From a virus, in the IMG/VR virus record IMGVR_UViG_3300021478_000015, positions 1 through 64,000 of that record: a stretch of DNA of 64,000 bases. One strand, written 5' to 3'. The notes beneath the pieces were generated by a model. That model saw nothing but the letters and a program-made list of their open reading frames with translations, had not been told where the DNA came from and did not search any database. Below are positions 1-64,000 of the stretch, one piece after another. The translations under genes and the position numbers were made by a program. Within the stretch, counting starts at the first letter, position 1; the number at the start of each line of letters is the position of its first letter.

Positions 1-8567: not shown

Positions 8568-9148
8568 GCACCATGACCGCCGAGTTCGTACCCACCCTCG
8601 ATGCCCTGGAGCGGGACACCGAGCCCCTGGTGACCATCGAGCCCACCGACATCGCCCCGTCCGACCCGCGTCTCGACCCCAGCCTCATCGTCCCCTCGGT
8701 CGAGGTGGAGATGCCCACCGACGAGGTCTCCCCGACCCTGGTCATCCTGGACTACATCATTGATCCGGCTACCCCGCTCTTCGAGGGCATCGACACCTCG
8801 GTTGAGCCCCACTTCACCGTCTCGGAGGCGGCCAAGTTCTTCTTCCGGCGGTCCTCGCACTGGATCCGCCTGCAGGAGAACCTGTGCATCAAATGCCGCC
8901 AGCCGTGGCGGACCAAGGATCCCAACGTCTGCCCCAAGGACGGTGAGGAGCATGACATCGGCTTGATCCGCATCAATGGGGTCCGGGTGCCCCCGCCCCG
9001 CACTGAGGGCAACGCCCGCTACTACACCCTGGCCGATATCGAGAACACGGCCAGGGGCCTGTACGAGCAGAGTGTGATCGATCACAATCAACTGTCTTTT
9101 GCCCTGGCCATCGCCCGACTACAAGGACGATTGTGGGACTATCTCTAG
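8564..9148 (+). CDS. MerR-like HTH DNA-binding protein with Cys-rich insert
   Basis: FTVSEAAKFF.RSSHWIR ... RTEGNARYYTLADI. Confidence 0.7.
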   Translation: MSTMTAEFVPTLDALERDTEPLVTIEPTDIAPSDPRLDPSLIVPSVEVEMPTDEVSPTLVILDYIIDPATPLFEGIDTSVEPHFTVSEAAKFFFRRSSHWIRLQENLCIKCRQPWRTKDPNVCPKDGEEHDIGLIRINGVRVPPPRTEGNARYYTLADIENTARGLYEQSVIDHNQLSFALAIARLQGRLWDYL

Positions 9149-9149
9149 G

Positions 9150-9407
9150 ATGGTCAGTGTCGAGCCGTGCGAGAAGCATGAGATCATCAACTGCTCGGTC
9201 TGTCATAAGCCGCCGCCTCCACCCAGGATAAGGACCAGTGGAGATGGCGGTAAGTTTTCGTCTGGTCATGTGGCGGGTGGCAACGTCACTGTCACGGCTA
9301 AGTATCCGGGGCATTGTTATGAGTGCCGTGAGCCGTTTGAAGCTGGCGATCCCATTACCCGCTCGTTTGATGACGATGGCTGGATTTGTGGAGACTGTGC
9401 CGGATGA
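9150..9407 (+). CDS. small Zn-binding protein
   Basis: AKYPGHCYEC ... WICGDC. Confidence 0.65.
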   Translation: MVSVEPCEKHEIINCSVCHKPPPPPRIRTSGDGGKFSSGHVAGGNVTVTAKYPGHCYECREPFEAGDPITRSFDDDGWICGDCAG

Positions 9408-10201
9408 GACTCCTCGACAAGCCGGAAGTTTTCCTCGTTGCCTACCCGACCGTCGATTGGACCGAGATCCGCCGGTACTTACGCGCCGTCGATACCGACG
9501 CCCTGGAATGGGCTGACCGGGTTCAGGAATCTGGGCTCTCCGATGGTGAGAGCCTGGTGGAGTTCGGTGGCCGCCTGTGCTACCGGTCCTGGGTCGAGGG
9601 CCTCAACCCCAACGTCCGCCGGGTCCGCAAGGACTCCACCGACTACCTGGGCAACATCCTCGAATCCCACCACGGCTCGGTCATCGAACATGCCAACTAC
9701 AGCTTCGTGATGCACAACGTCTCCCGAGTGTTCACCCACGAACTGGTCCGCCACCGGGCCGGAGCGGCCTACTCCCAGGAGAGCATGCGCTTCGTCCGCT
9801 TGGACGACCTGCCATTTTGGATGCCCGAGTGGGCGCGTGACGACCCGGACCTGATGGGCCGCAGCATCGACCTGCTGCACCAGATGGAGCGCCATCAGCG
9901 CTGGATGGCCGAGCACTTCGGCCTGGACGACCCCGGCGTCCCTTTCAGTGAGAAGAAGGCCAAGACCTCCTTCATGCGCCGCTTTGCCCCCGATGGGGTG
10001 GCTACCGGGGTGCTCTGCACCATGAATATCCGCACCCTCCGGCATGTGATCTACATGCGGACCGCCCTCGGGGCCGAGGAGGAGATTCGCCTGGTCTTCG
10101 ATGAGGTGGCCTATATCTGCGCCGAGAAGTTTCCCGACCTGATGCAGGACTATTCCCCCGATGAGGATCGTGCTTGGATTCCGGAGTGGATCAAGGTCTA
10201 G
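9404..10201 (+). CDS. thyX: flavin-dependent thymidylate synthase
   Basis: GRLCY, HGSVIEH, SRVFTHELVRHR, SQESMRF. Confidence 0.97.
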   Translation: MRLLDKPEVFLVAYPTVDWTEIRRYLRAVDTDALEWADRVQESGLSDGESLVEFGGRLCYRSWVEGLNPNVRRVRKDSTDYLGNILESHHGSVIEHANYSFVMHNVSRVFTHELVRHRAGAAYSQESMRFVRLDDLPFWMPEWARDDPDLMGRSIDLLHQMERHQRWMAEHFGLDDPGVPFSEKKAKTSFMRRFAPDGVATGVLCTMNIRTLRHVIYMRTALGAEEEIRLVFDEVAYICAEKFPDLMQDYSPDEDRAWIPEWIKV

Positions 10202-10210
10202 GAGGCCTCT

Positions 10211-11125
10211 ATGACGGCTTGCGGCAAGCTGGTGACCGGCTACAACTCCCCCGACCGGGACAACCCTCAATCTGAGCACTGGGTGGAGCTACGCACTGGC
10301 TATCCCTGCTCGGTGGAGCTTGAGACCTCTGGAGCCCACCCCGGCCCCTGTGCGGCCGTAGAGCAGCCTCAGACCGTCACCTCCCGTCAGCGGTGGCTGG
10401 AGACCAACCGGAGGCGCACAGAGGACCTCAGGCACCAATCCTCGGGCCTGGGGGAGACCCAGGGTCGGCCTCTGACCTTCGCGGAGAATGCTGGGGCTGA
10501 TCCGGCCATCATCCACCCGGCCCAGGAGGTCCCCTGCCCGCTGTGCTCGGACTACGTCCTGGCCAAGGACCTTCCTGACCATCTTCGTCAGGTGCATGCC
10601 TCCACGGCCGCCACCGCCGTCCGGACCGTCCCTCCCAAGGCCGAGCGCGGTCCTGCCCCTCCGGGGTACTACTACGCCGGGGATGGTTCCGCGGAGGACA
10701 CCGGAGAGATGCACTCTTCGCCCTCCGGTCCTCGGGGTCAGATGCCCACCAGGGCCGACCGGCCCCACGATCAAGCTCTACCTGAGCCCAACACCCGCCC
10801 GGTCATGCATGAGGTGCTCATCGATCTGGTCTCCAAGCGCTTGGCCATCGGGGTCGAGCGCTACGGCACCGGCCTGCAGCCCATGAACGGTCGAGACGCC
10901 TTTCGCGATCTGGTCGAGGAACTGGTGGATGCCACCGTCTACACCCTGCAGATCCAGCATGAAAAAGCCGAGATGCTTGAATATGCTAAGGCTATCCATT
11001 ATTTGATCCTTCATCGTGTTACGCCTGAAGAACCTGCGGTGTTAGATGTGTTGATAAACCACATTGAAACATTATTGAGATGGCTGGGAGATCCGGTTGA
11101 GCACTCTGCTAATCGACGGGCATAA
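10211..11125 (+). CDS. Zn-finger protein with C-terminal all-alpha NTP-pyrophosphatase-like domain
   Basis: CPLC..HLRQVH; GVERYGT.LQP.NGRD..DLVEELVDATVY. Confidence 0.6.
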   Translation: MTACGKLVTGYNSPDRDNPQSEHWVELRTGYPCSVELETSGAHPGPCAAVEQPQTVTSRQRWLETNRRRTEDLRHQSSGLGETQGRPLTFAENAGADPAIIHPAQEVPCPLCSDYVLAKDLPDHLRQVHASTAATAVRTVPPKAERGPAPPGYYYAGDGSAEDTGEMHSSPSGPRGQMPTRADRPHDQALPEPNTRPVMHEVLIDLVSKRLAIGVERYGTGLQPMNGRDAFRDLVEELVDATVYTLQIQHEKAEMLEYAKAIHYLILHRVTPEEPAVLDVLINHIETLLRWLGDPVEHSANRRA

Positions 11126-12023
11126 CATCGCCCTTCGCTCCTTGTTCGCCATGAGCAAGGCCAAGCCCCTCAGCACCGAGGACGGCATCCCCACCGGAGC
11201 CCTCCACACCTGCATCATCACCATGGCCAGCTACATCAAGAGGATCCAGCCGGACCGGGTCATGGTGTGCTGGGACTCCGGCGGCTCCTCCTGGCGCAGC
11301 GAGGTCTTTCCTGAGTACAAGGCCGAGCGTTCCCACTCCAGCGACCCGAGCGACTACATCACCAAGCTGATCCTGTTCCTGGACCTGGCCGGGGTCCCCC
11401 AGATCGCCATGGCCCACCTGGAGGCCGATGATCTGATCGCGTCCTATTGGAATCATGAAAACTCAGATTCGATGTTACACATTCTAAGTGGGGACAAGGA
11501 TTTCTACCAGCTACTCGATCAGTGGACCATCATCCATCATCCCGGTGATAAAGAACCATGGACAGATGTCCGGTTCGAGAATGAGTTTGGATTTAAACCG
11601 GATAACATGCGGCTTGTCATGGCCTTGATGGGAGATAAGATTGATGGGATCCCAGGAGTGCCCGGAGTGGGCATGAAGACAGCGGTGAAGATCCTTGATA
11701 GCGTCTATGCTAATGAGCAGCAGTTGATCCATCTAGAGTCCTTCGGAAAGATCAAGATTCCACCAGGGGTGGTCAAGAGGAATCTTTCCCTGGTGGATCT
11801 GACCAAGATCTTCCTGACGGGTCTGCCCACACTCAACCAGTTTTCACCTACCGTCCCAGGTGGACAGGGCTGGGATGAACTTGTAGCATTCCTCGACCGG
11901 CTGGAACTTCACGTTGTTAAGGGTCGCCTTATGGCTCATCGTTTGTGGACGGAAGCCGGTTGGAGTCCGAAAAAACCGCAGGTGGAAGGCCATGAGAAAG
12001 GAGATCGCCTCTGGGCATATTGA
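11097..12023 (+). CDS. 5'-3' exonuclease / flap endonuclease (Pol I N-terminal-like)
   Basis: LLIDG, YKAER, EADDLIA, SGDKD, LMGDKIDGIPGVPGVGMKTA. Confidence 0.93.
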   Translation: MSTLLIDGHNIALRSLFAMSKAKPLSTEDGIPTGALHTCIITMASYIKRIQPDRVMVCWDSGGSSWRSEVFPEYKAERSHSSDPSDYITKLILFLDLAGVPQIAMAHLEADDLIASYWNHENSDSMLHILSGDKDFYQLLDQWTIIHHPGDKEPWTDVRFENEFGFKPDNMRLVMALMGDKIDGIPGVPGVGMKTAVKILDSVYANEQQLIHLESFGKIKIPPGVVKRNLSLVDLTKIFLTGLPTLNQFSPTVPGGQGWDELVAFLDRLELHVVKGRLMAHRLWTEAGWSPKKPQVEGHEKGDRLWAY

Positions 12024-12086
12024 TCAGGGTTCGTAGTCGCTGAAGACTTCGTTCCCTCGCAAGTCCCCAACTCACGAAGGAGACCC

Positions 12087-12761
12087 ATGAGGAAACTTCT
12101 ACTCATCCTCGCCGCCGCTATAGGCGGCACGTTTGCTTTAGCAGCACCGGCCCATGCTCAACCGGCCAGCCCGGTAGACGCCCCCTACCACCCGAGCCCC
12201 GTGGTCGCCGCCAGTGGTTCGCCCCCGGTGGTCCTCACCTCGGTGCGAACCCCGACGCTCCCGAGGTATCGAGTCGTTAGCGGCGACTCGCTCTGGAGCA
12301 TCGGGATCCGCCTCAACCGGCCGTGGACTGCGCTCGCTGCCTACAACCGGAGTCTGGTTCCCAACCCGAACCTCATCTACGTGGGTCAGGTCTTGACCAT
12401 TCCACCAGTTGGGTACTCGGGCTCGGTTGCACTACCCGTCCCGGCCCCTCGGTATTCATCTCCTGTTACCCATTCGGTAACCCACCACTACTCGGCTCCT
12501 GTGGTCACATATACACCCAGGCCAGCCCCAGTGGTGAGCAGCTATGCCGCGCCGGGCAGCTTCAAGGCGTGCGTCGAGATGCGAGAGTCCACCGATGGTC
12601 GAGGCTCCTCGAACCTGTACGGGATCTTGAACTCGACCTGGGCCAGCCTGGGCCGGTCAGGATCTGCCTACTCGGCCTCTCCGGCCGAGCAGTCTGCAGC
12701 TTTTGATCAGCTTTACGCCAAGGACGGCGCGCAGCCCTGGAGACCCTACGATGGGTGCTAG
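12087..12761 (+). CDS. secreted LysM plus Rpf-like lytic transglycosylase
   Basis: Signal peptide ending AHA; LysM YRVVSGDSLWSI..NPNLIYVGQVL; C..RES..TW..A..EQ..G..PW..C. Confidence 0.85.
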   Translation: MRKLLLILAAAIGGTFALAAPAHAQPASPVDAPYHPSPVVAASGSPPVVLTSVRTPTLPRYRVVSGDSLWSIGIRLNRPWTALAAYNRSLVPNPNLIYVGQVLTIPPVGYSGSVALPVPAPRYSSPVTHSVTHHYSAPVVTYTPRPAPVVSSYAAPGSFKACVEMRESTDGRGSSNLYGILNSTWASLGRSGSAYSASPAEQSAAFDQLYAKDGAQPWRPYDGC

Positions 12762-12787
12762 CACGTAGTCGCAACAACTTCGTGCTG

Positions 12788-12822
12788 GAGACCCCCTCCC
12801 GCCCGCCCTGGGAGGGGGTCTC
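12788..12822 (+). terminator. GC-rich hairpin terminator
   Basis: 13-bp inverted repeat GAGACCCCCTCCC/GGGAGGGGGTCTC. Confidence 0.65.
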
Positions 12823-12976
12823 TGCGCGCCAGGGTTGTGGGCCGACCGTTCAAGGTGGTAGCGTCCCCGCCGAGATCAGTCGGGCTGGATCCCCCTTGAT
12901 GCTCGCATTAGGTCGCCCCCTCACTGCTGGCCGGTGATGGGGCGGCCGACTCTTTCCCGAAAGGCGAGGGTACTGG

Positions 12977-13321
12977 GTGGTCAAGAAGGGTGGGGAGCCT
13001 ACCGGCTCTGCGGTGTCAACCAAACAACTGGCATACACCGTCAGAGACGGAAGGATAGTAGCTTTCCATCTTGAGGGGCAGGTAATCGCAGGGTATTTGG
13101 CTGGAATGGATGGATACCACTGGCTGGTGATAACGCCATCATTAGAGATTCATCTGGTACATAAGAGTTGCGCTCGCGTTGATCTCGGTAAGTTAGATCA
13201 GAAAGCTTCTCTCCCTAACGAGGCTAATAAAGATGAGATCGAGCGGTTGGTGCTCCCTTTTCGTCAGTGGCTTCGAGAGAGAGAAATAATCCCTCCGGGG
13301 CCGAGCCGAAAGGGCGACTAG
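12977..13321 (+). CDS. hypothetical protein
   Basis: ORF at head of replication operon. Confidence 0.65.
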   Translation: MVKKGGEPTGSAVSTKQLAYTVRDGRIVAFHLEGQVIAGYLAGMDGYHWLVITPSLEIHLVHKSCARVDLGKLDQKASLPNEANKDEIERLVLPFRQWLREREIIPPGPSRKGD

Positions 13322-13777
13322 ATGCTAAGAGCTTACGAGACCGAGTTAGACGAACTCGGTGTTACCAGTGTGGTAGTCAGGCGGGCGCAGGCGGTAGAGG
13401 TCACATCCAAGACCACCGCCATTGATATTCGAGCAGTACATATCATCAAACAGCTTGCCGTGGATGCGGACTGGAACTGGCAAGCAATCCGGGATTACGT
13501 GCATGATCAGATCTGTCAGATCCACGGGGACTTCCCACCTATGCCCGCGGTGCAGGAATCGGGGATCTTCAAGGCCTTCTTGAAGCGCTGGCCCAACGAC
13601 GACTTCCCGGTCGTCACCGGCCCCCAGATCGCCCGCTACGCCTTCGAGGTGGAGGGTGGGTGGTGGTACGGAGCCCCTATCGGCTACGGCCGCTTCACCA
13701 AGGCCTCGGACGGCTATTTCGCCGTGCCCATCGCCACCAAGCTGGCCGCCGCGGCTCCTTTCCTCTCGGCCCTGTAG
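13322..13777 (+). CDS. hypothetical protein, possible initiator/loader partner
   Basis: Directly upstream of the DnaC-like gene. Confidence 0.7.
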   Translation: MLRAYETELDELGVTSVVVRRAQAVEVTSKTTAIDIRAVHIIKQLAVDADWNWQAIRDYVHDQICQIHGDFPPMPAVQESGIFKAFLKRWPNDDFPVVTGPQIARYAFEVEGGWWYGAPIGYGRFTKASDGYFAVPIATKLAAAAPFLSAL

Positions 13778-14650
13778 GTGCTGGAGCTTCCTCCGCTCCC
13801 CTCGGCGGTACACACGCTCAGCAACGAAGACTCTGATCGACTCAAGCGTGAGTTCGGTCCGGCGCTGGCGATCTCCCCCACCGATTGTAAGACCTGTGAT
13901 GGCACCGGCACCTTCCGGTGGTATGCCAGGGCCTCACTCGACTGGCAGGGCGCGCCTGATGTCATCGATGAGTTCAAATGCCCCTGCGATGATCAGTGGA
14001 TCCTCAGTCGATTTCTGCTGCACTGTGGCATCGAGTACAAGTATCAACGGTTTGATTGGTCCGATATCGCAGTAACCATGCCTGCGGAGATCAACGATTA
14101 CCTGAGTAATGCTCGCCAGATCATCGGGGCGGGACTAGGGCTGGTGCTCTATGGATCAGAGGGAACCGGTAAGACCCTCCTGGCCATCCTGTTGCTCAAG
14201 ACCCTCATCGCCAGGGGTCACCATGGATATTTCACCACCTACTCCAACATGATCCAACGCTTCAATGAAGGTCGTTTCGATAAGGAAGAACGACAGTGGT
14301 TCTTGCGCCGGGTCACCCATACCTCGGTTCTGGTCATCGATGACATCGGTCGCGAGCAGAAGCGTAAGACCTTGGAGAAGGATAAGGGAACAGTGGATTC
14401 CCTGCAGGCCACCGCCGAGTTCCTCTTCGAGGATGTGGTGCGTCACCGGGTGGGCATGGCGACACCAACCTTCATCACCTCGAACCTGGCCCTCGGTGAC
14501 ATCGCCAGCAAATACGGCAGCAATGTCATGAGCCTCTTGGCCGAGCAGGCCATCCCGGTGGAACTGACCGGCATGGACTGGCGCAACACCAGTTCGGCTC
14601 GGGGCATGGAGGAACTGCGTCAAGGGTTACGTCGCCCCGTGGTCCTGTAG
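13778..14650 (+). CDS. DnaC/IstB-like AAA+ helicase loader
   Basis: CKTCDGTG..CPC, GSEGTGKT, LVIDDIG, ITSNL. Confidence 0.9.
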   Translation: MLELPPLPSAVHTLSNEDSDRLKREFGPALAISPTDCKTCDGTGTFRWYARASLDWQGAPDVIDEFKCPCDDQWILSRFLLHCGIEYKYQRFDWSDIAVTMPAEINDYLSNARQIIGAGLGLVLYGSEGTGKTLLAILLLKTLIARGHHGYFTTYSNMIQRFNEGRFDKEERQWFLRRVTHTSVLVIDDIGREQKRKTLEKDKGTVDSLQATAEFLFEDVVRHRVGMATPTFITSNLALGDIASKYGSNVMSLLAEQAIPVELTGMDWRNTSSARGMEELRQGLRRPVVL

Positions 14651-15979
14651 ATGTCCAACTATCCCGAGCAGCAACTGATCTGCCATCTCACTGACAGCGA
14701 CTCGCTGGCCTTCCTGGTCCAGGAGGGTCTCAACCTGGATGTCATACCCACTGCATCCCTGCGGGAAGTGGTGACCTTCGCGCTGGAGTACTTCATGAAC
14801 TCCGGGAGTCAGCTAGCTCCCACCATCGAAGTGCTCGACACCCACGAAGTATCGGCTGGGCGCACCTTCGGCAACATGCTGGATGACATGGAGATCCCCT
14901 GGCGCGAAGGCTACGAGGCCAGCCTGGAGTGGATCATGGTGGACCTGCGCGCTCGCTACCTCACGGTCAAATCCCAGACCCTGATGCGGGACATCTCCGC
15001 CAAGATGGCTGACACCGATGCCGCTGATCGCCTCGAAGTATTCAGTGGTTTCGTCACTGAATGCACCGAGATAATCATGGGCCTGCAGGAGCGGCGGACC
15101 AAGGTGGAGATGACCGCCGACATCGGCACCCGCCTTTTGGCCTATGAGGACCGAGTGGAGAACAAGGACCTTCGCACCGGGCTCACCATGGGCCTGGACG
15201 AGGTCGATGCCGTTACCTCTATGATCCATCCCGGTGAACTGGCCATGCTGGCCGCCTACGCCAAGCTGGGCAAGAGCTTTGCCCTGGACCTGATCGCCCT
15301 CAAGGCCTGGAAGGCCGGGCTGCGGGTGGTGCTGTACACGCTGGAGAACGCCATCGACATGACCCTTGACCGCATGGCCTGCTTGGTGGCCGGGATCGAT
15401 CCGGCCAAGTGGCAGCGCGGCGAGTGCATCGACATCGAGGTGCAGCGGGTCCGGGACCAGATCTCCGACATGGAGAAGTCCGACAACCCCTTACACATCC
15501 TGGCCCCCGACCCTGGCCAGCGCACCCCGCAGGCCATGGTCCGCATGGCCCAGATCCTCGACGGCGAAGCCATCGTGATCGATCAACTCAGCCACATCGA
15601 GCATCCCTCCGGGGACCCCGGCCGCAAACGGGCCGACATCATCGAGACCGAGAAGTTGCGATCGTTGCGATTGCTGGTGTCCACCGGCCGCCACCGCATG
15701 TCCTGCTTGGTGGCTCACCAGATCAACCGGGAGGGTAAGAAGGCCGCCGACAAACGGGGCTGGCATGAGATGTACGACCTGGCGGAAACGTCAGGAGCAG
15801 AGCGCGAGACCGATCTGGTTTGCAGCATGTACCAGTCCAATGACATGATGCAGATCAAACAGGTATTGTTCCAGATCCTGGCTTCGAGAAGAACCCCCAT
15901 CAAATGGTGGGAGATCAAGTGGATGATGGAGCAAGGGGCTGTGTGGGTGCAGAACGAGAAGACTCCCTATGCCAGTTAG
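14651..15979 (+). CDS. dnaB: DnaB-like replicative helicase
   Basis: AYAKLGKS, YTLEN, IVIDQL, HQINR. Confidence 0.9.
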   Translation: MSNYPEQQLICHLTDSDSLAFLVQEGLNLDVIPTASLREVVTFALEYFMNSGSQLAPTIEVLDTHEVSAGRTFGNMLDDMEIPWREGYEASLEWIMVDLRARYLTVKSQTLMRDISAKMADTDAADRLEVFSGFVTECTEIIMGLQERRTKVEMTADIGTRLLAYEDRVENKDLRTGLTMGLDEVDAVTSMIHPGELAMLAAYAKLGKSFALDLIALKAWKAGLRVVLYTLENAIDMTLDRMACLVAGIDPAKWQRGECIDIEVQRVRDQISDMEKSDNPLHILAPDPGQRTPQAMVRMAQILDGEAIVIDQLSHIEHPSGDPGRKRADIIETEKLRSLRLLVSTGRHRMSCLVAHQINREGKKAADKRGWHEMYDLAETSGAERETDLVCSMYQSNDMMQIKQVLFQILASRRTPIKWWEIKWMMEQGAVWVQNEKTPYAS

Positions 15980-17075
15980 GACCAAGTTCACATCCGGGGC
16001 CTCAGCGGCCAAGGAGAAGGCTGGGGAGCGGGGTGGCGACTTCCTGGCCTTCTCCTTGCTACCTGACCAGGAGAAGGAGCAACTGGCCCGTACCCTCCTG
16101 GCCGAGTTTGGCGTGACCCACATCGCCAACGTCACCGACCGGGGCGAGATGATCCACTCCTGCTGCCTGCCCCTCGGGGGCCACCGCAACGGGGACGCCA
16201 ACCCCTCGGCCTCGCTCAACTTCCACAAGCTCACCTACAACTGCTACGGCTGCGGCAACAGCGGCGGCCTGCTGTGGTTCATCGCCACCTGCCGCGGCAC
16301 CTCCTCCGAGGACGCCCGCACCTGGCTGGGTACCCAGACCGGCGTGGGCGAGGAGCAGGACCTGGCCGCCCTGCTGGCCTACTTCGACGCTGTGTGGTCC
16401 CCTAAGCGGGTCGAGCGCCCGCCCATACCCAAGCTCGATCCTCGCATCCTGGAGCCCTGGCGGGCCATCCACCCGTGGCTCACCGACTTCCGTCACATCC
16501 CGGTCGAGACCATCATCGACTTCGACGTGGGTTACGACCCCGAGTGCAAGATCCCCATTCATGCACCCGGCGAGCCGGTCCGCTTCATCACCTCGGAGCG
16601 CATCATCATCCCGCACTGGTGGAGAGGCAATCTGGTGGGCTGGCAATCTCGCCGTTTGAACAAGGATGGCACCGCCAAGTACCTCAACTCCGGGGACTTC
16701 CCACGGGAGTTCTCCATCTATCACTACGACCCCAAGTACTCGCCGGTTGTGGTCGAGTCACCTATGAGCGTACTCTCCAAGCATCATATCTGCCCGTTCA
16801 TGGAGGCCACCTTCGGGGCCAAGGTCACCGATTATCAGATCAATCTCCTGGCTAGTCACTTCCGCGTCACTCTGTTCTACGACAACGATGAAGCAGGGTG
16901 GGGAGCCACTGAGAAGGTCGGAGAAGCCTTGCTGGCCTATACCGACGTGTTCGTGGTGGACAATCCCTTCAACGCTGACGCCGCTGATCTCTCCGATGAA
17001 GTCTTCATGGATCTGATCACTCATCCTATCCCCTTTAGCATGTGGCGTCCACCGAAGAAGCTACTGGAGATCTGA
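15969..17075 (+). CDS. DNA primase (CHC2 zinc finger plus TOPRIM)
   Basis: C..H..D.NPS..YNCYGC, VVVES, YDNDEAG. Confidence 0.9.
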   Translation: MPVRTKFTSGASAAKEKAGERGGDFLAFSLLPDQEKEQLARTLLAEFGVTHIANVTDRGEMIHSCCLPLGGHRNGDANPSASLNFHKLTYNCYGCGNSGGLLWFIATCRGTSSEDARTWLGTQTGVGEEQDLAALLAYFDAVWSPKRVERPPIPKLDPRILEPWRAIHPWLTDFRHIPVETIIDFDVGYDPECKIPIHAPGEPVRFITSERIIIPHWWRGNLVGWQSRRLNKDGTAKYLNSGDFPREFSIYHYDPKYSPVVVESPMSVLSKHHICPFMEATFGAKVTDYQINLLASHFRVTLFYDNDEAGWGATEKVGEALLAYTDVFVVDNPFNADAADLSDEVFMDLITHPIPFSMWRPPKKLLEI

Positions 17076-17404
17076 TGCAGATCGAGTTCCATGCCGTCAT
17101 CTTCGATGAGGACCAGGCCCGCCGCAATCATAAGTGGGGTGAGGTAGGGTTCTCCTTCTCCGGCATGAGTGAGGCGCAACGCACGTTGCTGATGTCTATC
17201 CTTCGTCGCACCGCCGATCGGCTGGAAGAGCATAGAGAGGAGACCGCCATGTCACTACGAAAGACCGGCTCAGGCCAAATCCTGGGCGAGGACAAGCCCA
17301 CCGAGAAGACGGCCACCAGGGGGAACTGGGGCATCGAGGACTCCGATGAACTGGCCGCCGAGATGACCGAAGAGGAGCGTCGAGCCGCGGAGCATGCCCA
17401 ATAA
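17075..17404 (+). CDS. hypothetical protein
   Basis: TGATG overlap; possible internal start at 17249 after AGGAG. Confidence 0.6.
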   Translation: MQIEFHAVIFDEDQARRNHKWGEVGFSFSGMSEAQRTLLMSILRRTADRLEEHREETAMSLRKTGSGQILGEDKPTEKTATRGNWGIEDSDELAAEMTEEERRAAEHAQ

Positions 17405-18302
17405 CCCACCTACCCGGCCGCCCTGGGAGCGAGCCCGGCCGGACATCAAGCCACCCACGCTGAGACGGAGCGCCGGTCCTGGTGACGGAGCCTTCGCGGA
17501 CGACATCTGGGTTGGGGACCCCGAGGAGTGGGTGGCCGAGCGCAGCCCGGCCTACGTGGCCCAGGAGCGGCCAAGACCCTATGCCGTGGAGACCGGACCC
17601 ATGGAGTTCACCTCCTGCGTGGGCCTGCAGCGCTGGCCCCTGATCGTCTGGGATGTCAACGCCTACTACGCCGAGCTTGGCATCCCCTGGATGGCCACCC
17701 GCTCCGAGATTAGAGAGGCCTACCAGCGCCGTCACGGTGACACCTCCGATCGGCTGACTTACATCGTCAAGCAACTGCTCGATCCCGAAGTTAGAGACCA
17801 GTACGACGCCTGCCAGCCGGGTGCAGTGTTCTTCGACCGCTACATCGCCGCTTACGTCAAGAATCAGATGTTGCGCGACCATGTGATCGAGCATGGGCGT
17901 ATCCTGAACTTCGAGGAGGTCGAAGACCTCAACACCATTGATCTAAGCAAATATATGAATCGGCCGTTTGACACGATCACACCCGAGGGGCAGAATGTGC
18001 CCAGCCGTTGGCGTTGGGGGTTCTACCTGTGGGCCTCGGATGACTACGACACCGCCAAGCTTCGACAGTGGCAGGGACTGCTGATCGAAGCACTCGCACG
18101 AAAGGGGGCCGTTCTCAATCTCAGCGTCGGTCTGGTCGGAGGTTCTCTGGAGCCAATGAAGGTCGAGGCGGTTGGCTACCGGGTGGTCGCATTCCTGAGT
18201 GACACTGAACAGCCGATTCCACAGTTGGCAGAGGCCGCTGCGGACCGTGTGATTAGTACCGCGTCAAGTATGCAATCCGAAAGGATCCATCGTCATGTCT
18301 AA
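17394..18302 (+). CDS. protein with degenerate DnaJ J-domain
   Basis: YYAELGI...ATRSEIREAY..HGD..LLDPEVRDQYD. Confidence 0.7.
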   Translation: MPNNPPTRPPWERARPDIKPPTLRRSAGPGDGAFADDIWVGDPEEWVAERSPAYVAQERPRPYAVETGPMEFTSCVGLQRWPLIVWDVNAYYAELGIPWMATRSEIREAYQRRHGDTSDRLTYIVKQLLDPEVRDQYDACQPGAVFFDRYIAAYVKNQMLRDHVIEHGRILNFEEVEDLNTIDLSKYMNRPFDTITPEGQNVPSRWRWGFYLWASDDYDTAKLRQWQGLLIEALARKGAVLNLSVGLVGGSLEPMKVEAVGYRVVAFLSDTEQPIPQLAEAAADRVISTASSMQSERIHRHV

Positions 18303-19494
18303 GTTTCGAAGTGGAGCAGAAGAGGCTGCCAAGTCTCAAATGGCCTCCTTTAACCGCGTGGACTTCTTTTCTGTCGAGCCGGATAAGTCTGTTGTCGTGA
18401 GGTTTCTCATGGACTACGACGAGTGGCCGTCCGTCGAGGTTCACACCATGGTTCCCGTCCAGAAGGAGAAGCCAGCCGAACGCCGGTCCTGGCCCAAGAC
18501 GGTTCCGGCTATCTGCCGTCGAACCAAGCTGCCGGACAGCACTCCTCTCGATGTCCAGGCCACCATGCCGTTCTTCCCGTATCTGTACCCCGACTGCTAC
18601 GTCTGCGATCACATTCGCAAGGCCGATGGCAAGCCCATCTCCCGCACCTCCCGCTCCTTCACGCTCCTGGTCATCCGGGAGGAAGTACGCGGTGACGGAT
18701 CTGCCGAACTGGGCGGTGAGGCCAACAAGGGCAAGCTCCTCGGTTACAAGGACAAGATGAAGGAAGTAGCCGTGGTGGACTCGGCCGGAAAGCCCACCGG
18801 GGACGTGGAGAAGGTCCGGGACATCCGCATCGTCCAGCAGGCCTACTCCAACTTCTTCATCCACCTGGAGGGCATGGCCGGGGTCCACGGCACCCTGCTC
18901 GACCGGGACTACTTCATCAAGCGCAAGGGCGAGTCCACCGACACCGAGTATCAGGTGGTCCACCTCGATCAGCAGCATGTGAACGGAGCCAACGGGCCGG
19001 TCATCTTCGACCTGAGGAACCCCGAGTTCGCCAAGCGCTACGGCATCGAGGTCACCGCCCAGGGCCGGGTCTACCCCAAGGAGCTTGACCTGGACGAGCA
19101 CATCGAGCGCCAGATGGCCGACCGTTACTACGGGCTCTACCTCGACCCCCGTATTCCACAGCCTGTGGAGGGAGGTGGGGATAACGCCGCGACCCCGGCG
19201 GCCGCTCCGGTGGCCAAGCCTGACACCGAGGCCACCAGTGACCAGATGGCGGCCCTGAGAGACCGGGTGGTGGGCTACTCCAAGACCAACGCCCTAGAGG
19301 GCAACGGAGCCACCACAGAGGCCCCTCAGAGCGTCCCTGAGCCCGTGGCGGCCCAGGCTCCGGTGCAGGTCCCCACAGCGCCTCCTGCGGCTCCTGCGGC
19401 CCCATCTGTGCCTCAGCCGGTCATGGTTCCGGCTGGCGCTGAGGACTTGCCGGTGTCTCCTGGCCAGCCGGTGGTGACACCCGACTTCGGCTAG
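18295..19494 (+). CDS. single-stranded DNA-binding protein, gp32-like
   Basis: VVRFL, C..CYVCD, RDYFIKRKG..TEY, low-complexity tail, replisome context. Confidence 0.7.
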   Translation: MSKFRSGAEEAAKSQMASFNRVDFFSVEPDKSVVVRFLMDYDEWPSVEVHTMVPVQKEKPAERRSWPKTVPAICRRTKLPDSTPLDVQATMPFFPYLYPDCYVCDHIRKADGKPISRTSRSFTLLVIREEVRGDGSAELGGEANKGKLLGYKDKMKEVAVVDSAGKPTGDVEKVRDIRIVQQAYSNFFIHLEGMAGVHGTLLDRDYFIKRKGESTDTEYQVVHLDQQHVNGANGPVIFDLRNPEFAKRYGIEVTAQGRVYPKELDLDEHIERQMADRYYGLYLDPRIPQPVEGGGDNAATPAAAPVAKPDTEATSDQMAALRDRVVGYSKTNALEGNGATTEAPQSVPEPVAAQAPVQVPTAPPAAPAAPSVPQPVMVPAGAEDLPVSPGQPVVTPDFG

Positions 19495-19508
19495 AACAAA
19501 GACGACCT

Positions 19509-19546
19509 GTGGGTGGTCGGCCTTGGGGAAGTGACCGACCACCCAC
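19509..19546 (+). terminator. hairpin after SSB
   Basis: 12-bp inverted repeat GTGGGTGGTCGG/CCGACCACCCAC. Confidence 0.6.
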
Positions 19547-19579
19547 GGCCCAGGTTGGAACAAGGCTGGAGGTGAGACG

Positions 19580-19930
19580 ATGACTGCTTGGCCGACTCCC
19601 GGCGGGACGGTGGTACGCGCCGTGCATCCCGAGCTAGGATGCCCCATGCGAGCATCATGCCAGGGGCACTTGTACGTCACGATGAACAGTGCTGTGCCGG
19701 TCGATCACAACCGATCAGAATGTCGGTATGTACAGTCGGCTGAATGCCTGGTGTGCGGATACGTCACACCGCAACTAGACGCCGACTTCTTCACCGAGGC
19801 CACCCCTCAGGATATCGAGGAGTGCCTGGCCATGATCCACCGGCTGATGGAGGATCTTAGGGCTCGTTATCAGTACATCTCCCAGCTTAAGTTTCATGGG
19901 GAGAAGTTCCTGCTCCCGGCTGACCTATGA
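19580..19930 (+). CDS. hypothetical Cys-containing protein
   Basis: GGAGG SD before ATG. Confidence 0.55.
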   Translation: MTAWPTPGGTVVRAVHPELGCPMRASCQGHLYVTMNSAVPVDHNRSECRYVQSAECLVCGYVTPQLDADFFTEATPQDIEECLAMIHRLMEDLRARYQYISQLKFHGEKFLLPADL

Positions 19931-20097
19931 CCTATGACCGCAGGGTGCTGGTGGAAGTCCTCGTCTACCACTGGCCGACGAATACCGCTGGCTGTACCTG
20001 TGGCCAGGTGACGTTAGGGCGGTCCTACCCAGAACACGTAGCAGACGTGTACGAGGCGTCCATAGCGGAACTGCCAGTCGGGGCAGAGGATCAGTGA
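19927..20097 (+). CDS. small hypothetical protein (56 aa)
   Basis: ATGA overlap, H..CTCG..HVAD; read manually, below track cutoff. Confidence 0.6.
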   Translation: MTYDRRVLVEVLVYHWPTNTAGCTCGQVTLGRSYPEHVADVYEASIAELPVGAEDQ

Positions 20098-20273
20098 GCG
20101 TCGAATCAGGGCCTCATTACTTCCGTCATCAGGGTTGGCGTTGGTGGATATGCCGTCATTGCTTCCGGCCCCGCTCTATGCACCCCGTCGATGAATGGGT
20201 TCGATCTCGACCAATCGGTGATCACATTCGTATGACCGCGACCCAGGTGCGCCAAAGTCTGGAGGGGATCTGA
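20094..20273 (+). CDS. small hypothetical protein (59 aa)
   Basis: GTGA and TGATG overlaps; CRHC. Confidence 0.55.
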   Translation: MSVESGPHYFRHQGWRWWICRHCFRPRSMHPVDEWVRSRPIGDHIRMTATQVRQSLEGI

Positions 20274-23200
20274 TGAGCCTCTTCAACTTCGTCCAGGCCC
20301 TCCCTGGCAACGACCGGGCCGTGGTCACAGTGGAGGATATGAGGGTCGAGACCCCCTGTGTGGTGTCCGATCTGGACGGTTTCAGCTACCTGCTGGTGGC
20401 CACTCCTTACGTCTACTACGACACCTTCGCTCAGGCCCACTCTATGGGCATCTCCGTATTGGCCTGTTGGGATGGCCAGTACTGGGCTCATCAGTTTTGG
20501 GATTACTTCATGGACTACCGGGACCCCGAGATCGTCCCGTATCGGATGGGGATCAAGACCATCGACCGGAGGGTGCTGACGCCCTTCGTAGACCTGATGG
20601 ACGCCGACGATGCCGACAACGCCGAGAACGCTCGGCCCACCTTCGTTAACGTCCATACCCACACCGAGTTCTCCGCTCTGGACGGACTGTCCAAGGTGGA
20701 GGAGATTGTCCGACTGGCCGCTGACATGGGCCAACCGGCCTTGGCCGTCACCGACCATGGCATGTGCGCGGCCCATCCCCACCTCCAGCTAAAGGCCACC
20801 GAGGCCGGGATCAAACCCATCTTCGGGCTGGAGGCCTACTTCGTCAACGACCGGCTGTGGCGGCCCACCCCTGGTGACAAGGAGGAGCAGGAGCGGGGCA
20901 AGAACGACTATCACCACCTGATCCTGTGGGCCATGACCGACGAGGGCCTGCACAACCTGTGGGCCATGTCCACCGCGGCGCACCGGGAGGGCTTCTACTA
21001 CCGGCCCCGGCTGGACTGGGAGATCCTGGAGCGCCTCAACGCCGGGGTCATGGCCTCCACCGCCTGCCTGCGCGGCCCCCTGTCGGTCCCCCTCCTGGCC
21101 GACGACGAAGAGCTAGCCGTCCGCAACCTGTCCCGGCTGCAGGCCATCTTCGGGGACCGGCTCTACATCGAGTTCCACTGCAACCAACTCCTCGAACAGC
21201 GCCAGGTCAACCAGGGCCTCATCGACCTGTCCCAACGCTTCAGCGTCCCGCTCGTTGCTGCCGTCGATTCGCATTACCCCTGCCGTGATGACCGGGTCAC
21301 CCATCAGACCTGGCTGGCCCTGCAGACCAAGGACGACCTGCAGGACGAGAACACCCTCTTCGCCGGGGGCCAGGACTACCACCTGATGGACCGGGCCGAG
21401 GTATGCAACGCCCTGGAGGCCCACTACCCCCGAGCCATCGTCTCCGCTGCCCTGGACGAGACGGTGGTCCTGGCGGAGCGCTGCAACGCCCAGGTGGCCT
21501 CCTCCTCCCGGCCGCCCATCTTCTCCAAGCCCACCCCCGAGATGACTCGGACCCTGACCCCCGAGGAGATCACCCAGACCCTCCTGCAGGCCGATGTCAC
21601 CCGGCTCATGGACATCTGCCTGGCCAACTGGGATCGAAAGGTCAAAGGAAAGAGCCATTCCGAGGCGGTGTATATCGAGCGTTTCGAGAAGGAAATGCGG
21701 ATGTATATCGACAAATCCTTCTGCGGGTATTTCGACATCGTCTCTGACTACACCCGGTGGTCCAAGGAGCAGGGCTGGATCATGGGGCCGTCGCGGGGCT
21801 CGGGTGGGGCCTGCCTGGTGGCCTACCTGGCCGACATCATCGAGATCGACCCGGTGGAGGCTGACCTGCCCCTGGCCCGGTTTATGACCCAAGGCCGCCC
21901 GGATCCTCCCGACTTCGACCTGGACTGGCCCTCCTCGGTGCGGACCCCCATCCAGACCTACGTGGCCGAGCGCTGGGGCGAGGAGCATGTGGTCCGGGTC
22001 GGCACCCACACCCGGCTCAAGAACAAGGGCGTCTTCCGCAACCTGGCGCGGGTCCACAAGACCTCCGACAGCCGTCAGGTGGAGTTCCTGGACCTGGAGG
22101 CCATCTGCAAGATCATCGAGGATGAGGAGGCCGACTCAGCCGGTCTGGGCAAGTCCTGGGAGGTGGTCTACCTGGCTAACGAGGAGGTCTTCGCCCCCTA
22201 CGTGGCCAAGTACCCCTGGCTGTTCGATCTGGCCACCAAGCTGGTTGGTCGGCTCAAGAGCTACAGCCGCCACGCCGCCGGGATGGTCATCTCCACCGAG
22301 AACACCCTGACCGACTGGCTGCCCATGCGGATGGGCGATGACGGTCACATGATCTCCGACTTCGACATGGAGGCTCTGGAGAAGCTCCACCTGCTCAAGT
22401 TCGACTTCCTGACCCTCCGCACCCTCGACACCCTGCAGGAGTGCATCGACCTGATCCACAAGCGCCGCCACGGGATCCGGGTGGATCTCTATAGCTGGAC
22501 CAAGGAGATGTACGCCGATCCCCTGGTCTGGGAGGGCATCAAGGACGGCTACACCATGGGCCTGTTCCAACTGGAGACCACCGCTGTCACCGGGCTCATC
22601 CGTCGCGTCAAGCCTTCCAACCTGGACGAGCTAGCCGACGTGATCACCCTGGTCCGGCCGGGACCCACCAACTCCGGACTGACTAGCACCTACATCAAGC
22701 GCAAGGACGGCCTGGAGGAGGTGTCGGTCCCCGACCCCCGGCTGGCCGACGTGCTGTCGCGCACCTACGGCTGCATCGTCTACCAGGAGGACATCATCAA
22801 CGTCTGCCGGGTGCTGGCCGGGTATGACGAGGAGGAGGCCGACGCGGTTCGCAAGGTGCTCGGCAAGAAGAAGGTCGAGCAGGTCGATGCCATGGGCAGG
22901 AAGTTCATCCCAGCCTGCGTGGATAGGGGTATGGATCGCGAGGCCGCCGAGGTTCTGTGGCATCAAATGGCGGAGTTTTCTAAGTACAGCTTCAACCGTG
23001 CTCACGCCTATGCTTACGCCGTATTAGCCTATTGGACGGCCTGGTTTAAGTTCCACTTCACCCCGGAGTTTCTGACCTCGGTGCTCTCCACTGTGGACAA
23101 GGCCCGCATCCCCGACTTCGTCAACGAGGCCCGGCGCATGCACTTTGCCGTGCTCCCGCCCGACATCAACGAGTCCGGCAAGGGGTTCACCGCCTACGAC

Positions 23201-24010
23201 ACCTCGGTGCGCTACGCCCTGGACGGCATCAAGGGCATCGGGGAGGCGGTGGTGGACGCCCTCATCGTCGGCCAGCCTTACGCCAGCTTCGAGGATTTCC
23301 TGGAGCGGCGCGGGAAAGCCTGCAACGAACTGCATATAAAGCTGCTGGCGGCGGTGGGGGTTTTCGACTCGATCTACCCCAACCGCCATGAGCTAGAGAT
23401 CAAGCTCGACTACCAATCCAGCCCGGAGTCCACCGAGTGCGTCTACATCGACCCCACCAAGACCAGCCTGGTTGGACCCAATCAACTGCCCTGCCGCTTT
23501 GACTGGGGCTCCGAGCCGATTGAGCTATCCAAGACCGGCAAGCCCAAGAAGGCCAAGCCGCTCCCCACCAAGTGCTTCAAGGGCTGCCGCCATTACACCG
23601 CCCCGCCCCCGTGGAGCCCCGACGTGGAGCCCTATACTCCCACCGACATCCAGGATCGGGAGATGTTGCACCTGGGGGTCTGGCTGTCCTCTACTCCCTT
23701 CGATCGCATCGCTGAACAGGACATGGCGATGTGTCACACCGCCGATGAGATCACCCGTGGTCCTCTCGGTGAGTACTTCGTGGCCGCCATCATCAGCAAG
23801 GTGAACCGACGCAAGGATCGTTACGATAACGAGTATGCCTGGGTGAAGCTCTTTGCTCAGACCGGGATATTCGATGGAGTGTGCTGGAGTAAGACCTTCG
23901 CTGGACTCAAGAATATGCTTCGAGAAGGCGTATTGGTCATAGCAGTGATAAACAAGAAGATGGCTCGGGATCGAGAGACCTATGAGATCACGGCTATAAT
24001 GCCGGTGTGA
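20273..24010 (+). CDS. dnaE: DNA polymerase III alpha subunit (family C)
   Basis: PHP HTHTEFSALDG/TDHG, SRGS, PDFDLD, HAAG, KFDFL, YSFNRAH. Confidence 0.97.
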   Translation: MSLFNFVQALPGNDRAVVTVEDMRVETPCVVSDLDGFSYLLVATPYVYYDTFAQAHSMGISVLACWDGQYWAHQFWDYFMDYRDPEIVPYRMGIKTIDRRVLTPFVDLMDADDADNAENARPTFVNVHTHTEFSALDGLSKVEEIVRLAADMGQPALAVTDHGMCAAHPHLQLKATEAGIKPIFGLEAYFVNDRLWRPTPGDKEEQERGKNDYHHLILWAMTDEGLHNLWAMSTAAHREGFYYRPRLDWEILERLNAGVMASTACLRGPLSVPLLADDEELAVRNLSRLQAIFGDRLYIEFHCNQLLEQRQVNQGLIDLSQRFSVPLVAAVDSHYPCRDDRVTHQTWLALQTKDDLQDENTLFAGGQDYHLMDRAEVCNALEAHYPRAIVSAALDETVVLAERCNAQVASSSRPPIFSKPTPEMTRTLTPEEITQTLLQADVTRLMDICLANWDRKVKGKSHSEAVYIERFEKEMRMYIDKSFCGYFDIVSDYTRWSKEQGWIMGPSRGSGGACLVAYLADIIEIDPVEADLPLARFMTQGRPDPPDFDLDWPSSVRTPIQTYVAERWGEEHVVRVGTHTRLKNKGVFRNLARVHKTSDSRQVEFLDLEAICKIIEDEEADSAGLGKSWEVVYLANEEVFAPYVAKYPWLFDLATKLVGRLKSYSRHAAGMVISTENTLTDWLPMRMGDDGHMISDFDMEALEKLHLLKFDFLTLRTLDTLQECIDLIHKRRHGIRVDLYSWTKEMYADPLVWEGIKDGYTMGLFQLETTAVTGLIRRVKPSNLDELADVITLVRPGPTNSGLTSTYIKRKDGLEEVSVPDPRLADVLSRTYGCIVYQEDIINVCRVLAGYDEEEADAVRKVLGKKKVEQVDAMGRKFIPACVDRGMDREAAEVLWHQMAEFSKYSFNRAHAYAYAVLAYWTAWFKFHFTPEFLTSVLSTVDKARIPDFVNEARRMHFAVLPPDINESGKGFTAYDTSVRYALDGIKGIGEAVVDALIVGQPYASFEDFLERRGKACNELHIKLLAAVGVFDSIYPNRHELEIKLDYQSSPESTECVYIDPTKTSLVGPNQLPCRFDWGSEPIELSKTGKPKKAKPLPTKCFKGCRHYTAPPPWSPDVEPYTPTDIQDREMLHLGVWLSSTPFDRIAEQDMAMCHTADEITRGPLGEYFVAAIISKVNRRKDRYDNEYAWVKLFAQTGIFDGVCWSKTFAGLKNMLREGVLVIAVINKKMARDRETYEITAIMPV

Positions 24011-24020
24011 AAGGAAGCTG

Positions 24021-25193
24021 ATGGCTGGAAAGTCAGCATTGAAAGGGATCGAGGCCTTCAAGGAGCGCTTCGACAAGAGCTACGGGGAGGGCAGCCTGCG
24101 GACCGGGGCGGAGTCCCAGGCCCCCTACGGGGTGATCTCCACCGGCTCCCTGCTGCTCGACTATGCCCTCGGGACCGGCGGCCTGGTCGAGGGCCGCCTG
24201 ACCGAGTGGTACGGCTGGGATGACGTAGGTAAGACCACCATGGCCCTCATCGCGGTGGCCGAGGCCCAGCGCAAGTACCCCGACCGCATGGTGGCCTACA
24301 TCGACATGGAGAACAAGCTCGACCTCGACTGGGCCACCGCCCACGGGGTGGACCTGAACCGGTTCTGGCCCTACTGGCCGCGCACCGCCGAGGACGTGGC
24401 CGACGCCACCACCGACTTCCTGCGCGAGCACTTCGTGTCCATGCTGGTGGTCGATTCCATCGGCTCCATGATCAGCCGGGTGGAGATGGAGAAGCAGGCC
24501 GACGAGGCCACCGTGGCGGTGGTGGCCCGCATCGTCACCCGCATGGTCAAGGCCGCCACCTCCCAGTCCCGTCAGCACAAGCCGGTGGTCATCCTCATCA
24601 ACCAGCTACGGTCCGAGATTCGCGCCGCCGGACGGGGCGGCAACGGCACCACCCGGCCGGGCGGCAACGCCCTGCGCTTCCAGACCACCACCCGGCTCAA
24701 GCTCAGCTACACCGCTGAGCCCGCCATGACCGCCCAGAGCCACGGCGACACCATCGAGGTGGCCCGCGAGATCGGGGTCCAGGTGGAGCGCAACAAGTGC
24801 GGGGTCAAGGGCCGGATTGCTAAGGTGAAGCTGGTCTCGGTCCCCACCGAGGTCCACGGCCCCCTGGGTATTGATGTCTATGACGAGACGGCACGTCTGG
24901 GCGACACCCTCGGACTCATCACCAAGGCAGGAAGCTGGTACACCCTCCCTGGTCATGAGAAGCCCCTGCAGGGGCTCAAGGCGGTCGCTACCTACCTCCA
25001 GGCCCACCAGGACGAGACCGACGCCCTGCGGGCTCAGATCCTCTCTACCAGGGCGTCAGAGGTCACTGACGACCTGGGGGTCCCTCTCGCCTTCGAGGGG
25101 GAACTGGAGGCCGTAGAGGGGCCGTCAGAGACGCCTGGTGAGATTGACGGAGACGCTCTCTTCCGTTCGAAGTTCCATCGCCAGGCGCTATGA
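24021..25193 (+). CDS. recA: RecA recombinase
   Basis: ISTGS..LD.ALG.GG, GWDDVGKT, VVDSI, INQLR, GGNALRF. Confidence 0.95.
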   Translation: MAGKSALKGIEAFKERFDKSYGEGSLRTGAESQAPYGVISTGSLLLDYALGTGGLVEGRLTEWYGWDDVGKTTMALIAVAEAQRKYPDRMVAYIDMENKLDLDWATAHGVDLNRFWPYWPRTAEDVADATTDFLREHFVSMLVVDSIGSMISRVEMEKQADEATVAVVARIVTRMVKAATSQSRQHKPVVILINQLRSEIRAAGRGGNGTTRPGGNALRFQTTTRLKLSYTAEPAMTAQSHGDTIEVAREIGVQVERNKCGVKGRIAKVKLVSVPTEVHGPLGIDVYDETARLGDTLGLITKAGSWYTLPGHEKPLQGLKAVATYLQAHQDETDALRAQILSTRASEVTDDLGVPLAFEGELEAVEGPSETPGEIDGDALFRSKFHRQAL

Positions 25194-25203
25194 AAGCTGG
25201 GTG

Positions 25204-25656
25204 ATGGGGGATCTCAACCATCGCATGGGGGACCTGCATGAGGCCTGGTTCGCCCGGCTGTTCTCCGGGGTGCGCTCACCGGGCTCGGGCAACCACCTGA
25301 CCAACCAGGGCGATGGACGGCGCAGCGCCAACCGCTTCGGGCTGGGCTGGGTCTGGGACTGCAAGTCCACCTTGGCCAAGTCGATCGGGGTCTCCCTGGC
25401 CATGTGGGACAAGATCACCGAGCAGGCCGGGACCGACCGACCCCTCATGCCCATCCGGTTCTACCTGAATCACCGTCTCACCGAGTGTGTAGACCTTGTG
25501 GTCATGCAACCCGAGGACCTGATCGAGACCCTGGAGCTACTGGAGGAGGCCGAGCGCCGCCTGGAGCGGATCCGGGATGGGATGACCAACTGCTTGCCCC
25601 GTTACAAGGATCATCCCATGGTGATCAAAGCGCTGCAGTGGGCGAATGGAGAGTGA
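25204..25656 (+). CDS. PD-(D/E)XK Holliday-junction resolvase-like nuclease
   Basis: HE..PGSG..GD..DCKST. Confidence 0.7.
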   Translation: MGDLNHRMGDLHEAWFARLFSGVRSPGSGNHLTNQGDGRRSANRFGLGWVWDCKSTLAKSIGVSLAMWDKITEQAGTDRPLMPIRFYLNHRLTECVDLVVMQPEDLIETLELLEEAERRLERIRDGMTNCLPRYKDHPMVIKALQWANGE

Positions 25657-25657
25657 T

Positions 25658-26080
25658 ATGACCGCTGATTACGAGGTCACCAAGAAGCTGCATTCCACCA
25701 TGGACGCCCAGGTGTGGGCGCAGGAGTGGTGCCGGATCGCCCGAGAGATCGTAGCCAGCAATGACGAGCGAGAACTCATTGACGAGGGCTGGATGATCGG
25801 GTGGTTCGCCAATGCAATCATGATGGGTTGGGACGAGCACGCCCGTCGTTATCCACCGGGTATCTGCCCGAACTGTGGGGAGCCCATCATCGATCATGAC
25901 TCGCAGGAGCGTAAGCGTTGCCATGATGCTGTGAGCGGTTATCGCAGGGAATCCCCACCCGCCGATTATGAGCCATTGCCGAGACGAGGTGATCCTCGGC
26001 TGTGCAGCCTGTATGGACACTCGGAGCCAGGACGCTGCCCCAACTGCGGTGCCCATAACGAACAGATCAGGGATGCCTGA
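25658..26080 (+). CDS. hypothetical protein with Zn ribbons
   Basis: DAQVWA..MIGWFANAI, two CPNCG. Confidence 0.7.
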   Translation: MTADYEVTKKLHSTMDAQVWAQEWCRIAREIVASNDERELIDEGWMIGWFANAIMMGWDEHARRYPPGICPNCGEPIIDHDSQERKRCHDAVSGYRRESPPADYEPLPRRGDPRLCSLYGHSEPGRCPNCGAHNEQIRDA

Positions 26081-26904
26081 TGTCAAAGTTCGGCACTGTC
26101 CTCAAAGGCGTCCTGCAGCAAGAGGTCATCATCCCCCGACTGAACACCTACCTCTACGATCCCAAGTTCCCGGCGTTTACGGTGCCGATGGCCGGGTATG
26201 AGAGGCGAATCCCGGACGGGTGGTTCCATCCGAGTACTCATCCGTTGTGGCCAGAGCGGCTGCTGTACTGGTACGCCAGCCGTCCGGGATCGATGATCAA
26301 CGAGCCTATGGATCCCATCGGCACTCAGGCCGTGACCCAGGGCAACTTCTGGCATGCCTTCATCCAGACCATTGGCATCAACGATGGCTGGCTCAAGGTC
26401 ATGAGCCCCAAGGCTAAGACGCCTCATGACATGGCCGAGTACTGGGTCGAGGACGCTCAGCTTGGGACCGGCGGCTCCCTGGACGGGGTCCTCGAACCCG
26501 ACGACCTGCCCATCGAGGCCGAGGAGGGGTTCGAGGTCAAGACCATGGTCAACGCCAAGCTCCGCAAGTGTCCCAAGGCCCCGCCCATGTCCGATGAGAA
26601 GATCCTGTGGTTCCAGACTACCTCCCCGGAGTACTATGCCCAGGCCATGGAGTATCTCAGGATGTCCGGTTACAAGCGTCAAAGGATCTTGATCACCTCG
26701 GTGGAGTACCCCTATCCCAAGGTGGAGATCTGCGTGCCTTACGATCGTGGTTACTCCAGTCAGATCGTGGAGAAGTATCGCCGGGTCCGCCAAGCGGTAG
26801 CCGAGGGTCATCTGCCTGATCCCTGCTGTGGCTACTTCGATACTAAGATCCAGCAGATGTGCCCGGCTCGCACCGTGTGCCCGATCGCATTGAGGATCGC
26901 ATGA
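26080..26904 (+). CDS. Cas4/RecB-like PD-(D/E)XK exonuclease
   Basis: FHPS, G..WH, GSLDG, EVKT, QxxxY, C-terminal Cys cluster. Confidence 0.8.
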   Translation: MSKFGTVLKGVLQQEVIIPRLNTYLYDPKFPAFTVPMAGYERRIPDGWFHPSTHPLWPERLLYWYASRPGSMINEPMDPIGTQAVTQGNFWHAFIQTIGINDGWLKVMSPKAKTPHDMAEYWVEDAQLGTGGSLDGVLEPDDLPIEAEEGFEVKTMVNAKLRKCPKAPPMSDEKILWFQTTSPEYYAQAMEYLRMSGYKRQRILITSVEYPYPKVEICVPYDRGYSSQIVEKYRRVRQAVAEGHLPDPCCGYFDTKIQQMCPARTVCPIALRIA

Positions 26905-27095
26905 CTCAGTACAATATCAGGGTGGAGCTTGACTGGGAGAACATGCAGACCTCTCCGCACTCAAGTGGTGAGCATGAGTATGAGCATCCCGCCATCAAGG
27001 TGTACACCGATGGGATTCACACTCTTCCCGGTGAAGTTCGCAAGAGGATTGAAGCATGTCTGATTGCGGCATTGGAGCTAGAGAATCGTGGCTGA
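26901..27095 (+). CDS. hypothetical protein
   Basis: ATGA overlap, GAGGA SD. Confidence 0.55.
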   Translation: MTQYNIRVELDWENMQTSPHSSGEHEYEHPAIKVYTDGIHTLPGEVRKRIEACLIAALELENRG

Positions 27096-27276
27096 CTCAG
27101 CGGAGGTTAAACGACAGGTCATACGATATCGGCCGGTGGTGGAGCGTCAGGTCAGGGAGTTGGCCGAAGCCATAGCCCAGGACTTGCTGTATTACGGGAC
27201 TGCTTGGTTGAAGCTGGAGGGTGAGGCCGTAGTCCGCAAAGGCAATCCAGGGGATTTGATCGTGAAGAGCCGATGA
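27088..27276 (+). CDS. hypothetical protein
   Basis: Overlapping operon ORF. Confidence 0.5.
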   Translation: MADSAEVKRQVIRYRPVVERQVRELAEAIAQDLLYYGTAWLKLEGEAVVRKGNPGDLIVKSR

Positions 27277-27887
27277 CCGACCTTTCGAAGTTCCGCATCG
27301 GAGAGCCGGACGGCTCACCCATGGAGCCCCTGCCGGTGCTTGACATCCGGCGCAAGGGGGTGCTATTGGCCTTCGATCAGAGCCTGTCCAACACCGGCTA
27401 CGTGGTCCTCGACAGCCAGAGCGTCGGCTTCCTGACGCCCCAGGTCGTCTTCCGGGCCACCGGCATGCTCAAGGCCCGCGACGATGTCAAGGGCCATGAG
27501 AAGGTCCTCGACCGGGCCATGGACCTGTTCTGGGAGGTTCAGGATGTCTGCCGGGCACATCGGCCGACCTGGGTAACCTTCGAGACGCCGCCGGTCGGCG
27601 GGCGCATGTCGCGCCCGGAGTCCTCTCTGCTGGGCGCGCACAGCATCCGACTGGCGGCCCTCATCGAGAACCCTTTCGTGAAGGCGGTCATGGTCAGCCG
27701 TCAGAAGGCGGCCAAGCGCTGGACCGGCAACGGCAACGCCGACAAGAAGGTGGTAAGAGCAGCCCTCGAAGCCCTGCTGACTTACCATCAGATCGAGAAA
27801 CCCCAGGGTCCCTGGAATGAGCATGTGGTAGATGCGCTCAGCCTGGGCCTGCTGTTCATGGAGGGAAGCGATGGCCCAGCAGGGTAA
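27273..27887 (+). CDS. ruvC: RuvC-like resolvase
   Basis: LLAFDQSLSNTGY, VTFE, TGNGNADK, DALSLG. Confidence 0.88.
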   Translation: MTDLSKFRIGEPDGSPMEPLPVLDIRRKGVLLAFDQSLSNTGYVVLDSQSVGFLTPQVVFRATGMLKARDDVKGHEKVLDRAMDLFWEVQDVCRAHRPTWVTFETPPVGGRMSRPESSLLGAHSIRLAALIENPFVKAVMVSRQKAAKRWTGNGNADKKVVRAALEALLTYHQIEKPQGPWNEHVVDALSLGLLFMEGSDGPAG

Positions 27888-28551
27888 GCAGCGCCAGAGC
27901 GGGCTCACCGCGGCCCAGGAGAGCGCTCTGGCGGCAGGCAAGGGGGCCGACAGTCCCCTGGACTCCGATATCGAGCACACCACCAAGTTCCGCTCGCCGG
28001 GCTTCTCCCGGATGCGGACGGAGTGGAAGCCCGAGGATGCCATCATCCTGACCAAGGCCAAGCTGGCGGCCGAGGATCGCCTGGTCCTGGAGTTCGCAGA
28101 CGCCTACCGGGTCCTGGCCCACATCTACGACATCGTTCGCACCCCGCTCATCGTGGAGGATGAGGTCCAGAAGGACCGCCACGGCTGGACCGTGTGGGCC
28201 AAGGACGAGTACGGCAGCTTCATCGAGGACTGGTCGAAGTTGACCCATGACAAGCGCGACACCATCCTGTTCACCCTGGCCACCCGGCTCTACGACTGGG
28301 AGCAGAAGGCGGCCGACGCCTGGGGTGAGGCCATGTTCGCCAAGGGCCAGTGGGAGGAGACCTACTCGATCGGCTTCGACGCCCCTATGACTGGCACCGT
28401 CAATGACCGCGAGGCCACCGGGCGTATTCACTCTGCGGATGAGCGTTACTTCGCCATCCAGATGACCTTCTACTCCCGCAAGGCCGACGCCTTGGTCAGG
28501 GCCATGACACGTATCGCGGATAGGTTACGGGATACGCTCATCCACCGGTAA
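27871..28551 (+). CDS. helical hypothetical protein
   Basis: GGAGGG SD, codon bias. Confidence 0.8.
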   Translation: MAQQGKQRQSGLTAAQESALAAGKGADSPLDSDIEHTTKFRSPGFSRMRTEWKPEDAIILTKAKLAAEDRLVLEFADAYRVLAHIYDIVRTPLIVEDEVQKDRHGWTVWAKDEYGSFIEDWSKLTHDKRDTILFTLATRLYDWEQKAADAWGEAMFAKGQWEETYSIGFDAPMTGTVNDREATGRIHSADERYFAIQMTFYSRKADALVRAMTRIADRLRDTLIHR

Positions 28552-28852
28552 GTCCAGCCTGGGCCGCACAGAGGAGGTGGCGACCCAGGCTGTGACTCCA
28601 GGGACGGGCCGGGTGGGGAAGGGGGGATTCCTGCCCGGCTCGTCGTAACCCCTTCGGAGCCCTCAACTTTAGCAGCCTTCAAATGGCGTTCAGGTGAACC
28701 CTGTCTGACTGGCACTGAGACAGGATGTGTACTTGCGGTCATCGCTTGGAGCGGTATTGTTGGGTCCGACAGTGCTCTAAGGGGCGCTGTGTCTTCGTTA
28801 CAGAAGGCCCCCGATGGTCAGGCCAGAGAGAGGCAGCGCTCAGTGATCTAGG

Positions 28853-29230
28853 TTGGGGTCTCATGATGGCGAGGAGCTAGACGGCTGGTCTGTCAGTGTG
28901 TTGCGTGAGCTTTTCCGCAACCTGCAGGCCTTTAGGGCTCACGTAGAGTCCGGTGGCTCCGAGGACCTCATCTGGCGGGGGCATGAGTACAGCTATTGGG
29001 ACTTAGAGCGTATTTACGTCTATTCTCAGGTAACATTACCCAGACGACAACACCAGGCCATCTTCCTGTGTCTATATCAGAACGTCCTGGAGAAGAGAGC
29101 CGCCGAGATCATGGGCGTCTCACCTACGAATCCGGTTGCGATGTATGCAACAAAGGGGCTTGAGAAGTTGATATCCGATCTTCGGGCGGGGAGGATACCA
29201 AGCGTTCGTATCGATCTGAGGGCTGGATAA
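28853..29230 (+). CDS. sigma70 region-4-like HTH protein
   Basis: LPRRQHQAIFL..EKRAAEIMGVS..GLEKL. Confidence 0.7.
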   Translation: MGSHDGEELDGWSVSVLRELFRNLQAFRAHVESGGSEDLIWRGHEYSYWDLERIYVYSQVTLPRRQHQAIFLCLYQNVLEKRAAEIMGVSPTNPVAMYATKGLEKLISDLRAGRIPSVRIDLRAG

Positions 29231-29231
29231 T

Positions 29232-29552
29232 ATGACGATGCATTATGGCACTCATCGGATATTAGAAGACGAAGCAAACCGCATACTCAAGGAGTCACTC
29301 CGCGGTGTGACTCGCTATCAGGACAAGGCTGACATCCTCACTCCCTGGAAGGAGAAGATGCGGTCGCAACGGGAGATCCTGACCTCGTCGGGATTCCCGG
29401 AGCCGTCCTTACGCCAGGGCATGTTCAACCGGAGGCACAATCCGGCCCGACCGGATCTGAACTCCAGGGATGGCATAGCCCAGACCCGTGGAAGAGGACT
29501 AGAAAGGCTGCAGACCTTCGTTCAGGAATACGGAGCGGTGATAGACGAATGA
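29232..29552 (+). CDS. hypothetical protein
   Basis: Operon ORF. Confidence 0.65.
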   Translation: MTMHYGTHRILEDEANRILKESLRGVTRYQDKADILTPWKEKMRSQREILTSSGFPEPSLRQGMFNRRHNPARPDLNSRDGIAQTRGRGLERLQTFVQEYGAVIDE

Positions 29553-30277
29553 CCGATCGGCAGCCTCCTCAGCACACCTCGGTGGTGTACCGCGTCGGCG
29601 GTACCGACTATCCCATGCGGGTGGTGGGGCGCTGCCAGACCTGTCGGTCCATCCACCGGCCGGAGATCGAGAACCTCATCCTGATGGGCTACTCCTGGTC
29701 CACCATCTCCGAGCACCTGCCGGGTACATCCCGGTTGTCCTCGGACAGCATCAGGTGGCACTACGACCAGGGCCACATGCCTTTGCCGGAGTCCTTGCGT
29801 CGGGCCGTGATCGAGCGCCGGGCCAGGATGCAGCGGCTGTCCTCGGCCGATAACGCCGCGCCCCTCATCGACCCCTGGCTGGTCACCCATGACATCATGC
29901 AGCGGGGCTACGAGCGCATGGTCACCGGCCAGATCGCCCCGGACATGAAGGACACCCTGGCGGCAGCCAAGGCCCTGGTCGAGATCGAGGACCGGACCAA
30001 GGAGACCCAGGCCATCAACGAGGATGCCGTCCTTGCTATCATCGAGGGTGCCCGCTCCTACATGACTCCGGAAGGCTGGATGAAGTTCATGTGGGAGCTA
30101 CGGGAGAATCCAGCTATGAACATGCTGGCCAGAGATGAACCAGCAGAATCCATGGTTCAGACCAGCACACAGACAGCCTTGCCTCCAGTTGGTGATAAGG
30201 CCGATCAGAATAGTAATCGTCAGGCATCTTCTAGGGATGCATTGCCCCCGATCTATGATCATGTCGAGAGGAAATAG
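29549..30277 (+). CDS. Zn-HTH protein, candidate terminase small subunit
   Basis: CQTC..IE..I..GYSWSTISE..SIRWH, then helical region; upstream of TerL. Confidence 0.5.
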   Translation: MTDRQPPQHTSVVYRVGGTDYPMRVVGRCQTCRSIHRPEIENLILMGYSWSTISEHLPGTSRLSSDSIRWHYDQGHMPLPESLRRAVIERRARMQRLSSADNAAPLIDPWLVTHDIMQRGYERMVTGQIAPDMKDTLAAAKALVEIEDRTKETQAINEDAVLAIIEGARSYMTPEGWMKFMWELRENPAMNMLARDEPAESMVQTSTQTALPPVGDKADQNSNRQASSRDALPPIYDHVERK

Positions 30278-30279
30278 CT

Positions 30280-31293
30280 ATGTTTGGTGCCCGTACCTTG
30301 CCAGAGATAACTCTGGAGGAGATCGCTAGTCGCGTCACTCCACCGGAGACCAAACTGCGTTGTACCACTGATGACATACGGGTGCAGTTCGCAGGAACGG
30401 ATCCATCAGTGCGGGTGCGGGTAGGACCGGAGGATCATGTGACGCTTCCTACGGTGGGAGCCCGTGAGGCCTTCGCTCAGTTTCTGACCATCCCTTACGC
30501 CTTCCTCGATCGGGTCAGCGGTGAGATGGCCACCTATATCGTCAATGGATTGCTCGGGGAGATCCATAGTGAAGTGAAGGTTCGTCATGGCGAGCGGGGC
30601 ATTCATGACATCCTGGAGGCCCGGTTGGATCCCATCGAGCCGATCTCGGTGGTGGAGATTGCCGAGTCCATCGTGGGAGCAGAGGCCAATGTCCTGGAAT
30701 GGTGGTGCTCCAACACCGACTTTCGTCTGGACGTAGTGTCCCCCGAAGGTGGTCCGGTTGTCAGGGGCGATCTCACGATCGGTGACATCAGCCATGGCGG
30801 CCTGCGTTACACCCAGGATCTGAAGAAGCACACCATGCCCCAGGTGCAGAAGCTGATCTACCGCCTGGTCTGCACCAACGGCATGGAGATAGCCGACGCC
30901 ACCGCCAAGATGGACGGGCGCGGCTCCAACCATGAAGAGTTCCTCACCTCGTTCGAGATCACCTCCCGGCGGCTCTACAGCGAGGTGGAGGCCGACATCG
31001 ACCACTTCTACCAGCTACGGGGCAAGGACCTTGGAGACGCCTCTCAGGCCGTCCTGCGGGTGGCGGAGGAGCAAGGCCTGCCCGAGCGGGTTACCACCCA
31101 TCTGGTCCGTCTGGTGCCCGACATGATCCCGGCGGAGGGGGCCACCCAGTTCGATCTGGTCAACCTGTTCACCAACGCCGCCCTGGAGCCCGGTGTCCCG
31201 GCTGGCACCCGGCGGCGACTGGAAGCCATCGGGGGCCAGGTGGTGGCGGAGCAGTCCATGCGCTGTCAGACCTGCGCCGCCAAAGTGGGGTAA
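30280..31293 (+). CDS. DUF932-like protein
   Basis: YRLVCTNGM motif, T.FDLVN.FT. Confidence 0.7.
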   Translation: MFGARTLPEITLEEIASRVTPPETKLRCTTDDIRVQFAGTDPSVRVRVGPEDHVTLPTVGAREAFAQFLTIPYAFLDRVSGEMATYIVNGLLGEIHSEVKVRHGERGIHDILEARLDPIEPISVVEIAESIVGAEANVLEWWCSNTDFRLDVVSPEGGPVVRGDLTIGDISHGGLRYTQDLKKHTMPQVQKLIYRLVCTNGMEIADATAKMDGRGSNHEEFLTSFEITSRRLYSEVEADIDHFYQLRGKDLGDASQAVLRVAEEQGLPERVTTHLVRLVPDMIPAEGATQFDLVNLFTNAALEPGVPAGTRRRLEAIGGQVVAEQSMRCQTCAAKVG

Positions 31294-31298
31294 CGGAG

Positions 31299-31655
31299 AT
31301 GTCAACGGTCACCCCGGCCATTGACTTGTACGACAGCGAGGTCCTCCTTATCGAGGGCGTCCTGGCCAAGCTCAATGAGAAGATGGGTCGTCACGTCCAG
31401 ATGGAGGATTTCCGCAGGGAGATCATCGGGCGTTTCGAGGAAATAGGTCTGATCGTCGGCGTCATGGTCTATAGCACCGCGGATGCCGGAGGACTCCCTC
31501 TCGATGACGTGTATGCCTTCGACATCACTATCTCCGATCGTTGTGAGCGCAAGCCGTTTGATTACGATCGGCAGCGTTACGAGGTCATAAACGATGTGGC
31601 TGGTATCGAACCGGAGATGAAAGGCGTGACCATCCCGGTTCCGCAGCAGCCTTAA
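31299..31655 (+). CDS. hypothetical protein
   Basis: GGAG SD, operon ORF. Confidence 0.7.
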   Translation: MSTVTPAIDLYDSEVLLIEGVLAKLNEKMGRHVQMEDFRREIIGRFEEIGLIVGVMVYSTADAGGLPLDDVYAFDITISDRCERKPFDYDRQRYEVINDVAGIEPEMKGVTIPVPQQP

Positions 31656-33707
31656 ATGACCAATGTCCTGACCCCCAGGATCCAGCAGCTAACCGAAGAT
31701 GAGTCGGGTCTGTGGATCCCCGACATCATCGAGTTCACCCTCTCGGACGGCTTCCTCAACCGCAACCTCTACCCCCGCCAGGCCACCGCGCTGAAGGTGG
31801 CCTTCCTGCAGGACGAGCTATTCACCCAGTACGACCATGATGTCATCGGGGAGTGGACCACCTCGTTTGCCGAGACCGAGGACAACGGGATCCAGCCCGA
31901 CATCTACGAGCGCATCCGCATCTGCAAGGAGGAGGGCCGTCCCTGGTTTCGAGAGTGGCTGAACGTCATCGGGCGGCGGGGCTCCAAGGGCTACCTGGGC
32001 GGCATCGGGTCCGCCTATGTGCTGTGGCATTACATCTGTAAAGGCGATCCTCAGGCCTTTTACGGCATCGACCGGGACAAGCGCCTGGCCATGATGGTCT
32101 TCGCCGGGAAGAAGGAGCAGGCCACCGCCAACCAGTGGAAGGATGTCACCGACATCATCAAAGGCGGCCGGTGCTTCGCCCCGTACTTCTCGAAGTCCCT
32201 GGGCGAGAGCCTCACCCTGCGCGCCCCCCATGACAACAAACGGATCAATGCCCGTGAGGACCTCGGCATCTACGAGGACGGCGACATGGCCACGTTTATC
32301 ATCCTGCCCAAGGAGTCCACGCCCATGGCCTCCCGAGGCCCGGCCGTGTTCGCGCTGCTCTTCGATGAGATGGCCCATGTGGTCCGCCAGGTGGCCAAGT
32401 CCGACGCCGCTGAGGTGTACCAATCGGCCTCCCCGGCGCTCGACACCTTCGGGGTGGACGCCTGGATGTACGAGGCCTCCTCTCCCTGGGCCAAGACCGG
32501 TCAGTTCTACGAGAACTGCGTGCAGGCCCTGGCCGTCTCGGATGGCACCGATGGGCTGGAGCCGGGCGAGATCGTCCGGCCCGAGATGCTCATGATCCAG
32601 TTGACCTCATGGGATCCCTACGTGGACTGGGAGCGGGCCGAGCACCTGCCCACCATGAGCCGCACCGAATACGACCACCCTCGCCGTCGCCCGGTGGCGG
32701 ACCGCCCCCACCCTCGCCCATTCAGCTTCTGTTTACCGGCCCAGCGCCGGGCTCAGCAGGTCTACGACCGTCAGCTACAGCGCATCGAGGCCGCCAATCC
32801 TGAGACCTTCGCTGTCGAGCGCCGCTCCAAGTGGGCCGCAGTCCTCGATGCATACCTCAACGAGGATCGTGTCAAAGCTATTTGGCTGCCCTGGCCAGAA
32901 GAGAACCCCCTCAACCTGTACATGCGCGAAGAGGGCAAGCTGGCCGTGCTCTACAAGGCGCACGGGGATCCCTCGAAGTCGGGGGCGAACTTCGGGTTCG
33001 CAGTGGCGCACGTCGTCCGTTACGGGGACGACGAGTTCCCTCACGTTGTCTTTGACTACATCACCCATTGGGAGCCAGCCAGCTTCCCGGAGAATGGTTA
33101 CCAGATTGATTACGATCTCATTGAGAAACGCATCCGCGATTTCATCAATGTCTTCATCCCGACCGAGGTCACCTTCGACCAGGGGTACTCGAACTGGATG
33201 ATATCACGTTTGATCAAGTGGGTCGCCACCCGCAACTTCCCCAAGCGGGTGGCAGTCTTTGAGCGCACCGCCACCGCTCCAGTGAACTGGACCATAGCCG
33301 AGACATTCAAAACGGCCATCGGATTGGGCCTGGTCCATGCTCCGTTTTACGAGCAGGCTCAGGACGAACTCCTTTTCCTGCAAAAGGTGGCCGAGAACAA
33401 GGTCGATCATCCGACATCAGGGCCGGTGCAGACCAAGGACGTTGCTGACTGCATGATGATCCTGGTGCATGCCCTGATCGGAAATGAGATATCCGCCTTC
33501 ATCGGAGAGGCGTTTTCATCGCTGTCACCACGCTTCGCACAACAGGGTGGTTTCCCGACACAAGCCGAACAAGCGGCGGAGGAGACCATGGGCGACCCGG
33601 TGAGTGCGCTGCGGAACTGGGGTGGTCAGCACCGTAGCTTCAGCAGTGGCTATTCCCCTGCCCGAGGACGCTTCAGCGGTAGCTCGATGAGACGGCGGCG
33701 GCGATAA
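31656..33707 (+). CDS. terL: terminase large subunit
   Basis: LYPRQ, GRRGSKG, LLFDE, SSP, nuclease HGDPS, TFDQ, KVDHP..KDVAD. Confidence 0.88.
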   Translation: MTNVLTPRIQQLTEDESGLWIPDIIEFTLSDGFLNRNLYPRQATALKVAFLQDELFTQYDHDVIGEWTTSFAETEDNGIQPDIYERIRICKEEGRPWFREWLNVIGRRGSKGYLGGIGSAYVLWHYICKGDPQAFYGIDRDKRLAMMVFAGKKEQATANQWKDVTDIIKGGRCFAPYFSKSLGESLTLRAPHDNKRINAREDLGIYEDGDMATFIILPKESTPMASRGPAVFALLFDEMAHVVRQVAKSDAAEVYQSASPALDTFGVDAWMYEASSPWAKTGQFYENCVQALAVSDGTDGLEPGEIVRPEMLMIQLTSWDPYVDWERAEHLPTMSRTEYDHPRRRPVADRPHPRPFSFCLPAQRRAQQVYDRQLQRIEAANPETFAVERRSKWAAVLDAYLNEDRVKAIWLPWPEENPLNLYMREEGKLAVLYKAHGDPSKSGANFGFAVAHVVRYGDDEFPHVVFDYITHWEPASFPENGYQIDYDLIEKRIRDFINVFIPTEVTFDQGYSNWMISRLIKWVATRNFPKRVAVFERTATAPVNWTIAETFKTAIGLGLVHAPFYEQAQDELLFLQKVAENKVDHPTSGPVQTKDVADCMMILVHALIGNEISAFIGEAFSSLSPRFAQQGGFPTQAEQAAEETMGDPVSALRNWGGQHRSFSSGYSPARGRFSGSSMRRRRR

Positions 33708-33946
33708 GCGACCACATCAAGCGAGTGGTACGGATCCTGTGCAGGGGGTATTATAGGAGGCATCCTGGTCACCGCCTCTGCGTTTCAGCCTCAGATCTCG
33801 GCCTGACCCGTAGGGTTACAGGATGCGGACAGGGGTCATTCCGATCCCGACAATCCTCCGTCGATCCAGCCCGATGGAGGATTGGACCGCGCCCTTCGAT
33901 CAGGGGGCGAGGCCCTTTATCAAGAAAGCTTATGTATGCTGGTAGC

Positions 33947-34456
33947 ATGACCGCCGTGGTAGAGGCCTCGCCTAACTCCAGTCGAGATTACCTAGTTCAA
34001 AAGAACTGCACCTCCTGCAACCATCCCTACAGCTTCCACGGCAACGGTCGGTCCGGCTGCAAGGCCATGGGCTGCAAGTGTGGGGTCTGGGAGGACGCTG
34101 ATCCCTGGGTCTCCAGGGAGCACTACGCGGCGGTGGTGAGCATGCTGCGGGCCATGGAGGTCTCCTCTCGGCTGGTGACCCAGGGGGAGCGATCCCTGCT
34201 CTATGTGGGTGGCTACACCGAGACTCTGCCTGAGGACCTCCCGGAGGCCCCTGAGGGCTACGTGGCCGTGCCCGGCGAGTGGAAGCCGCCCTTCGCGGTG
34301 TGGGCCAACCACGGCGGATCCTGGGGCTACTCGGTGATCGATGACAACGGCGAGATGACCGACACCGGCTCCGATGTCATGCCCCATGACACCGATCCGG
34401 AGGAGGTGGCCCGGATCGTGGCAACCTGGACCTACCCCTCAGAGGAGACGCCATGA
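33947..34456 (+). CDS. hypothetical protein with N-terminal Cys/His cluster, leaderless
   Basis: TATGCT 6 nt before ATG; C..C.H..H..C..C.C. Confidence 0.7.
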   Translation: MTAVVEASPNSSRDYLVQKNCTSCNHPYSFHGNGRSGCKAMGCKCGVWEDADPWVSREHYAAVVSMLRAMEVSSRLVTQGERSLLYVGGYTETLPEDLPEAPEGYVAVPGEWKPPFAVWANHGGSWGYSVIDDNGEMTDTGSDVMPHDTDPEEVARIVATWTYPSEETP

Positions 34457-34746
34457 CCGCTACCGATCCTGCCTACGCCCCCATCCCCGAGTTGGCCTGC
34501 GTGATCCCAGGCTGCACCAACGTCGCCACCACCCACCTGACCATCATCAGCGCCCCGGACGAGCATGAGCTTCCCCTGTGCGCCACCCACCACCTGGAGT
34601 ACTCTCAGCCCGGTCACCTGAAGCTACTCAAGGAGTTGGCAGGCCTGAGCTTGAGCGGAGTGGTCCAGGTCCATCAGGCTGGGGAGCATATCCCCCAAGC
34701 GGACGAGCCCGGACCCGAGGTGGTCAAGGCCAAGGCTGCCAAGTAG
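34453..34746 (+). CDS. hypothetical Zn-binding protein
   Basis: CVIPGC..LCATHH. Confidence 0.65.
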   Translation: MTATDPAYAPIPELACVIPGCTNVATTHLTIISAPDEHELPLCATHHLEYSQPGHLKLLKELAGLSLSGVVQVHQAGEHIPQADEPGPEVVKAKAAK

Positions 34747-34758
34747 CTATAGGGTTAC

Positions 34759-34787
34759 TTGACAACCAGAAGGGGCTTCGCTAGGGT
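34759..34787 (+). promoter_or_regulatory. SigA-type leaderless promoter
   Basis: TTGACA-17-TAGGGT, GTG 6 nt downstream. Confidence 0.75.
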
Positions 34788-34793
34788 CGTCGC

Positions 34794-35030
34794 GTGCTCG
34801 CGATGCTGCCTCTAGCAAACTCTGACTGGCTGCTTGCCATCCTCGGAATACTGGTGGTAATGCTCCTGGTAGTCATGTTCGTAGTCCTCTACATGCAGAG
34901 CGTGGCTGAACGAGCATATGATGACGGTGATGAAGAGTATGTGCAGTACACCAACGTGAGAGTGCTGGACAAACATCCCTACGACTACAACCAGCTTCCC
35001 CGCCCTTATGACTATGAGGTCGATGGGTGA
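34794..35030 (+). CDS. small single-pass membrane protein
   Basis: N-terminal hydrophobic helix, acidic tail. Confidence 0.7.
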   Translation: MLAMLPLANSDWLLAILGILVVMLLVVMFVVLYMQSVAERAYDDGDEEYVQYTNVRVLDKHPYDYNQLPRPYDYEVDG

Positions 35031-35596
35031 TCCTGGTAGACACTGACATCCGCAAGGCGCTGGCGGCCAGGGTCATCGAGATCGACCCCTACGACGACGC
35101 CTGTCTGCAACCGGCCTCCTACGACATCCACCTGAGCCCGGCCATCCGCCGCCTGGATCCCCGCATCGAGGTCCTCGACCCCAGCCTGGAGCAGCCCTAC
35201 ACCTTCGGGGAGGTCCTCCAGCACTCCTTCGCCCTGCACCCCGGCGAGTTCATCCTGGCCTCCTCGATCGAGCGCATCCGCCTGGATGACTTCATCGTGG
35301 CCCAGCTATCGGGCAAGTCCTCTCTGGCCCGACTCGGCCTGCAGATCGAGGCGGCCGGGTACTTCGACCCCGGTTGGAACGGCCAGGCCACCATGGAACT
35401 GCTCAACATGACCCAGCGGCCCATCCGGCTCTTCCCCGGCATGAAGGTGGCCCAGATGGTCTTCATCCGGGGCTCGAACCGGGCTGAGCGCCCTTACGGC
35501 CATCCCTCCCTGGGCTCCAAGTACCTGGGCCAGCAAGGCCCCACCCCATCTGAGATGTGGCGCGAGGATCCGCCCGAGGTCTTCCCTACAACGTGA
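35027..35596 (+). CDS. dcd: dCTP deaminase
   Basis: LQPASYD, GKSSLARLG, AGYFDPGW.G..TMEL, KY.GQ.GP. Confidence 0.95.
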   Translation: MILVDTDIRKALAARVIEIDPYDDACLQPASYDIHLSPAIRRLDPRIEVLDPSLEQPYTFGEVLQHSFALHPGEFILASSIERIRLDDFIVAQLSGKSSLARLGLQIEAAGYFDPGWNGQATMELLNMTQRPIRLFPGMKVAQMVFIRGSNRAERPYGHPSLGSKYLGQQGPTPSEMWREDPPEVFPTT

Positions 35597-35757
35597 CCGT
35601 CACCTATCAATCCGTGGGCTTCATCCATCAAGACGAACCGGACGGTGTGCGTGCTCATACCGAGGTGCTGGAGTGCAACCGGTGCGGAGCCCTGGTATCG
35701 GCCAACTCGCTGGCCAACCACGACCGTTGGCATGCCGAGACCGTCACACCCTCCTGA
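35593..35757 (+). CDS. small Zn-finger protein
   Basis: CNRCGALV..HDRWH. Confidence 0.65.
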   Translation: MTVTYQSVGFIHQDEPDGVRAHTEVLECNRCGALVSANSLANHDRWHAETVTPS

Positions 35758-35769
35758 CACGATCCGGCC

Positions 35770-36138
35770 ATGGCTCTGTACCTCGTTCATTTCGAGCGCC
35801 CCTACCGGCACGCCTCCCACTACCTGGGCTTCGTGGACACCTCCCGACACCCCCTGGAGGTAGCTCTGGAGTCCCGGCTGGCCTTCCACCGCAAGGGACG
35901 GGGATCGAGGCTCCTGGCTGCCGTCAGCGCCGCTGGGATCGACTGGGAGGTGGTCAGGGTGTGGGAGGAGGGCACCCGCTCCGACGAGCGCCGCCTGAAG
36001 GGCAAGGCCAGCACCCGACTGTGCCCCAACTGCAACCCTCACTGGCAGCGCTGGGGGCAACTGAGTAAAGTGATCGTGCTCGCTCAGGCTGGAGCGGGAG
36101 AAGGGCTGGGATTGTTGTCTCATGACCTGGAGAACTGA
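35770..36138 (+). CDS. GIY-YIG-like small nuclease
   Basis: LYLVHF..HYLG..RL..H..G.G..ERRLK, CPNC. Confidence 0.75.
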   Translation: MALYLVHFERPYRHASHYLGFVDTSRHPLEVALESRLAFHRKGRGSRLLAAVSAAGIDWEVVRVWEEGTRSDERRLKGKASTRLCPNCNPHWQRWGQLSKVIVLAQAGAGEGLGLLSHDLEN

Positions 36139-36376
36139 TGCTGATCAGGCGATTCGTCGGTTGGCTGCCACTGGAGAGCCATTTACCTCTGATGACCTAT
36201 TAGAGATTGTTGGACATCCGGATCAAGGGCATGCTCCTAACAGGCGCAACAATGCTATTGGAACGGTGTTCAGGGATGCATCGCGGTTGAAGTTGATCCA
36301 GATGGTAGGTGTGAAGAACTCTAATCAACCTCATCGTAAGGGCGGGATTATCCGGATCTGGCGAGGCTGTTTTTAA
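36122..36376 (+). CDS. small winged-helix-like protein
   Basis: FTSDDL..IGTVF..IW; similar to the C-terminus of 54899-55471. Confidence 0.65.
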   Translation: MTWRTDADQAIRRLAATGEPFTSDDLLEIVGHPDQGHAPNRRNNAIGTVFRDASRLKLIQMVGVKNSNQPHRKGGIIRIWRGCF

Positions 36377-36427
36377 GCATTCCGTTTTCGGTGTGTGCTG
36401 GACACACTTATAGAGATCAGAGGACGA

Positions 36428-38950
36428 ATGGAACTATCAGATAATGCGCGCCGGATCATGGATCTTCGCTACTCGCGCAAAGACGAGCACGGCAATCCCA
36501 CCGAGACTCCCGAGCAGGTGGTGGCCAGAGTGGCGGCCAACGTGGCCGATGTCACCAACAGGTTCACGGCCATCGGGGATCGCACCACCCGCCAGGAGGT
36601 CTACGAGCGCTATCGGGACCTGCTCGACCAGCGGCTCATGTTCCCCAACAGCCCCACCTGGACCGGGGCCGGGACTCCGCTGGGGCAGTTATCGGCGTGT
36701 TTCGTGCTGCCCATCGAGGATGATCTGGGCCGGGCGCGGGCCGGGATCTACTCCACCCTCAAGGACGCGGTTCTGATCCAGCAGACTGGCGGTGGCAACG
36801 GCTTTGACTTCTCCAGCCTGCGTCCGGCCAACGCCATCGTCTCCAGGTCCATGGGCCGAGCTTCCGGACCGGTGGGCTTCCTGGGCAGCTACGACGCCGT
36901 GTTTGGCACCATCGCTCAGGGTGGATCGCGCCGGGGGGCCAACATGGCCGTCTTGCGTTGTGACCACCCCGACGTGCGCCGGTTCATCAGAGCCAAGATC
37001 GAAGAGGGCAAGATCTCCAACTTCAATATCTCGGTGGCCGTGACCGAGGACTTCATGATCGCCGTCAGCGAAGGCACCGAGTTTGATCTCGTCCATAACG
37101 GCACGGTTTACGAGACCATCAAGGCCGAGGATCTCTTCAGTGAGATCGCTGAGGATGCCTGGAAGTTCGGGGATCCCGGATTGCTGTTCATCGACCGGGC
37201 CAACAAAGACAATCCCTGTCCTATCCGCTACAAGTACGAGGCCACCAACCCCTGCGGAGAGCAATGGCTGCCACCGTATGGGTCATGCAATCTCGGATCA
37301 ATCGCCCTGCAAAGATTCGTCCACTACGGCCAGAACAGCGCTGCTCCGTTCATCCATTGGGATCACCTGGCAGAGGTGATCCATACCTCGGTGGAGTTCC
37401 TGGATGACATCATCGATGCCAACCACTACGTCGAATCGGTACCCGAACTGGCCGACATGGCCAAGAACGAACGCCGTATCGGGCTTGGCTACATGGGGGT
37501 GGCCGACGCCATGGCCATGATGGGCATCCGCTACGGCTCGGCGGACGGCATGGACTTCGTCAGCCAGGTCACCGAGTTCCTGCGCTACCACGCCATGCTG
37601 GCCTCCATCGACCGGGCCAAGGAGCGCGGCCCCTTCCCCTGGATCGAGGGGTCCATCTACGACCCCGGCCTGCTGACCAAGGGCTTCGGGGTCGAGGTCT
37701 CCTCCGACATCGTCACCTGGAAGGCTCCCAGCCCCCTCTCCGGGCACGTCGAGCACGTCAGGGGCTGGGGACGGCCGGTGCTCGACTGGGACGCCCTCAG
37801 CGAGCGCCTGGCCCTGTACGGCATCCGCAACGCCTGCCTGCTGACCTACGCCCCCACCGGCACCATCTCCAACGTGGCCGACTGCGAGGGCTCCGGCATC
37901 GAGTGCTTCTTCGCCCTGGTGTTCGAGCGAAAGGTCATGCAGGAAGGTCAGAACATCAGCTTGCACTACGCCTCCAAACTGTTTGAGCAGGCCCTGATCG
38001 GGGCGGGCTACGTCGATCAGTCGCGTCGCCAGGCCATCATCGAGCAGGTGGCGGCCGAGGGAGGGTCCTGCCAGCGGGTGGGGGATCTGTCCCATGCCAT
38101 CAAGGACGCCTTCGTGGTGGCCGGAGATCTTACCTACGCCGAGCACATCGGCATGCAGGCGGCCGCCCAGGTCTGGGTGGACAACTCCATCTCCAAGACC
38201 ATCAACCTGCCGCACAGCGCCACCCCCGCCGATGTCGGCTTCGCCTACGAACTGGCCCATTCCCTGGGCTGCAAGGGCATCACCGTCTACCGCCAAGGCA
38301 GCCGGTCCCTTGAAGTGTTGTCCGCTTCTCCGGAGGGGAGCGCGGAGGGGTCGAAGAGCCAGGTCGCGCCTGGTCTACTACCCGACGAGGAACGGTCGGG
38401 ACCCTCCGCGTCATCCTCGGGGTGGCCGGTCATCACTCCGCAGCCCATCCCGGTCTCGGCCGCCATCGATGGGTTACCTACCCGGACCTTCCCGGTCACA
38501 ACCGGCTTCGGCACCCTCCAGGTCTACGTCACCGAGCACCCTGACCACCCCGGCCGTCCTTTCGACTGCCGCATCTCAGTCGGCAAGCACGGCTCGGACA
38601 AGAACGCCGATGTGGAGGCCCTGGCCCGCATGATCTCCATCGCCCTGCGCTCCGGGGTGTCGGTGGCGGCCATCTGCGATCAACTCAAGGGCATCGGTGG
38701 CCGGACCGTCAACGGCTTCGGCCCCGGCAAGGTCCTCAGTGTCGCTGACGGGGTCGGCAAGCTCCTGGAGCGTCTCTATCAGCCCAGCCTGCTAGAGGAG
38801 GTCCTGGAGGCTCCTGGAGCCCTCTCCGAGGCCCCTGACCGCGGCCAGACCTGCCCCCGGTGCGGCAACGCCTCCCTGGTCTTCGAGGCCGGGTGCCTGC
38901 ACTGCGATGTACGGTTCGGTGGTTGTGGCGACTTCACTCGGTGCGATTGA
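36428..38950 (+). CDS. nrdJ: class II (B12-dependent) ribonucleotide reductase
   Basis: PNSPT, LSACFV, RRGANM, TNPCGEQ, APTGTIS, SISKTIN, C-terminal Zn ribbon. Confidence 0.95.
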
Positions 38951-39683
38951 GACCTGGGCTTCTCGGCCCCACCCGGCCACATGGTCGGTGCCGGTCCTGG
39001 CTGAGATCTCCGCCCGGCTGCCGGTGGGAGTCATCGTCCTCGACCCCTTCGCCGGGACCGGTGGCCTGGCTGACATCGCCCACATCCGCCCGGTGTGCGT
39101 GGAGATCGAGCCCGAGTGGGCCACCCAGGTGGTCGGCAACACCTTGACCCTCCCCTTCCGCTCCGGCACCTTCCTGTACGTGGCCACCTCCCCTTGCTTC
39201 GGCAACCGCATGGCCGACCACCATGACGCCAGGGACCGGTGCAAGAAGTGCGGGGGCACCGGGACGGACCCGCCCACTGCCCTCTGCGACGACCAGATGT
39301 ACCCGGCGGCCGACTGCAAGGTCTGCGGCGGCACCGGGCTGTCCAAGCGGCACACCTACAAGCACTACCTGGGCCGCGACCCCCACCCGGAGTCCTCGGC
39401 CATCCTGCAGTGGGGTCCGGAGTACCGGGCCTTCCATGAACAGGCCTGGGTCGAGATCACCCGCGTCTGCGGCCGGTGGGCGCACCTGCTCCTGGACATG
39501 AGCGACCACATCCGCCGGGGCGAGGTCCAGCCGGTCACACAATGGCACCAGGAGGCCCTGGAGGCCGCTGGGTGGTTCTGCCTGGCCCGCACCCCTATCG
39601 ACGTGCGTCGTCAGCGCCACGGGCAGAATGGGGACCTTAGAGTGGACCAGGAATGGCTCCTGGAGTTTGTGAGGATCGGATGA
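38907..39683 (+). CDS. DNA amino-methyltransferase-like protein with inserted zinc finger; start uncertain
   Basis: HPA, VLDPFAGTG, VEIE, ATSPCF; CKKCGGTG/CKVCGGTG insert. Confidence 0.75.
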   Translation: MYGSVVVATSLGAIETWASRPHPATWSVPVLAEISARLPVGVIVLDPFAGTGGLADIAHIRPVCVEIEPEWATQVVGNTLTLPFRSGTFLYVATSPCFGNRMADHHDARDRCKKCGGTGTDPPTALCDDQMYPAADCKVCGGTGLSKRHTYKHYLGRDPHPESSAILQWGPEYRAFHEQAWVEITRVCGRWAHLLLDMSDHIRRGEVQPVTQWHQEALEAAGWFCLARTPIDVRRQRHGQNGDLRVDQEWLLEFVRIG

Positions 39684-39874
39684 CCCCTGCCCGTTGCCCT
39701 AACTGCGCTCAGCCCTTGCCGGACGAGCGCCACCCTCAGGACAAGCTCGTCGCCATGGGTGGCCTGGAGATCCCGGTGATCGTGTGCCCGTCCTACACCG
39801 AGGACACCTTGATGCTGGCTCCCAGTGGCTCTAGCCTTGTGGGCCTCGCCGGGGAAGCTAGTCTCGAAGCATGA
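39680..39874 (+). CDS. small hypothetical protein
   Basis: ATGA overlap, CPNC. Confidence 0.55.
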   Translation: MTPARCPNCAQPLPDERHPQDKLVAMGGLEIPVIVCPSYTEDTLMLAPSGSSLVGLAGEASLEA

Positions 39875-40128
39875 CTGATACCGCGCCCCCGCCCGAGCCC
39901 GAAGACTCCTCCGCCGCCCTATCTGACCTGAAGGCCAGCGTGACCGCTGTGGTCACCGAACTTCAGGGCCTGGTAGACGAGGTGCAGTCCCGAGGCGAGG
40001 AGATCCGCACCGCTGCTCAGACCGCCGCCGAGGACGTAAAGACGGCCGTAGGCGTGGCGGTGGACAAGCTGACTCAGGCGGTGCAGACCAAGGTGTCCGA
40101 GATCCAGGACAAGCTGGCCGCGGCGTGA
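39871..40128 (+). CDS. amphipathic helical protein
   Basis: ATGA overlap; paralogue of next ORF. Confidence 0.7.
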   Translation: MTDTAPPPEPEDSSAALSDLKASVTAVVTELQGLVDEVQSRGEEIRTAAQTAAEDVKTAVGVAVDKLTQAVQTKVSEIQDKLAAA

Positions 40129-40394
40129 CCGACGCCCCCTCGGCCGCGACCACTGGGGCCAAGAGCAACAAGCCCGCCCAGCCTCCCGGCCAGGCCAAGA
40201 AGGACGAGGTCGAGCCTGAAGCTGCGCCCGAAGCTGAGCCGGAGGCGTCCACCACCCCGGTGGCCGACGCCGCGGCCGAGGTGATCAACGACCTCAAGGC
40301 CCTGGTGGTCGAGGTGCAGCAAGCCTTCGATGAGATCCGGGTCACGGTCCAGACCAAGATCGAGGAGGCCCTGGCTAAGTTGGCCGAGGCTTAG
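40125..40394 (+). CDS. amphipathic helical protein
   Basis: Shares DLKA, LV.EVQ...EIR, VQTK..E..KLA with previous ORF. Confidence 0.7.
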   Translation: MTDAPSAATTGAKSNKPAQPPGQAKKDEVEPEAAPEAEPEASTTPVADAAAEVINDLKALVVEVQQAFDEIRVTVQTKIEEALAKLAEA

Positions 40395-40432
40395 TCCTGG
40401 TTCAGCTTCTGGGGGATGGGTAGAGCCCCTGT

Positions 40433-40594
40433 ATGGGTCTAGCCGGATTACTCATCGTCCTGGGGGTCGTCATCTGGCTCCTGCTCAACCCCTTACTGGG
40501 CATCATCCTGTTGGTGGCGGGCCTGGTCATGCTGGTCTGGGCCGGGGGCTCCTACCGGAGCGGCTATAGCGGGCGCAGCCGGACCTACTACTGA
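40433..40594 (+). CDS. small two-TM membrane protein (53 aa), DUF6131-like
   Basis: MGLAGLLIVLGVVIWLLLNPLLGIILLVAGLVMLVWAGG..GRSRTYY; read manually. Confidence 0.7.
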   Translation: MGLAGLLIVLGVVIWLLLNPLLGIILLVAGLVMLVWAGGSYRSGYSGRSRTYY

Positions 40595-41632
40595 TCAGGC
40601 GGCGTCTCCGCTCAGCAGGTTCACCACGTCGTCCCAGCGATCCGAGACGCCCTGCAGCAACTCTGAGGCGGTCTCCTCGGCGGCGATGGCCTCGTCCCAG
40701 GCCTCCTCGTTGCGCTCGCCCTCGACATGCTCGCGGATCAGGGCGGACAGGGTGGCCGGGTCCAGGGCGTCAAGCTCCCAGGACTCGTCGCCGTAGAGGC
40801 CGACGTAGCCCTCGGCGCGGGCGTCGGTCATCTTGGCCGGGTTGGGCGGCGGCTGGTACTCGTTCACCTGATCCATGGTCAGAGCGATGCGGCGGATCTC
40901 CAGGTGGCCGCAGGTGTCCTCGTACTCGTCCAGCCGGGTGCGGGCCACCGTCTTGTAGTCGTCGGCGTCGGGGTCGATCTCGCCGTCGCGGATCCACTTG
41001 CGGAGCATGGTGGTCATGCGGCGGATCATGTCCTTGCGGGTGAACAGGCGCAGCCGGTCCTCGATGTCGCGGCTCATGTCGATGCCGGAGGGGTCATGGT
41101 CGCCCAGGTGCAGGATGAGGACGTTTTGGCCCTTCCACAGGTACTCGTTGAGGCGCTGGGCCGCCCCCCAGATCTCGGACTGGCTGGTGTAGCCCCGGCA
41201 GGAGAAGTACGGCACGTCCAGGTCCGGGCAGACCACGTCCAGCACGCCGACCAGGGCATCCTTCTCGATCCAGACCTCGATGCGGGTGGGCTGACTGGCC
41301 CACTTGTCGGTGCGGAACTGCCGGGCGGCGGCCTTGATCAGGTCGGTGGGCTCGTCCCAGTGGGCCAGGGAGCGCAGGTTGCGGGTCCGGTCCACGATGT
41401 AGTCCCAGTCCAGCATCCCGGCCAGGCGGGCGTCGTTGATGATCGAGCCCAGGCGCTTGTACTCGGTCTGCTTGTTGGCGATCAGGCCCCGGCTGACGAA
41501 CTGGTAGTAAAGCTGCCGCAGGGTCAGGTCGTAGCCCTGGGCGGCGTAGTTGGCGCAGATGGCCTCGGCCTGGCCGATGATCTTCAGCGAGCCGGGCGAG
41601 AACTTCTTGGGGGTGTACTCGATCTTGGCCAT
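40595..41632 (-). CDS. Topo VI-A/Spo11-like WHD-TOPRIM protein
   Basis: TLRQLYY, EVWIEKDA, RGY.S, GDHDPSG, RIALT, WELDAL. Confidence 0.85.
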   Translation of the reverse strand: MAKIEYTPKKFSPGSLKIIGQAEAICANYAAQGYDLTLRQLYYQFVSRGLIANKQTEYKRLGSIINDARLAGMLDWDYIVDRTRNLRSLAHWDEPTDLIKAAARQFRTDKWASQPTRIEVWIEKDALVGVLDVVCPDLDVPYFSCRGYTSQSEIWGAAQRLNEYLWKGQNVLILHLGDHDPSGIDMSRDIEDRLRLFTRKDMIRRMTTMLRKWIRDGEIDPDADDYKTVARTRLDEYEDTCGHLEIRRIALTMDQVNEYQPPPNPAKMTDARAEGYVGLYGDESWELDALDPATLSALIREHVEGERNEEAWDEAIAAEETASELLQGVSDRWDDVVNLLSGDAA

Positions 41633-41665
41633 CAAATGGCCTCGGTGGTGGTGGTTATGGCGGGC

Positions 41666-41697
41666 ACGTTAGCAAACTTTCCTAGAGAGTGCAAGTC
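41666..41697 (-). promoter_or_regulatory. promoter with operator motif (class B, spacer/-10)
   Basis: TTGCAC-17-TAACGT containing CTCTAGG-AAAGTT-TGCTAA. Confidence 0.85.
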
Positions 41698-41774
41698 GGG
41701 GTAGGTCCCCTACCCTTGTTGTCAGGTACAGGCCCCTCAAGTGCATAGATCCTTCGAAGCTCCTGAAAGTTAAG

Positions 41775-41800
41775 GGAGCCCCCTCCGAAGAAGGGGCTCC
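41775..41800 (-). terminator. hairpin after ArdC-like gene
   Basis: GGAGCCCC/GGGGCTCC inverted repeat. Confidence 0.6.
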
Positions 41801-41830
41801 AGGTCGTCGGTGGGGATCAGCACGGTGGTC

Positions 41831-42889
41831 TCAAGCAGCCACCTCCACGGGGCGCTCCTTGGCCCCCTCGCCGTCTGACTCGCCGTCCTTGGTCCAGCGG
41901 ATGCCCTGGACCCAGTCGGCGGCGTACTGGGCCTGGGAGGCGGCCTGCATGAGCCACTTGGGCTCGCTCTGCAGCTTGGACAGCCAGCCCTGTAGGTAGG
42001 CGGCCGAGTTGTCGATGGTGGAGTTCTCGATCCCGGCGATCCCGCACAGCATGGCGGCGGTCATCTCCGCGGTTAGCTCCTCCTTGGAGTAGCTGGTGTC
42101 CCCGAAGGAGTGCGACTCCATCAGGTCCTTGCGGGCCAGGCGGCTGGCGTGGCCCGTCGAGTGGCCCATCTCATGGAACAGGGTCGAGTAGTAGGCCTCG
42201 GGGGTGGTGAAGGCGGTGGGCTCGGGCATGCCGATGAAGTCCCGGCTGGGCGAGTAGTAGGCCCGGTTGCCGCCGTGGTGGACCTCGACCTCGGTGTAGC
42301 CGTCCGCCAGGGCCTGAGCCGCCTCGATGGCGTCGAACTCGGGGGCATCCTCGGCGGCCTCGGAGGGCTGGAACTTCTTCGGGAGCGTGCCCTGGTGGAC
42401 CTGATCCTGGTTCCAGACGTTGAACTCCTTGGGGAAGCGGATCCGGACCTTGCGGACCTTGCCGGTGGCCTCGTCCTTCTCCTCCTTGACGAAGCTCCCC
42501 CACCAGATGACCTTGGTGCATTTCTCGCCCTTGCGGACCCCGAAGTCGAGCCCCTCGGGATGGACCCAGGAGTTGCCCTCCTTGACCGCCCCGGCCTGGC
42601 GCGCCCACTCGTCGTAGGTGGCCCAGAAGGTGGACTTGTAGCCCTTCTCCAGGGCCTCGCCCAGGAGCAGCCAGAGGTTGATGCCCCGGTAGAGCTTGCC
42701 GGTGGAGACCGAGCGGGGGAACATGGAGCCGCCGTCCGCGGCCTTCCATTCCTGCAGCCAGATCAGCTTCTTGGTCTGCAGCGACAGGGCGCAGATGCGG
42801 TCAACGACCGACTGGTAGAGGTCCTTGCGGGGCTTGGCGGGGGTGACCCGGCCGGACTTGGTGGACTTGGACTTGGTGGTGGTGGCCAT
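41831..42889 (-). CDS. ardC: ArdC-like antirestriction protein (ssDNA-binding plus zincin domain)
   Basis: TGKLYRGIN, WATY..W, VRKGEK, RAYYSP..D.I.MP, HEMGH.TGH..RL.R, YSKEEL.AE. Confidence 0.92.
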   Translation of the reverse strand: MATTTKSKSTKSGRVTPAKPRKDLYQSVVDRICALSLQTKKLIWLQEWKAADGGSMFPRSVSTGKLYRGINLWLLLGEALEKGYKSTFWATYDEWARQAGAVKEGNSWVHPEGLDFGVRKGEKCTKVIWWGSFVKEEKDEATGKVRKVRIRFPKEFNVWNQDQVHQGTLPKKFQPSEAAEDAPEFDAIEAAQALADGYTEVEVHHGGNRAYYSPSRDFIGMPEPTAFTTPEAYYSTLFHEMGHSTGHASRLARKDLMESHSFGDTSYSKEELTAEMTAAMLCGIAGIENSTIDNSAAYLQGWLSKLQSEPKWLMQAASQAQYAADWVQGIRWTKDGESDGEGAKERPVEVAA

Positions 42890-42896
42890 GGGAAGT

Positions 42897-42928
42897 ACGT
42901 TAGCAGACTTTCTTAGAGGGCGCAAGTC
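42897..42928 (-). promoter_or_regulatory. promoter with operator motif (class B), leaderless
   Basis: TTGCGC-17-TAACGT-7-ATG; CTCTAAG-AAAGTC-TGCTAA. Confidence 0.85.
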
Positions 42929-42946
42929 ACCTTTGGCAAGAATGGC

Positions 42947-42986
42947 AAGAAAAGCGAGAGCCCCCGGTTGTAAGTCGGGGGCTCTC
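42947..42986 (-). terminator. intrinsic terminator
   Basis: 11-bp stem GAGAGCCCCCG/CGGGGGCTCTC followed by GCTTTTCTT. Confidence 0.85.
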
Positions 42987-43362
42987 ATTCCAGGTTGTGC
43001 TCGGTCCTGCGGTCCTGCCTGACGTGACCCGGAGCTTGGTTGCATCGCAGCTTGGTGGGCCAGGAGGCCCTCCCACTCTCTCCGGCAGGGTTAGCGTCCC
43101 TGCGTACTCTGTGGTTTTGATTGTCAGCGGTCAGTTCCCTGGGCTCAAGCCGTTCGCCCGAGGGCTCCCCGGATTCGACTACGCACGCCCTGGTGACCCG
43201 ACACTTAGCCCCGAGGGGCACTTCAGTGCCGGTGCCACTTCGAGTCGCGGTACCGGGGATGTAAGAGGGATGGGACGGGTGCGGAGGCTGGCCACTGGGC
43301 GGGCCTCCCTTCTGACTGCGGTGCGGGTTACGCCATAGCTTCCTTTCTCGATCGGTGAGTAC
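42947..43362 (-). ncRNA. candidate ~415-nt structured RNA with 5' Met-Ala-stop minigene
   Basis: Own operator-bearing promoter and terminator; no credible long ORF; many hairpins. Confidence 0.65.
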
Positions 43363-43369
43363 AGGAAGC

Positions 43370-43401
43370 ACGTTAGCAAGGATTCCTAGAGAAGTCAAGT
43401 C
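43370..43401 (-). promoter_or_regulatory. promoter with operator motif (class B)
   Basis: TTGACT-17-TAACGT; CTCTAGG-AATCCT-TGCTAA. Confidence 0.85.
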
Positions 43402-43579
43402 ACCTGCGGCGGGACTTGGAGTTCTCCCGGCGGGGATTACCGATGTGCCAGCAGGAGCACCAGGCGCACCGGTAGCTCCGGGTGGCCCAGCCTCGCGCCC
43501 GTGCTGCCTTGGCCACGTCGTTGGCTACCTCCCGCGTGGCGTACTGGTGCTTGCCGGTGACGCAGTCGCTGCCCTTCAT
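43400..43579 (-). CDS. small phage Zn-binding protein
   Basis: C.TGK..Y.T..A..YRC..C..WH. Confidence 0.7.
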   Translation of the reverse strand: MKGSDCVTGKHQYATREVANDVAKAARARGWATRSYRCAWCSCWHIGNPRRENSKSRRR

Positions 43580-43583
43580 GGGC

Positions 43584-43919
43584 TCACGCCTGGTGCAGGA
43601 GGGCCTGCTCCTTGGTGGTGAGCAGCTTCTCGATGTCATGCTCCCAGATGGACTCGCAGACACTGGCCAGGGTGCCGTCCTTTAACCGCCAGCGGACGGT
43701 GTAGGAATACTCCCCGGCCTCCTGGTGGATGTGGACGGTGACGATCTCGGCGTGGCGGGGAGCCCGGCCATGGCGGCCTGGGAGCTTCCTGAAGGCCCGC
43801 ACGGTGTCGCCTTCGTGGTACTTCGAGCCCGCCACCTGAGCGGCGTACAGCGCCTCCTGGGCGGCCTCCAGAGCCTCCTGGCACCGGGTCACCTCAGCGG
43901 CTAGCTCCTTGATGGTCAT
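43584..43919 (-). CDS. hypothetical protein
   Basis: TGATG overlap. Confidence 0.7.
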   Translation of the reverse strand: MTIKELAAEVTRCQEALEAAQEALYAAQVAGSKYHEGDTVRAFRKLPGRHGRAPRHAEIVTVHIHQEAGEYSYTVRWRLKDGTLASVCESIWEHDIEKLLTTKEQALLHQA

Positions 43920-44503
43920 CAGAAGTACAGGCCTTTCGGGTTCACGTCGGTGACCATGCCCAGCACGTCGATGGGGATCATGGCCCTCAGCTTGGGGGTG
44001 GCGTCCATGGCGGTGAAGATCTCCCTAGCAGGCCAACCGCCGACCGGGGCGTGGGCCAAGACTCTCCAGCCCTCCTGATCGAGCCCTGTGGGGCTCGCCA
44101 AGCGGAGAAAACGGCTCGCCTCACGTCCTGGGTCTACGGCAAGCTCTATGACCTCTGAGACGGGCTCAGGGGGCCGTCCCCACGCCCAGATGGATCCGGA
44201 GCCGTGAGGGACGTGGGGACGGTCGGACGCCCTGGCCATCAGGATGGTAGGGGCGCTGGTGTCGTAGCTCCACAGCGTGGCGTCCACTACCGTCACCTCG
44301 GGGTCGTAGGGGTCGCCCAGGACGGCCCAGGAGTGTTGCGAGCCCACGCCGCGGCAGCCTCCGCGGGCCACTCGGGCTCCCTCGGGCAGCAGACCGGAGC
44401 GGACGATGGCCAGGCTGACCGAGTGGCACTGGTGTGCCCAGTGGTCCTTGGGGATGTCGATGGCAGCCTCGACCGCCTCGACGGTGGGTGCGGTGAAGGT
44501 CAC
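43919..44503 (-). CDS. hypothetical protein with C..H..D triad-like pattern
   Basis: QCH..S..HSW..VVD. Confidence 0.7.
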   Translation of the reverse strand: MTFTAPTVEAVEAAIDIPKDHWAHQCHSVSLAIVRSGLLPEGARVARGGCRGVGSQHSWAVLGDPYDPEVTVVDATLWSYDTSAPTILMARASDRPHVPHGSGSIWAWGRPPEPVSEVIELAVDPGREASRFLRLASPTGLDQEGWRVLAHAPVGGWPAREIFTAMDATPKLRAMIPIDVLGMVTDVNPKGLYF

Positions 44504-44709
44504 TTGTACATCTCCTTATGGCGGGGGCAGTAGTCGAAGCCGTCCACCTTCCAGCCTGCGGCCTTGGCCGCTTTGCGGATGGCGGGCCGGGACTGGATGC
44601 CGTCGTAGGCGAAGGCGGCGGTGCAGGACTTCATGTCCCGCAGGGGATCGCCGCCTGCAGGCAGGTCGGCCCCGTCGCAGGTCACGGTCATTTGCTGGCG
44701 GACGCTCAT
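44500..44709 (-). CDS. small Zn-binding protein
   Basis: VTCD..C..GW..DYCP.H. Confidence 0.7.
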   Translation of the reverse strand: MSVRQQMTVTCDGADLPAGGDPLRDMKSCTAAFAYDGIQSRPAIRKAAKAAGWKVDGFDYCPRHKEMYK

Positions 44710-44945
44710 GGCTTGGCCACCGCATCCCGGCCCGTGTACCAGCCGATGGGACGCTGGTCAGCCCCAGGGTTGGGGCCAGCGTGGAAGTGGTTGGGGGTGT
44801 AGCGATGGTGCTGGTTGGCGTGCCAGCGGCTCATCTCGGTGAAGGTCCAGCTATGGCGCTTGACCGAGGACCGGGCCGCCTGGGTGCCGTGCATCTCTTG
44901 GATGTGATCGAACAGCACCTGCTTGGGGGTGGTGGTCTGTGGCAT
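44706..44945 (-). CDS. His-rich hypothetical protein, leaderless
   Basis: ATG 7 nt after -10. Confidence 0.75.
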   Translation of the reverse strand: MPQTTTPKQVLFDHIQEMHGTQAARSSVKRHSWTFTEMSRWHANQHHRYTPNHFHAGPNPGADQRPIGWYTGRDAVAKP

Positions 44946-44952
44946 GGCAAGC

Positions 44953-44984
44953 ACCTTAGCAGGAATCCTTAGAGGGCGCAAGTC
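44953..44984 (-). promoter_or_regulatory. promoter with operator motif (class B), leaderless
   Basis: TTGCGC-17-TAAGGT; CTCTAAG-GATTCC-TGCTAA. Confidence 0.85.
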
Positions 44985-44992
44985 GCCCAGGA

Positions 44993-46279
44993 CTACCAGC
45001 CCCAGGGGGCGATGGGCTCCCAGCCCAGCTTGGCCGTCACCTTGTTGATGGCGTCCTGGATGGCGTGCTGGGTCGCGTCTTCGCGGGCCTCGGGATGGCC
45101 CTGGTCGGCCACCCAGTCAGAGCCCTCACAGACACGGCCTTCGAGGTCAGCCCGCTGGAGCTTCCCGGTGCTGATCTCGCTGAGTATCAGCGTGACCATG
45201 CGGTGGACGGTAACGCCGCCCATGTGAGAGGGCATCTGATAAGGGGGAATCTCGCTCTTGGCCGGGCACTTTGATTTCGGTTGTGTCTTAGTAGTGGTCA
45301 TGGTGGACATCTTATCAAACTTCCTTATAGTAGCGGCGGTAGTTGTGGGGATTTGTGTCTTTGTTGTGAGGAAGGGGTCCAGGAGATCGCGGAAGTCTTC
45401 GTTCGTAGTGAGATCCCATATCGGAAACTTAATATCCTCGTTGTACTTCCGGTATAACCGGGCTGCTTCTAAATAATCAGGATCGCACCACTCACCCTCA
45501 TGCACCAGTCCGGTGATGCGGAAGTCACTATTCTCAAGGTCTGGGTAGTCCATCCAGCCCTTGGCCGGGGTAACGAGATGTCTGGGTGTCCTATGCCGCT
45601 CTTCCGGGCTGGCGGCGTCGTACCAGGCCTGCCATTCAGGTGTCCTTCTAAACCTGGAGTCCCTACTACTAGTATCCTTCCAGATCTTTCGTTGCTGTGC
45701 GTATCGTTGCACCCATCTCTTTATCTCAGTATCAGGCCAATCCTTGATTGCAGCCTGGGTTAACGCAGGTGGTACGTTGATCACATACATCAGCTTTGGT
45801 ATCTTGTGACCGGCTGCATAGTCTCTTGCTATTGCTTCGCTGAACTGAGTATGGGGGACTACTAGTGTCTGATCTGTTATCAGGCTGGATCCGACTCTTA
45901 TATTGGTGGATCCGAGTTCTCCATATCCACCGTAGCAAGGATGAATCAGTATCTTGGCCTTAGGGGGTCCTCCACTCACGTTTCTCACGTATTCAGGCGG
46001 TAGTAGCCTGTGGTGTAAGCGCTTGCTCTTGCCCTCGTCGTAGTTTCTGATCGTGGCTGGCCCATATACTTCAGCTATGCAATGCTCTCCTGTCTGTTGA
46101 GTCATGTCCGTCAACAGAGGATCGACAATGGATGTCACGATTTCCCACCAGGGCCAGCAGTTCGTGTTGGGTATGTACGATCCTGAGCCCTGACTGCCGT
46201 TCAGTAGCTGGCGGGAATCGATCACTGATCCATCGGTCAGGGTCATGGGGCCGCCGATGAGGATTATGGTGATGCTCAT
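44993..46279 (-). CDS. unknown protein, cassette paralogue B with C-terminal extension
   Basis: ATGA-coupled to paralogue A; shares five blocks with it; lower GC. Confidence 0.8.
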   Translation of the reverse strand: MSITIILIGGPMTLTDGSVIDSRQLLNGSQGSGSYIPNTNCWPWWEIVTSIVDPLLTDMTQQTGEHCIAEVYGPATIRNYDEGKSKRLHHRLLPPEYVRNVSGGPPKAKILIHPCYGGYGELGSTNIRVGSSLITDQTLVVPHTQFSEAIARDYAAGHKIPKLMYVINVPPALTQAAIKDWPDTEIKRWVQRYAQQRKIWKDTSSRDSRFRRTPEWQAWYDAASPEERHRTPRHLVTPAKGWMDYPDLENSDFRITGLVHEGEWCDPDYLEAARLYRKYNEDIKFPIWDLTTNEDFRDLLDPFLTTKTQIPTTTAATIRKFDKMSTMTTTKTQPKSKCPAKSEIPPYQMPSHMGGVTVHRMVTLILSEISTGKLQRADLEGRVCEGSDWVADQGHPEAREDATQHAIQDAINKVTAKLGWEPIAPWGW

Positions 46280-46374
46280 GTCGCCACCAGGAAGGGATCC
46301 AGGAGATCGCGGAAGTCTTCGTTCGTAGCGAGATCCCATATCGGGAACTTGATGTCCTCGTTGTGCTCCAGGTA
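45371..46374. repeat. direct repeat pair 45371-45454 and 46291-46374
   Basis: 84 bp with 8 mismatches by manual count; encodes the shared C-terminal block. Confidence 0.85.
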
Positions 46375-47067
46375 CCGCCGGGCTGCCTCCAGGTAGCAAG
46401 GGTCACACCACTTGCCACCCTTGACAAGACCTGTGATGCTGAAGTCACCATCCTCAGTGAATAGATCGCTGTTAGGAGATGCTTTAGTTTGAGGATGTTG
46501 ATTCTGGCGGTTCCAGCGATGTTCGCTGAACTGGTTGTGCGGAAGGATTATTATTTGCGCTGAATCAAAGCCTCTGATGTCTTGATTGTAATATGAGCGA
46601 ATCTGTATTCTCACATCACGCTTATACTTGGGTGAGCGTTGAGGATAGTACTCTATATCTGGGTTGGATGAGAGTAGGAGTTGGTTCAATCTAGAGTACT
46701 TGGCTAAGGCTATCCTATAAGGTCCTTCAATGATAGGCCTAATAGTGGGGATGCTTGATCTTAGGAGGGTTTCTAGATTTCTTCTTCTTGGCTTACCATT
46801 GCTAAACTCCATAGTCCACAGCGGGCAATCCTTGATCTCAGCTAGGGAGTGATCTCCGATCTGAGTTTCGAAGTCCTTTTGTCCGAAGCCTTGAAGTAAT
46901 GGATTGACTATTGAAATCACTGTTTCCCACCATGACCAACAGTTCGTATGTACTCTCATACTCGGGTATGTATACGGTAGTTGTCTAGAGTCAATGGTAG
47001 ATCCATCGGATAGGGTTATGAGACCACCGATGAGAATGATGGTGGTAGGCTCCTTAGCTAGCGACAT
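46276..47067 (-). CDS. unknown protein, cassette paralogue A
   Basis: Overlaps helicase stop; low GC. Confidence 0.8.
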   Translation of the reverse strand: MSLAKEPTTIILIGGLITLSDGSTIDSRQLPYTYPSMRVHTNCWSWWETVISIVNPLLQGFGQKDFETQIGDHSLAEIKDCPLWTMEFSNGKPRRRNLETLLRSSIPTIRPIIEGPYRIALAKYSRLNQLLLSSNPDIEYYPQRSPKYKRDVRIQIRSYYNQDIRGFDSAQIIILPHNQFSEHRWNRQNQHPQTKASPNSDLFTEDGDFSITGLVKGGKWCDPCYLEAARRYLEHNEDIKFPIWDLATNEDFRDLLDPFLVAT

Positions 47068-48949
47068 GGTATTGATCCTGGTAGGCAAGGAGTCTTTCTC
47101 TAAGTCTTTTGTTGCGTGAAGCTGCCAGAGCAAGAGTCGTAGCATCGACGGTTACTAGCTTGCCACGTTGTCTTTGATCTTCGATGTACAACTCGGCGCA
47201 CTCGATGAGCTTGACGGTGCCATATCCCCCTTGGGTGTCATAGGCGTCTCCTAGCTCAGCCACGGTGCCCAGGGGCTCGAATCGGACTCTCGGCTTAGGA
47301 GCACCCCGGACCTTGACTACCGGGGGATTAGCAGGCTCACCCTCGATCACGGTGAGGGGTGGTAACAGAGGGACCTCTCGTCTTATCCGTTCGGCCATGG
47401 AGATCAGGTCGGGATCGGCGGGCATGTAGATCCGGCCGATGTTGGTCGGGTCGTTGGGATCGATTCGCATCACCCGGCCCACGATCTGGCGGAAAGCCAG
47501 CTTGGTCTTGGTATTGGTCAGGTAGACCACGGCTCGCAGACGGCGGATGTCGATGCCCTCCGAGATCATGTTGACGGCCACCAGCCAGCGCTTGCTGGCA
47601 TGGTGGGCCTTGAACTGGCGGATGACATCGGCGGCATTTTGATCGTCAGGGTTGGTGTCCTTGGACCAGGCCTTCATCGGTTTGATACCGGTGATCTTCT
47701 CTAGGCGCTTGGCGATGCGTTCGGCGTGATCACAGTCGTAACACACCACTAATCCGGCAGCATCAGGATCACCATTGTCGCGGATATCGATCAGCCAATC
47801 ATTGGCTTTGTGTATTAGCTGATCGGTGATGGTCCCATCCCCGATGCAATCCAGGGCGGTAAGCAGACGGCGTTTCTTTCCGAGTGTGCTTACATCCGGG
47901 TCGTTAAAGTCGAGGGTGTGCTCGGTGCCGTCCTCGTTGCGGAAGGTGGTCGATCCCTGGGTAGTGAGGAACTGCACCCGGCGGCAGGCCGGAGGTTTGT
48001 CCCGAAGAGCATGGCCATAGGTGTAGCGATAGAGCGGTTTGGCAGCACCTCCGGTATGGGGCACGAAGGCAATCTTCTTGGCGTCGGTACGGAACGGGGT
48101 CCCTGACATCGACAGGATGCACCGGGCTCCCTGGGCGAAGGCGGTCTGGGCGGCCAGGCCCCAGGTCTTGTCGGTGGCGACGTGGTGGACCTCATCGAAG
48201 ATGACCAGGGTGTTGTGGTGAACGTTGGTGGTCGTCCGGCCCTTTTTCTCGATACTGATGTCAGTGGCGTGGGCCAGGAAGGTGTCAGTCATTCTGGCCA
48301 GGGATTGGTAGCTGAGGACCGCTCCCACAGCGTTGTCTGGGATGGCCCTGGTGGGCCTCCAGATCGCCCCTCTGGTGCTAACCAGGGGCAGGGTGGGGTT
48401 GTCGGGCTCTCGCTTGCTGGCGGCTAGCAGCCAGCCGTCTGCGATGCCGATGGTGTGAACCACCACCAACACCCGCGAGATCTCCCCAGCCTTGATCAGA
48501 TGGTGGGCTACCTCCAGGGCCAGGCGGGTCTTGCCTGCACCGGGGCAGGCCTCGATCAGTACCGGGTCGTTCAGGATACGGGGTAGGATCTTGTCCAGAG
48601 CCTGCTCCTGCCAGTGCCGGAGCCTGTCGTCCCCGGCTGCCAGCAGGTCCAGGTTGAACTGCTTGGCCAGGGTCTCGTAGGTCTGGTTGCCCTTGCGGGC
48701 GTTGCAATGACGGCACAGGGCCATGAGGTTGGAGTAGACGGTGCGGCCACCCTTGCTCCAGGGGAAGACGTGGTCGCCGTCGAAGAGGTCACGGGGAAGC
48801 TCGCGCTGGCAGGGCGGGCACTTCCTGCCTTGGGCCTCCCACTTGCGGATCACCTCGGCGCGGCTGAACCTCCGGTGAGGATCCCGTTGATCCAGGGGTA
48901 CGTCAGGGATCTTGGGCTCGCCCAGCAGGACGGCTCCGGTGAGGTTCAT
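47054..48949 (-). CDS. HNH endonuclease fused to SF2 (restriction Res-like) helicase
   Basis: C..C..DHVFPWSKGG..NL..LC..CN..K; PGAGKT, DEVHH, SGTP, EGID, QIVGR. Confidence 0.92.
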   Translation of the reverse strand: MNLTGAVLLGEPKIPDVPLDQRDPHRRFSRAEVIRKWEAQGRKCPPCQRELPRDLFDGDHVFPWSKGGRTVYSNLMALCRHCNARKGNQTYETLAKQFNLDLLAAGDDRLRHWQEQALDKILPRILNDPVLIEACPGAGKTRLALEVAHHLIKAGEISRVLVVVHTIGIADGWLLAASKREPDNPTLPLVSTRGAIWRPTRAIPDNAVGAVLSYQSLARMTDTFLAHATDISIEKKGRTTTNVHHNTLVIFDEVHHVATDKTWGLAAQTAFAQGARCILSMSGTPFRTDAKKIAFVPHTGGAAKPLYRYTYGHALRDKPPACRRVQFLTTQGSTTFRNEDGTEHTLDFNDPDVSTLGKKRRLLTALDCIGDGTITDQLIHKANDWLIDIRDNGDPDAAGLVVCYDCDHAERIAKRLEKITGIKPMKAWSKDTNPDDQNAADVIRQFKAHHASKRWLVAVNMISEGIDIRRLRAVVYLTNTKTKLAFRQIVGRVMRIDPNDPTNIGRIYMPADPDLISMAERIRREVPLLPPLTVIEGEPANPPVVKVRGAPKPRVRFEPLGTVAELGDAYDTQGGYGTVKLIECAELYIEDQRQRGKLVTVDATTLALAASRNKRLRERLLAYQDQYHVAS

Positions 48950-49089
48950 GACTCCACCTGGACCCGGCCCCGGCAGGCGCGCTTAGCGGCCACCTTCTTC
49001 TTGGACTGGACGGTCTTGGCCCGCAGGGGGACGTGGGGGTTCATGACCCGCGCCCCAGGGCGGGCGGAGGTGCGTCTGGGCTTGGCCAT
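48946..49089 (-). CDS. small basic peptide (47 aa)
   Basis: TGATG and ATGA overlaps; MAKPRR..SKKKVAAKRACR. Confidence 0.65.
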   Translation of the reverse strand: MAKPRRTSARPGARVMNPHVPLRAKTVQSKKKVAAKRACRGRVQVES

Positions 49090-49340
49090 CAGACCTCCAC
49101 CTCCACGGTGACCTTGCCACCCTCGATGGCGACCAGCTTGGCCCCCAACCGGCGCACACGGGCCAACACGGCCCCGGAGGAGGAGTGGGCGTAGCCCACG
49201 ATCTCAGCCCCGGTGAAGGTCTTCTCGAAGCCCACGCCCCGGCCGTTCCGGACGATCATCTCGCCCTTGGCGTAGTGGGCCTTGACCAAAGCGAACTTGG
49301 CCCCGGAGCGGGTCTTGATGGTGACGGTGGTGGTGGTCAT
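49089..49340 (-). CDS. hypothetical protein, leaderless
   Basis: ATG 7 nt after -10. Confidence 0.75.
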   Translation of the reverse strand: MTTTTVTIKTRSGAKFALVKAHYAKGEMIVRNGRGVGFEKTFTGAEIVGYAHSSSGAVLARVRRLGAKLVAIEGGKVTVEVEV

Positions 49341-49347
49341 GGGAAGT

Positions 49348-49379
49348 ACCTTAGCAAACTTTCTTAGAGGGTGCAAGTC
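49348..49379 (-). promoter_or_regulatory. promoter with operator motif (class B), leaderless
   Basis: TTGCAC-17-TAAGGT; CTCTAAG-AAAGTT-TGCTAA. Confidence 0.85.
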
Positions 49380-49396
49380 ACCCCGGACGCGAAGAA

Positions 49397-49418
49397 GGAG
49401 GTCCCTTAGAGGACCTCC
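49397..49418 (-). terminator. hairpin terminator
   Basis: GGAGGTCC/GGACCTCC inverted repeat followed by TTCTTC. Confidence 0.6.
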
Positions 49419-49448
49419 CTCTTGCTTCCTGCCGCCCCTGCAGGAGAC

Positions 49449-49694
49449 TTAGATCTTGACGGGCTGCTTCACCTCCCGGACGAACCGGCGCACCGGCCCG
49501 GCCTGGGGGTAGGTGTGGTAGATCCCCACCGAGGTCACCTCGGGGTGCTCGGCCAGGAAGGTCTCGGCAAAGCCCAGGGCGGACTGCTCGGCGGCGGCCT
49601 GGCGCTTACCGGCTGAGGCCTGGATCATCAGGCTGCGCCGGTCGCCCTGGCGGGGCTCGATCTCGTATTCGTGCTTGTCACTGGGGGTACGCAT
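49449..49694 (-). CDS. hypothetical protein
   Basis: TAAGGA SD. Confidence 0.75.
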   Translation of the reverse strand: MRTPSDKHEYEIEPRQGDRRSLMIQASAGKRQAAAEQSALGFAETFLAEHPEVTSVGIYHTYPQAGPVRRFVREVKQPVKI

Positions 49695-49719
49695 GGCGTT
49701 TTCCTTACTTACTAGTAGG

Positions 49720-50094
49720 TCAGATGATGGTGTCTTTGTTCACGGTCCCGCAGCGGCTGCAGGTCCGGTATTCGTAGGTCCCACCGGCCACCACGTAGTC
49801 ATGAGGAAGATGGGCCGGGGTCCGGCCGCAGACCGGGTCGTACTCGATGGTGCGAGCCTCGCCCAGGTGCTCCCAGCCGATGATGTCCAGGATGTGCCGG
49901 TCGGTCTGGGTGTAGAAGTCATGGACGACCATGCCCTGGCCATCACAGGGCTCTGTCTGCTCCCAGGGCTCACTCTGCTCCGCCCGGACGCTCAGGAAGC
50001 CTCCACAGGCCTCACAGCGGGGCTGGACGGCCTCCTGGCCCTCGTAGTCAGGCTCCCTGGTCGCCCAGGCGTCGTAGCCGCGCAGGCCTACCAT
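49720..50094 (-). CDS. Zn-ribbon hypothetical protein
   Basis: CEACG..CSRCG; start reassigned to ATG 50094. Confidence 0.65.
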   Translation of the reverse strand: MVGLRGYDAWATREPDYEGQEAVQPRCEACGGFLSVRAEQSEPWEQTEPCDGQGMVVHDFYTQTDRHILDIIGWEHLGEARTIEYDPVCGRTPAHLPHDYVVAGGTYEYRTCSRCGTVNKDTII

Positions 50095-50276
50095 CCCCGG
50101 TTCTCCTTGCGAAGCTCGGCCCGCCGCTCGGCGGCATCTTCCTCCTGGTCGGCCATCCAGGCATTGAACTGGTCCTGGGCCTCGATCGAGTCGGTGTCCA
50201 GGTCGGCTGGGGTGATCTCCTCGGCCCAGCGGGTGAAGGCCTCCTCGTAGGCCTCGTCGTAGGGGGATGCCCTCAT
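50088..50276 (-). CDS. small acidic protein
   Basis: GGAGG SD, ATGA overlap. Confidence 0.7.
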   Translation of the reverse strand: MRASPYDEAYEEAFTRWAEEITPADLDTDSIEAQDQFNAWMADQEEDAAERRAELRKENRGW

Positions 50277-50584
50277 GACTGCACCTCCAGGTACGCCTCG
50301 ATGCTGGACAGGGACACCTTGTGGCCACGGGCGATCTGCTGACCGGCCTGGCGGCCTGAGTGGGCTAGGCCCCGGTAGGATTCACTGGCCGAGACGCGGC
50401 CCTGGGCATCGATGCTGAACTCCCAGAAGTTTGAGCCCTGAGGCATGTGGTTGGCGATGGTGACGTGGCGGTAGCTGCCGTAGAAGCGCTCCTCGACCAC
50501 AAAGTGGCGGCGGTAGGCGGCGGCGATGATGGCTTCGACCCGGCGCACTGACCGGGAGCGAACTGGTGTGGTGGTCTCAGGCAT
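50273..50584 (-). CDS. hypothetical protein, leaderless
   Basis: ATG 7 nt after -10. Confidence 0.75.
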   Translation of the reverse strand: MPETTTPVRSRSVRRVEAIIAAAYRRHFVVEERFYGSYRHVTIANHMPQGSNFWEFSIDAQGRVSASESYRGLAHSGRQAGQQIARGHKVSLSSIEAYLEVQS

Positions 50585-50591
50585 GACTGGT

Positions 50592-50623
50592 ACATTAGCA
50601 GATTCGCTTAGAGAGGGCAAGTC
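50592..50623 (-). promoter_or_regulatory. promoter with operator motif (class B), leaderless
   Basis: TTGCCC-17-TAATGT; CTCTAAG-CGAATC-TGCTAA. Confidence 0.85.
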
Positions 50624-50783
50624 AGTCCACCACCAGGAGCCAGAGCAGGTAGCCGACCGTGGCCCAGAACGTCAGGCACAGGACCAGCAGGAGTAGCAGG
50701 AATCCGAGGTCGAGCAGGTACTGCCGCCGCCGGACGCGGCTGACGATGCGTTGTGCCTCCCGGACCGGAGTGCGCCGCCTCAC
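50622..50783 (-). CDS. small membrane protein (~53 aa)
   Basis: Basic N-terminus then long Leu-rich segment; read manually. Confidence 0.55.
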   Translation of the reverse strand: MRRRTPVREAQRIVSRVRRRQYLLDLGFLLLLLVLCLTFWATVGYLLWLLVVD

Positions 50784-50802
50784 CTGATCGAGCCTGGCAC
50801 AT

Positions 50803-51141
50803 TCAGGCGACCTTGACCTTTGCCTTTGTGCGCCTTCTCACTAGCAGGCTGCGATTGATCATCTCGGCTCGCATCTTCGGTCTCATCGGCTCACCGAAGC
50901 TGGAGATGGTGGTGTATTGCTCGGGATAGCGATAGTAGCGCTGGAATACCTTCATGTCGTTGCCGATGTAATCGAAGCGCTCGGTGGTGCAACGGGTGCA
51001 ACGAAGAGCCAGGCAAGCTTGGGCGGCTCGGAAGAGATCGCTGTTCACCTCGGCGGTGGGGTTGTCATCCCAGGAGTGTCCGATGGTTCGGCAGATGACA
51101 TAAGTATCCTGTAGATCCGAGATCTCCATACGGATTGCCAT
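50803..51141 (-). CDS. hypothetical Zn-binding protein
   Basis: CR..GHSW..CTRC. Confidence 0.75.
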   Translation of the reverse strand: MAIRMEISDLQDTYVICRTIGHSWDDNPTAEVNSDLFRAAQACLALRCTRCTTERFDYIGNDMKVFQRYYRYPEQYTTISSFGEPMRPKMRAEMINRSLLVRRRTKAKVKVA

Positions 51142-51416
51142 CAGCGTTCCATCCTTTCAGCTAGCCACATATGACCATCCTGATCCTCCAACACAATAAA
51201 GGGCAACACCTTGAACTTTGGCGCGGTCGGTTTCGGAGGGTTGAACACCTCCACCGCCTGGCTGTTGTTAGTCGGCCGTGGAGGCATGCCTTTCTTACGC
51301 AACCGGCCGGTCTTACCTCCCCAGATGCCGTGCGCTTTTCGCATGTGATCGCCCCAGAGATAGACAGAGGCATAGCTTTTGCCGCAGTGTGGGCACTTCT
51401 CTTTGACTCCGGCCAT
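51141..51416 (-). CDS. C2H2 zinc-finger protein
   Basis: CPHCGKSY..HMRKAH. Confidence 0.7.
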   Translation of the reverse strand: MAGVKEKCPHCGKSYASVYLWGDHMRKAHGIWGGKTGRLRKKGMPPRPTNNSQAVEVFNPPKPTAPKFKVLPFIVLEDQDGHMWLAERMER

Positions 51417-52228
51417 CACACCGGGCTTTCATCCACGATGGACAGGTCGCTGCGAACCTCGTCGCGCCACTCATCGATCTGATCGGAGGTGGGCTCATCG
51501 GGCTCGACCCGGCCACTGCCGTCGCAGGTGTCGCAGGCGATCTCCGCCTCGGAGTTCTCGGCCTCCTCGTCGTAGTCGGGGTTCTCGATCACGCCGGTCC
51601 CGCCGCACTCGGAGCACTCGTCTTCCTCGGGCTCGGGGAAGTCCGGGATGGTGGCGTTCTCGATCTCGTCCGCCCAGGAGTCCAGTTGCTCGGAGATGTC
51701 CCGAAGCTCCTGGGACTGCTCCGTCTCATGCTGGAAGCCGGACTCGATGTTGTCGGCCGACTCGCCCTTCTCCTGGGCGATCTCGCGCACTGCCTCGGCC
51801 GCCTCGTTGAGGGCTGTCTGGGCATCATCCTCGGATTCGGCCGAGTCGATGGCCTCGGAGAAGTTGTGGCTGACCTCGGCCAGGCGGGCGCTCAGGCTGG
51901 AGGAGTACTCCCAGACCTGCCAGGAGGGGCAGTTGGCGCAGCGGTACATGGTCCGGCCGCCGTAGGGGCCGGAGCGGGGGCTGATGTGCTTGTAGGGGCT
52001 GCCCACCGTGATCTCGACGCCGCAGGCATCGCACTTGCGATTGGGCAGAGGCTTGGTCTTGTCAGCTACCGTGACCGACAGGAACACCGGCCGACCGGTC
52101 TTGGTCTGCTTCTGCTGGCCGTTCTTACCCATGACCGGAGTCTGCTTCTGCTGACCCGTCTCAGGGTCGATGACAGGGACTTGCTCATACCGCTGTTGAG
52201 CGGCCTTGACGTGGGTGATGCGAGCCAT
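51416..52228 (-). CDS. acidic helical protein with zinc fingers
   Basis: AAGGAG SD; CSECGGTG/CDTCDGSG. Confidence 0.8.
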   Translation of the reverse strand: MARITHVKAAQQRYEQVPVIDPETGQQKQTPVMGKNGQQKQTKTGRPVFLSVTVADKTKPLPNRKCDACGVEITVGSPYKHISPRSGPYGGRTMYRCANCPSWQVWEYSSSLSARLAEVSHNFSEAIDSAESEDDAQTALNEAAEAVREIAQEKGESADNIESGFQHETEQSQELRDISEQLDSWADEIENATIPDFPEPEEDECSECGGTGVIENPDYDEEAENSEAEIACDTCDGSGRVEPDEPTSDQIDEWRDEVRSDLSIVDESPV

Positions 52229-52258
52229 GAAAAACTCCTTGTTGTGGTGGTTGTTCCC

Positions 52259-52300
52259 ACCCTACACGAAAAGGTGGTGTGTTGGCAAGTCGGCTTAGAG
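52259..52300 (-). promoter_or_regulatory. promoter with operator motif (class A)
   Basis: CTCTAAG-CCGACT-TGCCAA; TTGCCA-18-TAGGGT. Confidence 0.75.
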
Positions 52301-52356
52301 AGACTCCGGGTCGAGAGGGTCCCTGTCCAGAGGGGATGCAGGACCCCGAAGGGGTG

Positions 52357-52629
52357 ATGAGGGATCGGCGCTACCGAGGAGGTGATCAGTCCTGGAAGAG
52401 AAAGGGTGCTTGCGCGGGTGACCCTCTAGCCACTGATTTGCTCTTCGCCACCGAACTCAAGGACCAGGCCGCCGCAGCCAAGCGGTGGTGCAGCGAGTGC
52501 CCGGTCCGGCGGGAATGCCTGGACTACGCCATCTCCCACCATGAGGTATTCGGGGTCTGGGGTGGAGTCATCGAGAGCAGACGGCGTAATCGGCGCTGGC
52601 AGACCAGCATGCGGAGCTTGGCCTCATGA
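52357..52629 (+). CDS. whiB: WhiB-family Fe-S transcription factor
   Basis: W...AC..AK..C..CPVR..CL..GVWGG. Confidence 0.93.
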   Translation: MRDRRYRGGDQSWKRKGACAGDPLATDLLFATELKDQAAAAKRWCSECPVRRECLDYAISHHEVFGVWGGVIESRRRNRRWQTSMRSLAS

Positions 52630-53036
52630 CCCACCTCCGCCAGGCCTGGGCCAAGCTGGTGATGGCGGCCGAGGAGGTTTACTACCACGGCACGGCCAAG
52701 GTGCCGTCCTGGCATCCCACCGAGATCACCCCGCAGACCGGGCGCTACGGCAGGCCCACCTTCCCCCATGACACCGATCCGGACTACGCCTACGCCACCA
52801 AGGACCCCGAGGTGGCCTGGAACTACGCCGAGAAGGCCTGGCACAACACCACCGTGGGGCACCCCAGGGTGTTCAGGGTGAAGCCCCGAGGTCCCGTGGA
52901 GGATGATCCCCACCGGGATGAGCGCGGCGAGCTACGGGGCAACTGGGAGGGTGACATCCGCTCCCGGCACGGCTTCGACGTGGTGGGTGAGGAGCCCATG
53001 CCCGAGCACATGGGTGAACCGGAGGACTGGAAATGA
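52626..53036 (+). CDS. Arr-like ADP-ribosyltransferase
   Basis: YYHGT, YAT, RVFRV.P.GP.EDDP, GN, RS..VVGE. Confidence 0.8.
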   Translation: MTHLRQAWAKLVMAAEEVYYHGTAKVPSWHPTEITPQTGRYGRPTFPHDTDPDYAYATKDPEVAWNYAEKAWHNTTVGHPRVFRVKPRGPVEDDPHRDERGELRGNWEGDIRSRHGFDVVGEEPMPEHMGEPEDWK

Positions 53037-54289
53037 ACCACCTCCGCCAGGCCTGGGGACGGCAGGTCGAGGCCTGGCGCGTCCCCGAGACCATCCGGGG
53101 ATATCCCCTGCCCGTTGGCGGCCAGTTCGCTCATACCCAGGACACCCTGGACCCCGACCTGTTCGACCACAACGAGAGGATGCATCCCTGGATCCGGGAC
53201 TCCCTCATTGACATCCTGGAGGCCTTCTGGCGGCCCCGCTACGGCGACTGGCACTCCTGGACCCGGATCTACCTGGCGGGCTCCCTGGCCAGCTACTGGT
53301 GGTCCACCTTGGACTTCGACACCCTGGTCGGCGTGGACACCCATCGCTTCGTCAGGGACCACCCTGAGTTCGGGGGCATGTCCGATCCCGAGATCTGCCA
53401 GGCCCTCACCCATGAGTTCATCCTGGAGCTTGACCCTCTGTTGAAGGATTGGAGCTTCCCGCCTGAGCCCAACCTGCACCGGCTCATGGACACCCTTAAT
53501 GGCCCGGATCCAACAGATGTGTATAAGTCGGTGCCTTACACATTGGTGACCGGTATTGGGCCGATGGAAATGACTTGGTACGTGAATCCTTCGGCCTATG
53601 ACATCCGGGTCATTAAGCCCTATGCCGCCTACGATGTCACCCAGGATCGCTGGGCTGTGCATCCTGACAAGATGTCTAAGACCTGGGGAGCCCATGCTCT
53701 GGGCAACGTCTTCTGGGAGCACTTGGCCGACGTGGCTGATCACATCAAGGCGGCCCTGGCCCTGCCGGAGCCCGAGCGCACCGCCCATTGTTTGTCCATC
53801 TACGACGCCATCCACGCTGCCCGTGGCAAGGCTTTCTCCCCGGCCGGGAAGGGCGTGACCGATCCCCGCTCTCTACAGTGGATCGTCCTCAATAGATGGG
53901 GTCTCCTTGGTCCCCTGGAGGTGGCTGCTCATCCTGGCCGGGAGATGGCTCACCTACCGCCCGCCCGAGCTTCCTCCTGGCGGGCTCTGGATCCCGGCTT
54001 TGAGGAGGGTGGTCACGGCTCCTGGCGTGAGCATCCGGCAGTGATCATTCCCGAGGGCGGTGCAGCCGGGCGTAAGCGGTATACCGTCCATGTCCATGGC
54101 AACCCGGTGGCCAGCCGGTCCACCCTGCGAGAGGCCAAGGAAGTGCTCGAAGCCGAGCACGGGCCGCTGCCCTGGAAGCGGGTCCGACCCAAGAAGCAAG
54201 AGGCCGAGCATTACTACTTCGGCCCCACCACCGAGTTCTCCGATCCGGGCGAGTATCACTACGTGGAGCATCTGCCGGAGAAAGAATGA
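53033..54289 (+). CDS. Pol-beta-superfamily nucleotidyltransferase with extra C-terminal module
   Basis: IYLAGSLASY...DFD. Confidence 0.75.
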   Translation: MNHLRQAWGRQVEAWRVPETIRGYPLPVGGQFAHTQDTLDPDLFDHNERMHPWIRDSLIDILEAFWRPRYGDWHSWTRIYLAGSLASYWWSTLDFDTLVGVDTHRFVRDHPEFGGMSDPEICQALTHEFILELDPLLKDWSFPPEPNLHRLMDTLNGPDPTDVYKSVPYTLVTGIGPMEMTWYVNPSAYDIRVIKPYAAYDVTQDRWAVHPDKMSKTWGAHALGNVFWEHLADVADHIKAALALPEPERTAHCLSIYDAIHAARGKAFSPAGKGVTDPRSLQWIVLNRWGLLGPLEVAAHPGREMAHLPPARASSWRALDPGFEEGGHGSWREHPAVIIPEGGAAGRKRYTVHVHGNPVASRSTLREAKEVLEAEHGPLPWKRVRPKKQEAEHYYFGPTTEFSDPGEYHYVEHLPEKE

Positions 54290-54576
54290 CCGCTGAAGAT
54301 CCACCTCGACCGGAGCTTCGAGAGGTGAAGTGGATCTTCCCCAAGGATCTCGAAGATGGTCAAGCCATCTTTATTCATGTACAAGGGTTTGCTATATGTC
54401 CGTACTTCGACTATCACGGTGATGGACTCGGAAGCTTCGGTAGTCACTTCTATCAAGGAAGAGTCCAGCGAATCGTAGATGAGAATGGTGATCTCATCGC
54501 AGTACAGATAGGGATGTATGTAGTCCCTGATTTCCTACTCGATCATCCCAGAGTGACGGCGCTGATCGAGCAATGA
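54286..54576 (+). CDS. hypothetical protein
   Basis: ATGA overlap. Confidence 0.6.
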   Translation: MTAEDPPRPELREVKWIFPKDLEDGQAIFIHVQGFAICPYFDYHGDGLGSFGSHFYQGRVQRIVDENGDLIAVQIGMYVVPDFLLDHPRVTALIEQ

Positions 54577-54601
54577 ACCTTCAAGGCTGGAAGGGAAAGC
54601 T

Positions 54602-54889
54602 ATGCCCAGAGGAGTATGCTTCGTAACAGAACGTCATAAGGCCGGGATGCTATGGGTGACCGGAGACCCACCAAAGCCTGACGACGCGGTGCTGTACGCC
54701 GAGACTGAGAAGGCCTTCGAGTACGTGGACTGGCAGGTCCTGGTCATCTTCGAGAGCATCCACGGCGGGGACGTGGCCCACGCCGCCGAGCGCCTGGTCA
54801 AGCGTTACGGAGGCAAGACCGTGTCCTACTCGGTTGTCTTAGATCCGGAGGAGGCCGAGAGCCTGGTTGAGCAAGCACTCTTACATTAG
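54602..54889 (+). CDS. hypothetical protein
   Basis: AAGGGA SD. Confidence 0.7.
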   Translation: MPRGVCFVTERHKAGMLWVTGDPPKPDDAVLYAETEKAFEYVDWQVLVIFESIHGGDVAHAAERLVKRYGGKTVSYSVVLDPEEAESLVEQALLH

Positions 54890-54898
54890 ACTCGGCTC

Positions 54899-55471
54899 AT
54901 GACCACCTGTGGGGCCGAGCATCCCACCAAGCCCGGCGTCTACTGCGATCGGCCCTTCGAGCCCGAGCACGATCCTCACCAGCGAGGTGAAGGAGGTCTG
55001 GCTGAGCGCTGGCCCAACCGGGCCTACGGGGCGTCCTTCACCGGGGTCCCTCCCACTCGGCAGGGCAAAGATGAGGCCATGCTGGGGCTGGTTCGCCGCG
55101 CCAGAACGGCTGATCATGCTCCTGATCCTGAGCGACCTTCTCTCTTTGATCCTGCGGCTGCCGCGGCGGCGCGAAGTGATGGGATCAATGCTGCTGATGA
55201 TCATGCTAATGAGATCTGGAAACAGGATGCGTATGAAGCCATACGAATCGTCTCTGGCAGGTTGGATGATTTCACCAGTGATGAGGTTTGGGAAGAGCTT
55301 CAAGGGACTTCGACTTGGACTCATGAACCGGCAGCATTGGGACCAGTGATGCTCAAAGCCTGCCGGGACGGCATCATCATTAAGACCGATGAACTTCGGA
55401 AAACCAAAATCCCGCGTCGGCACCGGGAACTCGTCGTCTGGAGATCTGCGCTAAGAATCCCTCAGGTCTGA
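54899..55471 (+). CDS. hypothetical protein with winged-helix-like C-terminus
   Basis: FTSDEVW..ALGPVM..VVWRS. Confidence 0.7.
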   Translation: MTTCGAEHPTKPGVYCDRPFEPEHDPHQRGEGGLAERWPNRAYGASFTGVPPTRQGKDEAMLGLVRRARTADHAPDPERPSLFDPAAAAAARSDGINAADDHANEIWKQDAYEAIRIVSGRLDDFTSDEVWEELQGTSTWTHEPAALGPVMLKACRDGIIIKTDELRKTKIPRRHRELVVWRSALRIPQV

Positions 55472-55535
55472 GCCTGTCCCCCTCATCCTCTGGCCCACGA
55501 AGGAGTGAAGTTACCCCTTCGTGAGGAGTGGCCGG

Positions 55536-58500
55536 ATGACGTTGCAAGGCTTCGAGGTGCAGGCGGCCAAGCCGAAAGGCGAGCGCGCCAGCGAGGATGA
55601 ACCGGCTCAGCAGCCCATCCGGCCGGGGGAGAAATCCCCTGCTGACCGGCGCAATCTGACCAACGACGAGCGCACCGTCAAGCGCCGCCGTCGCCGCGTC
55701 CACGCTGCCTACAGCGCGCCGGGCTACTACTTGGTGGACAAGGACGCCACCCCGCAGTCGGAGCGCTTCGAGACGGTGAGCGAGGCCGAGGCTCAGCTAG
55801 AGCCCGACTCCGGGCAACTGATCCAGTACCTGGACCAGGCCCCTAACTCCTCCCACGTCGCTGAGCCCTTCCCGCCCAACCTCAACCAAGTCAATGGGAG
55901 CCTCCGGATGTCCGCACACACTGACGACGAGTTCCTGTTCGTGGCCGCCGACGCCGATGGCGACAGCGACGAGGACATGGACACCCAGGACGAGGGGATG
56001 GACGACAAGACCGCGGCTCTCTCCGACGATCGCATCAACGACGCTTACGAGCGCCACCTGCAGTGGTCCAAGGCCAACGGCCACAACGACCCCGACACCG
56101 TGTCGGCCCTGCGCGCCCATGAGCGCTCCGGGGGCATCACTCGGGCCGAGGCCAATGGCGTGGCAGACCTGCAGGGCATCGGCGGAGGCGACAGTGACTG
56201 GCGCAGCCAGGGGCATCGAGACGAGCCCTGGCCGGTCAAGGAAGGTCAGCTACTGGCGGCCATGGCCAAGGCCACCGGGCCGGAGCAGCAGCGCCTCATG
56301 GGCGAACTGGAGGGCCTCCGGCGCGAAGCCCGGCAGAAGGTCCTGGCTGACCGGGAGATCGACCTGGCCGACGCCTACATCCATGACACCTTGACCCCGG
56401 TCCGGGTCCATGAGCACCACACCGCCGCCACCGACTGGATCGAGGATGTAGCCGAGCCCGACCTCTCCGCCCAGGCCGTCCACCAGGCCATGGTGGTCGA
56501 GGCCCAGGAGTGGCGGAGGAGCGTCTCTGCCGCGGTCAGGCAGGATCGGGAGGAGTACCTGGAGCAGGCTCGCGGCCGAGCCCGGATCACCGCCTCGGCC
56601 ATGGGACCGCACCGGGAGATGGCCTTCCAGACCTTCATGCGGACCGCTGTCGAGGAGGACCAGGACCAGCAAGGCCCGGCCTCCATGATCCAGCCCTGGG
56701 CTATGCCACCCATGCCGCTGCCTCCGACCGGTGGCGGTGATGCCCCCTTCGGCATCCCCTCCGGCAATGCTCCGCTCAACGGCCAGAACTTCAACCCCAT
56801 GGCCACCGAGGTCTACCCCGGATCGCAGATACTGCCCCTCGACAACGGGGCCAGTGCCTGGCCACCGGCTGACAACCTCGAAGGCGAAGAGCCCCTGCCG
56901 CCGGTCGCCCCTGACAACTACAACGCGGTGGGGGCCGAGACCCATATGTCGTCCCGGCGTGAGGCCGCCAGTGACTATTCACCCAGGTCTGGCATGGGTG
57001 GTCGAGGAGGAGACAAGCCGTTCAAGGCCACCCACACCTATTCCCCCATCGGTTGGGACGCCTTCGACGCCCGGCCCCATCCCGGCTCCAAGTCCATTAC
57101 CCCCGGCGTGCCGGTCCAGAATCACGGCTACATGAGCCCCCGAGGCCCCGGTGGCATGCGCCTGGTCCACGTCTCGGATGAGTCCGGCAATCACCAGACC
57201 ATCGACAGCCGTAGCCTGGGCAAGCTCAGCCGTGGAGACGACGCCTTCGATCGTGAACAGGACCAGGACATCCTGGAGCGCAACGAGGAGCGCCGTCAGC
57301 CCTACGACTGGGATCCCCAGCGTCGGGAATCCGGGGGATCAATCTTCGAGAGTAACCGTCGTCAGGCCGGGTACAGCGATGAGTTCCCCCATCGGCGGCA
57401 CATGGAAACCCAGCATCCGGGTTATTCAGGTGATGATGGTGGGGATCCCGAGGCCGCCCATCGTCAACTCCACGGTGGGGACTGGTCCACCCCGGCCACT
57501 GATGGCGACAGCATCATGTCTGCCCATCCGGACCTGGCCGAGCATGAGAAGTACCCCGGCCTCTACGACCTCTCGACCGACCTGGGACGGCGGTTCCTGT
57601 CATCACAGAACTTCAACGGCCCCAAGCAGACCTACCAGGAGTACGTGTCCCGGCTCTCCGAGGGCTCCACCCCCATGGATCAGGAGCATTGGGCTGGGTC
57701 CATGGCCGCCGTGACCCCGGCCCCGTCGAACACCTCGATCCCGGTCACCTCCATGATGCGCTGGGGTGAGCGTGGCACGAACCCTGACCCCACCGGGGCC
57801 GACCTGGCCGGTAACCCCATGGCCGGGTATCCCGAGGGTGGTAACTGGGACAAGGACGAGGCCCACGCCCAGTCCGGCGAGGCCCAGTCCAACTTGCCGC
57901 TGGCTCCCGAGGGTCCCATGGTGGCCGAGCACTTGGACTACATCACCGACTTCCCCGATACCGGCCCGGCAGAAGTGCCATCGGATCGGGCCTGGAACAT
58001 CGATGCCAACCAAAGTGCAGCAGGCCACGATTCCGGCGTGACTCACGGTGCCGCGGCGTCCACCTACGACACTTACCACGACACTCCTTACGACGATGAC
58101 ACGCTCGGTGAGAGCCAGTACATGAGCGAGGTCCCTCATGACTTCGAGTCCGGCGGGGGATCCCAGTACTGCAGGCACTGCGGTGAGGCCCGTCGCCACC
58201 CTATGCACGTTTACGCGGCCCGGATGGCGGCCGGGAAGCCACCGCTGGAGCCCGACCGCTCGAACTACGCCACCACCCCCGGCGGGGAAGCTCAGTCCAC
58301 CGAGCAGTACGAGCAGGCCTACTCCTCGGGTCGCAACATCGACTACTCCGAAACTGGCATCGGCCAGCTAGGCACCGTGCCGGTCCAGGGCTACGGGGTG
58401 ACTCCCAACGGCGAGATGTTCCCCTGGCAGGTACCCCCTGGACCTGGCCCGGTGGGAGCCGCCGACGTGGCTGACGTACCGCCCCCAGGGGCCGGACAGG

Positions 58501-58613
58501 TCGGAGCGGCTCAGCCCACTGATCTCAACAACCCGGAGGCTCCTGAGGGCAAGCAGGCCGCTCTCAGGGCCATGCAGAGACGCATCCGTCACAACATGGG
58601 AGCACGGCGATGA
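55536..58613 (+). CDS. large modular head-associated/internal protein, putative polyprotein
   Basis: GAGGAG SD; upstream of portal; recurring KTA/RTA/RQA/REA junctions. Confidence 0.7.
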   Translation: MTLQGFEVQAAKPKGERASEDEPAQQPIRPGEKSPADRRNLTNDERTVKRRRRRVHAAYSAPGYYLVDKDATPQSERFETVSEAEAQLEPDSGQLIQYLDQAPNSSHVAEPFPPNLNQVNGSLRMSAHTDDEFLFVAADADGDSDEDMDTQDEGMDDKTAALSDDRINDAYERHLQWSKANGHNDPDTVSALRAHERSGGITRAEANGVADLQGIGGGDSDWRSQGHRDEPWPVKEGQLLAAMAKATGPEQQRLMGELEGLRREARQKVLADREIDLADAYIHDTLTPVRVHEHHTAATDWIEDVAEPDLSAQAVHQAMVVEAQEWRRSVSAAVRQDREEYLEQARGRARITASAMGPHREMAFQTFMRTAVEEDQDQQGPASMIQPWAMPPMPLPPTGGGDAPFGIPSGNAPLNGQNFNPMATEVYPGSQILPLDNGASAWPPADNLEGEEPLPPVAPDNYNAVGAETHMSSRREAASDYSPRSGMGGRGGDKPFKATHTYSPIGWDAFDARPHPGSKSITPGVPVQNHGYMSPRGPGGMRLVHVSDESGNHQTIDSRSLGKLSRGDDAFDREQDQDILERNEERRQPYDWDPQRRESGGSIFESNRRQAGYSDEFPHRRHMETQHPGYSGDDGGDPEAAHRQLHGGDWSTPATDGDSIMSAHPDLAEHEKYPGLYDLSTDLGRRFLSSQNFNGPKQTYQEYVSRLSEGSTPMDQEHWAGSMAAVTPAPSNTSIPVTSMMRWGERGTNPDPTGADLAGNPMAGYPEGGNWDKDEAHAQSGEAQSNLPLAPEGPMVAEHLDYITDFPDTGPAEVPSDRAWNIDANQSAAGHDSGVTHGAAASTYDTYHDTPYDDDTLGESQYMSEVPHDFESGGGSQYCRHCGEARRHPMHVYAARMAAGKPPLEPDRSNYATTPGGEAQSTEQYEQAYSSGRNIDYSETGIGQLGTVPVQGYGVTPNGEMFPWQVPPGPGPVGAADVADVPPPGAGQVGAAQPTDLNNPEAPEGKQAALRAMQRRIRHNMGARR

Positions 58614-61600
58614 CTGACCTTTGGACCATGGCCGGAGAAGAGGCGGAGCGTGACGCCGCCGCTCACAAGCTGGCCCTGGCTCGGGTGGCCTGCGCCAACT
58701 ACTGGCCTGTCCTGGCATCAGCCGGGACCAAGGACGAGTATGAGCACGCCAAGGCCCTGATCTCCGATGGGGTCACCACCTCGGTGGCCTCAGTGGCCGT
58801 CTCTCCGGCCGACCAGGCCATCCTGGCCTCACGGGTCCTCGACAGCTTTGATGAGGACTGGGATGCCCACCAGGCCGCTCGCACCGCCGTGGTCGAGGAC
58901 GCTCCCGGTTATGGCCAGCAGATGGGCTTTGGCTTCCCGGCCGAGCCGCTGCCCAACGAGGCTCCCGAGCTAGAGAACGAGATCGCGGGTTGGGAGGGCT
59001 CCGACCGCGAGCAACGGGTGAACATGGGCAACGGCATCGGGGTGGCCGACGACTCCTCTGGCCCCAACGTGGAAGGCCCCGGCCAGAACCAGGGTGAGGA
59101 TCCCTTGCTGCACGCCAGCGCCCTGGACATCGAGGCCGGGCTGGAGCCGGGCGACTATCGCCTGGACGCCTTCGGAGCCCTTATCCCGGTAGAGGCAGCC
59201 GCTAACTACGATTCCCAGTGCCCTCTCTGTGATGAGAGAATCCATTCAAAGGACTATGCCTTTGATGAGGATAGTAATGGTGCGAGTGTCACCCATCCTG
59301 GAGTGATCCATAGTCGTCCTTCAGGTCATCCTGACCTTGAGAAGGCCAAGACTCCGATCATGAAGAGGAGGAAGACCTCGGTCTTTCACACTGCCCCCGG
59401 CGGAGGAGAGCACGCCCCGTACTACGTCCGGCGCGAGGGTGACAAGTACAAGGTGGTCAACCGCAATGGTGACGTGAAGGGCACCTTTAACACCAAGGAG
59501 GAGGCCCGTTCCCAGCAAAAGGCTCTCTACGCCAATGTGCCAGGGGCCAGTGAGGAGGCTGAGAAGCGCCACGGCGAAACCCCAAAAGCAGTGGAGGAGG
59601 AAGGTAAGAAAGCCTCCCTCCAACTGACTGCTCTGCAGCGCCAGGCCATTCAGGTGGCCCGCAACATGGTCGATCAGATGCCCGCCGGGGTAGAGCACCA
59701 CGCCGTGGCCAAAGCCATGTACATGCGGGCCAAGGGATTTGACCTGGATGAGGCCGAGACCGATCTGGTGATCAATGCTGCTCTAGAGAGGATCAATGAG
59801 CGCCTGGATTTTACCAAAGAGGGGGCCTATGACAACCTAGCTGGTGACCTCCATCGCATGAACCATGGAGACCGGTCGCGTTATGAGAGCGAAGGCCATG
59901 CCTTCGAGGTCTCCTACCACGAACGTCCGGCGTATGGCGATATGGGTCAGCCGGTACCCAAGAGTGACAAGTACTCGGGTACGACTGGTGAGTACACCCT
60001 GTACCACCCCCACGGTCAGGCCCAGGAGTTTCATGTAGGACCGTCTGTGCATGCCAAGGGTTACCAGGCCGAGAAGGTTCGGGACACCATGATGGACACT
60101 TGGTCTCGCAAGAAGATGGATCGGCTTATGAGCCAGGGCAATCTTCACACCGCCGATGGCGTCTCCGAGGAGAAGCGGGATCGAGCCGAGTCATCCGGTG
60201 ACACCCTGCCTGGCACCGACAAGTTCCCGATCACCAACAAGACCGATCTGGAGAATGCCAAGCACGATATCGGCCGCACCAATGAGCCCCATGACAAGGT
60301 GGTCAACTACATCAACCGCAAGGCTGATGAGCTAGGGGCTCCCAAGGTTGGTGAGGAGAAGACCTCCCGGATGCGCCGATTGTGGGCCAAGGTGACCGGG
60401 CGTCGTATCACTGCGGTGAACATCCACCACTTTGATAGCTCTGGTGGCAGCTACGACCGTACCCAGACCGATGACAGCATCAAGGACGGGGATGTGTTCC
60501 ACATTCCCAGCGAGAAGATCACCGGCTATATGCACGCGGCGTGGCCGGTGGCGGTCACCGAGAGCAAGGGTCAGTTTCACGGGTTGACCGATCCTCATCG
60601 GCCGCCTGCAGGAGAGGAGGACAGGACCTGTCCCTCCTGTGGGGGCTCAGGGCAAGCCGAGTCCACCGCCAATGCCCCTTACCGCAAGCCGGGTGACACC
60701 ACCTGCTGGGGCTGTGGAGGCAAGGGCTACTACCCCGGTGATCCGCCGGAGCGGGTGGCCCAATGGCACGAAGGCTGGAGTCAAGCTCGGGACCTGGCCC
60801 AGCAGAAGGGCTATCCCCTCGACAGTGGCACCCATGAGGCGTCGCGCCGGACCGCCCAGGGCGACATGAGCAATCCCATGGATCCCTCCTCGACGGGCAA
60901 TCCATTTTCCCCGGCTCAGGATGTCAACTCGGCCATGACCGACCAGAACCCCACCATGGGGGCGGGGGCCGGAGCGGGCGGGGCCATGAGCCCCAACACC
61001 GCTCCGCCCGACGAGATCCCTGGCCAGACCCAGCCTGGCTCAGCCACCGGCACGGCGGCCTCCTCGAAGCCCCGGACCAAGCCGTCCGAGAACCCCAACG
61101 CTCCGAACAAGCCAAGGCCGATGCAGCCACAGGGTATGCCCATGACCATGCCCGGCCAGATGATGACCGGCATGCCCATGATGGGTGTCAGGGTGCCGAC
61201 ACCGCCGGATCACAAGCGTCATATTCAGTGGCTCATGCATCAGTACGCCTTGAACCCTGATGAAGCCGAAGAAGAGGCGCAACGGCGATACCAAAGCTAT
61301 CCCGATACCCAGAAGCAGTGGGGGGCTAAGCCTGAGGATATCAGTACGGGTCCCAATCGTGATTTCACCAATCCGATCTCTGATCAGAATGAGAAGTATG
61401 GACCGAAGGTTTCCAGTAAGGCTCAGGTGATCATTGCAGAGTCGATCCTGGAGAACAACCCCGATCTCAGTGATGAGGAAGCTCTGCATCTGGCGATCAA
61501 GACCATCGAGCGTTATCCCCATGTGGTCAAGGAGGCCTACGGAGGGTCCGACTACCCTTTTGACTCAGCGACCGGGGGTTACAGCGTCTGCAGCCAATGC

Positions 61601-61747
61601 GGAGTTGAGGCCTTTGACAGCCGCACCGGTCACTGCCACAACTGCGGCTATGTCGCCGGGGCCGGGAGGGTCGGCTTCGACCCTCTGGTAGGCCCCACCA
61701 CCATCCGGCCGGGGCGGGCTGACCTTCGTAACCCTGGACTCAGGTAA
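58610..61747 (+). CDS. large modular head-associated/internal protein, putative polyprotein
   Basis: Small modules separated by HTA/RTA/KTS/KEA; includes a DUF6582-like FPI..D..NA..IGR module. Confidence 0.7.
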   Translation: MTDLWTMAGEEAERDAAAHKLALARVACANYWPVLASAGTKDEYEHAKALISDGVTTSVASVAVSPADQAILASRVLDSFDEDWDAHQAARTAVVEDAPGYGQQMGFGFPAEPLPNEAPELENEIAGWEGSDREQRVNMGNGIGVADDSSGPNVEGPGQNQGEDPLLHASALDIEAGLEPGDYRLDAFGALIPVEAAANYDSQCPLCDERIHSKDYAFDEDSNGASVTHPGVIHSRPSGHPDLEKAKTPIMKRRKTSVFHTAPGGGEHAPYYVRREGDKYKVVNRNGDVKGTFNTKEEARSQQKALYANVPGASEEAEKRHGETPKAVEEEGKKASLQLTALQRQAIQVARNMVDQMPAGVEHHAVAKAMYMRAKGFDLDEAETDLVINAALERINERLDFTKEGAYDNLAGDLHRMNHGDRSRYESEGHAFEVSYHERPAYGDMGQPVPKSDKYSGTTGEYTLYHPHGQAQEFHVGPSVHAKGYQAEKVRDTMMDTWSRKKMDRLMSQGNLHTADGVSEEKRDRAESSGDTLPGTDKFPITNKTDLENAKHDIGRTNEPHDKVVNYINRKADELGAPKVGEEKTSRMRRLWAKVTGRRITAVNIHHFDSSGGSYDRTQTDDSIKDGDVFHIPSEKITGYMHAAWPVAVTESKGQFHGLTDPHRPPAGEEDRTCPSCGGSGQAESTANAPYRKPGDTTCWGCGGKGYYPGDPPERVAQWHEGWSQARDLAQQKGYPLDSGTHEASRRTAQGDMSNPMDPSSTGNPFSPAQDVNSAMTDQNPTMGAGAGAGGAMSPNTAPPDEIPGQTQPGSATGTAASSKPRTKPSENPNAPNKPRPMQPQGMPMTMPGQMMTGMPMMGVRVPTPPDHKRHIQWLMHQYALNPDEAEEEAQRRYQSYPDTQKQWGAKPEDISTGPNRDFTNPISDQNEKYGPKVSSKAQVIIAESILENNPDLSDEEALHLAIKTIERYPHVVKEAYGGSDYPFDSATGGYSVCSQCGVEAFDSRTGHCHNCGYVAGAGRVGFDPLVGPTTIRPGRADLRNPGLR

Positions 61748-62241
61748 TGCAACAGATATCCGTCCCCGAGGGCGCGAAGGTCGCCTATGCCGGTGTGGCT
61801 AACCGCGAGCACATCGACATTGGTGACGAGGGCAAGGTGCTGCGGACCAGCGGTGGGGTCTGCCATGTGATCATGCGGACCGGGGCCAGGGTGGGTGAGG
61901 TCATCATCATCCCCGGCGAGGACCTCACCATGCTGGGCTCCCGGCGGCCCTCGGTGGACGACTCTCTTTCGGACGGTTCCCTGGACGATCCGGTCCTGAT
62001 CCACACCGCAGTACGGACCGTCTACGACCGCCACGGCGAGCAAGGGCTCATCACCGCCCTGGCCAACCACGATGAGCTACCGGACTTCTACGGGGTGGCC
62101 GAGGAGGCGGTACAGCGCGTCATCGCCACTGTTCGCAACCATCCGGTGATGCTGAGGGTACTGGCAGAGCTAGATGATGAGGAGGGGGAGAACTTCATCC
62201 AATCGTTGGCCATGTCCGCCATCGATGAGGTGGTGGGATGA
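61747..62241 (+). CDS. hypothetical virion-region protein
   Basis: TAATG overlap. Confidence 0.7.
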   Translation: MQQISVPEGAKVAYAGVANREHIDIGDEGKVLRTSGGVCHVIMRTGARVGEVIIIPGEDLTMLGSRRPSVDDSLSDGSLDDPVLIHTAVRTVYDRHGEQGLITALANHDELPDFYGVAEEAVQRVIATVRNHPVMLRVLAELDDEEGENFIQSLAMSAIDEVVG

Positions 62242-63008
62242 GTGATACCGAGACCCCTACCAATCGGAGTTCAACATCGGATACTCCTATGTTCTGCACC
62301 AAGTGTCATCAGATTGTGCAGAAGCCAGGACCCTGCCCCAAAGGCGGAAACCATCATCTTGTCTCCATCTCTGACAAAGGGGTGCAGGGTCAGGGGGAGA
62401 ATGCCGGGACTGAGAGCACCAAGACCGATAAGCCTGATGATCCCAAGAAGTCTCCCAAGGATCAGGATATGAAGAATAAGCCCAATGGTCGGCAGGCCTC
62501 AGTAGCTAACCAGAATGATCGTATTCGGGCTTATGCCATGCAGTATTTGGCTCATGACTCCGGTGATGGCCAGACGGTGTATCACTGCCCGTTCTGCGGT
62601 GGTGGCAACGTCATCGGCCGATCGGACGGCACCATCGCCTGTGGCTTCTGCAATACCCACTTCACCGTGCAGGTCCAGCCCGAGTTCGCGGGCATGCCCC
62701 AGACCATCGACGGCCAGCCCTACGACATCCCCGGCATGCCTGGTGGGGTCGATCCCAACACCGGCATGCCGCCCCAGATGGACGGCATGGCAGACGGGGA
62801 AGAGGGCGAGGACGGAGGCTTTCCACCCGAGGAACCGCCGGATGGAGCGGACATGGGCAGCCCTGAGGATGAAGAGGCCCAGGGCAAGAACGGCACCTCG
62901 GTGCCCTGGGAGCATCAGTCGAGACGGCTCTACCGCACGGCGGCCGGAACCATGACCGAGGAGCAGTACCTGGCCCATCTCGCGCTCATACACAGTGTGT
63001 CCGAGTGA
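62238..63008 (+). CDS. Zn-ribbon virion-region protein
   Basis: HCPFCG.G..SDG.I.C.FC. Confidence 0.75.
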   Translation: MSDTETPTNRSSTSDTPMFCTKCHQIVQKPGPCPKGGNHHLVSISDKGVQGQGENAGTESTKTDKPDDPKKSPKDQDMKNKPNGRQASVANQNDRIRAYAMQYLAHDSGDGQTVYHCPFCGGGNVIGRSDGTIACGFCNTHFTVQVQPEFAGMPQTIDGQPYDIPGMPGGVDPNTGMPPQMDGMADGEEGEDGGFPPEEPPDGADMGSPEDEEAQGKNGTSVPWEHQSRRLYRTAAGTMTEEQYLAHLALIHSVSE

Positions 63009-63011
63009 TGC

Positions 63012-63353
63012 ATGACCGTGCCGGTTTTGATTCAGCAGTATACGGCCAATATCTACCCGAACGCGGGCTCAGCTTATTCGTCTGAGCATGAATGTGAAGG
63101 ATCGAAGTTTCATTCCCCTAATCCGCTACTGGTCCATGAGGTAGATCTTGTTCCCTGGGATGGTCATCCGACATCACATACCGCTTGGCTGTGCGGAACC
63201 TGCCGCGGAAATCTGTGGGTCTACCAGAAGATCCTCTATGAGCGTAAAGGCGACATCCCCTGGGATGTGCAGCGCTCCTTCGGCAATGGGATCCGAGCCT
63301 TGGCCAAGCGAGGTTGGGCCTTCTATACCAGCTACCTGGCAGGTTTGAGATGA
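63012..63353 (+). CDS. hypothetical protein
   Basis: ATGA overlap with portal. Confidence 0.65.
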   Translation: MTVPVLIQQYTANIYPNAGSAYSSEHECEGSKFHSPNPLLVHEVDLVPWDGHPTSHTAWLCGTCRGNLWVYQKILYERKGDIPWDVQRSFGNGIRALAKRGWAFYTSYLAGLR

Positions 63354-64000
63354 GTTCGTTCTGGACACCGACCGGTGAGCACCCCATACCTAACGAGCGT
63401 GACACCGATGTCCTGGGCAGGTTGGCCGCGGCCTCCCTGCGCCGGGGCGTGGCCGATGGTCCAGGGGAGGAGTCCCCTGAGGTCCAGGAGATGCGGAAGA
63501 ACCGCCGGGTCAACCGCCGTCTGAACGGGATCAGTCGGACGGCCGATCTCATGTCGGGCTCGGGGGCCTCGTCCCTGTCGTTTGCCACCGGGCGTCCACA
63601 GGACCCCATGTTCTATTGGAAGCAGGCCAACCTTCCCTATGACATCTGGAAGGAAGAGGAGCTTGTAGTCATCCGGCATTACTGTCGGTTGCTCTACCTC
63701 ACGCATCCACTGCTGGCCTCAGCCATTGATATCTTCAGCAAATACCCCATGCAAGGCATGGAGCTAGCCTGCAAGGACAACGAGCTTGTTGACTTCTATA
63801 GCACACACTTCTTGGAGGATCTGAACTACCCAGAGTATCTGACCGATGTCTTGCATGAGCGTTGGCTGGTAGGAGAAGCGTGGCCATTAGGGCAATGGAA
63901 TGACACCCTGGGTATCTGGGAGGACGACGAGCTAATCAACCCCGATGACGTGGATGTCATCAAGAGCCCGTTCATCAAAGAGCCCCGCTTCGAGATGCGC
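63350..64000 (+). CDS. portal protein, 3' truncated by window edge
   Basis: Open to window end; CRLLY.THPL..SAIDIFSKYP..E.WLVGEAW..INPD.V pattern; position after head genes. Confidence 0.75.
   Translation, partial: MSSFWTPTGEHPIPNERDTDVLGRLAAASLRRGVADGPGEESPEVQEMRKNRRVNRRLNGISRTADLMSGSGASSLSFATGRPQDPMFYWKQANLPYDIWKEEELVVIRHYCRLLYLTHPLLASAIDIFSKYPMQGMELACKDNELVDFYSTHFLEDLNYPEYLTDVLHERWLVGEAWPLGQWNDTLGIWEDDELINPDDVDVIKSPFIKEPRFEMR

Follow-up and report, generated by a model that had tools for sequence, protein, structure and literature searches.

Few structured phage RNAs with a promoter and a terminator of their own have been described, and for the actinobacteriophage example, the Pleft RNA of L5 and D29, we know of no assigned function. 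This early non-coding RNA of about 500 nt, found in the mycobacteriophages L5, D29 and StarStuff, is abundant, stable and toxic to the host, and its function was described as unknown (Dedrick et al. 2017, PMC5712189). The transcription unit analyzed here resembles it: no conserved open reading frame is present in the roughly 400-500 nt behind an early host-type promoter, and a terminator closes this stretch, within which most Pleft transcripts end as well. Both are found in actinobacteriophages. However, the resemblance is one of layout only, as no sequence similarity was detected by blastn. Furthermore, the locus of the Pleft RNA is the genome end in temperate siphoviruses; the unit, in contrast, belongs to the interior of the early region in a genome of 157 kb. 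Abundance, stability and toxicity were measured for the Pleft RNA.

The 5′ end of the unit recalls two other systems. A ribosome or 30S subunit bound near the 5′ end of an RNA blocks RNase J1, as described for STAB-SD elements (PMC4113751) and for the hbs mRNA (PMC5737220). Like the STAB-SD elements of cry3A and hbs, the leader of the phage RNA carries a strong Shine-Dalgarno (SD) sequence close to the 5′ end with no real protein behind it. The hbs case involves pairing between 5′ and 3′ regions, and the predicted full-length fold of the phage RNA likewise pairs the SD with the 3′ tail. STAB-SD elements, however, protect mRNAs of Firmicutes, whereas in the phage RNA a two-codon open reading frame follows the SD, and the body to be protected would be a non-coding RNA in a high-GC host. 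The minigene itself has the arrangement of lambda bar, i.e. SD, AUG, one sense codon and stop on an early phage transcript. However, the sense codon of bar is AUA (Ile), and its toxicity is confined to conditions of limiting Pth, whereas the minigene of the source phage uses GCG, probably a common codon, and, as a further difference from bar, is not conserved in relatives.

Finally, PE1-T of the lactococcal phage c2 (Ceduovirus), described in PMC7150918 as a structured non-coding transcript that starts at the first of two early promoters, is comparable in its organization. There is no homology between the two, and the unit in the source phage lacks origin-like repeats and is closed by a strong terminator.

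The unit represents a second, unrelated actinobacteriophage RNA family with clear boundaries, a conserved core and testable helices. A first-pass annotation of the same DNA had put the minigene into the foreground; the results presented here shift the emphasis to a conserved RNA module downstream of it.

Results and discussion

The source phage and its relatives

The DNA analyzed (the window, 64,000 nucleotides) starts at position 1 of an IMG/VR virus genome of 156,983 bp with 62% G+C, which is rated complete by CheckV. Its terminase is 31-32% identical to the terminases of Cluster C mycobacteriophages and of Rhodococcus phage E3, and the virus is therefore regarded as an uncultured actinobacteriophage. 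Between 40 and 52 kb the window consists of a leftward-running block of small cassettes, which includes the unit. Two related contigs, 3300036791_000797 (L004) and 3300036832_001633 (L005), were recovered from IMG/VR by searches with ArdC and terminase. Their terminases are 85-86% identical to that of the source phage, with 63-66% identity at third codon positions, and the ArdC proteins share 57-62% of their amino acids.

Architecture of the cassette

The positions of all features are collected in Table 1. The first-pass annotation had proposed a promoter of the form TTGACT-17-TAACGT, a strong SD followed by ATG-GCG-TAA near the start of the RNA, the same sequence in front of recA, a series of stems and an intrinsic terminator near 42947. 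All of these elements are present: the promoter and the SD with its minigene (43348-43328) lie on the minus strand, the sequence common to the recA upstream region is AAAGGAAGCT (24010-24019), and every listed stem can be found in the sequence.

Table 1. Coordinates of the RNA cassette, of the adjoining ArdC cassette and of the basic-protein genes (window positions unless a contig is named).
Feature	Position	Strand	Basis or remark
Promoter/operator module GACTTGACTTCTCTAGGAATCCTTGCTAACGT, 32 nt	43370..43401	-	one of 12 genome copies
-35 element TTGACT	43398-43393	-	followed by 17-nt conserved spacer and -10
-10 element TAACGT	43375-43370	-	sequence
Predicted transcription start, G	43362	-	7 nt past the -10 hexamer
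Lineage-specific leader, 103 nt	43260..43362	-	hairpin GGAGGC (43308-43303) / GCCUCC (43288-43283)
Shine-Dalgarno AGAAAGGAAG	43339..43348	-	sequence; 15 nt from predicted +1
Minigene ATG-GCG-TAA (Met-Ala-stop)	43328..43336	-	sequence; 27 nt from predicted 5′ end
Conserved structured RNA core	42987..43259	-	alignment to L004 and L005
Helix H1, UCCCCGG / CCGGGGA	43259-43253 / 43172-43166	-	encloses variable domain
Helix H3, CCCUCGGGC / GCCCAGGG	43164-43156 / 43144-43137	-	conserved loop GAACGGCUUGA
Helix H4, GCAGGG / CCCUGC	43103-43098 / 43090-43085	-	stem invariant, loop variable
Invariant purine tract CCGGAGAGAGUGGGAGGGC	43085-43067	-	alignment
Candidate helix, UCCGGGU / ACCUGGA	43033-43027 / 42995-42989	-	
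Intrinsic terminator, 11-bp G+C-rich stem, 9-nt loop, tail GCUUUUCUU	42947..42986	-	sequence
Terminator stem arms, GAGAGCCCCCG / CGGGGGCUCUC	42986-42976 / 42966-42956	-	tail runs to 42947
Next cassette: promoter of the same family (42928-42897) and leaderless ArdC gene (ATG 42889)	41831..42928	-	Pfam ArdcN 8e-23, MPTase-PolyVal 6e-37
Source-phage copy of the 46-47-aa basic protein	48946..49089	-	tblastn E = 5e-11, 60% identity; upstream of HNH-helicase gene
Other basic-protein copies	L004:504-644; L005:2601-2738; L043:1836-1973		

The promoter is a member of a family. Twelve copies of the 32-nt module, with the consensus GACTTGNNNNCTCTAAGGAAANCTGCTAACGT, were identified in the 157-kb genome, those in the window at 2923 (+) and at 41697, 42928, 43401, 44984, 49379 and 50623 (-), the others at genome positions 75514, 76834, 79395, 80365 and 87091 (+). 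The motif GCTAACGT occurs four times in the window as compared to 0.37 expected occurrences; given this excess and the 12 copies of the module, the promoter is not a chance match. TTGACT serves as the -35 element in only two of the 12 copies, namely at 43401 and at genome position 79395. A generic scan for sigma-70 promoters and terminators missed both signals of the unit because the -10 element matches TATAAT at three of six positions and the terminator loop has 9 nt.

Most copies of the module are followed by a leaderless ATG that starts 7-9 nt past the -10 hexamer. G43362 occupies the position of the A of this leaderless ATG at ArdC (42889) and at the copies 49379, 44984, 50623 and genome position 79395, and this analogy with the paralogous leaderless promoters supports G43362 as the probable transcription start. 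The 17-nt spacer (CTCTAAGGAAANCTGC) is conserved as strongly as both hexamers, which suggests that it contains a putative operator.

At the other end of the unit, the terminator is directly followed by the ArdC promoter. In each of the three phages the RNA cassette is located upstream of ArdC and shares its orientation, and the co-regulation with ArdC proposed earlier is borne out insofar as the two are served by promoters of one family.

A conserved and structured 3′ module

Window positions 43182-42949 match L004:700-934 and L005:2794-3028 with 83-84% identity over 240 nt, and in a structure-anchored alignment the homology extends to 43259. Insertions and deletions within the core are 1-2 nt long. 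Since third codon positions of the terminase are only 63-66% identical, this stretch must be under purifying selection.

The alignment also bears on the structure of the RNA. In both relatives helix H1 reads CGCAUGG/CCAUGCG, with four of the seven pairs altered on both sides compared to the source phage. The paired sequence of H3 is different in each of the three phages and closes the conserved loop GAACGRCUUGA, and the terminator stem is preserved in the relatives by compensatory changes. The comparison with homologues, recommended by the first-pass annotation as a check, thus yielded compensatory changes in support of three helices in L004 and L005, on the basis of three sequences from two lineages, with correspondingly thin statistics and with most helices invariant. 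The G-U pairs in the alignment are consistent with the minus strand. With a z-score of -1.2 against shuffled sequences the core does not fold better than expected by chance (antisense strand, +1.1), and the case for a structure therefore rests on covariation in two lineages. The whole unit reaches z = -2.9 because it includes the terminator and the pairing between the 5′ and 3′ regions.

A pseudoknot between GGCUUG in the H3 loop and CAAGC(U) was considered and found to be unsupported, as a G-to-A change in L005 breaks the pairing. The short duplications noted earlier, CCAAGCT and GCAGGACC, are each present twice in the source phage and are not retained in L004 and L005.

The unit is non-coding

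Three open frames in the unit were considered. The 125-codon frame P0002 opens with GTA exactly at the predicted +1 and ends with TGA at 42985. GGGAGG-N8-GUG (43295) opens a frame of 38 codons, so that the earlier statement that no SD-led frame follows the minigene needs correction; this frame has flat GC3 and no counterpart in the relatives. The third candidate is an antisense open reading frame of 113 codons. A protein gene could be favored on the grounds that the frame anchored at +1, the place of the leaderless ATG in paralogous cassettes, stays open across the transcript, and that about 45 codons are open in three of three phages. However, GTA is not a start codon, and GC3 is between 0.60 and 0.69 in all six frames of the unit as compared to 0.81-0.96 in seven real genes. 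Substitutions relative to L004 show no third-position bias (alignment A1), and every frame is broken in the relatives by frame-shifting indels of 1 and 2 nt and by an in-frame stop in L004. A search of 5.8 billion proteins with the translation of P0002 gave no homologue, and there was no match to Pfam or PHROG. Thus, the unit is non-coding, and we give a protein gene in any of these frames next to no credence.

The leader and its minigene are confined to the source phage

The SD and the minigene are arranged as AGAAAGGAAG-CU-AUG-GCG-UAA (43348-43328). The first 8 nt of AGAAAGGAAG are complementary to the assumed 3′ end of actinobacterial 16S rRNA (...CCUCCUUUCU-3′). Only two places in 314 kb (both strands) combine an SD of at least 8 nt with a start codon, no more than two codons and a stop. 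GCG fits the GC3 of 0.81-0.96 in the genome and is probably a common codon, as judged from the phage genome. On its own the leader has a folding z-score of +0.55.

The minigene is absent from both relatives, and no homologue of the leader was found in these two or in two more distant complete phages (G026, G027, G028 and G029). A local alignment of the leader with the small open reading frame that the relatives carry at this place is no better than alignments with shuffled sequences, and the idea that the leader is a decayed copy of it was rejected. The first-pass annotation had defined the RNA by the engagement of ribosomes through the SD and the minigene. The comparison does not support this definition: neither of the two relatives, the only ones known, has a counterpart of the leader, and the conserved, covarying part lies downstream of it. 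Judged from the alignments, the leader with its minigene is the least conserved part of the unit, and the minigene would be at most a lineage-specific, ribosome-loading 5′ cap.

A small basic-protein gene at the position of the leader in the relatives

At the position of the leader, L004 and L005 have a promoter of the same type, followed by a leaderless 46-codon open reading frame for a basic protein (MATTRKPQAARAKRAMNPLVTLRA...). The differences between the two versions are mostly third-position changes plus one 3-nt indel, and the frame thus behaves as expected for a real gene. The first-pass annotation had allowed that the TAA of the minigene might be a recent nonsense mutation in a protein gene that relatives have retained. 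Half of this applies: a small intact gene does exist there, at the 5′ end of the unit, but it is unrelated to the minigene region; since, in addition, the source phage has its own copy of this gene at 48946-49089, the TAA is not a recent nonsense mutation in that gene.

The proteins of this family are 45-47 aa long and very basic (...RAMNPLVTLRAKTIPSKKRVAAKRACRGRV...) and have no counterpart in Pfam or PHROG; the JGI label 'ribosomal protein L17' looks spurious. In the more distant contig L043 the gene is not followed by the RNA, and several genes including one for a SNF2 helicase lie downstream. As the gene stands without an adjacent RNA in L043 and in the source phage, it is a separate module, and it may adjoin the RNA in the relatives merely through the shuffling of cassettes. 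The motif CTCACCG(A/G) is found after the stop of the small gene in the source phage (48943-48937) and in L004 (647-654), and it also opens the RNA in the source phage (43359-43352). This hints at a rearrangement junction; the motif may mark the junction of an insertion or deletion of about 5.6 kb, which lies between the small gene and the RNA and contains the HNH-helicase gene, a three-gene cassette and two paralogues.

Extent of the RNA family

No match to Rfam 15 at the gathering threshold was found in the window, and permissive searches with E up to 10 of the window, L004 and L005 yielded just noise of at most 20 bits, which agrees with the earlier proposal of an undescribed RNA. With a covariance model built from the 3′ module (R1), neither L043 nor any of 31 related viral records yielded another copy; these searches covered 27 ArdC-related viral records and the two complete phages with 49% terminase identity. 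Exact-pattern scans with four conserved blocks against viral, metagenome and genome contigs returned the two known relatives and additional matches that were rejected by the covariance model as chance. No blastn match was obtained in a plasmid collection or, in distant mode, in 50,697 phage records. As far as these sequence collections reach, the RNA module is a new, undescribed family of three members from two lineages.

Several more specific readings were discarded. A T-box, a tRNA-like element or a tmRNA, as suggested by GGUACCGCG and GUCGAAUCC, was not supported by Rfam or ARAGORN. No target or partner of the RNA was found: nothing in it pairs with the leaderless 5′ ends that the genes have in common (AUGACCACCACC), and the longest complementarity between the RNA and the phage genome amounts to 13 nt, which is at chance level. 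An antisense action on these 5′ ends or on other phage sites was therefore dismissed. GGUGGCGGU of L004, regarded as a possible antisense element, is not conserved in the window.

Possible function of the RNA

We consider it about an even chance (probability roughly 0.5) that the unit is a self-contained early cassette for a stable non-coding RNA, with its functional part in the conserved 3′ module (43259-42947, about 310 nt). A host-type promoter with an operator-like spacer would direct the synthesis of an RNA of about 415 nt that ends at the intrinsic terminator. Its 3′ module would fold into a multi-helix structure and would most likely act in trans as a stable early RNA, possibly as a protein-binding scaffold or as a decoy during takeover of the host or in counter-defence. 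The leader (103 nt), with SD and Met-Ala-stop, would be a lineage-specific add-on, and its likeliest role would be to keep a ribosome or 30S subunit close to the 5′ end, thereby shielding the RNA from 5′-end-dependent decay, a task that the leaderless 46-codon open reading frame could fulfil in the relatives. Since each of the three versions carries a site of translation initiation at its 5′ end, a bound ribosome would protect the RNA in each of them. The promoter family, the lack of coding signal, the conservation above the neutral level and the compensatory pairs are observed; for the unit as a whole we infer a start at the predicted site, early synthesis, action in trans and a stabilizer at the 5′ end, the last by analogy with elements of Firmicutes.

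Among other explanations, it is unlikely that the module is a cis-acting 3′ element, i.e. a structured 3′ UTR with terminator, which stabilizes or regulates the mRNA of the small protein upstream of it and which was orphaned by rearrangement in the source phage, where it would simply have persisted. In L004 and L005 the module would be co-transcribed with the 46-codon frame, no internal promoter being visible, and the shared CTCACCG(A/G) suggests a rearrangement junction. However, the module of the source phage has a full-strength promoter and a terminator of its own and is 84% identical in the absence of the frame, the small gene occurs without the module in L043 and in the source phage, and about 270 conserved nucleotides are rarely needed by a 3′ stabilizer. 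An origin-type transcript that primes or activates phage replication through an R-loop, comparable to c2 PE1-T or ColE1 RNA II, appears rather unlikely. Such a role would fit the position of a non-coding stretch between two early-type promoters of the same orientation (43401 and 42928), as in the origins of Ceduovirus treated in PMC7150918, the purine- and G-rich tract GGAGAGAGUGGGAGGG as the most conserved block, and the abundance of replication genes in the region (Pol III alpha, RecA, RNR and helicases). The strong terminator, however, would stop transcription short of AT-rich or iteron-like sequence, repeats typical of origins and a tie to replication are missing, and the GC skew follows gene direction only and marks no origin.

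That the SD and the two-codon minigene are the active part, either as a ribosome or initiation sponge or as a bar-like device for peptidyl-tRNA drop-off, is improbable. The contiguous complementarity of 8 nt directly before ATG-GCG-TAA, so close to the predicted 5′ end, the rarity of the arrangement in the genome, the use of the same SD by RecA and the established mechanism of bar (Hernandez-Sanchez 1998, as cited in PMC2490762) speak for it. Against it, both relatives lack the leader with its minigene and keep the downstream module; GCG is probably an ordinary codon at a GC3 of 0.8-0.96, so that starvation for its tRNA would be unlikely; a single site per transcript is a weak sponge; and the full-length fold pairs the SD with the 3′ tail. 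Most doubtful of these four is a non-functional remnant of cassette shuffling that is transcribed without a role. Promoter cassettes do form a mosaic in the early region, and decayed starts or tiny open reading frames occur in several, but an identity of 84% as compared to about 65% at neutral sites, together with compensatory changes in the helices, argues for selection.

Returning to the trans-acting stable RNA, a further-reaching version, which we offer with considerable doubt, would be that the module is a new kind of takeover or counter-defence RNA which is always placed on a transcript with a ribosome-loaded 5′ end, by a leaderless frame or by an SD-minigene, and that initiation stabilizes, positions or activates it, e.g. 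as a ribosome-associated or RNA-polymerase-binding decoy. The two kinds of 5′ end, one translated as a leaderless open reading frame and the other as an SD-minigene, provide a natural experiment, and the cassette is small enough for synthesis and testing in a model actinobacterium.

Additional observations

ARAGORN detected no tRNA or tmRNA genes across the 157-kb genome; Cluster C mycobacteriophages, to which the source phage is distantly related, carry many tRNA genes. At 20273-24010 (+) of the window, an open reading frame of 1245 aa encodes a DnaE-type Pol III alpha subunit with PHP, NTPase, finger and HHH domains; the gene directly 3′ of it was identified as RecA by Pfam.

The promoter module of the source phage is also present in L004 and L005. 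At most of its copies, the leaderless genes begin with ATG(A/G)CCACCACC, corresponding to MTTT or MATT, and the promoter cassette thus seems to include the first codons of the gene it drives. The copy before a Topo VI-A-like gene (41630-41697, -) has ATA instead of ATG at +1. An 8-codon frame, ATA ACC ACC ACC ACC GAG GCC ATT TGA, follows this 41697 promoter and ends in a stop that overlaps the TTG/ATG at which the gene begins; the frame may be a leaderless start that has decayed, or else a coupling uORF. Outside the window, at genome positions 75514-75580 and 76834-76900 (+), two further promoter copies precede leaderless open reading frames of nine codons (MTTKLSNPS* and MTTTHNQAC*), which may represent further cassettes of the non-coding or uORF type.

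What the first reader, a model, noticed from the sequence alone, without database searches (positions are those of the whole stretch)
44993..48949. HNH-helicase plus two scaffold-and-hypervariable-insert paralogues: candidate new restriction-like system
Seen: an HNH-SF2 helicase gene overlaps two coupled ORFs. They share blocks TIILIGG..TL.DGS.IDSRQL, TNCW.WWE.V.SIV.PLL, Q.G.H..AE, PH.QFSE and DF.ITGLV..G.WCDP.YLEAAR.Y...NEDIKFPIWDL.TNEDFRDLLDPFL, but have unrelated inserts of different lengths between them. GC visibly drops from the helicase 3' end through both genes, and the last block is ~90% identical in DNA over 84 bp. Established: conserved blocks flanking variable domains is the logic of type I HsdS subunits, though these proteins do not resemble HsdS. 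Inference: nuclease-motor with exchangeable specificity or immunity subunits, shuffled via the conserved blocks and expressed early against host DNA or competing phages.
Basis: partly seen in the sequence, partly recalled or inferred. Interest (0 to 1): 0.85.

Follow-up and report, generated by a model that had tools for sequence, protein, structure and literature searches.

The report
Phage copy of HNH-helicase/partner module
A large high-GC phage carries a DNA-cutting helicase followed by two diverged copies of an unannotated partner gene; the same helicase-partner pair recurs in bacterial defence islands and mobile elements across several phyla, so it is a good but untested candidate for an undescribed defence-type system.

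Summary
On the minus strand lie an intact HNH + SF2 helicase (47054-48949), paralogue A (263 aa, 46276-47067) and paralogue B (428 aa, 44993-46279). They are translationally coupled. A and B share N- and C-terminal blocks, and GC falls to 0.47 and 0.55.

The paralogues are not orphans. They are short members of an unannotated family of about 500 aa. That family sits immediately next to a helicase 46-51% identical to the phage one in 19 of 21 bacterial genome loci. Every close-clade metagenome helicase with downstream sequence (12 of 12) also has it. No third gene is conserved. Flanks hold relaxases, integrases, transposases, Qat, AbiE, TIR and cas genes.

The shared blocks are the core of one alpha/beta domain. 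Its fold weakly but consistently resembles the second RecA-like lobe of SF2 helicases. Bacterial partners add a YbjN-like or HEAT-repeat C-terminal domain that the phage copies lack. B's tail is an in-frame run into a separate small phage gene.

Partners diverge faster than the helicase (41% against 67% identity) and are tandemly duplicated in three independent loci.

My reading is a conflict module with a nuclease-motor effector and a variable adaptor or sensor partner. The HsdS-like shuffling idea is unsupported. No function has been tested.

The parts
49348..49369 (-). Promoter/operator-like motif CTCTAAG-N7-GCTAAGGT that heads the operon. The ATG lies 7 nt downstream, so the transcript is probably leaderless.
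   Evidence: There are 8 copies in the window against 0.6 expected, 7 of them on the minus strand between 41.6 and 50.6 kb. The sequence was read. A hairpin with a T-run lies just upstream at about 49397-49418.
49089..49340 (-). Small ORF 1 (83 aa, starts MTTTTV), first gene of the operon.
   Evidence: Sequence read. Its stop overlaps the ATG of ORF 2 by 1 nt.
48946..49089 (-). Small basic ORF 2 (47 aa). Its stop overlaps the helicase ATG (ATGA).
   Evidence: Sequence read.
47054..48949 (-). HNH endonuclease + SF2 (ResIII/Helicase_C) helicase, 631 aa, with all catalytic motifs intact.
   Evidence: Pfam hits. It is 46-51% identical over about 95% of its length to more than 100 bacterial proteins. 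Invariant motifs are shown. The nearest solved sequences are XPB-type helicases, type ISP enzymes and HsdR.
46276..47067 (-). Paralogue A, 263 aa: a short partner consisting of the RecA-like adaptor domain only. GC is 0.47.
   Evidence: The AF2 model has pLDDT 72.6, with the conserved blocks confident. Fold hits are SF2 RecA2 lobes at Z up to 5.8.
45365..46279 (-). Paralogue B core (aa 1-305), a short partner. It is closer than A to the single-copy homologue P0006.
45309..45330 (-). Degenerate copy of the promoter motif inside B's reading frame, 7 nt before ATG 45301.
   Evidence: 3 mismatches. Sequence read.
44993..45301 (-). Small phage gene (about 102 aa, starts MTTTK) that is in frame with B with no stop between them. 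It forms B's apparent C-terminal extension.
   Evidence: B residues 342-428 match stand-alone proteins of 90-98 aa. These are separate genes on other contigs. It is single-copy in this genome. GC rises to 0.62-0.70 here.

Best explanation
This is a phage-borne copy of a conserved, so far unannotated two-gene conflict module.

Gene 1 is a nuclease-motor, an HNH endonuclease fused to an SF2 translocase/helicase. Gene 2 is a fast-evolving partner. Its N-terminal alpha/beta domain has a fold like the second RecA lobe of SF2 helicases. I infer that this domain docks on the motor. Its C-terminal part is modular: YbjN/chaperone-like in most bacterial members, HEAT repeats in some, and absent in the phage copies. 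I infer that this part senses or selects the target.

The phage expresses the helicase and two sensor-less partner paralogues from one translationally coupled operon behind a phage promoter motif. The most likely use is nuclease-based interference with foreign or competing DNA, that is, defence-like exclusion or competition between mobile elements. The paralogues would set when or on what the motor-nuclease acts.

Shown here: gene anatomy, intact catalytic motifs, strict linkage in both directions, family-wide modular architecture, faster divergence of the partner, recurrent duplication, and mobile-element or defence-island settings.

Inferred: physical binding, the sensor or adaptor role, and any defence or competition phenotype.
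For: - Linkage from the partner side: in 19 of 21 genome loci the helicase lies immediately upstream. The same holds in L004 and L005.
- Linkage from the helicase side: 12 of 12 close-clade metagenome helicases with downstream sequence have the partner.
- No other gene is conserved around the pair.
- Overlaps of 4 nt or similar are kept in distant members.
- More distant HNH-helicases (28-39% identity) and an HNH-less class never have the partner.
- Flanking genes include TrwC and integrase, type I-E cas genes, a TIR protein, QatABCD with ApeA, AbiEi/AbiEii, transposases and resolvases.
- The family is rare and patchy. Apart from the genome used to centre the search, only one partial match was found in 400 Actinomycetota genomes, yet it occurs in Actinomycetota, Acidobacteriota, and Delta- and Alphaproteobacteria MAGs.
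- The partner diverges faster: mean pairwise identity is 41% against 67% for the helicase.
- Tandem partner pairs occur in the phage, L008 and L059.
- The full-length partner model has pLDDT 92.8 and pTM 0.90. Residues 3-300 hit almost only SF2 RecA2 lobes at Z 5.5-7.0. Residues 343-490 hit YbjN-family chains at Z 5.5-5.8.
- HEAT-repeat variants exist.
- All helicase catalytic motifs are kept in the phage.
Against: - No function has been tested anywhere, and PADLOC holds no model for the partner, so 'defence' rests on context only.
- The fold matches are middling (Z below 8). There is no sequence or profile link between the partner and helicase domains (hhalign probability 0.4%).
- The phage copies lack the putative sensor domain and have changed two residues that are invariant in bacterial partners (R286 and G292 in P0007 numbering). 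They may therefore work differently or be decaying.
- The low GC of A and B could mark relaxed constraint.
- Relaxase-rich flanks fit a DNA-processing role as well as a defence role.
Confidence: 0.5

Rival explanations
1. This is a DNA-processing accessory of mobile elements and large phages. The HNH-helicase with its partner would remodel or resolve replication, recombination or transfer intermediates, much as XPB-Bax1 or UvsW-type enzymes do. It would not be an immune or competition device.
For: The helicase's nearest solved sequences are XPB-type (E 3e-8). The phage encodes its own PolIII alpha, DnaB, RNR and ThyX. Several bacterial copies sit next to TrwC relaxases.
Against: The flanks vary completely from locus to locus. 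The module is rare and patchy. It lies beside Qat, AbiE, TIR and cas genes. The partner evolves fast, swaps C-terminal domains and duplicates, which is unusual for a housekeeping accessory. In the phage it lies among accessory genes such as ArdC, not in the replication block.
Confidence: 0.2
2. This is counter-defence. The sensor-less phage partners would act as decoys or dominant-negative subunits that bind and silence a host-encoded HNH-helicase of the same clade. Alternatively the whole cassette attacks a host defence.
For: The phage partners keep only the putative docking domain. The cassette is close to an ArdC-like anti-restriction gene. The bacterial helicases are about 49% identical to the phage one.
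Against: The phage also keeps a fully intact helicase-nuclease that is translationally coupled to the partners. A pure decoy would not need it. The host and its gene content are unknown.
Confidence: 0.1
3. A and B would be HsdS-like exchangeable specificity or immunity subunits whose variable inserts are shuffled by recombination through the conserved blocks.
For: Conserved blocks flank a variable centre. The C block is 80-90% identical at the DNA level. More than one partner per helicase recurs.
Against: The blocks are the fold core of a single domain. They are direct repeats, so recombination would delete rather than swap. The module holds no recombinase, no inverted copies and no methyltransferase. 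There is no Methylase_S or any other Pfam hit. The tandem copies in L008 and L059 are only 31-34% identical throughout, with no high-identity blocks.
Confidence: 0.07
4. A and B are decaying remnants. They would be truncated, AT-drifting pseudogene-like leftovers of a captured bacterial partner, and only the helicase would still be functional.
For: GC and GC3 are low. The C-terminal domain is lost. B has lost its stop codon and runs into the next gene. The centre of A has low pLDDT.
Against: Both reading frames are open over 263 and 305 codons. The same short, low-GC, helicase-overlapping form is kept in the diverged relative L004, whose helicase C-terminus is 55% identical to the phage one. 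Differences in the C block fall mostly at third codon positions (18 of 33; 14 synonymous against 12 non-synonymous codon changes).
Confidence: 0.08

Closest known systems
Type I / type ISP / type III restriction motors (HsdR, LlaGI/LlaBIII, Res)
   Same: A nuclease is joined to an SF2 (ResIII-type) translocase and works with a separate, faster-evolving subunit. The helicase core gives weak sequence matches to HsdR and the type ISP enzymes.
   Different: The nuclease is HNH rather than PD-(D/E)xK. There is no methyltransferase in the module. The partner has no HsdS/TRD signature and has a different fold.
Druantia type III (DruH sensor + DruE helicase-nuclease), as summarised in the abstract of PMC13192584 listed
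   Same: It is a two-gene logic: a large, poorly annotated partner proposed to sense infection, plus a helicase-nuclease effector.
   Different: Neither PADLOC nor Pfam reported a DruE or DUF1998 match for the helicase. PADLOC found no match for the partner, DruH included. The resemblance is one of logic only.
Hachiman (HamA nuclease + HamB helicase) and Gabija (GajA + GajB)
   Same: These are two-gene helicase-plus-nuclease defence modules found in defence islands.
   Different: There the nuclease and the helicase are separate proteins, whereas here they are fused and the second protein has no recognisable catalytic motif. There are no HamA or GajA hits. The GajB hits cover only the Walker region.
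Archaeal XPB-Bax1 helicase-nuclease pair
   Same: The best solved sequence relatives of the helicase core are XPBII/Rad25. XPB lobe 2 is among the fold hits of the partner's N-domain.
   Different: The matches are weak (E 3e-8 over the RecA1 lobe; Z 5-7). Bax1 carries the nuclease in that pair, whereas here the nuclease is on the helicase.
Phage HNH-helicases such as Saccharomonospora phage PIS 136 gp093
   Same: They have an HNH/SF2 helicase architecture in an actinophage, 34% identical over 82% of the query.
   Different: No partner gene follows the helicase in that phage or in nine viral contigs that carry a similar helicase. The window's helicase belongs instead to the clade that is 46-51% identical and bacterial.

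Membership tests
Type I restriction-modification (HsdR/HsdM/HsdS) | A specificity subunit with two target-recognition domains (Pfam Methylase_S) | tested here: not met
   Pfam found nothing for A, B, P0006 or eight full-length partners at E up to 0.01-0.1. The predicted fold is an alpha/beta RecA-like domain plus a YbjN-like domain.
Type I restriction-modification (HsdR/HsdM/HsdS) | A linked methyltransferase | tested here: not met
   Only the helicase and the partner are conserved across 22 loci. No methyltransferase family appears among the recurrent neighbour families.
Type I restriction-modification (HsdR/HsdM/HsdS) | An HsdR-type motor with a PD-(D/E)xK nuclease | tested here: not met
   The nuclease is HNH (PF01844/PF14279). 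The NCBIfam HsdR equivalog scores of 40-52 bits are far below their cut-offs of 550-729.
Any system in PADLOC-DB v2.0.0 | Both proteins match the models of one system | tested here: not met
   The partner has no hit. The helicase has only partial helicase-core or HNH hits (best is PbeA at 56.6 bits over the C-terminal lobe).
Druantia III / YprA-family helicase systems | A DUF1998-containing YprA-type helicase | tested here: inconclusive
   No DUF1998 or DruE hit appears in the Pfam or PADLOC tables. I did not run a dedicated YprA profile.
SF2 helicase RecA-like lobe 2 (as a fold, for the partner's N-domain) | Structural superposition on RecA2 lobes | tested here: inconclusive
   More than 40 of the top 50 VIA-align hits are SF2 RecA2 lobes, at Z 5.5-7.0 for P0007 and up to 5.8 for A. 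That is below the Z 8 level at which such hits are reliable.
SF2 helicase RecA-like lobe 2 (as a fold, for the partner's N-domain) | Helicase motifs IV-VI or sequence-profile similarity | tested here: not met
   hhalign of the partner profile against the helicase profile gives probability 0.4%. Pfam finds no Helicase_C hit.
YbjN / type III secretion chaperone-like fold (partner C-domain, bacterial members only) | Structural match to YbjN-family structures | tested here: inconclusive
   Foldseek gives 4h5b at probability 0.89 and E 0.07, and 6vu7, 1ry9 and 3kxy at probability 0.57-0.63. VIA-align gives 5fr7, 2plg and 4h5b at Z 5.5-5.8. Pfam finds no YbjN hit.

The most novel reading that the evidence does not exclude
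The HNH-helicase/partner pair is a new family of anti-phage or anti-plasmid immune systems. A pseudo-helicase (RecA2-like) adaptor domain couples interchangeable sensor domains (YbjN-like, HEAT) to a nuclease-motor. This phage has domesticated the system with two sensor-less adaptors. They would either turn the nuclease into a constitutive weapon against competing DNA or blind the host's own copy.
Probability: 0.3. Interest if true: 0.8.

Novelty: new variant of a known kind. Interest (0 to 1): 0.62.

Why it matters
If the pair is a working conflict system, it adds a nuclease-motor family with an undescribed, structurally confident partner (pLDDT 93). That partner has no entry in Pfam, NCBIfam, PHROGs or PADLOC. 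The helicase alone has at least 829 homologue clusters at E below 1e-30.

The partner's modular tail (YbjN-like, HEAT or none) and its repeated duplication give a direct handle on how such motors are targeted or triggered.

The phage copy, with two sensor-less partners, is a natural minimal version. It could show whether phages reuse bacterial immune nucleases for competition or for counter-defence.

The module also occurs in Mycobacteroides abscessus genomic islands. Phage resistance there has practical interest for phage therapy.

Tried and rejected
- Megablast and tblastn of the region and of paralogue A against 50,697 phage records found nothing. A tblastn of P0007 against plasmids also found nothing.
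- A pattern scan of IMG/VR for the phage-type partner found none. Profile searches of 11 viral loci that carry distant HNH-helicases found no partner.
- Pfam, PHROGs, NCBIfam and PADLOC gave nothing for the partners.
- The ESM Atlas feature search gave no usable hit.
- A PDB sequence-profile search with the partner found nothing below E 0.1. Foldseek against the PDB found nothing at E 1e-3 or better.
- hhalign of partner against helicase tested whether the partner is a duplicated helicase lobe. It gave no signal.
- Complex prediction for helicase plus A returned 'weak support'. The median score was 0.44 and the best control 0.00. That mark was reached by 58 of 80 solved complexes and 2 of 110 mismatched pairs, but scores of 0.60 or under were reached by only 7 of those 80 and by both mismatches. 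The runs agreed in at least 38% of contacts, and partner pLDDT was at least 52. I do not count this as evidence either way.
- P0063, an apparent 266-aa short partner, proved to be a full-length gene split by a frameshift. It is not a second example of the short form.
- The tail of B is not a paralogue-specific domain. It is a neighbouring small gene.
- Literature searches for HNH-helicase two-gene systems found no description of this pair in the held library. This does not prove that none exists elsewhere.
- Earlier notes of this scan hold nothing similar on other DNA.
Full report
**Setting**

The window is the first 64 kb of a 156,983-bp IMG/VR virus record that CheckV rates as complete. It is GC-rich (0.626). 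It encodes its own PolIII alpha, DnaB-like helicase, RNR and ThyX. It has no near relative among 50,697 phage records.

The finding lies in a minus-strand block (about 40-53 kb) of accessory genes that includes an ArdC-like protein. A motif, CTCTAAG-N7-GCTAAGGT, occurs 8 times in the window against 0.6 expected. Seven copies are on the minus strand of this block, each 7 nt before an ATG. I read them as phage promoters of probably leaderless transcripts.

**Anatomy**

One such motif (49348-49369) heads an operon whose genes overlap:
- ORF1 (83 aa) and ORF2 (47 aa, basic) overlap by 1 nt.
- ORF2 and the helicase overlap by 4 nt.
- The helicase and A overlap by 14 nt.
- A and B overlap by 4 nt.

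The helicase (631 aa) has HNH, ResIII and Helicase_C domains. It retains every invariant motif of its clade.

A is 263 aa and B is 428 aa. They share an N block (48% identity over 90 aa) and a C block (79% over 56 aa). At the DNA level the C block is 168 nt at 80% identity, and 90.5% over its best 84 nt.

**B's tail is another gene**

B residues 342-428 match stand-alone proteins of 90-98 aa. These are separate genes on other phage-like contigs. A degenerate copy of the promoter motif lies inside B's frame (45309-45330), exactly 7 nt before ATG 45301. That ATG opens an MTTTK... reading frame like the other promoter-proximal genes. GC returns to 0.62-0.70 there. B ends where A and P0006 end (DPFLxxT), but it has no stop codon and runs in frame into the next gene.

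**The paralogues belong to a larger family tied to the helicase**

A word-indexed search found only A, B and one relative, P0006. P0006 is 252 aa and lies on a 1.56-kb contig, where it again overlaps the 3' end of a helicase homologue and again has low GC.

An exhaustive phmmer search found 94 cluster representatives. Most are 450-530 aa and match both the N block and the C block.

In 21 genome loci, 19 have the helicase directly upstream of the partner. These loci are from Streptomyces, Streptacidiphilus, Pseudonocardia, Acidimicrobiia, Solirubrobacterales, Acidobacteriota and proteobacterial MAGs. The helicase there is 46-49% identical to the phage protein over nearly its whole length. Clustering all ORFs across the loci shows that nothing else is conserved.

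Anchoring on the helicase instead gives the same answer. All 12 close-clade metagenome helicases with downstream sequence have the partner. In 11 of them it lies on the same strand. In one (L058) it lies tail-to-tail on the opposite strand. More distant helicases never have the partner. This holds for those at 28-39% identity and for an abundant HNH-less class at 35-38%.

**What the partner looks like**

AlphaFold2 on a 40-sequence alignment gives a very confident model of a full-length member, P0007 (pLDDT 92.8, pTM 0.90).

Foldseek finds nothing significant. An exhaustive structural alignment places residues 3-300 almost exclusively on the second RecA-like lobe of SF2 helicases, at Z 5.5-7.0. 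The hits include DRH-1, XPB/Ssl2, DbpA, INO80, FANCM, HsdR, EcoP15I Res, RecG, Mfd and UvrB. Residues 343-490 fall on YbjN-family folds at Z 5.5-5.8. Foldseek adds the type III secretion chaperones for this domain (probability 0.5-0.9).

The model of phage paralogue A is confident in the shared blocks and poor in the centre (pLDDT 72.6). It gives the same RecA2-type hit list, led by T4 UvsW at Z 5.8. These Z values are middling. I treat the fold assignment as probable, not established. There is no profile-level link to helicase domains.

The 'inserts' are its central part, whose length varies across the whole family.

Bacterial members add a C-terminal domain. It is YbjN-like in most and HEAT repeats in the 816-875-aa variants, which are still overlapped with the helicase. 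The phage clade (A, the core of B, and P0006) has none.

**Evolutionary behaviour**

- Across 15 pairs the helicase averages 67% identity and the partner 41%.
- Tandem partner pairs occur in three independent places: the phage, L008 and L059. The bacterial pairs are 31-34% identical to each other.
- The module is rare. Apart from the genome used to centre the search, only one partial match was found in 400 evenly sampled Actinomycetota genomes. That match is in an unpublished genome, G227, and no other claim rests on it.
- The module is nevertheless spread over several phyla.
- The helicase clade has at least 829 clusters at E below 1e-30, all with generic names.

**Context**

Flanks differ from locus to locus:
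- TrwC relaxase with type I-E cas genes (L005).
- A TIR protein, an HNH protein and an IS110 transposase (L027).
- TrwC with an integrase (L028).
- QatABCD with ApeA (L030).
- A gene-dense island of hypothetical genes with excisionase-like HTH genes in Mycobacteroides abscessus.
- Among 104 neighbours of the genome loci: integrases, resolvases, several transposase families, TrwC, AbiEi/AbiEii and Ser/Thr kinases of PD-T4-6/MADS type.

This is the setting of defence islands and mobile elements. It is suggestive, not proof.

**Mechanism proposed**

Shown: an intact HNH-SF2 motor, a strictly linked and translationally coupled partner, and the partner's modular and rapidly changing architecture.

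Inferred: the partner's RecA-like domain docks on the motor, and the variable C-terminal domain senses an invader or selects the target. Together they gate or direct ATP-driven translocation and HNH cleavage. In logic this resembles sensor plus helicase-nuclease pairs such as Druantia III, and motor plus specificity-subunit restriction enzymes.

The phage version has two sensor-less partners. It may be a constitutively armed or differently gated form used against competing DNA. A decoy role against a host copy is a less likely alternative. The complex prediction gave only weak support and is reported under Tried and rejected.

**Low GC**

In bacteria the partner is only 0-6 points below the helicase. 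In the phage and in L004 it is 7-14 points lower. The diverged L004 relative shares the feature, so it is old in this lineage and not a sign of very recent transfer. Rapid, AT-biased turnover under weak or diversifying selection is my guess. I leave this unexplained.

**Comparison with known systems and novelty**

The pair fails the tested defining features of type I R-M: no HsdS-type subunit, no methyltransferase and no PD-(D/E)xK nuclease. It matches no PADLOC system (see the membership table). I found no paper in the held library that describes it.

I class it as a new variant of a known kind: a nuclease-helicase conflict module with a new partner family. Function is untested. The phage-borne, duplicated, sensor-less form is the unusual part.

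Noticed in passing
window 41666-50613 (minus strand) and 2933-2954 (plus strand): The motif CTCTAAG-N7-GCTAAGGT has eight copies (0.6 expected by chance). At the three copies I read, it lies 7 nt before an ATG that opens a Thr-rich N-terminus. These are likely phage promoters with an operator that drive leaderless transcripts.
   Followed up: partly
window 44993-45301 (minus strand): A small phage gene of about 102 aa, with stand-alone homologues of 90-98 aa elsewhere, is in frame with paralogue B with no stop codon between them. It may be made both as a fusion and on its own.
   Followed up: partly
window 48946-49340 (minus strand): Two small ORFs (83 aa, and 47 aa that is very basic) are translationally coupled upstream of the helicase. 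I did not check whether bacterial modules have equivalents.
   Followed up: no
L058:1054-4568: In one metagenome locus the partner gene lies on the opposite strand, tail-to-tail with the helicase. This is the only inverted arrangement seen.
   Followed up: no
L008:5956-8714 and L059:5823-8691: Two bacterial or metagenomic loci also carry two tandem, full-length partner genes after one helicase. The two copies are 31-34% identical.
   Followed up: partly
L071-L132 (metagenome loci): An abundant related helicase class is 35-38% identical to residues 110-525 of the phage helicase. It lacks the HNH domain and is never followed by the partner family. Its own neighbours were not examined.
   Followed up: no
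window 41831-43045 (minus strand): An ArdC-like protein (ArdcN plus a zincin-like MPTase-PolyVal domain) lies about 2 kb downstream of the cassette on the same strand.
   Followed up: no
L038:10001-13263 (Mycobacteroides abscessus GCA_015023625.1): The full module (598-aa helicase and 489-aa partner, 4-nt overlap) sits in a dense island of hypothetical and excisionase-like genes in M. abscessus. It is carried on at least 10 contigs in public data.
   Followed up: partly

What the first reader, a model, noticed from the sequence alone, without database searches (positions are those of the whole stretch)
52626..54289. Shared M-x-HLRQAW leader on two unrelated enzymes: candidate capsid-targeting signal
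Seen: the ADP-ribosyltransferase starts MTHLRQAWAKLVMA and the adjacent nucleotidyltransferase starts MNHLRQAWGRQVEA; the first 25 nt match at 24 positions and the rest is unrelated. A similar segment, RMRRLWAKVTGRRITA, occurs inside ORF 58610. Established: T4 internal proteins carry a short cleaved capsid-targeting peptide, and T4 injects the ART Alt. Inference: a portable tag loading host-modifying enzymes into the head for injection.
Basis: partly seen in the sequence, partly recalled or inferred. Interest (0 to 1): 0.76.

Follow-up and report, generated by a model that had tools for sequence, protein, structure and literature searches.

The report
Shared start tag on phage enzymes
Two unrelated enzymes of an uncultured 157-kb phage of actinobacteria start with the same short peptide, a conserved and swappable header found on stand-alone copies of enzyme modules that this phage also strings behind its capsid protease; it is probably an address tag, but loading into the capsid has not been shown.

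Summary
Genes 52626-53036 and 53033-54289 both begin M-x-H-L-R-Q-A-W, 24 of the first 25 nt match, nothing else aligns, and the genome has only these two copies.

The first gene has the Arr ADP-ribosyltransferase fold. The second is a probable Pol-beta-type nucleotidyltransferase. Its core is a common module of giant multi-domain phage proteins.

The leader is selected as a peptide. Free-standing relatives of gene 2 keep H-L-x3-W at the N-terminus down to 37% identity, including in a 41% GC phage with different codons. Copies embedded in long proteins lack it.

In relatives it also heads other, unrelated cassettes, and a second dialect (M-S-L-L-W) heads four consecutive genes between neck and sheath genes.

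The near-identical DNA copies come from recombination. One cassette's presence or absence is bounded by leader copies. In another relative a leader-flanked cassette splits gene 2.

The same cassette types occur as modules of this phage's 3,116-aa prohead-protease polyprotein, which this scan reported earlier.

A portable tag is therefore supported. Capsid loading is the leading reading (about 0.4) but rests on circumstantial evidence only. I found no cleavage motif and no virion data. The third "similar segment" in ORF 58610 is not significant.

The parts
52626..52673 (+). Leader copy 1: first 16 codons of the Arr-like gene. The core is M-T-H-L-R-Q-A-W, followed by a hydrophobic stretch ending A-A-E.
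   Evidence: The AF2 model gives a helix at aa 3-15 with pLDDT about 48, so it is not packed into the fold. Homologues without the leader start right at the Y-H-G-T strand.
53033..53074 (+). Leader copy 2: first 14 codons of the NTase-like gene. The core is M-N-H-L-R-Q-A-W.
   Evidence: Helix at aa 2-14, pLDDT 54-67. It is as conserved as the enzyme core among free-standing relatives, 0.67 against 0.63.
52626..53036 (+). Arr-family ADP-ribosyltransferase, 136 aa: a free-standing cassette.
   Evidence: Pfam PF12120. Foldseek matches 9iaf and 2hw2 at E 3.5e-6 and 6e-6. H21, Y56, E92 and D94 are invariant in relatives.
53033..54289 (+). Probable Pol-beta-type nucleotidyltransferase, 418 aa: leader, core (aa 25-305) and a separable C-terminal domain (aa 306-418).
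   Evidence: G83, S84, D94 and D96 are invariant. The core has 480 relatives, and 115 of the best 150 are longer than 500 aa. The C-terminal domain is a separate gene in L005 and in P0045.
52357..52629 (+). whiB-like gene. Its stop overlaps the start of leader copy 1 (ATGA). It forms the left flank of the cassette site.
   Evidence: Pfam WhiB, E 4.6e-18. The junction is shared with relative L018. The start at 52357 is inferred from the L018 homologue.
60368..60415 (+). Leader-like segment inside ORF 58610 (aa 587-602). It is weak and is not counted as a copy.
   Evidence: It scores 1.9 bits with the M-S-L-L-W profile and is absent from the top hits of the H-L-x3-W profile. It does lie at a junction between two modules whose order is swapped in relatives G001 and G002.

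Best explanation
The shared leader is a selected, portable N-terminal peptide: a short amphipathic helix with the core H-L-x3-W. It marks free-standing copies of effector modules (Arr-type ADP-ribosyltransferase, NTase-like enzyme and others). In this phage group the same modules otherwise sit inside giant multi-domain proteins, including this genome's prohead-protease polyprotein. Its most likely job is that of an address tag, analogous to the T4 capsid targeting sequence. The tag would recruit solo effectors to the assembling head so that they are delivered with the DNA. The near-identity of the two DNA copies has a separate cause: leader copies are the crossover points at which cassettes are gained and lost. 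SHOWN: the repeat, peptide-level conservation, portability, cassette gain and loss at leaders, and module kinship with the polyprotein. INFERRED: that the tag acts in head loading, and that it is removed afterwards.
For: (1) Portability. In relative L018 three consecutive genes (a Zn-ribbon-like cassette, the Arr-like gene and the NTase-like gene) all carry the leader. The L005 cassette and its 79%-identical relative P0158 carry it too, as does a 169-aa gene in L033.
(2) Peptide-level selection. Nine of the eleven closest free-standing relatives of gene 2, down to 37% identity, have H-L-x3-W within the first 15 residues. Only 4 such matches occur elsewhere in 154,866 residues. A 41% GC phage encodes the leader with different codons. 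Two leaders in L018 differ by three synonymous changes within the six-residue core. Leader conservation is 0.67, against 0.63 for the enzyme core and 0.30-0.37 for the variable parts.
(3) The tag is present only when the module stands alone. Thirty embedded copies have no such peptide in front of the module.
(4) Cargo kinship. The 3,116-aa ORF at 98031-107381 starts with a head-maturation-protease domain (phrog_18299, E 8e-24). It contains an Arr-ms domain that Pfam matches in two stretches (BLASTP and a linker scan point to two or three Arr-like units), plus NUDIX and GNAT domains. It also holds homologues of the L005 cassette (55% identity, E 3e-81) and of an L019 cassette. In it each Arr-like module directly follows the inter-module linker, which is the position the leader holds in gene 1.
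(5) A second dialect, M-S-L-L-W, heads four overlapping genes placed between neck genes and the tail sheath gene in L019, and one gene at the same site in L022.
(6) The leader is a low-confidence helix outside the folds.
(7) Precedent. T-even internal proteins are diverse and share only the capsid targeting sequence (PMC3012670). Solo GNATs among late genes of mycobacteriophages were proposed to be capsid-deployed (PMC5512222).
Against: There is no direct evidence of packaging. No consistent cleavage motif follows the leader: A-A-E follows it in three cassettes but not in gene 2. A profile of the nine polyprotein linkers does not score the leaders. In the 41% GC phage L032 only the gene 2 homologue carries the leader, while the neighbouring solo ArdC-MPTase and Fic genes do not. 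The tag could therefore be mainly a trait of one family. In this genome only two genes carry it. They sit just after whiB, about 10 kb upstream of the portal, and I could not determine when they are expressed. No cultured relative carries the tag.
Confidence: 0.4

Rival explanations
1. The leader is a functional, module-independent peptide, but for another generic purpose. Candidates are an amphipathic helix that takes the enzymes to the membrane or to a common host or phage partner, a helix that drives assembly of the solo enzymes with each other, or a signal that sets their stability.
For: It rests on the same evidence for selection and portability. The helix has one hydrophobic face (Leu, Trp, Leu/Val) plus basic residues (read). 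In L032 and L033 the tagged genes lie among nucleotide-metabolism and accessory genes, not head genes.
Against: It does not explain why the tagged families are just those that also occur as modules of head-protease-fused or polyvalent proteins. It also does not explain why the M-S-L-L-W arrays sit inside the neck-sheath operon.
Confidence: 0.25
2. The leader is simply the native N-terminus of the NTase-like family. It was copied onto neighbouring genes as a by-product of illegitimate or short-homology recombination at that gene's 5' end. On the other enzymes it does nothing beyond providing a working start.
For: The gene 2 family carries it most widely, and alone in L032. In G001 and G002 gene 2 is the first gene of the rightward block and no cassettes lie upstream. 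The window's whiB-Arr junction is a chimera of the two L018 junctions, with the crossover inside the leader. In L005 a cassette with a leader at each end has landed inside gene 2, and L018 has a 6-codon footprint at that same site.
Against: The six-residue core is kept through three synonymous changes on a non-NTase cassette, while the residues after it diverge. The Arr-like lineage keeps a leader at 53% identity. The M-S-L-L-W arrays have no NTase-like gene next to them. Embedded NTase-like modules do without the leader, so it is not part of the enzyme.
Confidence: 0.25
3. The conserved element acts as nucleic acid: a translational-coupling or SD-sequestering hairpin, or purely a recombination site.
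For: All array genes overlap the previous stop (ATGA or GTGA). The leader contains CACCTCC, which can pair with the upstream GGAGG at gene 2. Leader copies do serve as crossover points.
Against: The peptide is kept with different codons in a 41% GC phage. Folding energies around the starts are no better than shuffles (z = 0.68, -0.25, -0.21) and the hairpin is not shared. The DNA motif is absent elsewhere in this genome, and scans of the virus and metagenome collections returned only chance matches.
Confidence: 0.05

Closest known systems
Phage T4 capsid targeting sequence (CTS) on internal proteins IPI-III and Alt
   Same: A short N-terminal peptide is the only thing shared by a diverse, exchangeable set of host-directed proteins, one of them an ADP-ribosyltransferase (PMC3012670, PMC5512222). 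The tag-coding DNA also bounds variable cassettes.
   Different: This is a different phage lineage: an actinobacterial myovirus with an HK97-type head protease fused to a polyprotein. I did not test sequence similarity to the T4 CTS. I found no protease consensus after the tag. Packaging is untested. The tag comes in lineage-specific dialects.
Polyvalent proteins of phages and conjugative elements (Iyer et al. 2017, PMC5512222), including this genome's protease-headed polyprotein (earlier scan notes e1-5659918 and e1-5659907)
   Same: The same module families occur (Arr-type ART, GNAT, the NTase-like core and the L005-cassette domain). The proposed role is the same: effectors delivered at infection. 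That paper notes solo versions next to late genes.
   Different: Here the modules are single-domain, free-standing genes with their own start and a common header. They are not domains joined by the G-L-x-x-F-V-A-A type linker, and the header is not detectably related to that linker.
Arr rifampin ADP-ribosyltransferases (PF12120; PDB 2hw2)
   Same: The fold and the conserved His, Tyr and acidic positions match.
   Different: It has an extra N-terminal leader and lies in a phage effector context. The substrate is unknown. PMC9503650 reads phage Arr homologues as antibiotic-modifying, which need not apply here.
Other repeated header or linker peptides on phage cargo modules reported by this scan (for example e1-5324543, e1-5339738)
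   Same: Lineage-specific short peptides start units of cargo that can be gained or lost. Some homologues of the L005 cassette carry a K-H-P-R...G-x-F header in place of this leader.
   Different: Those cases lie mostly inside polyproteins and follow candidate protease sites. Here the peptide is at the very N-terminus of separate genes.

Membership tests
T4-type capsid targeting sequence | A short N-terminal peptide shared by otherwise unrelated proteins | tested here: met
T4-type capsid targeting sequence | The cargo genes are diverse and exchangeable, and only the tag is conserved | tested here: met
   Cassette presence or absence is bounded by leaders. A leader-flanked cassette is inserted in L005. 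Arrays of unrelated genes occur.
T4-type capsid targeting sequence | The tag is removed by the prohead protease at a consensus site | tested here: inconclusive
   A-A-E follows the helix in three cassettes but not in gene 2. The polyprotein-linker profile does not score the leaders.
T4-type capsid targeting sequence | The tag is necessary and sufficient for incorporation into the prohead | not testable with these tools
   This needs virion proteomics or reporter fusions.
T4-type capsid targeting sequence | Late expression together with head genes | tested here: inconclusive
   The L019 array overlaps neck genes upstream of the sheath gene. In this genome the genes follow whiB in a tight block ending 306 nt before the portal, and no promoter was identified.
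T4-type capsid targeting sequence | Sequence homology to the T4 CTS | not tested
Polyvalent proteins (Iyer et al. 2017) | Several effector domains in one polypeptide | tested here: not met
   Gene 1 is a single Arr domain. Gene 2 has one enzyme core plus a small C-terminal domain. They are solo versions.
Polyvalent proteins (Iyer et al. 2017) | Domain families shared with polyvalent proteins | tested here: met
   115 of the best 150 relatives of the gene 2 core are longer than 500 aa. The genome's own protease polyprotein holds an Arr-ms domain.
Arr ADP-ribosyltransferase (PF12120) | Pfam score above the gathering cut-off, and the Arr fold | tested here: met
   25.6 bits against 25.0. Foldseek 2hw2 at E 6e-6, probability 1.00.
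Arr ADP-ribosyltransferase (PF12120) | Catalytic His, Tyr and acidic residues | tested here: inconclusive
   H21, Y56, E92 and D94 are invariant in 7 relatives. Mapping them onto the Arr catalytic residues rests on memory.
Pol-beta superfamily nucleotidyltransferase | G-S ... D-x-D active-site motif | tested here: met
   G83, S84, D94 and D96 are invariant in 25 sequences.
Pol-beta superfamily nucleotidyltransferase | Fold or profile match to known NTases | tested here: inconclusive
   The top Foldseek hits are all NTases but at E above 0.2. VIA gives Z 5.2-5.3 to minimal NTases. There is no Pfam or PDB profile hit.

The most novel reading that the evidence does not exclude
Large actinobacterial myoviruses run a two-track cargo system. 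One track is a polyprotein carried in by the prohead protease. The other is a set of free-standing effectors, each loaded through a short lineage-specific N-terminal address peptide (H-L-x3-W or M-S-L-L-W dialects). That peptide also serves as the recombination handle for swapping cargo. It would be a natural, transferable packaging tag outside the T4 group.
Probability: 0.35. Interest if true: 0.75.

Novelty: new variant of a known kind. Interest (0 to 1): 0.6.

Why it matters
If the tag does load proteins into the head, it extends the T4 principle of one address peptide and many interchangeable cargo proteins to an unrelated group of actinobacterial phages. It would also explain how solo versions of polyvalent-protein modules reach the host, and it would give a short peptide that could be tested for packaging foreign proteins into actinophage capsids. 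Even without that, the locus is a clear example of how phages add and remove genes: crossovers fall inside a 25-35-nt start-of-gene repeat, so every product keeps a working start.

Tried and rejected
(1) I scanned for the leader as DNA. The IMG/VR scan returned only the L005 pair plus internal chance matches. The JGI metagenome scan returned only an Hsp70-like internal match.
(2) blastn of the region against cultured phages and plasmids found nothing. tblastn of the Arr-like protein against cultured phages found nothing, and gene 2 found only 26-28% identity hits in Streptomyces phages, without the leader.
(3) A profile of the polyprotein linkers scored against the leaders gave no match. A profile of the M-S-L-L-W leaders scored against this genome lifted neither the ORF 58610 segment nor its N-terminus above noise.
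(4) RNA folding around the starts was not better than shuffles.
(5) One complex prediction was run, the Arr-like protein against the protease domain of the polyprotein. It returned no verdict, so it counts neither for nor against binding.
(6) The promoter and terminator scan and a k-mer search of the region upstream of whiB gave no shared late-promoter motif. They found only a recurrent SD-containing palindrome.
(7) PADLOC and PHROGs gave no family for gene 2 or for the other cassettes.
(8) I first suspected that 'A-W-A-R' in front of the last polyprotein module was a leader. It is part of a conserved tail of a GNAT module seen in many polyproteins.

Full report
OBSERVATION. ORF 52626-53036 (136 aa) and ORF 53033-54289 (418 aa) overlap by ATGA, and both begin M-x-H-L-R-Q-A-W. 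From the ATG, 24 of 25 nt are identical, and the single difference changes residue 2. The 19-nt core occurs exactly twice in the window, against 0.10 matches expected in shuffles with up to 3 mismatches. It also occurs exactly twice in the whole genome. BLASTP aligns only residues 1-14 of the two proteins.

WHAT THE GENES ARE. The window is the first 64 kb of a 156,983-bp IMG/VR virus record with 62% GC. Bases 1-50 kb hold replication genes: helicases, primase, DNA polymerase, a UvsX-like recombinase and ribonucleotide reductase. A whiB-like gene comes next, followed by the two tagged genes, small genes and two proteins of about 1,000 aa. The portal gene is at 63314-65521.

Gene 1 is an Arr-family ADP-ribosyltransferase. 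Pfam PF12120 scores just above its cut-off. The AF2 model matches Arr structures at E 3.5e-6 and 6e-6. H21, Y56, E92 and D94 are invariant in relatives.

Gene 2 has no Pfam, PHROG or PDB-profile hit. It keeps an invariant G-S...D-x-D motif. Its model's weak best matches are all nucleotidyltransferases. I therefore call it a probable Pol-beta-type NTase.

GENE 2 IS A POLYVALENT-PROTEIN MODULE. A search of 1.84 billion representative proteins found 480 relatives of its core, aa 25-305. Of the best 150, 115 are longer than 500 aa and carry the core at varied internal positions.

THE LEADER IS SELECTED AS A PEPTIDE.
- Nine of the eleven closest free-standing relatives, down to 37% identity, have H-L-x3-W within their first 15 residues. 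Only four such matches occur anywhere else in 154,866 residues of the 150 proteins.
- Thirty embedded copies show no such peptide in front of the module.
- Across the free-standing relatives the first eight residues are conserved at 0.67, against 0.63 for the enzyme core and 0.30-0.37 for the variable parts.
- One relative lies in a 151-kb phage contig whose fetched 11-kb stretch is 41% GC. It encodes the same peptide with different codons.
- In relative L018, two leaders on unrelated genes differ by three synonymous changes within the six-residue core, while the residues after the core diverge.

These results rule out a DNA- or RNA-level reason for the conservation. Folding energies around the starts are also no better than shuffles.

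THE LEADER IS PORTABLE.
- L018 is the closest relative (its Arr-like protein is 88% identical). After whiB it has three consecutive overlapping genes with the leader: a Zn-ribbon-like cassette, the Arr-like gene and the gene 2 homologue.
- L005 has a 246-aa cassette with the leader, and its 79%-identical relative P0158 also starts with it.
- L033 has a 169-aa gene with a leader two genes upstream of its gene 2 homologue.
- A more distant phage, L019, has four consecutive overlapping genes that all start M-S-L-L-W: an Arr-like gene at 53% identity, an unknown, a GNAT and another unknown. They lie between two neck-region genes, just upstream of the tail sheath gene.
- L022 has a single Arr-like gene with that start at the same site.
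- P0007 has one such leader in front of two fused modules.
- The alignment of Arr-like proteins places the Trp of both dialects in the same column, just before the first strand of the fold. Other Arr-like homologues lack any leader.

WHY THE TWO DNA COPIES ARE NEARLY IDENTICAL. The window's whiB-Arr junction equals the left flank of the L018 whiB-cassette junction joined to the right flank of the L018 cassette-Arr junction. The switch falls inside the leader. That cassette was therefore lost or gained by recombination between leader copies.

In L005 a segment made of leader, cargo, stop, start and a second leader is inserted inside the gene 2 homologue. The downstream third of the gene is consequently re-started with a leader. 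L018 carries a six-codon footprint at exactly that site, while L004 and the window do not. Each genome examined holds the DNA motif only as such flanking copies, or not at all.

LINK TO THE HEAD. Earlier notes of this scan describe ORF 98031-107381 as a prohead protease followed by about 19 modules. I checked the following points myself.
- Residues 55-206 match a head maturation protease (phrog_18299, E 8e-24).
- The ORF lies upstream of a scaffold-position gene and the major head protein.
- Pfam finds NUDIX, Arr-ms, ParB-N and GNAT domains in it.
- A G-L-x-x-F-(V/I)-A-A type linker recurs nine times.
- The L005 cassette is 55% identical to its last module, and an L019 cassette matches another module.
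- Each Arr-like module directly follows a linker, which is the position the leader holds in gene 1.

A profile of the linkers does not score the leaders, however. The relation is one of position, not of detectable homology.

STRUCTURE. In both models the leader is an N-terminal helix of low confidence, outside the folded domain.

INTERPRETATION. The data show three things. The tag is generic, module-independent and under selection. It is needed only when a module stands alone. It sits on the kinds of enzyme that this phage group otherwise carries behind its head protease or in polyvalent proteins.

The best-known system with these properties is the T4 capsid targeting sequence. There, diverse internal proteins share only the tag (PMC3012670), and the ADP-ribosyltransferase Alt is packaged and injected (PMC5512222). 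Iyer et al. also proposed that solo GNATs among late genes of mycobacteriophages are deployed through the capsid (PMC5512222).

I therefore rank head loading first, at about 0.4. I rank it no higher for these reasons:
- No cleavage consensus follows the leader.
- In the 41% GC phage only the gene 2 homologue is tagged, while neighbouring solo ArdC-MPTase and Fic genes are not.
- Expression timing in this genome could not be read.
- No cultured relative exists.

The rivals are another generic role for the helix (0.25), a neutral by-product of insertions at the 5' end of gene 2 (0.25), and a nucleic-acid element (0.05).

THE THIRD SEGMENT. The segment in ORF 58610 (aa 587-602) is not distinguishable from chance by either leader profile. 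It does lie at the junction of two modules whose order is swapped in relatives G001 and G002. I record this as unexplained.

NOVELTY. I found no description of this peptide in the literature I searched and read. It is a new variant of a known kind: address or header peptides on diversified phage cargo, and solo versions of polyvalent-protein modules. This scan has noted comparable header and linker peptides in other phages.

Noticed in passing
window 58610-61747 (ORF 58610) compared with loci L024-L030: The 1,045-aa protein next to the portal block is modular. In relatives G001 and G002 the modules matching aa 499-591 and 602-750 are in swapped order. G001 has an extra leader-like R-L-W motif at another junction.
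   Followed up: partly
G000 98031-107381 (outside the window; locus L031): The protease-headed polyprotein holds Arr-like modules of its own (two or three by the evidence), each right after a linker, besides NUDIX, ParB-N and GNAT modules.
   Followed up: partly
L005 3995-6050; P0045: The C-terminal domain of gene 2 (aa 306-418) exists as a separate gene in L005, re-started by a leader, and as a 117-aa free-standing protein without a leader in another phage. It is therefore a separable domain.
   Followed up: partly
P0162, P0164, P0165 (homologues of the L005 cassette): Other phages put a different N-terminal header (K-H-P-R...G-x-F type) in front of the same module family. This suggests lineage-specific headers on one cargo type.
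   Followed up: no
window about 147-190, inside ORF 39-275: An internal Met is followed by a leader-like V-Q-H-L-R-A-M-W. It is the fourth-best hit of the leader profile in the genome (8.6 bits, E 0.21). Significance is unclear.
   Followed up: no
window 52344; also 7471, 9988, 42100 and genome 98017, 111775, 114170: A 12-13-nt palindromic, SD-containing motif (CCCCGAAGGGGTG type) recurs. The three copies checked lie just upstream of starts (the whiB, protease-polyprotein and 114185 genes).
   Followed up: no
window 52279-52629: The whiB ORF as listed starts at a GTG inside the divergent promoter region. By comparison with L018 the real start is more likely the ATG at 52357.
   Followed up: partly
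L032 6816-8170: In the 41% GC phage the gene 2 homologue is followed by solo ArdC-N/MPTase-PolyVal and Fic genes. This is a cluster of polyvalent-type modules as separate genes.
   Followed up: no
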